Source of the DNA: Octopus vulgaris
Lineage: Eukaryota
Direction of reading: 5' to 3'
Assembly: GCA_951406725.2 (NCBI GenBank)
Contig: OX597815.1
Location: 142,910,001-142,974,000 of the forward strand
Length of the DNA stretch: 64,000 nt
The position numbers and the translations under genes were made by a program. How positions within the stretch are numbered: position 1 is the first letter of the stretch; each line of letters opens with the position of its first letter. Below the pieces are notes generated by a model, which worked only from the letters and a program-made list of their open reading frames with translations, was not told the origin of the DNA and made no database searches. Positions 1 through 64,000 of this stretch are shown in pieces.

Positions 1-651
1 AAAAAGAAGTAAATAATGAAATCAAAAGGTCTTCGATTAATTATGGACGTACGTTTGTGGATTAGAATCATAAGATTCATCTCCTTCATCGACATAATAT
101 CTCGATAAATAAATCTAGAAATGCTAAGAAAACTTACCCCTTATATTTCTGACTAAAATTTCTAAATTTTTGGTATGTGGTCAAGTAACTTGTTGCAAAA
201 GCCTTATTGTTATAATTATATATAAAAAAAACTTTTTGTATAAGTATGGTGCCTCAATTTATGTACCTAATTCAACGGAATCTTAATTATATTAAGAATT
301 ACAGCGTGGAAGGGGTTTATAAGCCATTTAAAAACACAAAAACCGTTAGATTCACTTCAACGTTTAAATTTAATTTGTCAAAATACTTTCGTGACTTCGA
401 AACACAGACCTGTTCACTGACAAAATTCCGTGCTGCATCTGGGAAAGTAACAATTAGTTCAGAATGTATGCATGTATGTATATAGTCACAGGAGTGGCTG
501 TGTAGTAAGAAGCTTCTTTCCCAACAACATGGTTCCGGGTTAAGTCCCACTGCGTGGCACCTTTAGCAACTGCCATCTACTATAGCGGCGGGCCAACCAA
601 ACCCTTGTGAGTGGATTTCGTAGACGGAAACTGAAAGAAGCCCATCGTGCG

Positions 652-682
<31 letters not shown>

Positions 683-683
<1 letters not shown>

Positions 684-1154
684 ACGGGAAGCTTTATGAA
701 AATAAACAAAAGACGAAGGCAGGTGGAAAACAAACGAACAATTGTATTAGTATGGCGCTCAGGAAATATAAATAAAACAAGTCTTTAACGTTTCGAGCCT
801 ACGCTCTTCAACAGAAAGATACACAGAGAGAAAAACACAGAAAGAAGGAGAGAAAAAAATGCGTGCAGTAGCTAACGAATCAACATGGCGATCTGATTTC
901 GGCCAGAGGTCAAAGATCAAACATGAGACGCGAGAGCGAAATAAGGGGAGATAATAGGGTTGATAAATGGGTTGAGGGACCAGCTAAAAGTGCGTGGGAG
1001 GGGTCTGGATGTGTGTATGTATAGGATTGGTGTATGTATTAGTATGTATAATGGTGTGTGTGTGTGTGTGTGTGTGTATGAGAGAGTATTAGTGCGTAAG
1101 ATTGGTCTGGACGTGCGTATGTATGGGGTTGGTGTATGTATTAGTATGTATTAG

Positions 1155-1160
<6 letters not shown>
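683..1160 (-). mobile_element. PLE-derived pseudo-LTR element (family A) inserted in (TA)n
   Basis: Flanked by (TA)n and carries an HHR-like motif at 782-819. Segment 683-786 recurs nearly identically (reverse complement) at 55584-55686 and in diverged form at 7237-7330. Confidence 0.65.
782..819 (-). ncRNA. Minimal type-I hammerhead-like motif (A6U core variant)
   Basis: Minus strand reads UCUUU CUGUUGA A GAGC-GUAG-GCUC GAA AC GU U AAAGA: 5-bp stem I, 4-bp stem II, palindromic ACGU stem III. Confidence 0.6.
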
Positions 1161-1193
<33 letters not shown>

Positions 1194-1495
1194 GTGTGTC
1201 TGTTTATTACCCCACCATCGCTTGAAACCGATGTTGGTGGGTTTACGTCCACGTAACTTAGCAGTTTGGCAAAAGAGACTGATAGAATAAGCACTAGGCT
1301 TACAAAGAATAAGTCCTGGGGTCGATTTGTTCGACAAAAGGCGGAGCTCCAGCATGGCTACAGTCAAATGACTGAAACAAGTAAAAGAATATATATATAT
1401 ATTATTCATATATGCATGAAGAGAGAGGGGCAATTGAGAAAGCTGTATATGTATATATCTACATATATGCGTATATATACTTATATGTATATATT

Positions 1496-1646
<151 letters not shown>

Positions 1647-2037
1647 TTCCATTTAATGTTATTGTTAGTTCATACATTATATTATATTTTCAATATGTTA
1701 TGAATAATTTGCCTGGAAAAAGTTCAAGCTGAAATATTATTACTCAAATACAATTACAAATATACGCGTGAAAAATATCATATGCGTATTTTTCTCAGTT
1801 TGAAAGTTGAGATGATAACCAATCCCTAACCTGAGGATATTTCAACAGCTCTGTATCTAGGAACCATATCTTCTTGATATCATACATCGTAATTCTACAA
1901 CTATACCATCCTGATAAATTATCATGTACGAATGACTATAATACGTATTATCTCCATCTCATCGGACGTGGTAAGCTTAACAGGACAACGAGTACATTAT
2001 TTATCCTAACTACTTCTTCACATACAGATAACACATA

Positions 2038-2098
<61 letters not shown>

Positions 2099-3278
2099 TC
2101 ACAAACTTATTGAACTAAACGCATATGCATATGTGCGTGCGTGCGTGCGTGTGTGTGTGTACGCGCGCGCGCAGTGTGTGTGTGTGTGTGTGTGCTGATG
2201 GGGAAAATATAGACTGATACAGACATGTAAATGTATACTCATCCACATATATTGTTTATGTTATAAGAATTTAGAAAATTCGCGAGAAAGTAAGATATTT
2301 CGTCGAAAGTTGGCGTCGTTTTCAAGCAGCATTCGAAAATATGAAATACACATTTAAAGATTCGTTGAGATTTGAGATATGAGGAGCTAAATAATTGTTT
2401 GTGAAGAAGGCTATTAGTCTACTGCTATGTAAAATGAGAAATCAGCGGGGCTAAATATGACAATAAAGGTTAATGAGAGGTTAAAGAAGGGGTATCGAAT
2501 TATCGAGTTATCGAAAATCAACTAATGGATGCTAAAAGTTTCGCAATCCAATTTATTCTAGGAGGTAATATCTAATAATCCTGTGGATTGAGATTCGTTT
2601 GTAATCAATGATTATTAATTTATAAACTCATCTGTTAGAAAATGCCTTATAAATGTGCGTATGAATGTGCAAGCGTGTATGTATTGGAATTCCTATGAGT
2701 TTTATATGAAGTGAGGGTTAGACACCCGCTACCGAAAAGCTCTAGTGATTTTCAATAATTTGCAGGTTGCTGAGTTATTTATTATTCCGCAGATTTAAAT
2801 TGCAATTGTAGCATAGATCTCTAAAATATAAGAAATATATAGCAGCTTATCTCGCTACTAATTACATCATTAATGGCTATTATTACCTTAAACATAATTA
2901 TCAATTCACTAGTATTTTACTCTGACTTTGCGTTTAAGGATTCAATTACCGAACGAGCGTATAGGTTCACCTGGTGGCAATTAACAGTTTAGTTAAACAC
3001 AAAGTAAAATATTATATATGTGCTATATGTACTGTATAGACAATGGTTAAAAATCTATTGAAGGGTTTGTAATATATTGTATACGGCTTCACAGATATTT
3101 AGCCCTTTTATAAGTGTGAGAGTAAACTTGAGAGATTTATTTATTCAGGCTAATGACACACTTGAATAAAATATGGGAGGCTAGCAGGTTTATAGATCTG
3201 TTAACATGAAGGCAGTTGTTTAGAGCCTTCGTTATATGCCCATACATGCTTGAATGTGTAGATTTATTAATAATTCAC

Positions 3279-3374
<96 letters not shown>

Positions 3375-3382
3375 ATAGTAGT
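3279..3382. repeat. (GTA)n/(GCA)n microsatellite
   Basis: Read directly; it is the source of the poly-V/poly-Y ORFs. Confidence 0.95.
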
Positions 3383-3479
3383 ATGTTGGCGGCGTTTGCT
3401 TGTCCCCGAATGTAAATGCGTACCTAATTTTATACTGACAATATTTCATACTATGCTGATTACTTTATTCATTAAATAA

Positions 3480-4200
3480 GAGAATAGTGTTACATTGTAA
3501 ATAATACTGTAACCAGGAAAGTGCTGTACAAAGATTTGTTGCTGGCCGTAGTTTCCAGTTGTCTTCAATTTATTAAGTTGCTTCTGAACTCCATATTTAA
3601 TAATGTAATTGGTTTGGGATACTTTCGGTTTGGTTGCAGATTATGGCTTGGGTTGTATGTTAAACAGAATTAGACAGGAGAGGAATATCACAAAGACTCG
3701 GATATACACAGCTGACATAGATTGTGGTACTGAAATAGGATTTAGCAAAAGGAAATATTCCCCAGTTAAAGGCGTTACTAGAGTACTAGAGTAACCAAAC
3801 ATAATCCGTTATAAGAGATCAGATTTTCAGTTGCAAAACTGTGAAGAATGATTGTGCTTGCTAAACCTGTTTTCAATTAAGTTAGCATTATAGAACATAT
3901 TATAGAATATGTTTGTATAGTTAGTGTTGGGATTGATACGATATATTTAGCCCTACAGTTCTTGCAAGTGAACGAGAGATAATTTTTATACTGCTACGAT
4001 TATTGGGGACGGTAGGCTTCAGGTTTTGAGGCTGATTTCTTATATTGAAATGATTATTCGTAGTTAATATCCCTTCGGATTTGTGGGGGAGAAATAAAGA
4101 TTGTATTTGAGGACAGCGTGGCAGTTGCGATTGGGCGGAAAGAGAATTATTATTGTTTAAATAAGCGTGTAGATATCTGTATATTAAAAAGCAACCTAAA
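3480..4200 (-). pseudogene. Highly degraded PLE GIY-YIG endonuclease region
   Basis: Minus-strand peptides in the expected order: KNCRAKYIVS, ENRFSKHNHSS (KxRxxxHxxSF-like), NLCQLCISES (CxLCxxEK-like), LLN. Many stops. Confidence 0.4.
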
Positions 4201-4698
4201 ACACTCGATGTATTTAATGCTCTAATCTACATTTATGCTTCTGTTGTATTCCCCTATGCTGTTCTCTCTAGAGATATGTGTGTATATATGTGTGTGTGTG
4301 TGTGTGTGTACACACTTATATATATATTCAAGTAATCCGTAATAAATATAAAAAACAACTTTCAGGGACAACAGTGATTTATTCACAGAAGCTTTTCATA
4401 TCGAAGTACGATAAACAGGAAAATGCTCTTTTTTATATATCACGGTAGGCGACCAGGTTTGCCGGGTATGTGAATAAAAATACAAGCGTTAAGGAATGGA
4501 GTAGATAAGATCCGGGCTACATGTGTTTCATAACCAACGGAACCTCAGTAAGTGGTAAATATCCAAGTGTGGTGTACATCAGCGTCTACTCTTCAGATCA
4601 AGGGTATCTTGGATTAAATGAGAGTTTACATTGTGGCACAAAGGTACATGTTAACACATGGAATATTTGATCAGAATATATATACTCTTTATATAAAG

Positions 4699-4745
4699 CT
4701 GTAGTGAGATGGCTAAACTGTGTACCGTAAGCCATCTCACTACAG
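4699..4745. repeat. Perfect 16-bp inverted repeat
   Basis: ctgtagtgagatggct (4699-4714) pairs with agccatctcactacag (4730-4745). Confidence 0.9.
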
Positions 4746-4993
4746 TTGTAAATAGTAAAACATAACTGTCACCACTGCTACATGAACCTGAAGATTGCAT
4801 AGTGTAATGCATGAAAATTCTAGAACGGACATTTAATATTCTATCATTTCATTATATTATACTATATTATATCATATTATATTATATTATATATTATATT
4901 ATATTACATTATTATAAGGTTGTAAATAAAACGTGAACATCAAACTTGGAATTTCTTTAAGTAATATATTCTATACACAATCATACACACTCG

Positions 4994-5071
<78 letters not shown>

Positions 5072-5100
5072 CGTGTATAATGACGCCAGAGTAAGTAATG

Positions 5101-5307
5101 ACCATTTAAATTTATTTAGTATATATGTTTCAGATCCTTGCGCAATGGATAAGAGGCAATTCATCCCTTACGCAAGATCTTCCTCACTTAAGACATTTTC
5201 ATTTTGAAACGTCTTAAAAGATGAAGATCACGCATAAGAAATTAATATCCTTTTATCTATTGCGCAATAGTCTGAAAGGTACATAATAAATGCATTCAAA
5301 ATATGGT
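5101..5307. mobile_element. Imperfect ~200-bp foldback, MITE-like
   Basis: Nested pairs around a centre near 5200: accat/atggt, ttcaga/tctgaa, ttgcgcaatggataa/ttatctattgcgcaa, gatcttc/gaagatc, ttaagac/gtcttaa. Confidence 0.6.
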
Positions 5308-5820
5308 TTGACTTAATTAATTTACATTATACTACTCCATTCCAAAACAAGCTCACCAACCCGAACTTTTTCTGCACGGTTACTATAAGAAGTATATCGA
5401 ACACAATTCCTCATTCCACGTCGCTCTGCAATCTTTTTCGAGATTTCACGACAATGACGATATGATGGAGGGCGTGAGCTTAGGTGAAGACAAACATTTG
5501 ATCGCCATAAACAATGCATCTATGTCGTTGTTCAACAAGAAATTACGGAACGCTCATCAGTCACTTAACGATGGGATAGTCTATAATGTGTGCATGCGTG
5601 TATATCTATTAATCTATTTATCTATCGGTATATATATTTGCTTCAATTTGGATTATTATTCGCATTCATGGGCAACTCTAGTTGGTAACCATGAGCTATA
5701 CAGAAATCTTCAGCTTATCGACTTTCCTCGTAACTTCGATATGGGAAAAGTGTATAACCTTCGACGCAAATACATTGCTTTTTTTCCACACCATACACGA
5801 TCCACTTTTCGTTTTTTATA

Positions 5821-5979
5821 CATGCCACAGACTGCTTCTGTTTTACGATGTTGTCCAAGGGAAAGGCAAGGGCCGATACAGCTTGGCACCTGTGACGTCG
5901 CATCTCATTTCTACAGCTGAGTGGACTGGAGCAACGTGAAATAAAGTGTCTTGCTCAAGAACACAACACGCAGCCCGGT
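5821..5979 (-). mobile_element. SINE fragment
   Basis: Reverse complement gttgtgttcttgagcaagacactttatttcacgttgctccagtccactcagctg is typical of the segment after the tRNA head in metazoan SINEs. Confidence 0.6.
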
Positions 5980-6922
5980 CTCAATAAGAGAATCAAATGC
6001 AAACACGTCACCTTGACGAAGAACTTCATCAAAAGTTTCAAGTTATATTAACTTACCTTAAAATCTCTTTTTATATCGCCTCGTCTAATTTTGCTTAATT
6101 CTTGCATAGTACCCCCTTTCATCACTTCCTTTCTGTTATACATACACAAATACATACACTAATATACATACACAGATATACATAGTCATAGACAAATATT
6201 CACGCACATACATTCACTTGACCTCTCCTTGTGTTTCTGCTTTTGATTCATTTCTTCACAAATCTACTTTGCTTGAAATCATTTAATATTTACTGGCGCA
6301 GCAAAATCCTTTGTTTAAACGAAGTCTCTTCTCAACCTCTCTCCATCTATCTCTCTTAAGGCTGTTGACAAGAAGTGACAAATACATTAATTGGCATCAA
6401 AGGGAGAAAATTATAACGTGAATGCTGCACTGCGTCTCCTAGCAGCTACTGATCTCTAATTTTTTTTTCTTACAAAACTCGCCATCTATCGATGAGAAAT
6501 CAACTTTAGATTATTGCGTTTTTCACACCATCAAAGTAATTCCAATTCCAGGACGCCATATATATTGATGTATTTATAACAAAATGCTGGAGGACATGAT
6601 CAGTAGCATTTTGTTTTTCATATTTCTTTTTTTGTTGTTCCCTACAAGACAGTAAAGTCTATAGTAGTTGCTTAGATATATTATCCTCTTTACTGCAATA
6701 AAAAGTTATTTGAAGAAGTTTTAAAATGTAAAGAAAGGAAAACTGTATAGTTGGTGATAGATTAAATATTCGATTCTATAATTCTGTATTTATAGATAAA
6801 ACGATATCCAAAACTTTAGCTGCACGAACTGATAAAACATATTTCAAGATTATATTATTCACACACTTAGACGCCCGTGCATACAAACACACGCAAACAC
6901 ACACACGCACATACACACGCAT

Positions 6923-6993
<71 letters not shown>

Positions 6994-7044
6994 TATGTAT
7001 GCATATGCACATATCAATATACATATATATATAGGGAGAGAGAG

Positions 7045-7096
<52 letters not shown>

Positions 7097-7151
7097 TTAT
7101 ATATATATATATATATATATGTAAATCTATTTACCTTTTCTCTCTCTCTCT

Positions 7152-7201
<50 letters not shown>

Positions 7202-7236
7202 TTATATATATATGATTTATATATATATGTATATAT

Positions 7237-7330
7237 AGGGAGAGTTTACGAAAAAACAAAAGACGAAGACAGGTGGTGTACAAAACAAACAGATGTATTA
7301 GTATAACGCTCAGGAACAGAAAGAGTCTTT
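7237..7330 (-). mobile_element. ~95-nt mini-element of family A in (TA)n
   Basis: Homologous to 683-786 (aacaaaagacgaagrcaggtgg, tgtattagtat, cgctcaggaa, agtcttt). TA tracts on both sides. Confidence 0.75.
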
Positions 7331-7359
7331 GTATATATATATATGTGTGTATGTATATA

Positions 7360-7397
<38 letters not shown>

Positions 7398-7927
7398 AAT
7401 TCACTCCCTCTATTTTTCTCGTCAATCGCTTTCTCGGTTTGTCTTTGTTTCGTCCCCCTACTCCTTTCTGATCATTTATTCTCTTGTTTCTTCATTGGCG
7501 TACTTATTTACTTCCATTGTTTCTGGGTTTTTTTTTCAACTTTACATATTTTTTTCAGTCCTCTATTTCTATTATATATCGTCATGTATTATTTGTTTAT
7601 TTATCTCCTCCTTAACTGATAGACTTGTGTGTTAATCATACCCATATACACAATCAAATGCATATACATACAAACATATATAGCTTTGTATGTGCAATTT
7701 TTTTCTGTTTGTGTGATGTGTGCATATATATGTGTGTGTATCTGTGGTTATTCTTGAAAGCCCTACTTGTGAAGATTAAAACAGTGCAAAATCGTCCTAT
7801 TGTTTTCTTAGCTGCGCAGAAAAATAATTGTGACTCACTTGACTTGTTCTGTTTCATCAAAGGTGCTCCACTATTTTTTAATCTAATTCTAAATACCTTT
7901 CTCCCCGCCTCTCTCACTCACTCACTC

Positions 7928-7963
<36 letters not shown>

Positions 7964-8014
7964 CCTCTCTCTTTCTCTCTCCCTCTCTCTGAATATGAAT
8001 AAATAAATATATGC

Positions 8015-8073
<59 letters not shown>

Positions 8074-8778
8074 CAAAGCTAATGGACACAAAATACGATC
8101 TTTGCTAGAAATAGCAGCCGGTAAGCTATGTAGAGTTTCACTGAATGTTTACAGACAGAGATGTTTGAGGGTAGTGAATATAGGAATATTCTGCCTTACC
8201 TCCACAGAGAAGTATTAATGATCTACTAGTTTTGTGGCAGTATCTTCATAGGCTTTTATGTAAAGGTATTTATTGAAACTATCCTTTTCTGTGGTCACCT
8301 CTTGCCTTTTCTAACATTTACATAAAAATGACATCAGAGATATTTTATGAAGAGAAATTTATGTGAAAAGTTTATGTTTTTTATCACTCAATTATAAGAA
8401 CTTCTGAAATAGGTTCATCCTAAAATGTATACCGCACTCCAAATACTTGCTACCATCACCGTCTTGAAATGTATTATTGTCTCCCTAAAACATTAATCTA
8501 AATTTCTCAATGTCCGAAAGTAGAGTTATTAGCTGTCACTCACTAACAACCTATAGAAACTTCATTCAATCTTCATTGACAGCGAGTCAATCAACCGGAA
8601 ATCTCATTAGAAAATCATATCTCTTCTTTATCAATTTTTATTTTATTTGACGTATAAAATATCGGATATTTGTATGTAATGACTTTGTCACTGCACTCGG
8701 ACAATGAATCATAGCGTCCATTGAAATATACAACACATGATGAGAATCGAAACCATTACTATAAGTTTGTTTGCTGAA

Positions 8779-8809
<31 letters not shown>

Positions 8810-9030
8810 TTGTAATATATCGTACTGAGTCACTCGTAAACTATTAGCGTATCTTTTAGTCCCTCCAATGATTTTCGCTTACTGAGTTATTTTCCAATTA
8901 ACACTTGGTATATTCAAAACTGAACTATACGCTCTCTTGTTTGTAATTCTTTGATCCTTCTTCCGTGATGATATTACACTCTGTTATGCGACTGTACTTT
9001 TGTAAGTAGATCTTTCGTGTATATTTGTAT

Positions 9031-9292
<262 letters not shown>

Positions 9293-10159
9293 CACAGACA
9301 CATTATATTGGGAAAATACACTGAATGTATGGAGAGAGAACAAACATAACATTTTTTTTTGTCCAGGAGGACCAATTTCACATCACAGCGAAGTTAAATA
9401 TTTGTACAAAGTTATAACCTGATGCAAATTTCATAGTATTGACGACACGTTGTTTAGTACATTAATAATTAAATATATATTCTGTTCCTACTTCTACGCA
9501 CCCAAATTTGTCTCCAGCGTTTATCACTTTCGTCAATGCATACATATATACATTTCTTATTACTTTACAACTACATTGATCCTTCATTCTAATGTCATTA
9601 TTTCACTTCGTTCTCCTTTTCATCTAAGCTAGTGACATTAGTTCTCTAACACCAATATTTTATCACATTTCGATACACTTCTCAGCTCTGCATGCAACCT
9701 TCTTACACATTTCTAATTTCACCTCTATCAAAGGACGCGAGACGTGTTACATTCTACTTCTTATAACTGTAAAACCCAAAAGGAGAGCCACAAATATTGC
9801 CAGCCAAATACTAACCTATTCTCTTCAATATATCATGCCTGAATAAATGAAGGCATGATTAACGCTGGAATATCTTTTATCATAGGTCTACTGGGTCAAA
9901 GAATAACTAGATCAACACTTCAGTTATTTGTCATGGGAATTATTCTGATATGTTTTCATAATAGCTCTACCATCAGAATAAATATTATGCTGGCAATTTT
10001 AACTCTTTATTTATTTTAACTCTTTATTCATTTATTTATTTATTTATATACTTATTTATTTTTCGTTTTTGGATTTGGTTTGCAAGATTATTTATATGAG
10101 TTCGTGTGTTGAAGCATATTCTGTTGTGTCTGTTGAGTCATTTTCTTTTTATATTATAA

Positions 10160-10555
10160 CTAGCAGTATCGCCCGGCGGTGCTCGGGTTTGTAAGGGAAA
10201 TAACTATATAAGCATTTTTAGAGATGTAAAGTATAATAGCCATCTCAATATGGCTAACCACAAAGGTGGGGGATGTTACAGTGGCTTTTTACGTTCTGAG
10301 ATTTAATAATAAATTTTTAGAGAGTTACTTCCCTTATATATGCTAAAAATGCATTAAAAATGGGAAAAATTGATAGTAATTTTTTTTAAATCGTAGACTC
10401 ATCGTAGACGCGCGCTAATACCCAGAATGGCTCGATATGAATCACGACTATAAGATACCCGGTTTTGGTTAAACTGCACCGCAAAATGTGGGAGTAGTTA
10501 GGAATCTAAATCGTAGGAGACAGACAGCACACAACCTCACTTTTATATATAAAGA
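10160..10555 (-). mobile_element. Non-autonomous Helitron
   Basis: On the minus strand it starts TC and ends CTAG, with GC-rich hairpin cccgagcaccgccggg near the 3' end. It sits between A10159 and T10556 with no TSD. Its removal restores tataatataacacactcacc, as in the uninterrupted copy at ~11817-11838. Confidence 0.9.
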
Positions 10556-10792
10556 TATAACACACTCACCGGTAAATTTCCACTTTTTTCTTATTTGTAT
10601 TTTCCTAAAATTTTCCTTGCATCTTGCAACCTTTTCAATAGTTTTGACTCTGTCCGTTATTTACACTGCGTTCCTTTTTGTTTGTTTGTACGCATATGTG
10701 TGGGTCAGTGTGTGTGTGTGTGTGTCTATACATGCATACATGTACGTTGTGTGTGTTTGCATGTGTATGTATGTATATATGTGTGTGTATGC

Positions 10793-10823
<31 letters not shown>

Positions 10824-11269
10824 TGTGTGTGCATCTGTATGTACGTATCCTGCATATTTATGTGCTTGCCTGTCCGTGTTTGTGTATTTTCTATGTATGT
10901 GTGTGTGAGCATGTGTTTGTATATGTATGCAGGTCTGCGTCCTTGTGTGTGCATGTCTGTCTGTGTGTGTGTTATGCAACAATGTACCATGTTTGTATGT
11001 ATGGATGTGCATCTTTATATGTGTGAATCCGTGTCTCCATATGTGTCTTTTCTTATAGCCTATGTACCTATCCGTCTGTATGTTGAATCTGTTTATTTTC
11101 ATGCTTACATACATAATAAAAATAATAATAATAATTTTTTTTAAAGGTGGGGGGGGGTCATACACACACACTCACGTCCACACACACTTACATACATTTA
11201 TCTACCTAACAGTCCACTAACTATTCTCCTCTACCTGTGTAAACTGTGGGTATGGAGGTATGGTAGTTA

Positions 11270-11521
11270 CTATGTATATTTCCTATTTAGTATTGGGGAG
11301 ATTTCATTTATAAGGACGTACTCCCGTATTTGTCTGAGTGTTGGGTCTTTTGGGTGCTTGGATAAGATGCGGATGTCAAGTTGACCCAAGTTACCTCCAT
11401 GGTGGTCTTTGGTATGTTGGTAGAGTATGGAGGACTGTTTTCTGACGTCATATTGTTTTAGATGTTCATTTATTTGTTCCGCAATGCTCCTAGACGTTTC
11501 CTCTATGTACGTCATGTTCAC
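11270..11521 (-). pseudogene. Penelope GIY-YIG endonuclease C-terminal fragment
   Basis: YIEETSRS...INEH...SILYQH...H...IRIL...RQIREYVLI...PILN matches the PLE pattern YIGET..R..EH..H..H..R.I.E...I..P.LN. Confidence 0.8.
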
Positions 11522-11746
11522 CTTCTCTGCATCTTATGCTGTAAACTACATTTCGAGTTCAACAGTTAATAGCAGGGCTAATCCTACATACCATACAGTT
11601 ATCATTGGTGCATATGGTATTCTTAAAGGGGTATATCCAACATAGTTGTGATCTGTGTGCCTATACAAGCATGCATGTATAGGCACACACACATGCGCAC
11701 AAACAAACAAAAGGGAACGCAGTGTAAAAAGCGGACAGAGTCAAAA

Positions 11747-11783
11747 CTATTGAAAAGGTTGGAAGACGGAACGAAAATTTTAG
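11747..11783 (+). ncRNA. Hammerhead-like motif with U3-A8 core (second copy 10605-10641, minus)
   Basis: CUA UUGAAAA G GUU(G/g)..(c)AAC GAA AA UU U UAG. The consensus of the two copies gives stem II guugc/gcaac; stem III is palindromic AAUU. Confidence 0.4.
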
Positions 11784-14189
11784 GAAAATAAAAATGAGAA
11801 AAAAGTGGAAATTTTACCGGTGAGTGTGTTATATTATAGAGCACAAAAAGAAAATGACTCTCCCCAGACACAAGAGAACTTATTTATTTGTTATTCAGAA
11901 AATACTCATTTCTCAGTGTTGTTATCTACCTGTTTAGTAAAGCGAAACCTTGACTTCTGAAGTCAAAAATATAATTTTAAATGTCTTTCACTGGATAAAA
12001 ATAATAAAATTGCTTAGATATTTCGAATCGAGAGGCAAGATTCGAAAGATATAGATTTCATTTGCTTAAATGAATATTAACGATATAATGAAATTGTTGC
12101 CGAAACCAAGAATTTATCTTGATATTTCAAACGGGCACCATGCGGGGATTTCGTTAAATCACTAAAACAATTAAGTTAAAAGCTATATCTTTCTTTTATT
12201 CAAGTTGACTCAATTTCCTTGAGTCACATAAACATTTTCCTCTTCTAGATCATCTTATTGAAAATACACAGAAATATAAAATAGATTTCAACGCGGATTA
12301 CTGAGTTAAATTACAATAACGGAAGTTTATAAATGTAGAAATAAGTGAATATATATGAATAATTTATCTCTTGGAACGAAAGATCTATTTATAAAACTTG
12401 AAATACTCCAATCTTCCAAAAACGCTTTATTCATTATGAATGCAAGAAGACAATCTGACCACTTGCGTTTGCAAGTTACGCTCAATAGCAGCTTGTGCAT
12501 ATTGCATAAATATCACTGACCGAAGCAGTATTGTTACTTTGTGATGAGGTCACTTCAGCTGTCTGTGCAAGTCAACGCACAGCTGCCAGATAGACACCGT
12601 GTAGAAGATTATTCGGTTCTTTAAAAAGTAACAGGCCTATTCATTCCTTATGCCAAGAAGACGCTTCTGGTTCAGAAACATTCACAGATTTTACTAATTT
12701 GAAGAAATGTCTTAAATTCCATACTCTTCGCAGCATCTTGTCATCTTCTCTGTTGCAAAGTCCAATATCTCTCTGACGTGATTGCATCTACTAATTTATG
12801 CTGAGTAGATAGGCAAGCAGTGTTCATGTCAAGGGGGTTTGCTGGTAGCAAGATTCATTATTCAGCTGTATTTAAGTCATTTGCTACTAGATCATGCCCT
12901 TATAATTTTTAGTAACATAGCCATATTCGTGGCACATACTCGTAGCAACATACTCATGGCAACATACCATATTCGTGCAAGACAGATGCAGAAAAAAAGT
13001 GAAATATTTAAATTGATGGATGGCGATTAGGATTTGAAAATTTTGGTTTTTCTGACCAATAACGACCAGACAATGACTGTGTTGGTTCGGATAATATTTA
13101 TTCCAGTATTTTGTATTGCTACGCCCGTTGTTGATATCTTGCATATACATTTAAAAGGTTGATTCTATACAAGTCAAGTAAGAATGCCTCAGTATTTTCC
13201 TGCAAAAGACAATACTCTTTTATTGAGGACATCAAGAATGTTTTTTTTCAAATTGTTCTACTTGAGCAGAGAACAAACCACAATTTCATAAGAAAGGTGA
13301 TCACGCTCTAATTAAAGATACGTAACAAAATAAAAGTTTGTATATTTGAATATGGACGTGAAAGTTTATTTTTCAACCACACGCATAACATAACTTTCTT
13401 TTACTGACACATATTTCATTTTGCTACTCCTTGTAATGATATGACATCCTCGGCTGTCATGAAATGTCAAGACAATATTTTTTTTTGTTTTGTTGAGTAC
13501 CACTTCTTTTCGTTCAGAAAGAAATTTATTCATGTCCCGTTCAGTGAAAACCTACTTAAGTAATCAACATATGGCATTTGGTAAGACCACATCTTATCAC
13601 GTAAGTTTGAGTTGTGAAACTGAAAGAAATACTGGTATTATCAAGTTAATAATGCGGCTATACTGCGTTGCAGAAAGTGAATACAAGTTTCTAATACGTA
13701 AAGCTCTTTACTCCATGAGATTATTGATTTTCAAAGCCACCGCTGAAATTTTTCATGGGTGGATTTTTGAATATCCTAAAAGGTCTTCTAAGGGTATTTC
13801 ACTTCCAACTATTAAATCCAGATTCTGTTTTCTCATCAACTAAACTTAACCCTTAAAAGCCAGCCCAAACTACGTTCATGTTAATTTGCCTCCTGATGCA
13901 CGTTAATTCTCTGTGTCTCTTTGAAACCTATTCCCATGCTCTGTTGCCAGGTAGCAAAGTGATTAGTACACTAGCTAATGTTCCAAGGGAAGCCTCATTT
14001 CATTCATTGAGTTCCGTAACATCCTCAGATAGTTATGTTGTGGTATATTCGGGTCTTCGCAGTTTTCCATCAGTAAGATTAACTTGAATCAGGATATTTG
14101 CCTCAACGTCACTCGACTTGTCATGGATGAGCGCTTTGATCATTAAGTGAGATGTTACACGAGAGAAATTTATGATTGGGTGCGTTTCC

Positions 14190-15150
14190 AAATGTTACTG
14201 AATATTTTGCTATATTACAAGAAAATAACAAATATGTTAAGTAAACTGAAGGAGGAATTACAACCGTATTTCGTGGTCTGCAACCACAACAGTCCCTTTA
14301 TAGGATCCAGTTAGCTCAAGACATCATCAGGAGGAACCACGTCCGGTTTCGGCCCCTACTTGTCTACCGTTTTGACGTGCCCCCCCCCCCTTCGTAGGTG
14401 TCTTCAGTTCTGGTGTTGGGTGCATTTCTTTCTTCTGTGTGGTCAGCGAGTGTCAGCCGGTGACTGACTGACTTGTCAAATTTTTTCCCTTTAAATACAA
14501 GTCAGTCAGTCACTTCCTCTATATTATTATTTCTTGTCTCGTTATGAACAATATTTTCTTTTCCTAATGTACGTTATTCTTTTGTTTCGGATACGTTGTT
14601 TGTTGAAAACGTCATTTTGAGTTAAATATTTTTTTTAAATAATATAATGGGTTTGTGATTCGTAAGTAAGGCTATTTGCAATCACAGGAACAATACGATA
14701 GGGGTTCATTTTAAGTTCATCTCGATTACATTATTCGTGTTGAGAAATAGCCTAAACAGTACTACTTATTGCCTGTAAAGAAGTGACTTTTGGTTTTCCG
14801 TACAGTTTCGCAATGACTTAAACTTCAACCTATCCGATTCTCCATAGAACTTCGGCTGAAATGTAACCGCATGAATGGCTAAATCAGATCCAGCTAAAAA
14901 TCTGTTGATACTTCGCACAGAAAAGGTTTTCGAGTGAAACCTTACCTTACTCAATACTTCACTCTTCATCAGGTAAATATAAGTACAATTTTGGACAATC
15001 GCACAATCTTAGATAAAACGCCTGGAATATTGTTGACTTTGTTTCACTCATTGACAAATAACAGTTTGGTGGATGGGAAATGTATTTTGTAGAGACAACT
15101 TTAGCAAACATAGCATAGTAAAATGAAAAGATAAGATTGTTAGTCACTTA
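14190..15150 (-). mobile_element. Degraded PLE: endonuclease-like remnant followed by HHR-bearing terminal region
   Basis: Minus-strand peptides YLRLCDCPKLY and KSLLYRQ, followed downstream by CUGAAGA...GAAAC and CUGAUGA...gtggt/accac-GAAA motifs at ~14260-14410. Confidence 0.4.
14460..14513. repeat. Perfect 17-bp inverted repeat
   Basis: gtgactgactgacttgt (14460-14476) pairs with acaagtcagtcagtcac (14497-14513). Confidence 0.9.
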
Positions 15151-15282
15151 AAATATGAAAGACACCTAATCTATCTTCACGTAATACATTGCCTGCGTGA
15201 AACTCAGAGTAACTGTTTAAGAACATTTTTCAGAGAAAGAAGATAACTGTACATGCATATATGTATATATACTTGTATATAT

Positions 15283-15347
<65 letters not shown>

Positions 15348-15526
15348 TTATTAAAAATAACATTAAGTCACAAGAAATTTAGCACTGCGCGGTATTTCTT
15401 TAAAAATTATAAAATTATGTCATTTTAAGGAAAGGAAAAAAATTTTATCTTCTCCAGACATTTTGACGCAAATATATATATTTTTTAACATTTAAGCCTT
15501 CTGGTTTTTTCACTCTTTACTATTTT

Positions 15527-15652
<126 letters not shown>

Positions 15653-15735
15653 GTACATATATATGTATATATACATGTGTGTATGTGTGTATAACACGAG
15701 GATGATTTTATGGAAGATCGTCCTTTATGATTAAT

Positions 15736-15893
15736 ATAATCATCATATCATCATCATCATCATTTAACGTCCGCTTTCCATGCTAGCATGAGTTGGACGA
15801 TTTTGACTGAGGACTGACGAACCAGATGACTGCATCAGGCTCCAATTTTGATTTGGCAGAATTTCTACAGCTGGATACCCTTCCTAACGCCAT
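15736..15893 (-). mobile_element. 3' end of RTE-type LINE or RTE-tailed SINE
   Basis: Reverse complement ends ...gcatggaaagcggacgttaaa(tga)n, the same kind of tail as the RTE ending at ~54937. Confidence 0.6.
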
Positions 15894-16182
15894 GTCCTTC
15901 CTAATATATTTGAATATTTTTTAGCAACAGGTGTGTGCTGGATTTTCATCCAATTGGATCTTTCTGAATACCCAGTGTGGAGCAGAAATAAATCTTGTGA
16001 TCTATTATTAAAGCCTGTTATCCTCCATCCTTGTGTTATATTATCCTTGTATTGATCTAATGCAAGGAGGAGTTCCACATGTGCATTTAGCCCCGGAATA
16101 TATCCTACTGTCGGATAACATGCGACAGCCAAACAGCGACAAAAGAGCTCTTAAATTACCGTTACGAGGTTTTTACTCCAAT

Positions 16183-16272
<90 letters not shown>

Positions 16273-17859
16273 GTGTAATTTCTATCTGTAAGAGTGTGTG
16301 TTAGCCAGGACACCATGTTTTCAAATAAATACAATTGAAAAATCTATAACAACAAAACTTATCAAAGCATTTCACGGATAATTTCATTTAAAAAAAAATA
16401 ACTTTATATCAGTTCGCTTCTGATGGCATAGTAAATTCTAAGTACGTAAAATAAACAATATAGGTATTAAATTATATATAACACAAGAAAAAAGTTTGAA
16501 AACATATGAGAAATTTTTCATAGAATTTGATGTAAAAACATAAAACGTTCACTATATTAAATGATGTATTTATTTGCAGAATTTCTCCTGAATTTTAATC
16601 ATAATTTTTCAAAAGCGTAAGTTATTGTGTCTACACAATATAGGTCTCTAACGATAAAACATTAATCCATTTAGAAATTTAAAAGTAAGCCAATGTGAAA
16701 TACATTAAATATAGGTCCTTAATGGACAGAGGTTGTATAAAATAGGTTAATGTCTGTATTTGCCTGCCGCCTCATAAGTAAAAAAAAAAACGTTGCTGAT
16801 GACGCGGATGATATGAGCTATTCATTGATTGTTAATTGCTTTTGCAGTTGACAATTAGAAGAATTTAACTTTCCTTCAGGTGGATATTGGCTTGTTATCG
16901 TTATTTACACTACGGTTTCAAATTGCATTTGAGTCAACTTTGTTTCACTTTTCTAGTGTTGATAGTATTTGTAATCATGAACTGTAGACGATTCTCTAGA
17001 CTCTAGTCTTTGTCAGTTCGTTTCTTGGAATTAATATGAGAAATCGTATCCTACTCTACTTAAAGCAGACATCATAGAAAAAATCAATTGCTGGCCCACC
17101 CAGAAGCGTGCCACAATACTTATGTTTAGTTATCTCATTTCACTTAGCATTAATGGTCTCAAAAATGTATAAACCTCTTGAAAGAGATCAACATACGATC
17201 AATAAATAAAGTTGATGTTTATCTTCAGATCAGCTTTGTGGAAGCAGAACTATAATCAAAATGCATTTTCGACATGATCATCATGTATTCATATATAAGA
17301 CTAGTATAAATTATCTGTCTAGTTTAAATTATATTGTGTGCCATTACTATTTTTAAGGCAGTAAAAGTGATTTCAAGGAGATGCAACTGCCATTACTAGC
17401 ATGTATAGCGCCTGCATATAAATCCGTGGTTGTTATGAAGTGATAAGGCAAAAATGAATAATTAATGGGACTAATGAGTTTTCCGTATTGAACTTCTGTC
17501 GCTACAGGTTGCGAGGGAAAAGTTTAACGGGTTTCAAAATTATCATTCGTTTTCAGACTTAGTAATCAATAATTATTAAGGTCACTTCAGCAACAAAAGC
17601 AAAAAGAAAACCGTTATGTTGTTGACATAGCAATGAATTGATGAATAGTTCAGGGTAGAGAAGTAATGCCAAGTATGTAAGTATTTGCTTATACTTTCCC
17701 TCCGTTGAAATATTTACGTTCTCTTTACATCTGCAACTTTTATTTTTTTCAGAAATGCATTAACGTCTCATAATCGATAGTTTTATAGAAAAAAAGTCTA
17801 ATTTGTTTTCGATGTAACTGCTTCCCTCTTATTCAAACGATATTTCTATGTAGCGAAAA

Positions 17860-18340
17860 ATCGTTCGAACTGGCCAATAAATTGCGATGCAAAATGCTGC
17901 TTCGCATATAAAAGTCTGTACTATACAAATTGCGTTCACTTGATGGGAAGAAATTACAGAACTAAGAAAATACTTCTTTTTTTTTGTAACAGTAGCAGCA
18001 TATAAAAACTTGGAGCCATTTTCATTCACAGCAATCATAGGTAATATAGGTCGAACGTAACGGAATATACCTTGAGTGTAAGATAATGCAGAGATGAGTG
18101 AGAAAACCTGTATGAAGACACCAGAAATCCTGTTGAGATTCATTGTTGGATGCAATCATTTAAACCATTTAAATAACTGCATTTATCAGTCAAGTCGGCA
18201 TCACCATAGATTCCTTAGCATCAGATAAACAATTCCACGTTTCAGAGAATATTGTTCAGAACAGGGTTTGTTTCAGGAACTTGCTATACTATAGTCAGCT
18301 GTAATGTCTGAAGAATCTCGATATGTTCACAAAATCAAGG
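17860..18340 (+). pseudogene. Degraded gypsy-type integrase remnant
   Basis: In order: HIKVCTIQ, EPFSFTAI..IG, GITIDSLASDKQF, FREYCSEQG. These resemble integrase CxxC, PF..V.ID, SDNG.QF and F..FC...GI motifs, with frameshifts. Confidence 0.35.
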
Positions 18341-18913
18341 AGTAATATCGATTTATACGGAGGAAACAACTAGCAGTTTTGGCACCAAATTATCAATTTT
18401 GTTGTAAAGCATTCCAATAAAAGTTGATTATGTTTTTTTAATGAGATCATCCTCTGTAGATTTATATTTTACCAAACGCACATTGAATGTTGTTTTAATA
18501 ATCCCCTCTGTTGATTAAAATCAACAAGCCAATTATGCATTCATCTGGGCTACAATAGTAAACGATAAGACAGGTCAAAACATCATAATATCCTAAAATC
18601 GTCACTGATTAGTATTATAGGTCAAACTAATAGCCTTGCAAATGTAGCTGTCCAATGGTTACAGTTAGTTAATTAAAAATTAAAAAGTAATAGTTCAGTG
18701 TCTCCATCAAACATTGCGTGTTACAAACACCAAAACGATTGCTCTATTCTATACCGAACTAAGTTGCTATTCAAAATGAAACAAGGATTTTCAATGGAGA
18801 GACAAGACTAGCCATTTTGTGGATACATGTACTTGATTCGGGTTATGCCAATATTTAACTGGTACTTTATTTTATTGGTCTCAGATGGAAAAAAGACAAG
18901 TTTCATTAAGACA

Positions 18914-18951
<38 letters not shown>

Positions 18952-19156
18952 CAATAAATATTAGGGAATAAATCCAAACTTACAGGGAAAAACCAGATTT
19001 AGGATTGAATCCAATTTTATAGTAAAATATTATATTATATTAAATTAGAGATAAAACCACTATTATGCAAATCAAACAATGAAAGACTTAAGCCAATACA
19101 TAAATTAATTTATATCATTTAGATATATAACAATTATTAAAAAATATAATTAATAT

Positions 19157-19219
19157 CCACTACGATTGTTTCCTGTCTTCTGTCATCAAATTTTTGAGTA
19201 GCAGACATTCATCAGGTGG
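19157..19219 (-). ncRNA. Type-I hammerhead ribozyme
   Basis: CCAC CUGAUGA a UGUCU..AGACA g GAA AC aauc GU A GUGG. Confidence 0.75.
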
Positions 19220-20211
19220 TTTCAAAATCTAAAATATAATCAATATTTTTAAAATATAAATAATCTATATAATCTAAAATAATAATTTACTTATAATAAA
19301 CTCTATTATTAAATATGATTATATCGAAATCGACTATAATGTTAAATATTAACTTTAATTTATAAGGTAGTATGATTATGGACATTTGCATATATATATC
19401 TATCTACAACTTATGCGGATGTGTGCGCTTGTATACACGTGTATCCGATGATGCGCGTGTACACACATATACATACACACGCATATGCATTTATTTATTT
19501 GTATGTGTAATATCCATATTAGTCTATATCTAATTATATAGATATTTAAAATGACTGATATATATAAATTATCAATGAAAATATATATAAATATTATAAT
19601 CAAGATCTAAAATAATCTCTATAAACAATTGTATATAATGAAAACCTAATATATTTAATTTTTCATATTTAAAGATGAAATAGCTAATTTCAAAATACAA
19701 ATAAACAAACTTAAACTGACTTTCGAAATCTTATGTAAAATACTTATAGAAATATTCCATTCTTAGTAATATAGTATTAAATAAATACTATAAGTACTAT
19801 AAACATAATTATGAATGGGAATAATTATCTAATATAAATTATGCTATTAAATTAGACATGGCCTAGACCATCTTTAGTCGAAGCATATCTAATTTTATCA
19901 AAGTTTATCTAAATTATTTAATATCTAATAACATAGAAAATTACGATAATTAGATCATTATATAAACAACAATATTTACATAAGGAGAATATTATTACTC
20001 CTAAGGCTTATACAATATTAAAAATTAACAATTTGAAGATCTAAAAGATACATACTTTCTTGGCGAGTTTTAGACAATGAACTAATTTTGAATCAAAAAC
20101 GTCTTATACAGCGTTTAAAAGAAAATTCATAGAATTACGTTATTAGCAAAAAAATAGAATAAATTGTTGAGAAATTCTTTGCGCGTGAGGCACCTACGTT
20201 ATCTAAAGATT

Positions 20212-20379
20212 ATGAGCATAAAATGTCCTAATTGTAAAGAAAGCTACATTGGTCAGACCAGAAATTTCTATGAACGAGCCAGAAGACAGAAAATTCTACT
20301 TGTTGAGCATATAGAAATGTGTGAGCACAGAACATTGAGAATATTTCCATTTCAATTAAAATTCAAGAAATATACATAA
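20212..20379 (+). pseudogene. Penelope GIY-YIG endonuclease remnant
   Basis: IKCPNCKESYIGQTRN...R...VEHIEMC...IFPF shows the PLE-specific CxxC before YIG and a downstream H..C. Confidence 0.8.
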
Positions 20380-20743
20380 TATTACAAAAAATGTAAACAA
20401 CACATTATTTATAAATTTTCTCTCAAATACACGCTCGGCTTAAAGAGACAAAAGATAACGTTGCTTATCTATAATTCATAAACGTTAGATAGTGACATTT
20501 TGAAAAATCTGCAACAGTTTATTATTAAGTATCATCTAGCCATCTAGCGGTTGCTCTGGGATACATTATTCATAATGTTTCTGGAATCTCCGAGTGTTCG
20601 GATCTTTTAAAACCCGATTCCCTCGTTCATTTGACCCAGTCGAGGCTGATTGAATCTCAGCTTACATCTCAGTAGCAGCAAGCCATTAGATTATATAGAT
20701 TATTTATATCTTAAAAATATTGATTATATTTTAGATTTTGAAA

Positions 20744-20799
20744 CCACCTGATGAATGTCTGCTACTCAAAAATTTGATGACAGGAAACGATCGTAGTGG
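20744..20799 (+). ncRNA. Type-I hammerhead ribozyme
   Basis: CCAC CUGAUGA a UGUC..GACA g GAA AC GAUC GU A GUGG: intact core, palindromic ACGAUCGU, GUA triplet. Confidence 0.8.
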
Positions 20800-21870
20800 A
20801 TATTAATTATATTTTTTAATAATTGTTATATATCTAAATAATATAAATTAATTTATGTATTGGCTTAAGTCTTTCATTGCTTGATTTGCATAATAGTGGT
20901 TTTGTCTCTAATTTAATATAATATTATATATATGTATATATATATATATATATTCAGAAAGTATAATGAAATTTCACTCATATCAAAATATTATGTTGGA
21001 TTTTGTGTGATTACTCGTGTGGTACTGGTAGAATGTAATCTAGTACAACCTACTGCATGCTCAGGTTGTCAGAAGCCTTCTAGCCTTTCCACCAAGCTTT
21101 CCTAGAGATTAGGATTACTAGAAATCCACCAGTTACAAAACAAGATTTGTGATAACGAGGGATGGACTCATTTTATCTAGCGAGAGGGGACTTAGAAGTT
21201 CGGGACTAATACCTTAGATGTTTGGAACAATTAACCGAGAAGCATCTCCCGGACTTCTGTTTCAAACATGTTTCTAGGAGGCGGCATTAAGAATATCCAT
21301 AGCTACACCAGTTGTATAAATGGTCTGGGTTCTACAGGCTAGGAAGGCAGCCAGATTAGGAACATAAACCCTCACTCTGTGAACGCCTATGAAGACGTAA
21401 AAAGGGTTACTCCCTCAGCCAGTCGTGCTGATAGAGAATTTGGGGGTCTACCAACCTTATTCATCCCCTAAAGAGCATGAAGATGGAACGAAAAATTAAA
21501 ATGGCTGTGTTTGAGGACTCTGGCCCTCAGCTAAGAAGTCGGCGATATTATTTCATTATGATAATTCTCTCCCCATTATGCCAGACACTGGTTCAAACGG
21601 AAATAATGGTAATAACTTGTGCATTTTATTCTTTTTTTTAAGAGATTTTAATGTAGACATTCATGAAATATCAGTTATATATATGCCATTCAAAGATTCA
21701 CAGACCAGTTTTAATTGATTTGCTAGATATTTGAACCAGGTTGTAAGAGTTTGGCAATAATTATTCCTTTGCGTAATTTTTTTGGTCATGGAAGTCTTAT
21801 AGTCTCTTCATTCATTACAAAAATGAAACAAATGAGAGAGTATTAATGACTATTATTTAAATTTCCTAAA

Positions 21871-22229
21871 AGGCGGAGAGCTGGCGCGCTGGGCAAAATA
21901 CTCAGCGGTATTTCGTCTGCCGCTACGTTCTGAGTTCAAATTCCGCCGAGGTCGACTTTGCCTTTTATCATTTCAGGGTCGATTAAATAAGTACCAGTTA
22001 CACACTGAGGTCGATATAATCGACTTAATCCGTTTGTCTGTCCATGTTTGTCCTCTCTGTGTTTAGTCCCTTGTGGGTTGTAAATAAATAGGCATTTCGT
22101 CTCCCCTTACGCTCTGAATTAAAAATCCGCAAAAGTCAGCTTTGCCTCTCATCCGTTCGAGGTCGATGTAATCGACTTAACCCCTCCCCGAAAGTTGCTG
22201 ATTTTGTGCCAAAATTGGAAAGCAATATT
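21871..22229 (+). mobile_element. tRNA-derived SINE with internal partial duplication
   Basis: ggcggagagctggc, B-box gagttcaaattcc, gtcgactttgcc, ataagtaccag. The block atttcgtc...ttgcc...ggtcgat..aatcgacttaa occurs twice. Relatives at 27066, 43012 and 59871. Confidence 0.75.
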
Positions 22230-23400
22230 TAAATTTGGTAGAATTATTTCACAGAAACCATATCACACGATTAGAGAAATATATTTTGCGTATTTGCCAT
22301 ACTTAATAATTTTACATCTATTGGTTATCAACGATAATCATATCGTTGATAACCCCATTTTACAATCTCGTAGAGTCATATTAATATATCATTTGAACTG
22401 ACCTTTGAACATCATCTCCACACATGGATTCTAAAAGTCATTCATTGTGTTAGTACCTAGAACGCAGCAACTGTTTATTGTATGGTTAGTATTAGGTCAA
22501 TCCTAAATGGGGAGACCTACGACCAAATGCATTCCCTCCGCGACCAGCCTGTCTTTTTATATAACCCGGAGAAATCTTGAATTCATACTGAATAAATAAT
22601 GGCAACTGTCTCACACCTAACACCTCAGCCATGAAGTTCGCAATATTCATTTATTACGCTATCCTCAACCAATTATGATAAATTCTGTTTCGAACAGAAA
22701 TTAATACTGAAACGTGTCCTATTTTCTAGAACTACAATGTATCACGAGCTAAATTACCCGATGTGAGATTTGTTTTTAAGACTGATTTTTTTTTTGCATC
22801 TCTTTCAACCACGTAATGTTTCTCTCGTCTTCTTGTGTCACTAAATAGTTAGTTCCCACGCTTATAATTACTAAGCGCGAATGATGCAGTTTTAGTGGAT
22901 AATAAAAAGTTACAGTACAATCTTATTACCTTTCAAGACTCCTGCAGTGATTTCGAGGCTGTCCGTGTCCCGGTCATGTGATCGAAATATAGTTGTTGTG
23001 GATCTCCATTATCTAAGCTATATTTCTGAGAAGCACGAAGACTTGGTTCCAGTTTCCCTCGTAGACAGAGTTGAAAACAGGTAGTTTTGGCCCTGACTCT
23101 CCGAACGATTCTTTGCACTGTGAAGACCTGTCCAATAATAAAGGATTTTTTTCTTTATTGCGTTTTGGTTTCTTCGTAATGCTTTTCCGAGTTCTGGTCG
23201 TCTGCAGTACAGCAACAATTTATCTTGGTGTCAATAGTTTCTTTTTAATACAAAAATTAACAAAATTACATTTCTTGGAGAATAGCAGAATACAAACTTC
23301 AGTCTAATTTTGCAAACCTTTTCCGAATATATACTGCATTACAAAATAGAACTAGGATAACACTGAATCCTTCTGTCTTCTTATACATCTGGTGGTATAA

Positions 23401-23430
23401 TTATACATCTCCACTGATGGAGATGTATAA
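23401..23430. repeat. Perfect 13-bp hairpin
   Basis: ttatacatctcca-ctga-tggagatgtataa. Confidence 0.85.
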
Positions 23431-23619
23431 ATTCGTCCTACAAAGGTGTTTACTTTGTATCATCAGTATCATTAGAACGTCATCACGATCTGATTATCTT
23501 CAGAAAACCTTCCTCTGTGGAATTGTTGGATCAGTGCATTCGTAATGGTCCACTACTTGGACAGTCACCTAGGGTGCCCAAGTAAGAGATAAAGTTTGTT
23601 GTACTCCAGTGGGTAAGGT

Positions 23620-23900
23620 TTCATGGCGCTTACCCTGAGCATCTTCTGAATATCACATGGAAACAATCATTTCATAAAACAAAGCAGATGTCGTTTGAGA
23701 GAATGCATTTAGTAGGACATTGCTGGAGAGCTAAAGAAGAACTCATTACTAATACAGTGTTATTGTTCACCCTTCATGAATATGTACGGCAAATCCTTCA
23801 TCAATCAGTTATATTCTGACACATGATGTTACTTTATTTACCTCTCAAAATATTATGTAGGATCATAATAACTTTTAGCGTCAAATCGAGGAAATCTGAA
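23620..23900 (+). pseudogene. Degraded RTE/RTE-X LINE 3' region
   Basis: LLNITWKQ and MHLVGHCWRAKEELI resemble the RTE C-terminal motifs L.I.W and L..AGHC.R..E. Confidence 0.5.
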
Positions 23901-24444
23901 CAAGTTTTATCTTGATGATAAATTTTAATTTGTTCTATTATCATTTACATCGCCAGTTGGTCCACTGATTATGAAAACAGAAGGAATATTAATGAAAACG
24001 TCCCTGCTATCTTCTCAGATTATTCCAAATATTATAAATTTCAGATTATGTGATCAAGCACTAGAGCTGCTAAATGGCTACTTGACTCCCCAAAACTTCA
24101 GGCGAAATTTCTGCCTTGAAATTTTTCTGATTGAATGTATGGTAATTCGAGCTAAGAGAAATATGTAAAGCAAATTTGCTAGACTTTCGTAACAGGTTCT
24201 ATATAAATTCCAATATAAACTACAATTACATAACACTAAACTACATTGGTAGAATTTTCCAACCGCAAATGTTTGCAGAGAATTATTTATATTCACTGAA
24301 GGGAATATCTTAACTATTTGTAAATGTGCATTTGCGAATAATATATCATTATCGTGAAATTGTATGCTTGAGTGTACACATACTCACAAACACACATGTG
24401 GATGCTTATATGCACATGTGTATATGTGTATGTGTGTGTTGCGG

Positions 24445-24482
24445 AGATAGATAAATACATAGATAGATAGATAAATGGTTAC

Positions 24483-24544
<62 letters not shown>

Positions 24545-24545
24545 T

Positions 24546-24628
<83 letters not shown>

Positions 24629-24916
24629 TGATAGATAGATGTTTACATATATGTATACAGGTCTACGTGTGTAGGCATATTTTAGTGAGTATATACTACT
24701 CAATGGAAATCTACGTTAGTCAAATTCAATGTGAACCTCTGATAATTCTAGTTATTAGTGGAAATGTTTGCATAATTCAGTAAATGCAAATATGTACGGC
24801 AATATATGTAAATGTACTCACATCTATGTTTCTTTCCCCATTTCGAAATCGCTTTCCTTCTCACTCTATCTGTCTATCTTCATGGCCTTATATATACATG
24901 CACACATTTACACATA

Positions 24917-24988
<72 letters not shown>

Positions 24989-25095
24989 TGTATGTATGTA
25001 TGTATGTATGTATGTATGTATGTATGTATGTATGAATGTATGTATGTATGTATGTATGTATGTATGTATGTATGTATGTATGTATGTATGTGTGT
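24445..25095. repeat. (TAGA)n, (TA)n and (TATG)n microsatellite cluster
   Basis: Read directly: ~24445-24640 and ~24920-25095. Confidence 0.9.
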
Positions 25096-25559
25096 GACTG
25101 GGTTTATGTTTATATGTGTATGTGTGTGTGTTCATGTTTGAGTGTATCTGTGTATATAAGCATAAGGTGCGTATGATATACTGTGTATAGATATTTGTTT
25201 TTCGGTGAACGTATTTGAATTTGGGATCTAAATTGTCGTTTTCTTGAAGTGTACTATGTGCAGGTAGCGGCTGCATCCTTCTTATTGGCTTAGTACAATA
25301 CATATTTGAGTAATTATATGTCATCCATACAGAAACGCACGCGAACATAGGTATTCATATGAGAATACATATATGTGTACAGACTAAAATTAACGAATGA
25401 ATTTATTAGAAAATAATCAAATGCAAAGCACATTCATATACATGGTTGCACAAATTTCCACAAACAACTATTGGGAGCTCTAAATTATCAGTATATTTCT
25501 CTATTCAAGCCACTTCAAAGGTTTTGTTTCTTTGAACTCCTCCATAGCACATAAAATTT

Positions 25560-26520
25560 TAAAAGAAGAAATGAATAACTGCAGTTATTCTTGCCATATG
25601 TACGGAACAGAGCAATTCAGAAATTGTCAGTCTTCTACATGTTGCAAGATTTTTGTGCACCAAGTTTAATTACAAGCATGTGGCAGGATTGTTTAAATTG
25701 TATCAAAGAGAGAAACACTCTCTAAGTATTCGAAGGATACCTCAAATCTTCCATCGGGTTGAGAACATTATCAATGGTAATCCAGTGAAGCAATGAAGGA
25801 AATCGCCAAAGAACCTCCCGTGTATGAAGAAATGGTGCTCGATTATATTCATTGCAAGTTGTATATGCTAAGGAGAAGTTAATTCGTGTCTGCAAAGACA
25901 CTGCAAAAACCGATTGATCCCTACTCCTGCTCAGCGGTTAACAAGGTTAAAATATGGCTTGCATTGGTTCTTCTCTTCCGAGAAAAACTTCGGCCAAGAC
26001 CAAAAGTCCAACAGGAGAAAATCCGGATGGTTATGGATAGATCCAGCTGATGTCTACAAACTGATTCACAGTAAGTGTCCAGCAGCAATGGTGTTTTAAA
26101 GAGTGGCGAGAAACGAAGACCATGTCATGCACCATCGACCCCCTCCTCTGCCTGAAGTGTATTAGAACTATACGTTGAGGTGGTGGGGATAGTTGGAAAG
26201 GTGAAAATGAAGTGGAAGTCCATGCGGTTTTTATGAAGACTCAACACGCTTCTTAAGAAGCACACGTAACCCCAAAATTGGACGTCAAAATTGCTTAGAA
26301 TCATGTAACACTAAACATTTCTCCAAAGTCGCCAGATGTAAATCCGCTGAACAACTGTATTTACAGTGTGGTTCCGAGAGAGAGTATTGGACAGCCTCCA
26401 AATACAATACTTTCGCTGAAGGCTGTCATTGTCCACGAGATGTAAGATATGAATAGGTACCATTTAGTGTAGGCTAATCAACATTTCTGGTGCCGCATGG
26501 AAGTTGTCATCAAGTTCATT
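25560..26520 (+). mobile_element. Degraded Tc1/mariner (maT/DD37D-like) transposase
   Basis: WFFSSEKNFGQDQKSNRRKSGWL (FSDEK motif) at ~25965 and SPKSPDVNPLNNCIYSV (SPDLNPLD motif) at ~26320-26370. Confidence 0.7.
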
Positions 26521-26688
26521 TGATAATCTAATAAGAAAGCTTACATTTTCATATCTACATATGAGTAAATATATGTTGAATAATCATGTTTCTTTATCAA
26601 CAGCACGTAATAAGGAACAAACGTGTGTTGCGCACAAACATCCCCCCCCCACACACACACACACACACGCACACACACATATATATAG

Positions 26689-26814
<126 letters not shown>

Positions 26815-27065
26815 GAAGAAAAAGGGAATTTCAGAGGATAGGGGAGAAAACAGTATAGAGTAGAGTCGCATGATAAAGGTTAAGATAAATTTACTTAGAA
26901 ATGGATGTAATGGGGCCGATGTAATTGACTTGCACCTTCTTCCACTTTTGCTGGCCTTATTTTAAACTTTGAAACTAATATTAGTGTGTAGTTTATTTAT
27001 ATACTATAAAGTTTTTTCTGCTCTACTTTCACTTTATATTTAATTTTAAGTGAATGCCATACTGT

Positions 27066-27294
27066 TTTGAAATTTTGGCATGGGGACATCAATTTGGAGG
27101 AAAGCGTAAATCAGTTACATTGACTTCAGTACTCAACTAGGCACAGGCATGGCTCTGTGGTTAGAAACTTATCGATCGCAAAAGGACGAAAGACTAGGTC
27201 GACCTCGGCAGCATTTGAACTTAGACAGTAAAGACGGAGGAAATTCAACTGAGCATTTTGGCCGGCATGCTAACGCCTTTGACATCTTAACGCT
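27066..27294 (-). mobile_element. SINE of the 21871 family, degraded
   Basis: Contains gtcgacctcggcagcatttgaact, gtaaagacgga..aaat and gcattttggccggc, the reverse complement of the 21871 head. A further fragment lies at ~27775-27850. Confidence 0.65.
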
Positions 27295-28044
27295 TTAAAG
27301 TGAATGTCATATCAATAACAGTAAGTGCGGAGTAGCAACAAATGTATCGATACGCGTACTTGCAAACACACGCTCCCGCACAAATATGTACCAGCATATG
27401 GACTTTCAAAATTTATGTATTGATTTCTTTATATATGTTTATGTGCGTGTATGTATGCTTGTGTCTATGGATTGGGGTTGAGTGAGATAACGAGCGAAAT
27501 TTGTTATATATTTTAATGTATTGTGTAGACAGTTCTTAAAGTGAGCAAGAAAATCTATTAAGAAAAACAATCTAGTCATGACCAAGATATATTTTGTTGC
27601 TGTTGCTATATGTTTAAAGATGATGTCCCTGGGAAAAAAATTTTTTTAATGCAGGCTTCGTTTCTGAAGTCGGTAATGTGCTATTCACGAAATATTTGGC
27701 TGGTACTTTTGGATCAATATGATTTCCCTTTTACGCACAAGATATTGACGGAAAGGTATTAGTCAATATCATGGTCCTCAGTACTTGACTGGTACTTTAT
27801 TCAGGAAGCAAGGCAAACTGACATCGGCTGGATTTGAACTCAAAACGTAAAATTGGGATGAATAGTGCAATTTTATGATTCTGGCAATCCTTGTTCATTG
27901 AATGGGTATATATGCAGTTCTTGTCTGAGTTTGTTGTGTCGCACGCCTTAATTGGATATGCTCTGTATTCAAGGTTATATATGTACTCAGTCAAAGATCA
28001 TGTGGCACAGACACACAAGTCGTACATGCACGCACACACACACA

Positions 28045-28089
<45 letters not shown>

Positions 28090-28291
28090 GCGCACGCACA
28101 CACACACACAAACACACACACACACAAACACACATATATATACATATACAGCCCGATGACTCGACAAAACTTCGAAATCAAAAATACTACTGTTCTTTTT
28201 AAAGAATACTAAATTTGCAATCTAAGAAACGCATTGAGTAATCTTCCAAGTTAATGCAAACCTTTTTATTTTATCATAAAAACAAACATTA

Positions 28292-28340
<49 letters not shown>

Positions 28341-28480
28341 CCCTAATACTGGTTTGGACTTTAGCTGCTCCTTCTAGCATGAAAGGAATCCTATGAAGGA
28401 TGCATCTTATGTGTTTAACTGTACACTGTATTTATATGAATAATATATATATATATTTATATATATATACGTTTATATAT

Positions 28481-28662
28481 TTGTTGTGCAAGATTTTTTA
28501 TGTGAAGTCGTGTGTTGAAACAGATATTGTTATATTTCGGAATGGTCATTTTGCCAGTTTAGCCAATAAAATCACACGCACTAAATATTTGGTGTTACTT
28601 TGCCTCAGTGTTATTTATGTTTTACATTAATCTTAATCTTATTTCGGTCAGAGTTCTTTCGT
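28481..28662 (-). mobile_element. Terminal fragment related to PLE family E
   Basis: tgcaagatt.ttt..tg..gt.cgtgtgttgaa.ca matches 10081-10116; it lies next to (TA)n. Confidence 0.5.
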
Positions 28663-32792
<4,130 letters not shown>

Positions 32793-32877
32793 TCGAGGTA
32801 ATAAAGATTTTAGAATCTTCTACTACCAGTGGCCTAGCGTACAAAAAATTAGTCAATAGACGAAATATTATTCATAT

Positions 32878-33090
32878 AAAATACAGTGTACATTAAAACA
32901 CATTAAGAGGCTTCTATCATAGGAATCCTTTACGTTAGAACAGTTAAAGTCCAAACGACTAATTAGGGATACATTTTTGAAGGGAAGGAAAAATAAAACA
33001 TTTACCATCTAATTCCTGGACCATGGTTTCTGACTTATTTTAGTAAATAAAATTATTATTTACAAGGCGAAGTCTTCATCAACAGGGACG
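32878..33090 (-). mobile_element. PLE terminal fragment (family F) with HHR
   Basis: atacagtgtacatt.aaacaca...tagggata...catt.taccatcta..tcctggacca is shared with 58801-59000. Confidence 0.7.
33015..33086 (-). ncRNA. Type-I hammerhead (C3U variant)
   Basis: CCUG UUGAUGA a GACUU..AAGUC a GAA AC CAUG GU C CAGG. Confidence 0.65.
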
Positions 33091-33091
33091 C

Positions 33092-33305
33092 CATGTGTGT
33101 CTGTGCTTGACCTCCTCCACTGCTTGACAAACAGTGTAGGTATGTCTATGTCCTCGTAATCTAGCAGTTCGGCAAAAGCGTTCGATATAATAAGTACCAG
33201 GCTTAAAAAGAAAATGTACTGGGGTCGATACATTTGATTATAAATTCTTCAGGTGGTGCCCCAGCATGGGTCGCAGTCTAATGACTGAGACAAGTAAGAG
33301 AAAAA
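33092..33305 (+). mobile_element. SINE 3' half (family of 485-1390)
   Basis: gcagttcggcaaaag..gat..aataagtaccaggctta..ggggtcgat..ccagcatgg..aatgactga.acaagtaa. Confidence 0.75.
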
Positions 33306-34178
33306 AGGTAAAAGATATATGTGTGTGTATGTATGTAGGTGTTGGTGTGGGTATGGGGGTACATACATACACACACATACATACACTCATACATACATAC
33401 ATACATACATACATACATACATACATACATACATACATACATACATACATACAAGCAAGTACGCATACGTATACACTACTACCAACCTAAACCTGAACCA
33501 TTAGTTCGCAGCGTGACAAATTCCTGTTAGTATTACATCGATGGTTTTATCAATACTCTATTGGGGCTATAATACCAATATTTTTATCAATATATGTTTT
33601 TTTTTATCATTAGTTTACCATAGTAAATTAGACTCCTAACCATTTTCTAGTTAAAATAATTCCTCTGTAAAAAACACTAACATCTTGCTGTATCGACCAA
33701 AACTAACTCTTTGCCAATATTTATGAATATTTCATGAAGCAACAGTTTCAATTGCTTTGGTATATTTGGTGCCATTTATTCTTTTTTTATTTTATTTACA
33801 AATGTGTTTATGTCTCCTTCCATTTTCCAATTTTTTTCTTTCACTCTGAGTAAATTTATTCCACCATCTTTGTCTGCGTGTGATTATGTGCTTATCTATA
33901 TATATATGTCTGCATGTGCGTGTGTCTGTGTGCCTGTGTGTGTGAGTGTGTGCGTGTGTAAGTGTATGCTTGTGTAAGTATCTGTGTGTATGAGTGCATA
34001 CATTAGCTTGAATATAATAATACATCTTTTGTACAAAAAGCGTGATCACTATACACTTGGCATAGGGAAATTATTAGTAGCAATAGGCTCAAAGTAGTTC
34101 TCTCTCTGTCTCTCCCTCTTTCTCCCTTCCCTCTCTCTCACTTACACTCGTTCCCTAGTCTCTCTCTCTCTCTCACTT

Positions 34179-34233
<55 letters not shown>

Positions 34234-35199
34234 CGCATATGTTTAGCGTTACATATTCCGACTGGTATACTCTATGTGATAATGCCACCATAATACTCGA
34301 TAAATAGTTAACAATATTAGAGGTACAACCCTATACTACATCTTAAATATGGAATAGAGGGGAAAAATAACTAAGAGAAATTGCATTACATTAACATGAA
34401 CGATACCGAGTGAACACTGGGGCAGGTCATGACGGATTGTGTCGCCAGCAAAGTGCATGAAACATGGCCGTAGTAATTGTGCAAATGCTATATCACAAGT
34501 CTAACGAATCTAGATATTATGATAAAATGTTTTACTAAAGGTAAATACTTCCAGAAAGCACAGCATTGTGACAAATCCCGCATAGATTAAATGCATTAAA
34601 TACATTAAGGTATCGCTTAGATTTTCTCACACATGCTGTTTGCGCATCCATTTTCTAACAAATGATTGACTACATATAAATATTTCATGTTATGATAACG
34701 TTTCTTTCTTCATCACAAATCAGTTAGATGGTCAGTGTTATATGTCTACAGTGATAGGGCATAACTTCAGCCCTATGTGTGTGTGTTCCTGTATGTACAC
34801 ACATGTGTCTACGAGTGTTTGTTTTGTATGCGCCCATGCACGCACGTACACACGCACATGCACACACACACACACGCAAAAACGCGTACGCATACCACAG
34901 ATATAGATAGACAGACAGATAGACAAAGCTTTATATAGGTAGATCTTCACCATTAAAGACAATATTTTGCGTACTTTAATATTAGACTGAATCGAGCTTA
35001 TCTATTGGTATCTGTTTTCAATTGCTGTGTTCCAGTTGTTCCAATGTCTAATCTTTTCGTTGCAAGTCTATTTTATATCCTTGTATCCCAGTTATCGGTT
35101 ACCCCAGTTTCTTGTACCTTCAGACTCCTGCAAGAGAAATATTTATCTCAGTAAACGAGTTTCGATTCTTAAACTAGCGGAAATTCCCTTGCTCCAATA

Positions 35200-35640
35200 C
35201 ATTTTTGATGCGAAGGAAACTGACTTTTTCTAGGATTAGGGTGTTACCAACTTTACCTTATCATGTGATCATTACGATTTATACCACGTATTTTATGACA
35301 TAGCTTTTCTTTATACTTGTTTGTGGTAATCGTTCATGCCCTCCGATCCGTATGACATGGAGCATAATAGTATTGCTCCGTTTCTTTTGAACCTCTTTTG
35401 GCCTGGAAACAGATTCTTTACTCCAAAGTAGTTCTCTCAAACATTCCAATTTGTGATCTACTTTGTCATTCAATCGAACATAATCATTAATTGTACTGAA
35501 CAGATAGGTAAAGGCAGCTTCTGTAAAACAGATTCTCTCTATTGATAATGGTGATCCTATACTGTGCCACTTCACTCGAGTTAGCTAGCATTCGATAGAC
35601 AAACACATCACCTTAATGTTCAGTTTTTGCTATGTAGTTG
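35200..35640 (-). pseudogene. Degraded RTE LINE fragment
   Basis: FTYLFSTINDYVRLNDKVDHKL (FTYLGS..LD.EI..RI motif), LRELLWS and ERLPQ. Confidence 0.5.
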
Positions 35641-36049
35641 CACTCTAAATAGGACCGATCATACTCGGAGTATCCTCTTCTATATGGGAGACAAAACTTT
35701 CAATCAGCAAATATTAGTTCTCTCACTAACCTATGTGTGGTCTTGGTCTTAGCTTAAAGGGGCGATACCTTGAGCAGGTTTGAAAATCAGTGGAGTTTTG
35801 GAATGTTTCAGGCATCACTATCAAATAACTTCAGTGCTAAGATACAGCCCTGCATGAGACCAAATGTGATATTATATATTTTTCAGTTATGAAGTACTCC
35901 TTGTCATGTATCAAAGAAATGTGTAAATGTGTTAGTGGTTGCCTTGAATTCTGCAACTAAGTATCCCAGAACATAGATACATATACACATACAGACATTC
36001 ATCCACATAGATTACCACACATTGAAGAAAGTTTTAATTAGAAATAATT

Positions 36050-37400
36050 GTGATATATGTTTCAAACTTAAATTACTATGAAAACATGACTGGGATACGG
36101 TAATAATATCAATAGAAGAACCAAAGAAAAATTACATCGAGAAAGGTAAACAAAACTTTTTACTGTAGTTATAAAAAGGGAAATTATAAAACGCAATTTT
36201 CTTCGAGTTATAAACTCAATAATGACTTATTTAATTGCTATGAAAATGCTCCCTCTGATGGCCATATAAATAGAATGAAAATATACTGATATGAACTTCG
36301 CCCACAGCTAAATTATCTCACAACAAATCCATTACATCAACAAGAAATATTTATTGAACGCCAGAGGATAGCTGATGATAGTAATTTTATTCTGAAAATC
36401 TTGAATGTAACTTTATTCCCAAAGTGTTTGCACTGCACAAATAACGTTACACGAACGTTCTCATAAAACAAACCTGCCTGAAACAACGTTGACACCGCTT
36501 GTCAAAAAGAGCCCCGTTTTTACAACTACTATATGACCTTGCAGTCAGGGCGACCTTTCATATGAAAGTGTCAGCAGTGTTGTAGCAACACTGATGATCG
36601 TAAATGTGCTACGAAATGCAATGTATTTTCATTGAACGGTTTCGAAAACGGTTTTTCTCCGTTTTTGAACCTCCCGCATCAAGTAGAACCAATTTTTTCT
36701 AGCGTTAATAAGACGCCAGCAGAGTTAATGCTAACGAGAATTAACAAGAGTGATGATACTTCATTTTCGCTAATTAATGCTTGTTTATATGCCCTCTTAA
36801 TAACAATAAAACGGCACCTTGGAGATACCGAGGAAGTAGACAAAAGCAAAACAATAAATAAGTGACATAATGGATTTAGACAACGGAAAACATCGTTAAT
36901 GTACGGAAGGCTAACCACTAGGTGATGGTACTCATCAAATTTAAACAAACAACTATACGCCTTAACGAAAAAATGGAAGAAATAAAATAGAAACAATATA
37001 CGGACATAGCAAAAGGAAACAATTTAGTGAGAACAGATCAGCATCAAACAGGAGTGAAAAACTGTGAACAAAAAAACTTCGGCATCGGAAGAGAGTTAAC
37101 TGAAAGAAAAATGATTACCAAGTAATTTAATCTATGAAGGGACAATCAATAAATTCCATTGGGGTTTTCTCAAGAAGATACAAATTTATTCTGGGGTAAA
37201 ATATAGAATGAAGAAGAGAAGTTTACATAGTATGTTGGTGGCTAAAAATAATCCGCAATAAGAATTGTCCTGTGTTACGCGAATGTCATACAGTACCAAT
37301 GATTGTTGTCTTGGAGCTGCGACACTAAAACGATGAGTTAAAACTACCATAAAATGAGTTTATTGACGGCTGCTGGTATAAAAACAAAACTGCTACATCA
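36050..37400 (+). pseudogene. Possible very old PLE RT/GIY-YIG remnant
   Basis: Scattered peptides in a plausible order (IADDS, LNLPHQV..SVNK, LYALL, NLIYEGTI, then WLK). Weak evidence. Confidence 0.25.
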
Positions 37401-39162
37401 TGGATACTTCGATGATCTTTCTTTTTTTTTACAACAAAGCTCTCGATGTTGGTTGATGTTAACAGAGAAAAAATGATGCCAAAACTAAAGCTACTCTTAT
37501 ACAAAAAGACTCCCACTATTTGCAAGCCAAAATCTAATTTATATGGTGTAAACGCCGTGACTAAATCTATTACATTCGTATCTTTGTGAAACTCACATTA
37601 TCGTTCCATTTGAAGAAACCGCTATGTGGAAAGTATTTAGGAAATGTACTGAGAAACTTTAAATTATTAGAACTGTAATGTCAGATTTGCAGCACCAGTG
37701 AATGAAATTGTTTATAGTCCTAACTGATTACCAAAAAACAAAACAACCCTGGACGCTAAAGTTCTTCGTCTTACTATGTTCCAAAGACTTGATATCTCGT
37801 GCCATAGACAACCTCAGTTTATCTTGGCTCGCTTTCTAAAGTTAAATTCAATACATGAGATGATTCCGATGTCCCCTTCAATATAGCACACGTTTATGCC
37901 AGTGAAACAATCTCTCTCTGATGTTATTCATACTTCCAATAAACCCATTGTTTTTGTTTTTTTTCGTGAAGGAATTTGAATGATATGCGTTGAGTCACAG
38001 GAATGCAACTGCTCTGGCATTTTTTGCTTGTTTTGTTGTGAAGAGTCTGAAAGTATATGCCAGGAGTATGATTGGTAGGAAGAAAAGCCTTAATCCGATT
38101 GCAATATTTTCATGGTGTATAAAGATGTCATTTGGTCAGAATCAATGTTTAAGCAGGAAATAAAACGAAAGAAAAACTACAAAGTAATCTAACAACATCT
38201 CTGCTAATCGTCTGAGGATTGATTTCACCGATATTTTATGAGGAATGCTACAGGTACTTACGGAAGAATAAACACTTTTAACAAGAAGCGCGTAAGGTAT
38301 ATAACACTCTAATAAAATCATGATTCCTAGAATTTATAGCATAAATCAGTCACCCACAATGTCTTAGCAATAGTAATACTCATGCTAGCATTTGGACTAC
38401 TCGATCACATGTTAGAAGAAATAAGGATCTTTAATGCTAAAAACTCCAAAATATTAACCGACACCAGAAACTTCCACTTCGATAGTAAAATAAACTGCTT
38501 CAACGCAAACGAAAACGAAGAGGCAAATATTTAGTATTGATTCAACAGACTTTGAACATCACCTCATGTCCCTTCAACAACACCAACGAGTAAGCAGCCA
38601 AAAGGTGTTGAAGTAAGTGCATAGATCAAATCTATAAACATCAGCATTTTTGCAACGTGAGCGCTGGAAAGAAAATCTTTGTGAAATATTCTCTGATTGA
38701 TAAACATGGATCACAATAGGTCATCAGATGAAAGGTTGCATGAACATCATACTGAAGGCTTTGCATAAATGTGTCGCGAGAAAACTTCAAAGTTATTGTG
38801 ACAGGCTGTGATTATCTTTGTGATCTATCTTGCACTACCAGCCGCGATATTAGCTGATGCTCGAAAAGACGCAGTTAAAAAACACATCGATCTGGTAATT
38901 GCTGCAGAATATGTGGAATTAACACTAAGCATGTAAACCAAATCGTATGTAGTTGTTCGAATATGTTTTGAGGTAGAACGTAGGACAAGGTAACGCACAA
39001 AATTGACAATCCTGAAGATAAATGATATTAATCGTGAGAATACTGGTTGAATATTTCTGTGAATTTCTCAGTTAATTCTAAGTATGGCAAAATGACATCG
39101 GAATAGAGAAAGAAACTATGTCTCCTAGTGGAAATAAGTAGTATAGTGAATGCTAAAATAAT

Positions 39163-39365
39163 TGTTTCTGATATGGGTACATGATCAGAAAATTAGGAGA
39201 AGGATTAATCTATTAACTCGCCTCACTGAACTTAAATGGAACATTGTTCTACCAGCCCCAGAATATGGAATTTTAAAGTATACATCGGTGTCATTTGAAC
39301 TCTGAACGTAAGAACGAAAACAAATATAATACAAATACTTTAGAAACACCTTAACGATTCCACTA
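39163..39365 (-). mobile_element. Degraded SINE (21871 family)
   Basis: cggtgtcatttgaactctgaacgtaag...taacgattcc is the reverse complement of the tRNA-like head. Confidence 0.5.
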
Positions 39366-40271
39366 ATTTAAAGCTTTTAGGGGAAGTCAAAATTGAGTTA
39401 AATATTGTGGGGACGGGAAGTATCTTTATCAAAAGAAGGAGAAATCTGTAACTAATCCACTGGACACTATCCTATGATTATAACTATATTTGGGTGTGGG
39501 TACATGAATTTTTAGCTAATTGCTTGAGTAAGAATATTGAGAGACTGGACTGCACTAAAGTTGAGAAGATACTGCCGCTTAGGAAATAAGTGGTCCCAAG
39601 TCATTAAGGTCACTGAAAATAGTCAAAGCATTTCAAGACGTAGCATGTACGGAAGTGAGCATATATTAGTGAGCACAAAACATAGACATAGTGCGAGCGT
39701 ACATGCATGCATGCTTAACTAGCTTCTACTGTGACGGTCAATAAAATTCTATTTACGGTATAGCGACCGACAGAAGCTTATAATAAAGGACTTTTGCTCA
39801 AAGTACTGCATGGTGAGATTAAACATTGAAAGGCGAAGGTGCGACGCGACTGTTTAAATTACTCGGTCAAGTTACATATAAATAAATGTGTTGGTGTCCG
39901 AGAATATGGGTGCGTACGTGTATATGATAAATATTTTTTCTTCATTTTTCATGTATCATGATATGACACTATAATTATTGTATAGGTCACATTTTCCAGA
40001 CCCACTAAGAAAACAAAAGGATATCGGTTAGATAGCGATAAGAGACAAACGCAGACATGCACATACATATGTACATATATAAATACATACATACATACAT
40101 ACATTCATACATATATACATACATGCAGTACATATGAACACCTTTAGATATGCAAGTATATGCATGCGAAGACAAAATAAACCATACAAAACTGCTCGCA
40201 TAAATACATACATACATGCCTACATACATACATACATACATACATACTTACATACATACATACATACATAC

Positions 40272-40302
<31 letters not shown>

Positions 40303-40307
40303 CATAC

Positions 40308-40403
40308 AAAAATACTCGGGTGATGTTGCTGCAATTCCAATGAACGGGCTTTCGACGTAGATTAGAAACCGTCTCTTTCTGTATTGGCAAAAAATCTTGA
40401 AAT
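40308..40403 (+). mobile_element. (CATA)n-associated mini-element (family B)
   Basis: Homologous to 61139-61246 (aaaatac..tgatgttg..aattccaatgaa..ttagaaaccg..tctttct.tatt.gcaa.aaatcttgaaat). Confidence 0.7.
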
Positions 40404-40417
40404 GCATATATATATAT

Positions 40418-40798
40418 GATGTTGGCATCACCTTCAAAATACATCCAAGGCTTGGACCACGTACCATCCGTCCACAACAAAAATCTAAATCGCATCACAT
40501 AATGACAATACGGCACAACTATTTCACCTCAATTGGACCCGCTCTCTTCAACATTACACCAGGACACGTCAAAAAAGAAACTGACCACACAAAATTCAAG
40601 AAGTCTTTGGACGAATTCCTTCAAACAGTCTCGGACAAACCACCCACACCCGGATATGTCTCCGCAAACAATAACTCTCTGCTCGAATGGGCCTTGGTGC
40701 CCAAATCCTGAATTGAAAGACTTCGCCAGGTGGTGCTATTAAGTTAGACATGGCCTGGGCCAATACTGGCCAACACCTTTCTAAGTTATTCTAAGTTA
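40418..40798 (+). mobile_element. CR1-like LINE 3' fragment between (TA)n tracts
   Basis: GPALFNITP..FKKSLDEFLQTVSDKPPTPGY..NNNSL resembles the invertebrate CR1 ORF2 C-terminus; the 3' end is (ttctaagtta)2. Confidence 0.7.
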
Positions 40799-40875
40799 TA
40801 TATATATATAGTATGTGAGCCATGTGCCGTCAAAAATGTAGTATTTTAAATATAAGTAAGGTACAAAACCACGAT

Positions 40876-41075
40876 TTTGGTTTAATAATTCTTTAATTAC
40901 AAAATTTTTTGTGAAAAATCTATCCGCAACTAGCATCCTTTGACTGCTTATTTCCTTCAAAAGAATTTTAAAGTTTTCGTTCCTTCTTGTCCGAGTTAAG
41001 GCCACATAAAGCTGCCCGTGACTAAATACGTGAGATAACAAGTAAATACCAAATACACAGAGTTTAAACTCTGTT
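40876..41075 (-). pseudogene. Helitron PIF1 helicase C-terminal fragment
   Basis: QSL..GIYLLSHVFSHGQLYVALTR..FKILL...TKNFVIKELL (helicase motif VI region). Confidence 0.85.
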
Positions 41076-41381
41076 TGATTTTTCTTTTCCGCATTGAATG
41101 TTCACCATCCCATTTCCATTGCACCCACACATATACACAAACACACACACACACAAACATTCACATGCCTCCCTTTTACATACACACCTCTTCCTTTCTC
41201 ATTCATAAACACAAGAGTAGTATTATAGTGGATTATCTTGGTAACCGTGGGAGCTATGAAAAAATTACAAAGCCCAGCAACACAAACGGATCATTCTATA
41301 CATATGTGTAACTTTTCGCACAATTCCACCCAGCCGTTTGACCGTAAATCCCAAAACAAGAAAATATACAAGAATCGCCCA

Positions 41382-41536
<155 letters not shown>

Positions 41537-42869
41537 TCTATATATGTATGTATGTATGCGTGCGTGCGAGTGTGTGAGAGACACAGACAGACAGACAGTG
41601 TGTCCGGAGCTAGATAGTATATATTATTCGTCTATCATCTCACTGCGTAATTAAACATAGCAATACCACAGTTTACTCTATATTTCAGTAAAGTTTTCTT
41701 GGTGGTAAAATACTTCTAGTTGCTAAATCTGAGTCATTTCAACGGAATTATGTTTAATAAACCTCCTCCTGACCCATGTGTCAGGGGTGGACTTTATTAA
41801 TATAGTTTGTAATCAAGGTCATGAAAGACTGTCAGAGTTATTACAATAGCATAGAAATTGCGTGATGTATTATGCTACGGCCCAAGTAATACTATGGTAG
41901 AGTTATAAATCATCTAAGTAAGCTTCATCCCTTTAGAAAATTTAGATTATTTGAAATGAAAAAGATGAAATTATGATTTAAATTCGTTCAACATAACGGA
42001 TGATGTTTAAAGCCGAAATATTCATTAGCATCATACGGTGGGTTTATACGAAATCAGAAGCTGCTGACCGCAATTTATGAAGGCTTTAACGCATATAAAG
42101 GATGAGTTATACTCATCCTCTGTCACCTGTAAGGTGCTCCCTCATTAATTAATAAGCGAGTTTATGACAAACGGTGCAACCTTCGGGGATAGATGACATT
42201 TGCAACTAAACAGACGTGTGTCGCAGGAACAGGCGATATAAATTACGTATGGAATCACTTCATATGATATTATTCATTATTATGTACTATTGAATTTAAC
42301 AGCGTTGATTATTTGTAGTAAACAGATTCGTTTCTCTATTCTCCTAAATTTTATTAGTTGTGTGCTTTCTTAGAAATTATATCAACCTTTCTCGATCTCT
42401 ATTTTAGGGTCGCATGAAACATAGTACATGCTAAAGTAGGCAGGAATGAAAACTGAATTGTACAATAGCAACCAATTTTCCATCTGCTGTAGCTAATGTC
42501 AAACCAGTGAATGCCTCAAGCTGCACATTTTGTCCAATAGATTTGCATATTGCTTTATATTGCACAGTAATTTCTTCTTTTAAAAGTTTCAATGAATTTA
42601 ATGTTGAGGAATATTTTAATCACGTCTTCTAGAAAATGGATACTTTTCTTTCGTAACTAGTTTGTTTAGTTGCATCGATTAATGTCATTGATGACATACT
42701 TTGATGGAATAACTTGCATTTTCATACTATACAACATAACGATTTGCAGATGTTTTATGGAACCTAGTTCGAAGCTCACTAAAATTTAGTTTACCGTTGT
42801 CTTATGTCGATAACACAATAGCTATCTACGAAATATTTAGTTACCCTGATACATTTAAAAAAACTGTTA

Positions 42870-43183
42870 AACTCGACTTCGGTGGTATTTTAACTTAAAA
42901 CGTAAAGTAGTGGATGAAATGCCATTAAACATTTGGTTCTACGTGCAAACGATTCCACCAGTTCACTGCTTGAAAGCTCCAAACACAATCTATTCTCTTA
43001 CTTATTTATATAGGCGCAAGGCCTCGAATTTGCTGGGGATGGGGGTAGTCTGTCGACTACATTAGATTCTGAAAGGATGAAAAGCAGAGTTGACCCCGGT
43101 GCAATTTGAATTCAGAACATAGAGTTGAAAGAAATGCTGTTAAGCATCTTATCTGACGTGCCGACAGTCCTGCCAGTTCGCCA
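42870..43183 (-). mobile_element. Two degraded SINEs (21871 family)
   Basis: tcgacttcggtggtattttaact..aacgtaaag (~42873) and gaaaggatgaaaagcagagttgacc..atttgaattcagaac..ctgccagttcgcc (~43070-43183). Confidence 0.65.
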
Positions 43184-44479
43184 TATCAGCTCGGAAATAA
43201 AGATAACAATGAATTAACGAAAGTTGTAGAAGTTCAGAGAAAGACAGCACCAACAAATTTTGTACGGAATTACTTTGTTAGGAGAGACGTTTGTTGAATA
43301 TATAATAACTATAATGAATATATAATAACAGCAAAGGTTCGATGACAAGGAGTATGTCCATGGGCTTGTATTCAAGTAGTCATAGATTCTACCGTAGCCA
43401 ATTCATAAAGTGCTGTAGGATACCAATATAGTAAGTATATATTGATATAACAGAACAGTCTATATTGCATCTGTCATTTTATCTGAAAAGGGAAAATTAA
43501 ATGGACGACTAGATATGAAAAGCAGCAAGATAACATTAATGATAATTGTATATATTATAATAGTCAGTCCTTCAGCTGGAAGCTTGACATTAAGCAACTT
43601 GAAAGAATTAAAACAGACGAAAAGTTTGACGATAAATGCAACAATATCTCGGACAAAAACAACTAAGATATTACTAACATAACTAACAGTGTTGTCATAT
43701 CTCACATGCAATAGGTAATTTCAATAGAATAAATCAACTTCCATTAGTCAAGGTTATTCTAGACTCTAACTGTTGCCAGCACCATACCAGGATGTTGGCA
43801 ACAGTTCAGCTCTTCAAAAGTATATATAATTTGACTAATTCAATATTTGGCTTTAATTTTCTTCCATTAGATTTCTTATTAATTTAACAAGCTTTAACAT
43901 ATGGTCGTTTACAGCTGAATATTCTTAAACATTTCCAGCCCGGAATTATATTAGTGAAGAAAGTTTCCTCATACAATATTAAAAAATGTCAAAAATTATT
44001 GATTTTACCTACTATTTTCATGTTTATCCGGGGAATGGACCTACAGTTGAGTGTTCTTCACTGTTTGTGGTGTACCGTGTAATTATATCTGCCTTTGTAG
44101 TCAAAATCGATTGGAACAGAAAAGAATCACGTTAGATTGCGATTTAATATGTGCATTACTCAAGGCTGTAGCTATTTTACTATATTTACGTGGCTAATGA
44201 GCCGGAGAAAAGAATAAAATTCACTCAATCTAATTTCGAGCAAGTTTACCAAACAAATGTATTTCGTCCGCTATTATGGAATACATTAACCCATATTGTA
44301 CTCGGAAAATATTACAGAAACGATTTTAATTTTGGTAATAGCAGCAAATAGATAACTGCTTTGTTTTTATCACACATAATCTAGAGTCATGGTGCTGGAA
44401 ATGTTTCTGATATTAAAAACTAACTGTGAATAACATGACATGTAATTATTGAAGAATCTCATTCACTCCCACTAACTTA

Positions 44480-45520
44480 TCGAATTTATTCTCACTTACT
44501 GGATGACTATCCTGCGCAATGCAAAATATGTCTCTGCTGATGATCCTCCTGGATCCATATCAAAGTAATCTTTAAATCTTTACAATCTTTGTAAATTTAT
44601 GCTACCGCTATATCTTAAATATAATGGTTCCGCCATAGCATACCCCCTGTCGAGAAAGCTTCTTTATCTACAGCCCACGCTGTTTCTAACACCACTCTTT
44701 CCAAACGTACCCTTGTCACACGACCAGTCTCAACTGTATGTACATAAAGTCTACGTTCAAAAAACACCTCCAATGGCTGCAACCATCAAAACCACCAACC
44801 TAAACAATGTATTTTACGTTGGCCACAAATGTTGTGCTCCAGGGCTAGCTTCCATCTTCGCCAGTCAATGAACTAAATCTCTACCCTCATATTTAGAAAC
44901 TTGTTCCAGGGTATCTCATTCTAAAGCCAAACTTTCTGACACTGCCATTACTTATACTAATTTCCACCACACACATTATGGGAACATGGTAAGCGTTGTT
45001 AATAACATTTTCATCGTAACATTGTGTCTATTTCAGTAAAGTTTTATCTCCTCAGTTCTACAAGAATTTTGCGTTGATTGATATTCAATAGGAGGCTAAT
45101 ACTGAGAGGTTCGACAAATTAACATCAACAAGATTTTTGACCGTGTCTGGCAAGCGAATTTCAGTGGTATGCTGCCCACATATAGGCGTGACATGTATCA
45201 CATAGCTTATTTAACATTTGATATCAATTCTACTGTGCTACATGCTTCAGTGACGTCCCTTACACGTGTCCTGTTGACATGTCACCTCTAACAACGCACA
45301 GTCTTATCAAGCTGATACCACTCATCTCCCATCAACCTTCTGCACACATGCGTTATCCAAATGCAACCAAGGCACTTCACACCAAACATGACATTCGAAC
45401 AAATAGCACAAGTTTCTCGAAGAGAAACATTGCATTTTTTCCTTCCAAGATTACAAACGCATATTCCGTGTATAGCTTTATGTAATGTTCAATTCAAACT
45501 CTTTAAGTAATAATTGATGC
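44480..45520 (+). pseudogene. Heavily deleted CR1/Jockey-type LINE remnant
   Basis: NINKIFDRVWQANFSGMLPTY at ~45121 resembles the DISKAFDRVWH..L..Y RT motif. Confidence 0.4.
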
Positions 45521-45801
45521 TAGATATTAGAATCTCATTCCTTTTCCTGAAGATTTGACTTTCATTAGATAGCAAGACTGTATCTAAGAATACTACTTCA
45601 CCCAAATTTCGATTAAGACTACAATTGAATACATTTAAAGTGAATCCAAAAGAAAGCTACCCGACTGAGTGACAAAGGAAGACTCATATACATACAACAT
45701 CTTATTCATACACACATTGTCCTTTCACTGTGTATCCTACCACTACTACAACGGTGAGTGTCTAGATCTATCTATCTATTTATCTATCGATAAATAGATA
45801 T

Positions 45802-45885
<84 letters not shown>

Positions 45886-46659
45886 GTATCTTTTAATGGA
45901 ACATTAAGAAAGCCGCAGGGAAAAAATTCATTTCATTGAATTATCGTGAATAAATGACAGTAATTAAGATGATATTTTAAGTCACTTATTAACTGACATT
46001 ACATAACTTTTACATAATTACAACACTGTTTATATAATGACATTTCAAGTATGAGAAGAAAAAAAATTACGTTTTATTCAACTTCTTAAAGAAAACAAAG
46101 AAAGAACCAAAAATATTAAATACGTTATTTATTGACATTTTTCTGTAAATTTTCCCGAGGATGTGTTTTTTATTCTTTTCATATTTACATCTAATTTTTT
46201 CTTTCTATCAAGCGACTCTTGACTTTCTTTATGTTGTATTCTAATATAAACCCTGTTTATACAGAAAGCCACTATCTTTAAATTATTTATCATTATCAAC
46301 ACCTACGCCATTGTGATGTATCAGCTCCATTTAAGTATTCATCGTATTCATGAACTTTCATTGACGAAAAAATAAACAATAGTTTATTCTACTTGGAAAT
46401 TACATTTCCATTTCTTGAACCAAGGAGGTATGTGAACTTAAAATTTAAACCATTCACTTCAACTTCAACTATGATGTGCCAAAAAAAAGTGGGCTCTAAT
46501 TGGTTGCTCGGACTCCTACTAATAGCGACGAAATCTTCCTAAAATTACTTGGCTATCCTGAATGTATTGAATAATGTAATATCATGTTTCAAAAAAGTAA
46601 AAGGCATGTTCACGGGTGGAAGACATCTGATCATCTGAACGAATAGTTAAGATCTAGAG

Positions 46660-46760
46660 CAGTGTTTTCCAACCTGTTTTGCACCAGATTCCACTATAAA
46701 TTGTCATTAAAATGTATGCCCCACTAGTGGTTAGGAAATAAAACATCTTTAATTTTAATA
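46660..46760 (+). mobile_element. Possible hAT (Charlie-like) terminus
   Basis: CAGTGTTTTCCAACCT is preceded by atctagag (NTCTAGAN target). No partner end found. Confidence 0.35.
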
Positions 46761-48711
46761 TTTTATCAAAATTATTTCATGCAAAAGAATCTTGTAGTAA
46801 CTCTTTTAAGTACCGATTAGAAAAATGTACATTATTGACTAAGAAAAAAGGTAAATCCCTTTCATGAGAACCTTATGTCTGGCGACTACGGCACCACACC
46901 CCTTCACTTTCAGTGATGATATTCTAAAAGTTGTCTTTCTCGCTCGTCAATTGCTGTTGTTTATTCTCTCTAATTTTCTCTAGTCATACCATAATTTTAC
47001 AATGAAAACATATTTATGTTCTAGCTTAGTCTCCAGACATGGATTTGAAACTGCAATAGGATAAGAAAAGATGTTTAACTTATAATTCTTGGACGTTGAT
47101 ACAACTTTTATATTCTTACGAACTGACAAATAGTTGGCTGAAAAATGTCATACGATATGTTCTTCAGAATTATGCTGAAATGTCTCAGTGTAAAAACTTT
47201 ATTTAAATGTCACTAACATTGATAACACCCCCCCACTGACGAACAGATTTCCAAAATAATAATAATCCATTGCATATTTTTCCATTATCTATGAACTCTA
47301 TGAGTATAGATTCCTTTCAACTCATAGAAAGAATTCATTTCCTGTTCAAAATATATACCTTTGCAATATCCCTTATATATTATATTACATACTACCTGCT
47401 ATATGAATATATTGTATGCATTATTATATGTCATATACAATGACACTGTATGTATGTATGTATGTATGTATGTATGTATGTATGTATGTATGTATGTATG
47501 TATGTGTCTATCTATCTATGTGTCGCACAATAGAAGCAAAAGGGAAATTCTGGTAGCTAAACATTCGAAATGATATTTTTATTTTTGTAGTCTGGGGCTA
47601 TTTTTTTCCTTCCTATAAATATTACAGTATTAAACTTCAAACGAATTCTATCTGTTACAAAGCTTCATACATTTGCATCAAAACCGTATTCAGTTCACAG
47701 CACATAACTTTGCATCTGTCTCTTCCATTGTACAATAATTCCTAAATGCAAATCAGGAATATTAAAGGTAATAACTTAAGGTACTTACAACTACATATGC
47801 ACTAAGAAATATTAATATATTCTATCTATGCATTAAATGGATTTCTCCCTTTAATATGCTTTGACTTTAATCTCATTTTCGTTCCATGGAGTTGTAGAAT
47901 TCTCATGCTTATTAATGCTAACCTTAATTCTTGGTTATAATGTCTATAATTTTATGATTCATATTCTCCAGTTTCACTCATTACTGACATTCCGTTCAGC
48001 TAGGTGATGTCTTGGCTTAACAACTAACGTTTGCCTATTAGCTCCTCATACACCAACCTAATGTCATGTTTATCGAACCCTTTATTCTCTTTTTCCTTCT
48101 ATTTTTCTTCACATTCTACTGTATATTCCTGGGGTAAATCACACGACGCCGTTATCAAACACACGCACCCACCTCTCTTTCCTCTCAATACATTAAGTCA
48201 AGTGACTGTGCTATTACACACTGTCATCTTTCCAAACATATATATCACATCTGCATTATTCAAGAGAGTTACTATTATTATTGTCCTAGGTGTTCGCTAC
48301 ACGTCCTTCCAACAACCAAATCCTATAACCCACGCACACTCAAGCTGTTCACACGCTGCAGTGCACAAGCACACATTCGTACACAAAAACCAACAAATAC
48401 AGACGCAAAGCACACTAAATTCACTTCTTGGCAACACTAGTCTCCGCACATCATGGACAGACAGAGCAGTCTCAGTAAATAACTGTTAACACCCCAAATT
48501 CTGTTTGTCATAAATACGAGTAAATCTCCGGATGTTTTTTCAAAATTGCTCAACATAGCAGCGAACTTGCGCACAAATCACATTGGCTGTGGATGTAACA
48601 TATCTGAAATTACCACGGCCGCCTCTATTCAATCAAGCTTTACCTGATGTTAAGCAACAACTATAAAAATAATTTGGCAAAATTTCTCAAATGTAAAATA
48701 TTTCATAATTA

Positions 48712-48783
<72 letters not shown>

Positions 48784-48904
48784 GTATGTATCTGTGCGTG
48801 TGTGTTTGTATTTATATATAGGTATTGTGAGTGGACGTGTATGTGTATATTCATGCATATATATATATAATGTATGTATATATATATATATATATATATA
48901 TTTG

Positions 48905-49076
48905 TGCATTTGTGTCTTTCTGGCAACCGATGTTGGTGTGTTTACGTCCCCCGTATCTTAGCGGTTTGGCAAAAGAGACCGATAGAATAAGTACCAGGCT
49001 TACAAATGGGTCGACTTCTTCGACTAAAAGCCCGTGCTCCAGCATGGCCACAGTAAAAATGACTGAAACAAATAAA
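48905..49076 (+). mobile_element. SINE 3' half (family of 485-1390)
   Basis: accgatgttggtg.gtttacgtcc...ttagcggtttggcaaaagagac.gatagaataag...gctccagcatggc...aatgactgaaacaa. Confidence 0.8.
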
Positions 49077-50019
49077 ATATACACACACACACACACATAC
49101 ATATACACACAACGGGATAGTGAACAATAAGCTAAAGAATGAGTAGAAAATACAGGGTAAATGTTCTGCGGACCGGTTTTGAACTCGGAACAATGTGGTT
49201 GCGAAACAAAACATCGTAAATACACAGACTTGTAACATTTCAATCACTAATTTTATCGACTAGTCTAGTTGCGGCAGTTGAAACGCCTAACTTTGCCATG
49301 TTCCGACTCCAGACAACAAATATGTTTTGAACCTACGGAATTGAAGAGTAGTTAAAGAAATGTCTTGAGGCGAACAATAGACGATATTGCCAGGAATTTG
49401 ACAGAACCGATTCCAAAGTTGCCGGCTACGGAAATGCGACATTTCAACTATAAAACGTTTGCTTTTATATTTTTGAGCTTTTACTTTATAATTCTTATTC
49501 TACCGATTCGATGTGTCGCTTTTTTTCTTTTCCATTTCATTCAATAATTTTATTTCTTCCTTTTTGCCAAGTATTTATTTACGAGGTTACAACGATATCC
49601 ATATATACTAGAGTGTGTAATTTCCTGATCATACATACATTAAGTAAATTTCTCTATTCTGTAGATACGTATGTATGAATGCTATCTTAACTACTCTACA
49701 TTGCCAATCGCTATTTGCAAATGTTAAAACCATAGAGTTGCAGGTAAGTAGCCTAGGAATAGGAATAACTCGTTCAAATTTTGTCAGTGGCGGTGCATTG
49801 CTTCAATGACGATGACATGAAATCCAAACCTCAATCTACCACACTTTCATTAGCTGATACCGTAGCATAATGAAAAATATTTTTAGCTTTAGTAATAGTT
49901 TAATGATGTGAAGTATTTTACTCACAGGATTGGTTGAGTTTTCTTCCTTTGTGAATCACATCACTCCTGAAGACATTTTGTCAAATTTGGGCTTAGCTAA
50001 AATGAAGGATTTACGTTGG

Positions 50020-51365
50020 AGCGATGGGTGTTGAATATCTGTAAAATAATTCTAACCTATATTGCTAAGTATTTTGTCCGGGCTGCTAACGAGTCTGCCA
50101 GTGTAGTTCATAATACTGACCAACAATTAATATTGTTTAATAAACAATGTTATATTACGTGCATTAATCTAGACAAAAGCCTTCATGACCACTTTCATAT
50201 CAAACCACTGGTTATCAATGTCAAATTTTTTCTTGACAAGGTTCTACTTGATTTACACCCTAATAATACAATAAGGGAGTTTGATTTGATTTTTCCCTCT
50301 TAAGAAGTAAAATACTATTATTCTGTTCTACCTTAATTCCTGTAGATTTCATTTCTGCACTCCGTGACTGTGCTATCAACCCGGAAATATGTTCTATTAG
50401 TGAATATGAAAGAGTAGGTTTGTAAGATGGTTTACAATTATTTTATCAAGAAACAAGTAGCTTTTGGTGTGTCTTAACTACGAAATTAAAAGATAAGAGA
50501 GCTTCATGGAGATTTTATTATGATTGTAAACATTAAAGAACCTATATTATTACAATATATTTCGGAAATGATTCTTACTGTTCAATTTTGAAGACGCCAT
50601 TGCCACCAATTAACTCTTGGACCTTCTATGATTGAATTTCTGAAATAACTTCTGTAGATTTGGCAGCAAGTCAGAATTATATATGGTGTCTGAAATCAAA
50701 CTTTCACTAAGGTGGGGATGGAAAGTTATTAAATACCAGACAGTTATTTATTGAAATACTCTACAGTAAAAGCCGATGGCTTTTTGCTGCACAATAACTA
50801 GCTTCATTCTATTATATTTAATGTCTGGGAAAATAAGTGAAACCATATAAAACAACAGGTTGAAGAGCGGCGAGTGACTCAGTATAATGCTTTATGGCTA
50901 TGATTCTTTCAGCAATGGAGATTTTAGCTTAGTCGAATGAAAATGAGAGTGAAACAGTGGAAGAAAGGGGAGAAAAAAAGAGACAGTCGGTGGGGGTGTT
51001 TCTGAGATGGGAATGTGATGTTAAAGGTATTAGTATGCGGAAAATATAGTAACTCTCTTAAAATATTAAGTCCAGCAGACATTACATTGAAGCAAATCAT
51101 TTTTTATGAAGAAAAAATTATATCTTTGGTGTTCGAACGATATGAGCTGTCACTCACATGCTTGGTTGTTGGTTCCTTGAATTTGGGAGCAACCAATGAG
51201 GCACCCATTCTTATACTGTACATTCGCCAACATTACGTCAACCAGTAAGCTATTATGTCGACAGCAATATTTATTTCCAGTAGTTCTTTTGGAAAAATAT
51301 AGTCTATTACATTCTGATACAAATGTTTGCTTACACACAAATGGAGTGCTGTTTTATATCACGTT
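50020..51365 (+). pseudogene. Degraded piggyBac-like transposase
   Basis: In order: LDKSLHDHFHIKPL, PEICSISEY, GKYSNSL, KKLYLW..DM...HAWLL, NVCLH...FY. These resemble piggyBac DK..K.RP, SIDE, YN, KKW..D....NAW and the C-terminal Cys-rich motif. Confidence 0.4.
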
Positions 51366-52331
51366 GAATATTTTTCCTCTTCTTAGACCCGTGAAAAGCC
51401 ACTGAAATGGCATAGTAATTAGAAACTATATAATTAAATACGTGAGTGTGTCTATGTAAGAATGTCTTAACTATTCTACATAAGCAAATTGCTATTTACA
51501 AATGTAAATTATTGTAATCTTTATGCAGAGCAACAAAACCTGTTATTTTCAAAACCAAGAAGAAAACACGTCAAGTTATTTCCTCCTCATAGGGAAGACT
51601 AGTTGTGACTTCCGGTATGTCCGGTAATATTAATGGACTAAAATTGCATAATTTTCACTGCTTGTAATTTTATTATTTTCTAGAAAATATCAATGAGATT
51701 TTCTTCATCAGCATTCAAAACTACACCGGGATTACACATTTTAAAGATAATCTAGCGAAAATTTAAAAGAACTTGACGTGGTTGGAAGAAATTTAACCAG
51801 ATCCGAGATTGCTACTAAAACAAGGCACCCTTGCTTTATTACAAGCTCTGTTTGGTATGTTCATTAAAGAATGTGAAATGTAATAAATGAAACATTAATG
51901 CAAATGTGATGACATTAACGATTCAATTATTGATATTAAAAGAGTTAGGTCTATAAAAATCTCTCTCTCTTTCTCTCTCTCTCACTCACACACACACATA
52001 CGCATACACACACGCAACCACAGGCACAATTACCCATACATACATATATGCACAAGCAAAGAAACACGCACACTCACACTCACACATACAGACACACACA
52101 TACACCGTGAGCCTCGCCCACCAAACGCTCCTTCCCTCACACACGCCTGCGCAGTCGCACGCATGCACATACGTACGCACCCACTCACACACACACACAA
52201 TACTGATATCTCCTGTACTCACACACATACACACAAGTGCATTCATACCTGCATGTATATATACATAAAATTAACAGAATGAGATAAAAATCCAGGCCTC
52301 TGAAAGATTTCAGAACATTTATAAAGAGAAG

Positions 52332-52381
52332 GTCTTACAGCTGTTTCCGAAATATTTTATATATATCGCTTCATCGGAGAC
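52332..52381 (-). ncRNA. Hammerhead motif, CCGAUGA core, GUA triplet
   Basis: GUCU CCGAUGA ag..g GAA AC AGCU GU A AGAC; palindromic ACAGCUGU. Confidence 0.6.
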
Positions 52382-52666
52382 GGTGTGAGAAGATGGTTAA
52401 GCAATAGTTATTCTAGAGAGGGTATGAAATAGAGAGTGAAGTGGAGGAATGAAAACAGACGTGAGATATGCAGAAATATTGTATCTGCAGTTCCATTATT
52501 TAAGCAAAATGGTATACATATGATTTTCCTGTATACCATTCTGCTTAAATATTGCAACTGTAGATAAAATATCCCGGCATTTCACACGTCTGTTTTTATT
52601 CCTCCATTTCACTCTCTGTTTCATATTTTCTCTAGAATAACTATTGCTTAACCATCTTCTCACACC

Positions 52667-52714
52667 GTCTCCGATGAAGGGATATATAAAATATTCCGGA
52701 AACAGCTGTGAGAC
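52667..52714 (+). ncRNA. Hammerhead motif, CCGAUGA core, GUG triplet (probably inactive)
   Basis: GUCU CCGAUGA ag GGAUAU..AUAUUCC g GAA AC AGCU GU G AGAC. Confidence 0.55.
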
Positions 52715-52929
52715 CTTCTCTTTATAAATGTTCCTGAAATCTTTCACAGCCTTGGATTTTTATCTCATTCTGTTAATTTTTTATATATACGCATGCTGAT
52801 ATATGACCTATGTTGGACTCCTCATTCGCATAATCACCGATCCTGGAGCTTAACTATAGTCTGTCCACAGCACTTACTCATCATTACCTGTGTTACCTGC
52901 CTTTTTGACACCATTACCTCTCATAACCT

Positions 52930-52969
<40 letters not shown>

Positions 52970-53329
52970 CACTGAAATGCGCTCACATATATATTCGCGC
53001 ACACACTACTGATTATCCACTTCAGCACTCCGAGAGACATCTACACCACAGTATACTACCTTGACACTATTACACACACACAGATTCACACACAGACAGA
53101 CAGACACACACACACACACACGTAAGTACACTCACTGCCTAGTCTTCTTGACTGCTCACCTGTCTCTTCTATGATATACACCCAAACAACTTGTACGCAG
53201 AGACTCTCACATCTACCTACACATACATAATACACACACGCACGCCGTATATGTAAATATGCACAGCATACTGATGTAGCCTCACACATACATGCACACT
53301 CCCACATACAGACAGCCACTCCTGCATCA

Positions 53330-53595
53330 CTTCCTTTCCATTAAAAGTATTGTTAACTCTCACAATGCCGGTTAATCGAGGATTCAACTTGTGAACGTAA
53401 ATCACGTGCGAACTTAGCCCACCTGGCTCTCATCTTTTTTATCTCCTTCCATCTCTTCTTCGTCTCCCAACATTTTCCTGTTCCTTGCATTAGAATCCTA
53501 GGAAGGATTTGTCCGAAACCTTGTATTTTATTACATTAATTTTACTGTAGCTTTTTGTCCTTCCTTGAGCACCAACCTAAAGATTTTTTAAATGA
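53330..53595 (+). mobile_element. Possible PLE 3' end with decayed HHR
   Basis: ORF end ..PVNRGFNL*, then cc-taggaa-gga-tttg-tcc-GAAAC-ctt-GTA at ~53497-53525. Confidence 0.3.
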
Positions 53596-53639
53596 CCCCC
53601 CCCCTTGGACCTGCTCTCTTGTGCGTATGTATGCGTGTG

Positions 53640-54937
53640 GGCGATCGACTGGTATCGTGCAGTCTTTGTACCAATACCAAAGAAAAGTAACCCATGCGTA
53701 TGCTCTAACCACCGAACCACCAGCCTTATTGTTCACGCAAGCAAGGTCCTGCTGCGAATCAACGTAGGTAGAGTGCAGCGGAAATATAGCAGCGTCATCG
53801 CTAAGGAACAAGCCGGCTTCGTCAAGGGCAGAGGAACAAGGGAACAGACAGTCAACATCAAGATGATGATCAAGAAGGTTAAGGAATGTAACATCCCACT
53901 TTACGTGTGTTTCATCGACTACTCTAAGGCCTTCGACTGCGTGAGACACAGCAAGCTGTGGGACGTCGTGGATGACATGGGATTTCCTGAACACTTAGTT
54001 GCACTGTTGGCGCGACAATGTCAATATCAACAGTCATCTGTCAGGACGTCCGTCGGTAACACTGAGTGGTTCGGAATTGAGAGGGGTGTCCGACAGGGAT
54101 GTGTTTTGTCTCTATATCTGTACAAAACATCATAAGAGCAGTGAAGGGGAACTACGAGGGTGGTGTGCAGATTGGCGGAGAAAATCTGTGCAATCTGAGA
54201 TACGCCGATGACACAACCCTCATAAGTAACAGCAAGGACGAATTGCTGCAGATGATACGCAAAGTGAAAGACATGAGCGCACAAAGATCTTGGTGGTGGA
54301 TAAGTACAGGACAGACCAACTTGACTTCACCGTAGACAGAGAGATGATTCAGGAAGTGGATGATTTTGTGTACTTGGGATCCATAATCAGCAGCAGTGGA
54401 TCAAGTACACCAGAGATACGGAGAAGGCTCATGATAGCGAAGCAAGCGGTACAAGATATGGAGAACATCTGGAAGAGTCGTGGCGAGTCAATGCTACTGA
54501 AGATAAGGCTACTTCGGGCTGCCGCTTTCTCTATTTCGACGTACGGCTGCGAGTCGTGGAGAATGTTGTAGGCAGACGAGAAAAGAGTGACCGCTTTTGA
54601 AATGTGGTGTTACCACAGAATTCTTAGTGTCGTGGACGGAGAGAAGGACGAACAACTGGGTACTAGAAAAGCTCGGTTGCGAGAAGACGCTTCGGTGAAA
54701 CATCATGAAGCGGCCACGTTATGCGCCGGGATGGACTTCAGCGAACGATCATAACTTGCAAGGTGAACGGCAGACGTAAAAGAGGCAGGCCACCCACTTC
54801 TTGGCTGAAAGACATCGCAGCCACAGGATTGCCTTTATTCTCAGCTGTCCATGGGGTAGAGGATAGGAGAAGGTGACAAGATATCGTGATGAGCACAGCA
54901 TCGCATAGTGCGACACCTGACTAGGATGATGATGATG
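53640..54937 (+). mobile_element. RTE (BovB-like) LINE, 5'-truncated and inactivated
   Basis: PIPKK..CSNHRT.SL..HASKVLL, EQAGF..GRGTREQ, CFIDYSKAFDCV, GVRQGCVLS, NLRYADDTTL, FVYLGS, EIRRR, YGCESW; (GAT)n tail. Confidence 0.92.
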
Positions 54938-54969
54938 TGAGTGTGTCCGTGTGTGATGCTGTGTGTGTG

Positions 54970-55022
54970 TCATTATTTAGTTTTATTTCAGGACTTCTTG
55001 CCAATAGAGGAAGATCCAGTTT
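54970..55022 (-). mobile_element. Short copy of family B next to (TATG)n
   Basis: Reverse complement aaactggatcttcctctattggcaagaagtcctgaaataaaactaaataa matches 61198-61246. Confidence 0.65.
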
Positions 55023-55519
55023 GTATGTATGTATTCATGCATGTATGTATGTATGACTATTTTATTCCTAATTACGTGATTTATTCCCCTGAAGAAGGAG
55101 CTGCCTTCTAACAAAGATACAGAGCTCCATCGTTGGAATGTAGATAACTAAAAGAATGTCACATTTTAAACTTGAAAAATACTTGCATATTTTTACTATT
55201 CTACTTACAGAATATATTTGTAATGTGCGAGTTACATGGCTGTTTTTTTCTGAAAACCCAAACTTATCTAGATTACCAGTTAGGCTCACAAAATAAAGTG
55301 CACCAATTAGTATTGGTATCAATGTGAAATTATAATCTGGATATAGAATCTGAAGGTTTCGAAACAGTTGTAGAAAGTTATCCTTCTTCTCTAATTCTTA
55401 AAGAGATGTTCACGTCAGCCGGACAGCCAACTTTTCTGACAGTACATATATTTTCATATACGTCCCAAAAATGTGTATGTGTACGCGAGCGTGTGTGTTG
55501 GTATGACTATATGTATGCG

Positions 55520-55583
<64 letters not shown>

Positions 55584-55587
<4 letters not shown>

Positions 55588-55684
55588 ACTTGTTTTATTT
55601 ATATTCCTGAGCGCCATACTAATGCAATTGTTTGTTTGTATTCCACCTGCCTTCGTCTTTTGTTTATTTTCATAAAGCTTCCCG

Positions 55685-55686
<2 letters not shown>
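55584..55686 (+). mobile_element. 103-nt mini-element of family A in (TA)n
   Basis: Near-identical reverse complement of 683-786, with pure (TA)n on both sides. Confidence 0.85.
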
Positions 55687-55727
<41 letters not shown>

Positions 55728-56189
55728 GTGTATGTGTTTGTGTATGTGCATGTATCCTCTTACTCACTCACCCTCGACTGCATATTTCTATTGCACATGT
55801 TTCGAAGAAAATCAATTTTGTGTGCAATCCCTCTACGCATACATACCCTAAGTCCTATCATTACCCACATAAGCACACTATAGATTCGATATATCTATTC
55901 TGAATTTTAACTTCCACCGTAACTGATCCTTTAATTTCATTTTCTAACGCCCACTCCTCCTTGTTGTAAACACTCCTTAACACTCAGCATCTCATATTTT
56001 ACTGCCTTCCACCAAAAGCAAGAGATTCGAATTACAACAAATCCCCTCTTGATTTATTTCTCAAAGACATTCGACAACTGACTGAAACACTCTTCTTTTA
56101 AAATATTTTGTGCAAATAATTACCTCCTACACCTTATCCATCGTGGTGATCGAGGAATTCGGAGTTGTGGCAGTCTAGATGCAATTAAC

Positions 56190-57290
56190 ATTTATACACA
56201 CACATTTGGCGTATCTAAGATAGTGGCGTAGAATATAAAATATCTCCGTGTTTTAAAGATGTAGTTCATTGCATTGTAAGATGTGAAGCCACATAATATA
56301 TCTAGATAAATCTCTTGATCGTATTCAAACCAGCCGTGAAATGTCTCGTTCCCTGTGCTTTTCCTATTTAAATACGTAAGAATATTCCAGTACTTTGCAT
56401 CCGAATCATTCATTCTAGTCCACTTCTTTCTAATCAACCCTCAGATTATTATAAATAATTATATTTAACTTTAGATTTTTCATTGTAGTAATGCTAAATT
56501 AAGATAGAACTATTCTGGCTCAATACAAAGAATTTTTTGATCAAAACTATTCACTTAAACTGAAAAAAAATGCATTAAAAAGAAAAAAAACAGAAATATA
56601 TATAAGTGCACACAATAGTTGATGAACAATTTCAGAAATTTATTTTGATCCAAATTTTCCCAAATAACTTCGGCTTCAGTTTTATCGGCTTTTGTCCGGT
56701 AGCTAGTCACACATCTAGTCAATATAATACTGTTTTCTCCAATATACTGACAGAAAAATTTGCCTGTCATATTAAAAGCAGGAAAGGGTTGTAATCATTG
56801 ATAAATTTTTCAGATGATTTCCTTTGAGGTTGATTAAAGCTTTTTAACACTTTTTCCCCTTTATTCTTAATTTGACACTTTCGGCAACAGTGAAGAAATT
56901 AAATTTCCTTCAGCCTTAGGAAAGCCAAATCGGCATTTTCTGACCGAATTATTTTCCTTTTTCCATAAATTCCCCGACAAGTTTTGCTGCATGAATACAT
57001 TTGAAAACGACTGACCAAATTATAAAGAGTGACACTAGATAATGAACAGGGCAATCTGCAAGTTATATATTGTTTTTTAAACGTTTGAATTTTTTTCTGG
57101 AGAATCTTTGTCCACCCAAATTTTCATATGAACATGAGGAGTCTCTCTTTGCTTTTACTCTGTTTTCCAAAAGTAATGTGTGTTGTTGCCACAAATTGGA
57201 TTGATTTTGCAAAAAGCACTTTATTCATTATAGCTTTTAATCGGTGATAAAAATCCCTACTAACATCATTTACACAGAAAGTGTTTGTTT
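56190..57290 (-). pseudogene. Helitron2/Helentron-type Rep (HUH) domain remnant
   Basis: VSRDFYHRL, THYFWKTE*KQRETPHVHMKIW (HUH at 57128-57139), YITCRLP..LYNLVSRFQ..CSKTC, CRFGFP, FINDYNPFLLL, QYIGENS..TSYRTKAD. Confidence 0.75.
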
Positions 57291-57364
57291 TGACAGTTTG
57301 AATATATACATTTTTATTTTTAAATAAACTTTCAAGTCAATGTTGAGGGTTAATTATCATTTAT

Positions 57365-58720
57365 TTTGTCACTTAAAGCCACACTACATTTTGCGGTAGC
57401 TAATATTATTTAATATTATTTAACGAAGTTTCCACTATAAGATTCTTTCCAATGAGCACATTCTTTCAAACCCAGTTAATTTATACTTTTACTTTAAAAT
57501 AACTGAGATATATTGATTCAAAATCAATCTTTTGCCTTACTTTACCAATTTTGACCTCACATATTTTTCCCTATCTTTTTTTACTAATGAACCATAATGA
57601 ACCAAATTTCAATTATTTTATTCCAAATGTAGCTTAAGACTGGACTATCACTGCTAAAGTAAGACACATTCAATTTGGTTGAGAACTGACTCAAGACTAT
57701 AAAAGTGCTTGTGACTTCAAGACTATAATCATCCATTGTCGTACGTCAATGATAGGAAACAGAATTCAATTTGTTTGAGAACTGACGTACTGATGAAGCT
57801 TAGAAATGCTCAGGATTGACTAAATATTGACCTTAACAATATATTCCCCAACTGCCGTGGATAAATACTATATGTAAACTAGCATTGAAGCACCGAGTGA
57901 GTTGGCAGTTTATAGACTATAAAGGAAACTCTCGAACGCAGAATAAATGTCAAAACAGCTAAGAAGATCGAGGAAAAAAGATGGCCCAGCACACCACTAT
58001 AGGAAACCGTATCCTGCACCTCAAATGCCGGCTAAGCGCTATGCATCATTAAGTGTATACACCATCAAATACTGTTAAACCATCAAGTACTGTTACGCTA
58101 TACACCATCAAATACTGTTCTTTGTAGCGCTAAATATTTTTAAACGACAAAAGTAATTTGATTTGTTTAAATGATCAACTTTTTTTCGTCACTTAAAAGC
58201 CACACTACATTTTTGTAGCTAACAATTTTTGACCTGATTTTCTCTATAAGATCTCTTCTCTTTGAGCAATTTTATTTGAACACAAATAGCCTATAGCTTA
58301 GATATTTTGATTCAAATTAAATTTTGTGGGTTATTTACCATTTTTTCGTCATTTAAAGTTATACTGCTTTTTTCATAGTCATATTTTTTAATGGAATTTT
58401 CACCAAAGGATTATTTTCAGTGAGCGAATTCTTTCAGCCCCATTAATCTATAATTTTGTATTAAAATAACCGAGATATTTTGATTCAAAGTCAATTTTTC
58501 ACGTTACTCTCCCATCTTTGACCTCACTTATATTGATCTTACTTTTTTCTACTCAACCAAATTTAAATTATTCTCTCTCCAAATGTAGCTTAGGGATGGA
58601 CTATCGTTGCTAAAGTAACTGTATTCAATTTGGTTGAGAAATGACTTAGTAGTGAAACCTAGAAATCCTTACGATTGACTAAAAGTTAATCCTCAGAATA
58701 CATTCATCCGCTGCCTGCTG
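57365..58720. repeat. Diverged direct duplication with ~160-bp sub-repeats
   Basis: ~57365-57860 recurs at ~58345-58715, with another partial unit at ~58188-58345 (cacttaaa.gccacactacatttt, gatatt.tgattcaaa, ccaaatgtagctta, attcaatttggttgagaa). Confidence 0.75.
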
Positions 58721-58725
58721 AGAAG

Positions 58726-58800
<75 letters not shown>

Positions 58801-58803
<3 letters not shown>

Positions 58804-59310
58804 ATACAGTGTACATTTAAACACATAAGGACTCTATAACCACAAAATTAGGGATAAAATTCGGCAGGAACGAAATGAAAAATAAAAACATTTTACCATC
58901 TAGTTTCCTGGACCAATTGGTTTCTGATTTTAGTTTAGCGAGTAAATGAATAACATATACACTCGCCAGGTGAAATCGTCTTCAGCAGGAACACGAGGCG
59001 ATCAAACTAAGTGCCCCTTGTTTATACATCCTAACCTTTTCAAAATCTACTGCGCAGCCGCAGTCCTTCGCCAGCAATTTAAAGATGCCAACTTTTAAAA
59101 ACCGAAAATAATCCAAAAACTTACAATATTTAATCATATCAAAGGGAAATGGAAATTAATTAAAATTTACATTTCCAAAAGACTATGTATTTGTCATAAG
59201 ATACAGTGTACATTAAAACACATAAGTAATTCACTCATAGGATTCAACACGCTAGAAAGAACAGCTAGGTTCTATAACCACAAAATTAGGGATAAAATTC
59301 GACAGGAATT
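58801..59310 (-). mobile_element. PLE-derived partial tandem element (family F) in (TA)n
   Basis: The terminal segment 58801-58870 is repeated directly at 59198-59310. Canonical HHR between them; (TA)n on both sides. Confidence 0.8.
58905..58991 (-). ncRNA. Type-I hammerhead ribozyme, canonical core
   Basis: UUCCUG CUGAAGA c GAUUU..GCGAGU..ACUCGC..AAAUC a GAA ACC AAUU GGU C CAGGAA: 6-bp stem I, extended stem II, GUC triplet. Confidence 0.85.
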
Positions 59311-59345
59311 ATATATAAGTATATATATATATATATATATATATA

Positions 59346-59813
59346 AACTCTATATTTGGAAGAACTCATTTTAAACTATGTTGGACTTTTGGACTTTACT
59401 CATAGGATATTGAAATTTTGCATGTATACCATTATGCCTAAAAAATGGGTTTACAACTTTAATACCCATACGTACCTTGCATCTATTTTCTTTCCTCCAA
59501 CTCACTCTCTATTTTATATCACATCTAAACTAACTATGACTTAACTATCCTCTCACACCATCTCCGATGAAGAGATATTAATAAATATCCTAGAAACAGC
59601 TGTAAGACCTATCTATAAATGCTCTAATATCTACACAGACTTGATTTGTTATCTTATTACGCAACTAATTCTTATATACACACGCTGACTTAGAACCAAC
59701 ATTGAACTCTTTATTCGCAATATTACCGAATCTGGAACATAACTATAGTCTGTCTATAGCACTTATTCAGCATTACCTGACACCTTTGGGTCTCAATGGC
59801 ACCATTATCTCTT
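59346..59813 (+). mobile_element. PLE pseudo-LTR, family C relative, with HHR at 59561-59607
   Basis: UCU CCGAUGA ag..a GAA AC AGCU GU A AGA. The tail aactatagtctgtc.a.agcactta..cattacctg..caccatta.ctct is shared with 52850-52922. Confidence 0.75.
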
Positions 59814-59870
59814 ATATAAAGAGAGAGAGAGCGAGAGAGGAAGAAATTTATTAATATTTGGGTAATCCTA

Positions 59871-59972
59871 AGGCGGTGAGCAGGTAGAATCGTCTTTGGG
59901 TTCTGTGCTCAAGTTCCACAGATTTCGACTTTACCTTTCATCCTTTCGAATCCGATAAAATAAGTACCAATT
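59871..59972 (+). mobile_element. Deleted SINE (21871 family)
   Basis: aggcggtgagc.gg.agaatcgt...tcgacttt.cctttcatccttt..gataaaataagtacca. Confidence 0.65.
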
Positions 59973-61138
59973 GAGAAGCCCGAACAGCTTGTGTGTATAT
60001 TAATTTCTAAGGCCAGTCATGTGACTATTCTCTACCAATGAAATCCCATTCAAAGCATACATTAATATAAGCCACGAACTCCCTATAAAAATAAGGCAAA
60101 CTGCAAACACTAGTCAGAAGCAAGACATATGCGTCATAAGCCACGTCTTCCTATTTGAACGTTTGAAAATCAGTGTAAACTGTGAAACCGGTTAAAGCTT
60201 TAGATATATTAATAAAAAATATTTCAACTATTCTCAGTTCATTTTCCACCTCTATTTTCCCCATATATATATGTGTGTGTGTGTGTGTGTGAAAGAGGGA
60301 GAGGGAGAAACAGAGACAGGCAGATGGACGGGCGGACAGACTGAGAGACAGAGGGAAGAGAGAATCAAAAGGTAAGAGCTACGCGTTTATTTTCTAAATG
60401 CTTTTAGTTATATGTATCAATATATCCCTTTGTATTTCTATGTGTATCTATATCCCTATATATGCATTCATATATATCAAGCCTAATCGTGTTTATCTGC
60501 ATCGCTATCTCTCTCTCTCCAACGGTACACACGCGGTCACACGAATGAACATGGAATTGCTCCTAGACATTCCCCACCCCACCCCCGAAGCGCAAGTCCG
60601 AGCAAGATTGCTTATAGAAGACCATCTATACAATTTCCGTCTATTCAGTTTCACTCACAAAGAATGGCTTCATTCGAGTTTACAGAAAATGTTACTTGCC
60701 CAAAACGTCAAAAAGTAAGAACGAACGTGTTACCTTTTGTTTGCAAAGCGAACTGTTTAATCATTTGACAATACTGCACCAATATATACATAAATTGGGG
60801 CCCTGTGATATGTAACACACTGCCTTCATATCAATCGTGAGAAATTAGGCTTCTCAAAAACTGGATGGAGAAAGCTAATTCGAAGACTACAGATCCAATC
60901 CGTTACTGGTACTGTAAACATTTGTAAAATTTTCCAGAAGTTTATCGTTTAAACATATATATGCATGTCTAGATATGTAAGTATATGCATGAAAATACAT
61001 ACATAAAATACATACATACATACATACACACATACACATACATACACACACACACATACATAAAATACATACATACCTAAATACATACATACATACATAC
61101 ATACATACATACATACATACATACATACATACATACAT

Positions 61139-61246
61139 AAAAAATACCCAGTTGTTGATGTTGAAATTCCAATGAAGGAACCTTGGATCTAGGTTAGAAA
61201 CCGGTTCTTTCTCTATTAGCAAGAAATCTTGAAATAAACTGAATAA
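61139..61246 (+). mobile_element. (CATA)n-associated mini-element (family B) with HHR-like scaffold
   Basis: CCAAUGA agg AACC..GGUU a GAA AC CG GU U, with palindromic ACCGGU; it follows a long (CATA)n. Confidence 0.65.
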
Positions 61247-62244
61247 GGACATAGACAGTCAGGCAGAGAGACAGGCAGACAGAGAGACAGGCAGACATAC
61301 ATATAGATAGAGAGACAGAGATATGCATACGTGTTATAGCTTCAACAATTGGTTTAATTAGTCAAAGACACCACAAGAGCGACATTTATATCACTTCAAT
61401 CCTAATTGAATCTTAAAAGAGGCCAAACAAGGTACCTATTTTTAACTTAAATATATTCCTACACGAATATAACTTTTAATTCGCTTCCTAAAGAAAATTG
61501 TTTCCTGCATTTTCCGGAACTTTTCATTGGGTTAAATAATTACCATTTCATTCATAAACGAAACCTTAAGAGAAACTTCTCTTATAAGTGTTACCGTTAA
61601 TGGTCTCGGGAAGTAAGATTTTGTTTTACTTGTTGTTGTTGTTGGTGCTGGTGGTAGGTGTGGTGGTAGGTGTGGTGGTGGTGGCATCGGCGGCGGCGGT
61701 ACTAAAGTTCGTGGTCGAGGGTGTGAATATTACATAAAAACTGTAGAAAAGCTGAAAGATTTCTGTTATTTAGAAAGATCGATGACCCATATGAGACTGT
61801 CTATTGGATTATCGCTGACCATTCTCCTTAATTGGTGTCTTTCGTGGTCACGGATTCAAAAACTACTGAAGAAAAACTATAATAACATAAGAGAAAAAAA
61901 ACCTAGATCGAATAAACAACTGGAAAATAACTGAGAGAAAATTTAAATCAATTGGCTATGTGATTTGAAGAAAGTTCTTGTATAAGTTATGCATTATATT
62001 CACAATTTGATGGTAATTTAGGAATTCACATAGTTGTGCGCGCACTAATTTGATAGAATTTGCTGGAGAGATTCAGTTTATTTTGGCACAGAACCAACTT
62101 GGGAATATAGGTCCTAGGAACCAGTCATTGTTTGGAGCTAACGCAAAGATTCTGGTGTTTCGTATCATTGTTTAATTCTTGGAAATTTAAGCCAATACTA
62201 GATTGAAAGTCTATTATAATTATGTTAACAGATTTAACTACGTG

Positions 62245-62283
<39 letters not shown>

Positions 62284-62789
62284 ATACATGTCTGCGTGTG
62301 TGTATGTGTGTGCTAATTTGAATGCGTGTGTGTTATACGTGTCTAAATATCTGTTGGGGGATGTTTTTACCATAAAATATCACACATTACATCGGAGAAA
62401 GGTCATAACAAAAGTTTTAGAAACGTCTCAGACACAAATGTCCAGACTGTCACCGGTGATATAGATGTTGGTCAAATGCCAGGAAATTCAGCTGACAAGT
62501 TCATAGTTACTCTCAGGAAAAGTTTAATAATAATTATTTAATCTTCTATGTGTTTTTAAAATAGAATCGAACACTACAAAACGCACAAGCAAAACAAACA
62601 TTGGCACATTTATTTATTTATGTGTGTGTGCGTGGAGAGAGAAAGAGAGAGGAGATGATAATGGCTTTACATTGACGATGCCATTAAACGAACACGTACA
62701 CACTCATTTTTGAGTAGAATGATATCATTTTCTCAAAGCTCAGTCTGCCTGAGTCGCTACTCGGAATTTCTAGTTGTTAATTATTCGGA

Positions 62790-64000
<1,211 letters not shown>

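Follow-up and report, generated by a model that had tools for sequence, protein, structure and literature searches.

The 103-nt insert at positions 55584-55686 of the window, the 64,000-nt stretch of Octopus vulgaris DNA that was analysed, is probably a 5'-truncated pseudo-LTR (pLTR) of a Penelope-like element (PLE), the start of which was set by an early stop of the reverse transcriptase (RT) together with a one- or two-base A/T match, while RNA cut by the hammerhead ribozyme would have given a small minority of the templates. What was observed, and what this explanation builds on, is the identity of the family, the fixed 3' end (CCCGTT), the TA target and the 5' ends, which are spread and biased towards microhomology. 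The two short inserts of the window that begin at the predicted cleavage site (Table 1) are themselves likely to be ordinary 5'-truncated PLE ends.

Table 1. Features of the window discussed in the text (position 0 is the first A of AAAGAC, just 3' of the predicted cut)
Feature	Positions	Strand	Description
Short family-A insert (GUA subtype)	55584-55686	+	103 nt; 5'-truncated PLE pLTR 3' end (probable); locus L036 in the genome-wide set
Older family-A copy	7237-7330	-	94 nt; first bases AAAGAC, preceded by TATAC
Long family-A copy (GUU subtype)	683-1155	-	3' UTR repeats and PLE pLTR, 5'-truncated and set in (TA)n; approximate at its upstream end
Short copy of sister family B	9133-9231	+	starts at +6 of family B's own cut
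Minimal hammerhead motif (type I); cleavage predicted between 787 and 786	782-819	-	A6U core (CUGUUGA), 4-bp stem II, palindromic ACGU for stem III
Main start region, ~95-115 nt upstream of the cut, around ATCGCCATG	880-900	-	52 of 100 copies begin at -120 to -91
Other short repeat family 1	54970-55024, 61198-61249
Other short repeat family 2	59196-59310, 58799-58870, 28336-28435, 32876-32903

The insert at 55584-55686 is found between two TA runs, with AAAGAC as its first and CCCGTT as its last bases, and matches the segment 786-683 in 101 of 104 alignment columns. The nearest relatives of the older copy, L075 and L182 (~93.5% identity), have the core CUGUAGA with GUA at the cut and both read GTA|AAAGAC, which indicates that the older copy started exactly at the bond, without a shared base (no microhomology). 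The first-pass annotation was thus right that both short copies begin at AAAGAC, the predicted hammerhead product. Its view of them as a segment of the long copy is correct at the level of family A but not of the subtype, since the long copy has GUU at the cut and both short ones have GUA. Three further short copies (at 9133, 54970 and 59198) had been put forward as counterexamples. The first does start off its cut, but none of the three belongs to family A: 9133 is a member of sister family B, and the other two are unrelated repeats, whose BLAST matches (8 for 54970, 9 for 59198) lack an upstream hammerhead. The three copies therefore do not test family A. That two of the three family-A copies in the window start at the cut has a p of ~5e-5 given the genome rate of ~0.4% (see below), for a pattern that was noticed post hoc.

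On the evidence of its sequence, the family A repeat is the 3' pLTR of a Neptune/Nematis-type EN+ PLE, and its earlier identification as a PLE pseudo-LTR was confirmed by copies that run into RT/GIY-YIG coding sequence. In the 2.8-Gb assembly, 6651 exact occurrences of a 28-mer from the 3' segment were counted. Two long copies, L003 and L009, to which the long copy of the window is ~95% identical over ~540 nt, extend into the GIY-YIG coding end, and of 100 copies sampled, 13 are long and of the GUU subtype. The locus L126 is a full partial tandem, made up of an upstream 3'-end copy with a hammerhead, ATATAT, a 5' UTR, the ORF, a second hammerhead-bearing end and (TA)n; as is characteristic of a pLTR, the 3' end is repeated upstream of the ORF, with a hammerhead in both. 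The upstream pLTR of this tandem, the one example found, does not begin at the cut. The ORF (L126:3303-6662) is an uninterrupted stop-to-stop frame of 1119 residues, in which RT is followed by the linker CSRPRCRTC and GIY-YIG. The RT matches Pfam RVT_1 with an E-value of 1.4e-7, which passes the cut-off; the GIY-YIG matches (E 0.0065 in L126, E 0.00038 in L003) do not reach Pfam's cut-off, and the YIGQTG motif is visible. The sequence CSRPRCRTC, present in both L126 and L003, is a CX2-5CxxC linker between RT and EN, as defined for PLEs (PMC8557442). The fact that the frame is uninterrupted over 1119 residues in the tandem copy suggests that the family is young, and it is possibly still active. 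A contig (X13) from a sequencing run that we guess to be RNA spans the pLTR-UTR junction (L126:2716-2928), which is a weak hint.

The element shares with the Neptune/Nematis PLEs (Craig et al. 2021, PMC8557442) a single ORF with RT and then a C-terminal GIY-YIG, the CX2-5CxxC linker, a partial-tandem pLTR with a hammerhead, heavy 5' truncation and microsatellite targeting. In our set 5' truncation is frequent as well, in that 78 of 100 anchor-chosen copies have a start that lies no further upstream of the cut than 120 nt. Unlike the Neptune/Nematis PLEs, as far as the sections available of that paper describe them, the family A hammerhead has U at position 6; the assignment is made by features and leaves Neptune and Nematis undivided. 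At the 5' junction of L003 an inverted piece of the element's 3' end is found (L003:104-140), and such an adjacent inverted 3' piece is a layout known from PLEs (PMC8557442). In L126 an inverted copy of the locus's own flank (L126:1940-2130) lies just upstream of the element.

The hammerhead motif reads, on the minus strand from 819 to 782, UCUUU, CUGUUGA, A, GAGC, GUAG, GCUC and GAAACGUU|AAAGA. UCUUU and AAAGA make up stem I, GAGC and GCUC the 4 bp of stem II, and the palindromic ACGU would form stem III in a dimer; an extra base lies between A9 and G10.1. Family A thus has the minimal type I layout (stems I and II, the extra base after A9, a palindromic stem III and an NUH triplet). It departs from the consensus core (C3 U4 G5 A6 N7 G8 A9 ... 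G12 A13 A14) at position 6, which is U in 84 of 87 family-A copies and gives the A6U core CUGUUGA. C3, U4 and G5 are retained in 83-84 of these 87 copies; G8 and A9 were demanded by the search pattern with which the set was collected. Variation is concentrated at N7 (U 59, C 21, A 5, G 2) and H17 (A 60, U 26, G 1), the two free positions, and one stem I pair is altered on both sides between families A and B (C-G vs G-C, 5 cells), probably by a single event. Because the variation is found at these free positions and a stem I pair covaries, we take the first annotation to be sound in both its hammerhead assignment and the cut that it places between 787 and 786.

In the hammerhead alignment A2 (12 rows, of which x_L004 is the wrong region and was scored as gaps), the stems pair in 88.9% of 99 cells over 11 informative rows, against 20-51% in slid controls. 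Contigs from other sequencing runs share just ~779-818 with the query and differ on both sides (loose contig ends), which marks the motif as the conserved part among relatives. No pile-up of starts or ends is seen in the contigs, nor would contigs reveal one. An Rfam scan gave no hammerhead among 107 matches at E<=1, only microsatellite-driven matches of the miRNA type. The predicted monomer fold is weak, with z -2.17 for 782-819 and -0.49 for 775-830, and differs from the catalytic one. The dimer of lowest predicted energy (-26.8 kcal/mol) likewise differs from the catalytic dimer (-13.7), which does not bear on activity.

The motif resembles the min-HHRs of metazoan PLEs (Cervera and de la Pena 2014, PMC4209133) in its type I layout, short helix I, extra nucleotide between 9 and 10.1, G10.1-C11.1 pair and palindromic 15.2-16.2, in the occurrence mostly as solo copies from truncated PLEs and in the predicted action as a dimer. 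It differs in helix II, which has 4 bp in family A and 7-8 bp in the schistosome min-HHRs, and in the A6U fixed in family A, as the available part of that paper gives a U3-A8 core variant and not A6U (PMC4209133). A natural A6C core has been reported to be slow but active, with a kobs below 0.1 per min (PMC3088659). A literature search for A6U with hammerhead or Penelope, which covered main texts, gave no such paper among the matches listed (25 of 48); supplements may list core variants or breakpoint data. Lunse, Weinberg and Breaker are said to have described PLE hammerhead variants that cleave as dimers, reportedly with core variants, and A6U may be in print there.

Where the copies of family A begin was determined for the first 100 listed places of the downstream 28-mer, all in the first 40 Mb of one contig and including one duplicate pair (L094/L095). 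Of these anchor-chosen copies, 22 start beyond -130, 52 at -120 to -91 and 14 at -90 to -34. Starts within the hammerhead (2) and from +7 to +39 (8) are few, and no copy begins at 0 to +2. In the remaining two (L127 and L077) internal deletions between short pyrimidine matches remove the hammerhead. The whole hammerhead is spanned by 88 of the 100 copies and the bond is crossed by 90. Starts at the cut thus number 0 in 100 in this sample, with an upper 95% bound of ~3%. About 15 of 100 family-A copies start at -109/-110, in the region around ATCGCCATG, which is likely to lie near the transcript 5' end in the pLTR. We take CGCCAT to resemble a YY1 site and CTTCCGG an ETS site. The hammerhead itself has a trough-like appearance, with 2 ends in 33 nt vs 14 in 57 nt upstream (p 0.07) and 8 in 48 nt downstream (p 0.22).

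Genome-wide, 35 of 46 matches are direct, TA-joined AAAGAC starters. Scaling these 35 by the fraction that carries the 28-mer (12/30) and by the fraction of junctions that are TA-adjacent (53/100) gives an estimate of ~0.4% of copies that start with AAAGAC. Among L031-L060, 18 TA|AAAGAC copies were typed by haplotype count; they fall into 5 downstream haplotype classes, which are also found in long copies, and their flanks differ. All 5 classes are present among the 100 anchor-chosen copies, so that by this count the starters do not form a lineage of their own with private mutations. They are repeated independent truncations.

These observations bear on the proposal of the first-pass annotation that a tiny unit retrotransposes on its own. 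That the 100-nt segment is an independent non-autonomous mini-element, amplifying from its own copies, could be imagined from the two examples in one window and from the 35 TA-joined starters, yet a fixed 5' end common to a sizeable set of copies was not found (0 of 100 in the anchor-chosen sample, ~0.4% genome-wide), the typed starters share their haplotype classes with the other copies, the segment has no evident promoter, starts are about as frequent at neighbouring positions and the most frequent junctions are at sites of TA microhomology. We regard such an element as highly improbable. The inserts also differ from the animal non-LTR retrozymes (bioRxiv 10.64898/2026.07.22.740005), which share with them that they are short non-coding repeats related to a hammerhead and have been proposed to be mobilised by PLEs. 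As described in the part of that preprint available, retrozymes are tandem units that each have a hammerhead, whereas the inserts are single, hold just the 3' strand of stem I and are colinear with the 3' end of an autonomous PLE.

The junctions of short, (TA)n-joined copies of family A were tallied mostly by hand, for TA-adjacent junctions only and with repeated rows for one locus merged. With a uniform anchor, covering C1 to C6:84.8 Mb (74 in range from 100 of 232 matches, and 100 of 355), the counts among the matches listed in successive 5-nt bins from -22 to +17 are 11, 14, 5, 14, ~20, 26, 19 and 32, the fifth being the bin of the cut. Among these matches the bin of the cut exceeds those upstream (p 0.022) but not those downstream (p 0.35), two of the three being higher. 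The top positions among the matches listed are +16 (22; TATAT match), -15 (12; TA match), +6 (12) and +7 (9). An even spread of 5' breakpoints without a peak at AAAGAC had been named as the outcome that would speak against the first proposal, and about half of this was found by pattern search: the breakpoints are spread without a dominant peak at AAAGAC, but the spread is not perfectly even.

At the bond itself, three close-anchor patterns were searched genome-wide (46 of 46, 100 of 104 and 100 of 112 matches listed); the +2 class falls outside these patterns. In the GUA subtype, 9 direct TATAT|AAAGAC joins at 0 (with the copy of the window removed) compare, among the matches listed, with 2, 5, 4, 1, 0, 0, 2, 1, 4, 1, 3 and 4 at 12 other positions with a one-base match, an excess over the mean of 2.25 (p 0.0013). 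If the A run at -7, which is the best-matched control, is taken instead, 9 compares with 4 (p 0.27) among the matches listed. TA-matched joins among the matches listed number 18 (-1) vs 12 (-15) in the GUU subtype (p 0.36) and 7 (-2) vs 10 (-15) in the GUA subtype; pooled, the bond has 34 vs 26 for the controls (p 0.37), and family A has a step of 13 vs 8 at its cut (p 0.38). Some joins at the bond follow a C without any match, as in the copy at 7237 and, for example, in L270 and L273. The excess at the bond is thus modest, dependent on the control and without a dominant peak. The possibility that the starters of the GUA subtype were GUU copies with a TA match was ruled out, since the subtype split is dependable: the base at the cut agrees with the downstream marker in 67 of 69 copies.

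At some junctions the start is stuttered. AAAGACTT(GTT) is repeated, with TA in between, four times in L060 and three times in L041, and all 6 genome-wide matches to the 11-nt junction duplication are short copies. The unit present 2-4 times at these junctions is made up of a TA run and the element's first 6-16 bases, and the repetition is probably due to slippage or re-priming. That they record an RT repeatedly running off a cut end was rejected: L043 repeats its own +1 start twice and L063 its own +2 start twice, so starts that are not at the cut repeat alike, which fits duplication of an existing junction.

Sister family B, the long copies of which have an A6 core, in some with C at position 4, displays a much clearer pattern. 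Its junctions were counted among the matches listed (100 of 108), 98 loci being re-read by script. Among these, 20 direct joins are found at -1/0, 5 at +1 and 27 at +2, and the controls at -5, -6 and -7 (the three A positions of GAAA) have 2, 5 and 3; the step at the cut is therefore 52 vs 10 (p 6e-8). This strong step shows that something at the hammerhead does shape the ends of the copies. The commonest TA junction among the matches listed is +2/+3 (27), above the bond (20; a TA match in most subtypes), and a second anchor gives, further downstream, a rate that is higher and roughly flat (among the matches listed, 100 of 197 and 100 of 333). The difference in step between families A and B is not significant (p 0.06-0.14). 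Unselected copies of family B (n = 18) have their start upstream of the hammerhead in 15 cases, for the most part near -105 to -130, and downstream of it in 3; its interior holds no start. When family B is split by the triplet at the cut, the step seems stronger for GUC (25 vs 2, against 36 vs 22; p 0.004), but this was set aside, as it derives from two reference copies, one duplicated pair and one other.

The step in family B could reflect a cut minority of templates, and the +2 peak and the trough fit RT stalling or suppression of junctions equally. It is possible, though doubtful, that the inserts were made from hammerhead-cut RNA, a minority of the pLTR-ORF transcripts being cleaved (as a dimer and perhaps with the help of a protein) and the RT running off the cut end. 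The template would then be the long 3' product and not a free 100-nt RNA, with the RT priming ~100 nt downstream. Such an origin would agree with the excess at the bond in the GUA subtype and with an excess of similar, non-significant size in the GUU subtype, both among the matches listed, with the step of family B, and with the variation at N7 and H17, where G at H17 in 1 of 87 copies is as expected with selection for a working ribozyme. In addition, the hammerhead of Poseidon from Anolis carolinensis (PAc) cleaves in the presence of its protein (PMC11167929). The best-matched and pooled controls among the matches listed and the weak step of family A argue against it, as does the difference between A and B, which does not reach significance. 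Moreover, the most frequent class of family B among the matches listed is +2 and not the bond, +1 having just 5, and 88 of 100 copies read through the site.

Alternatively, the folded hammerhead might shape the ends without scission, either because the RT stalls at the 3' strand of stem I (0 to +3/+4) or because junctions are suppressed in the GC-rich fold. The peak of family B at +2/+3, where its stem I of 4 bp has its 3' edge, and the trough in the anchor-chosen set would fit this. Stem I is weak, however, with 4-5 mostly A-U pairs, family A has no clear peak at +4/+5, and stalling predicts no excess at the exact bond; we therefore consider this reading improbable.

Early stopping of the RT with TA-matched joining, the explanation that we prefer, would proceed as follows. 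By analogy with PAc, the transcript would start in the upstream pLTR, ~110-130 nt before the cut, and read into the ORF. The element's endonuclease would nick (TA)n, and the RT would prime internally on the pLTR-ORF read-through RNA, the priming site being the ATATAT just after CCCGTT, ~100 nt 3' of the cut. Copying would then proceed upstream across the uncut hammerhead towards the transcript start, which would yield solo pLTRs of ~210 nt. Most copies would end 90-120 nt beyond the cut and some would stop sooner, where the end of the cDNA pairs with TA. A cut transcript with the usual priming would give an insert of ~100 nt, and the product need not be a free small RNA. Plain truncation does not readily account for the excess at the GUA bond, for a cut bin above the upstream bins, for the joins after C without a match and for the step in family B.

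A similar route has been described for PAc (Frangieh et al. 2024, PMC11167929), where, according to the sections available of that report, hammerhead mutants did not alter insertion in vitro, the substrate was predominantly unprocessed RNA, RT started at an internal site and the cut was not the first base of any RNA-seq read. The prevalence of uncut RNA and the need of the protein for cleavage in PAc match the picture in family A. PAc and family A share an AT-rich target, an internal RT start downstream of the pLTR hammerhead and, for family A by inference, uncut RNA as the main template (PMC11167929). The start site of PAc, however, is inside the ORF and is not homologous to the target (PMC11167929), whereas in L126 the 3' end of family A is followed directly by an ATATAT with a match to the (TA)n target, and the first ATG comes ~670 nt later.

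The function of PLE hammerheads has been called unclear (PMC8557442), and cutting was found to be dispensable in vitro for PAc (PMC11167929). The thousands of truncated copies constitute a free readout of hammerhead cutting by PLEs in vivo. The great majority of the insertions were copied across an intact or religated site, in agreement with the in vitro result for PAc. The step in the A6 family and the small excess in the A6U family offer a direct test of partial cleavage. On a tentative reading, the 5' junctions of these PLE families would record germline ribozyme cleavage, with a cut minority still serving as template and leaving a small spike and a step at the bond, the step being marked in the A6 family and also present, though weaker, in the A6U family. 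If so, the hammerhead with A6U, which is fixed across several subfamilies, would be a naturally occurring variant that cuts slowly in vivo. The earlier suggestion that the insertions are fossil evidence for in vivo cleavage by CUGUUGA retains the small junction excess at the bond; as evidence it is weak, since it is the A6 sister family alone that has a clear step at the cut. Follow-up would be worthwhile for the step in family B and for the A6U core, which is fixed.

Some further observations concern family B and the neighbouring repeats. The starts of family B cluster about as far from the cut as those of family A, just downstream of the pyrimidine-rich CTTCCGG. A second non-consensus core, CCGACGA (U4C), is found in the family-B copies L006, L086, L099, L100, L106, L111 and L127, several of them with GUC. 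The two other short repeat families of Table 1, each with several copies in the examined DNA, have no hammerhead upstream and are not family A. Finally, an element at 484-655 on the plus strand, in which motifs like the A- and B-boxes were recognised by eye and which is presumably a tRNA-like SINE, adjoins the TA run of the long copy, and similar text flanks L001.
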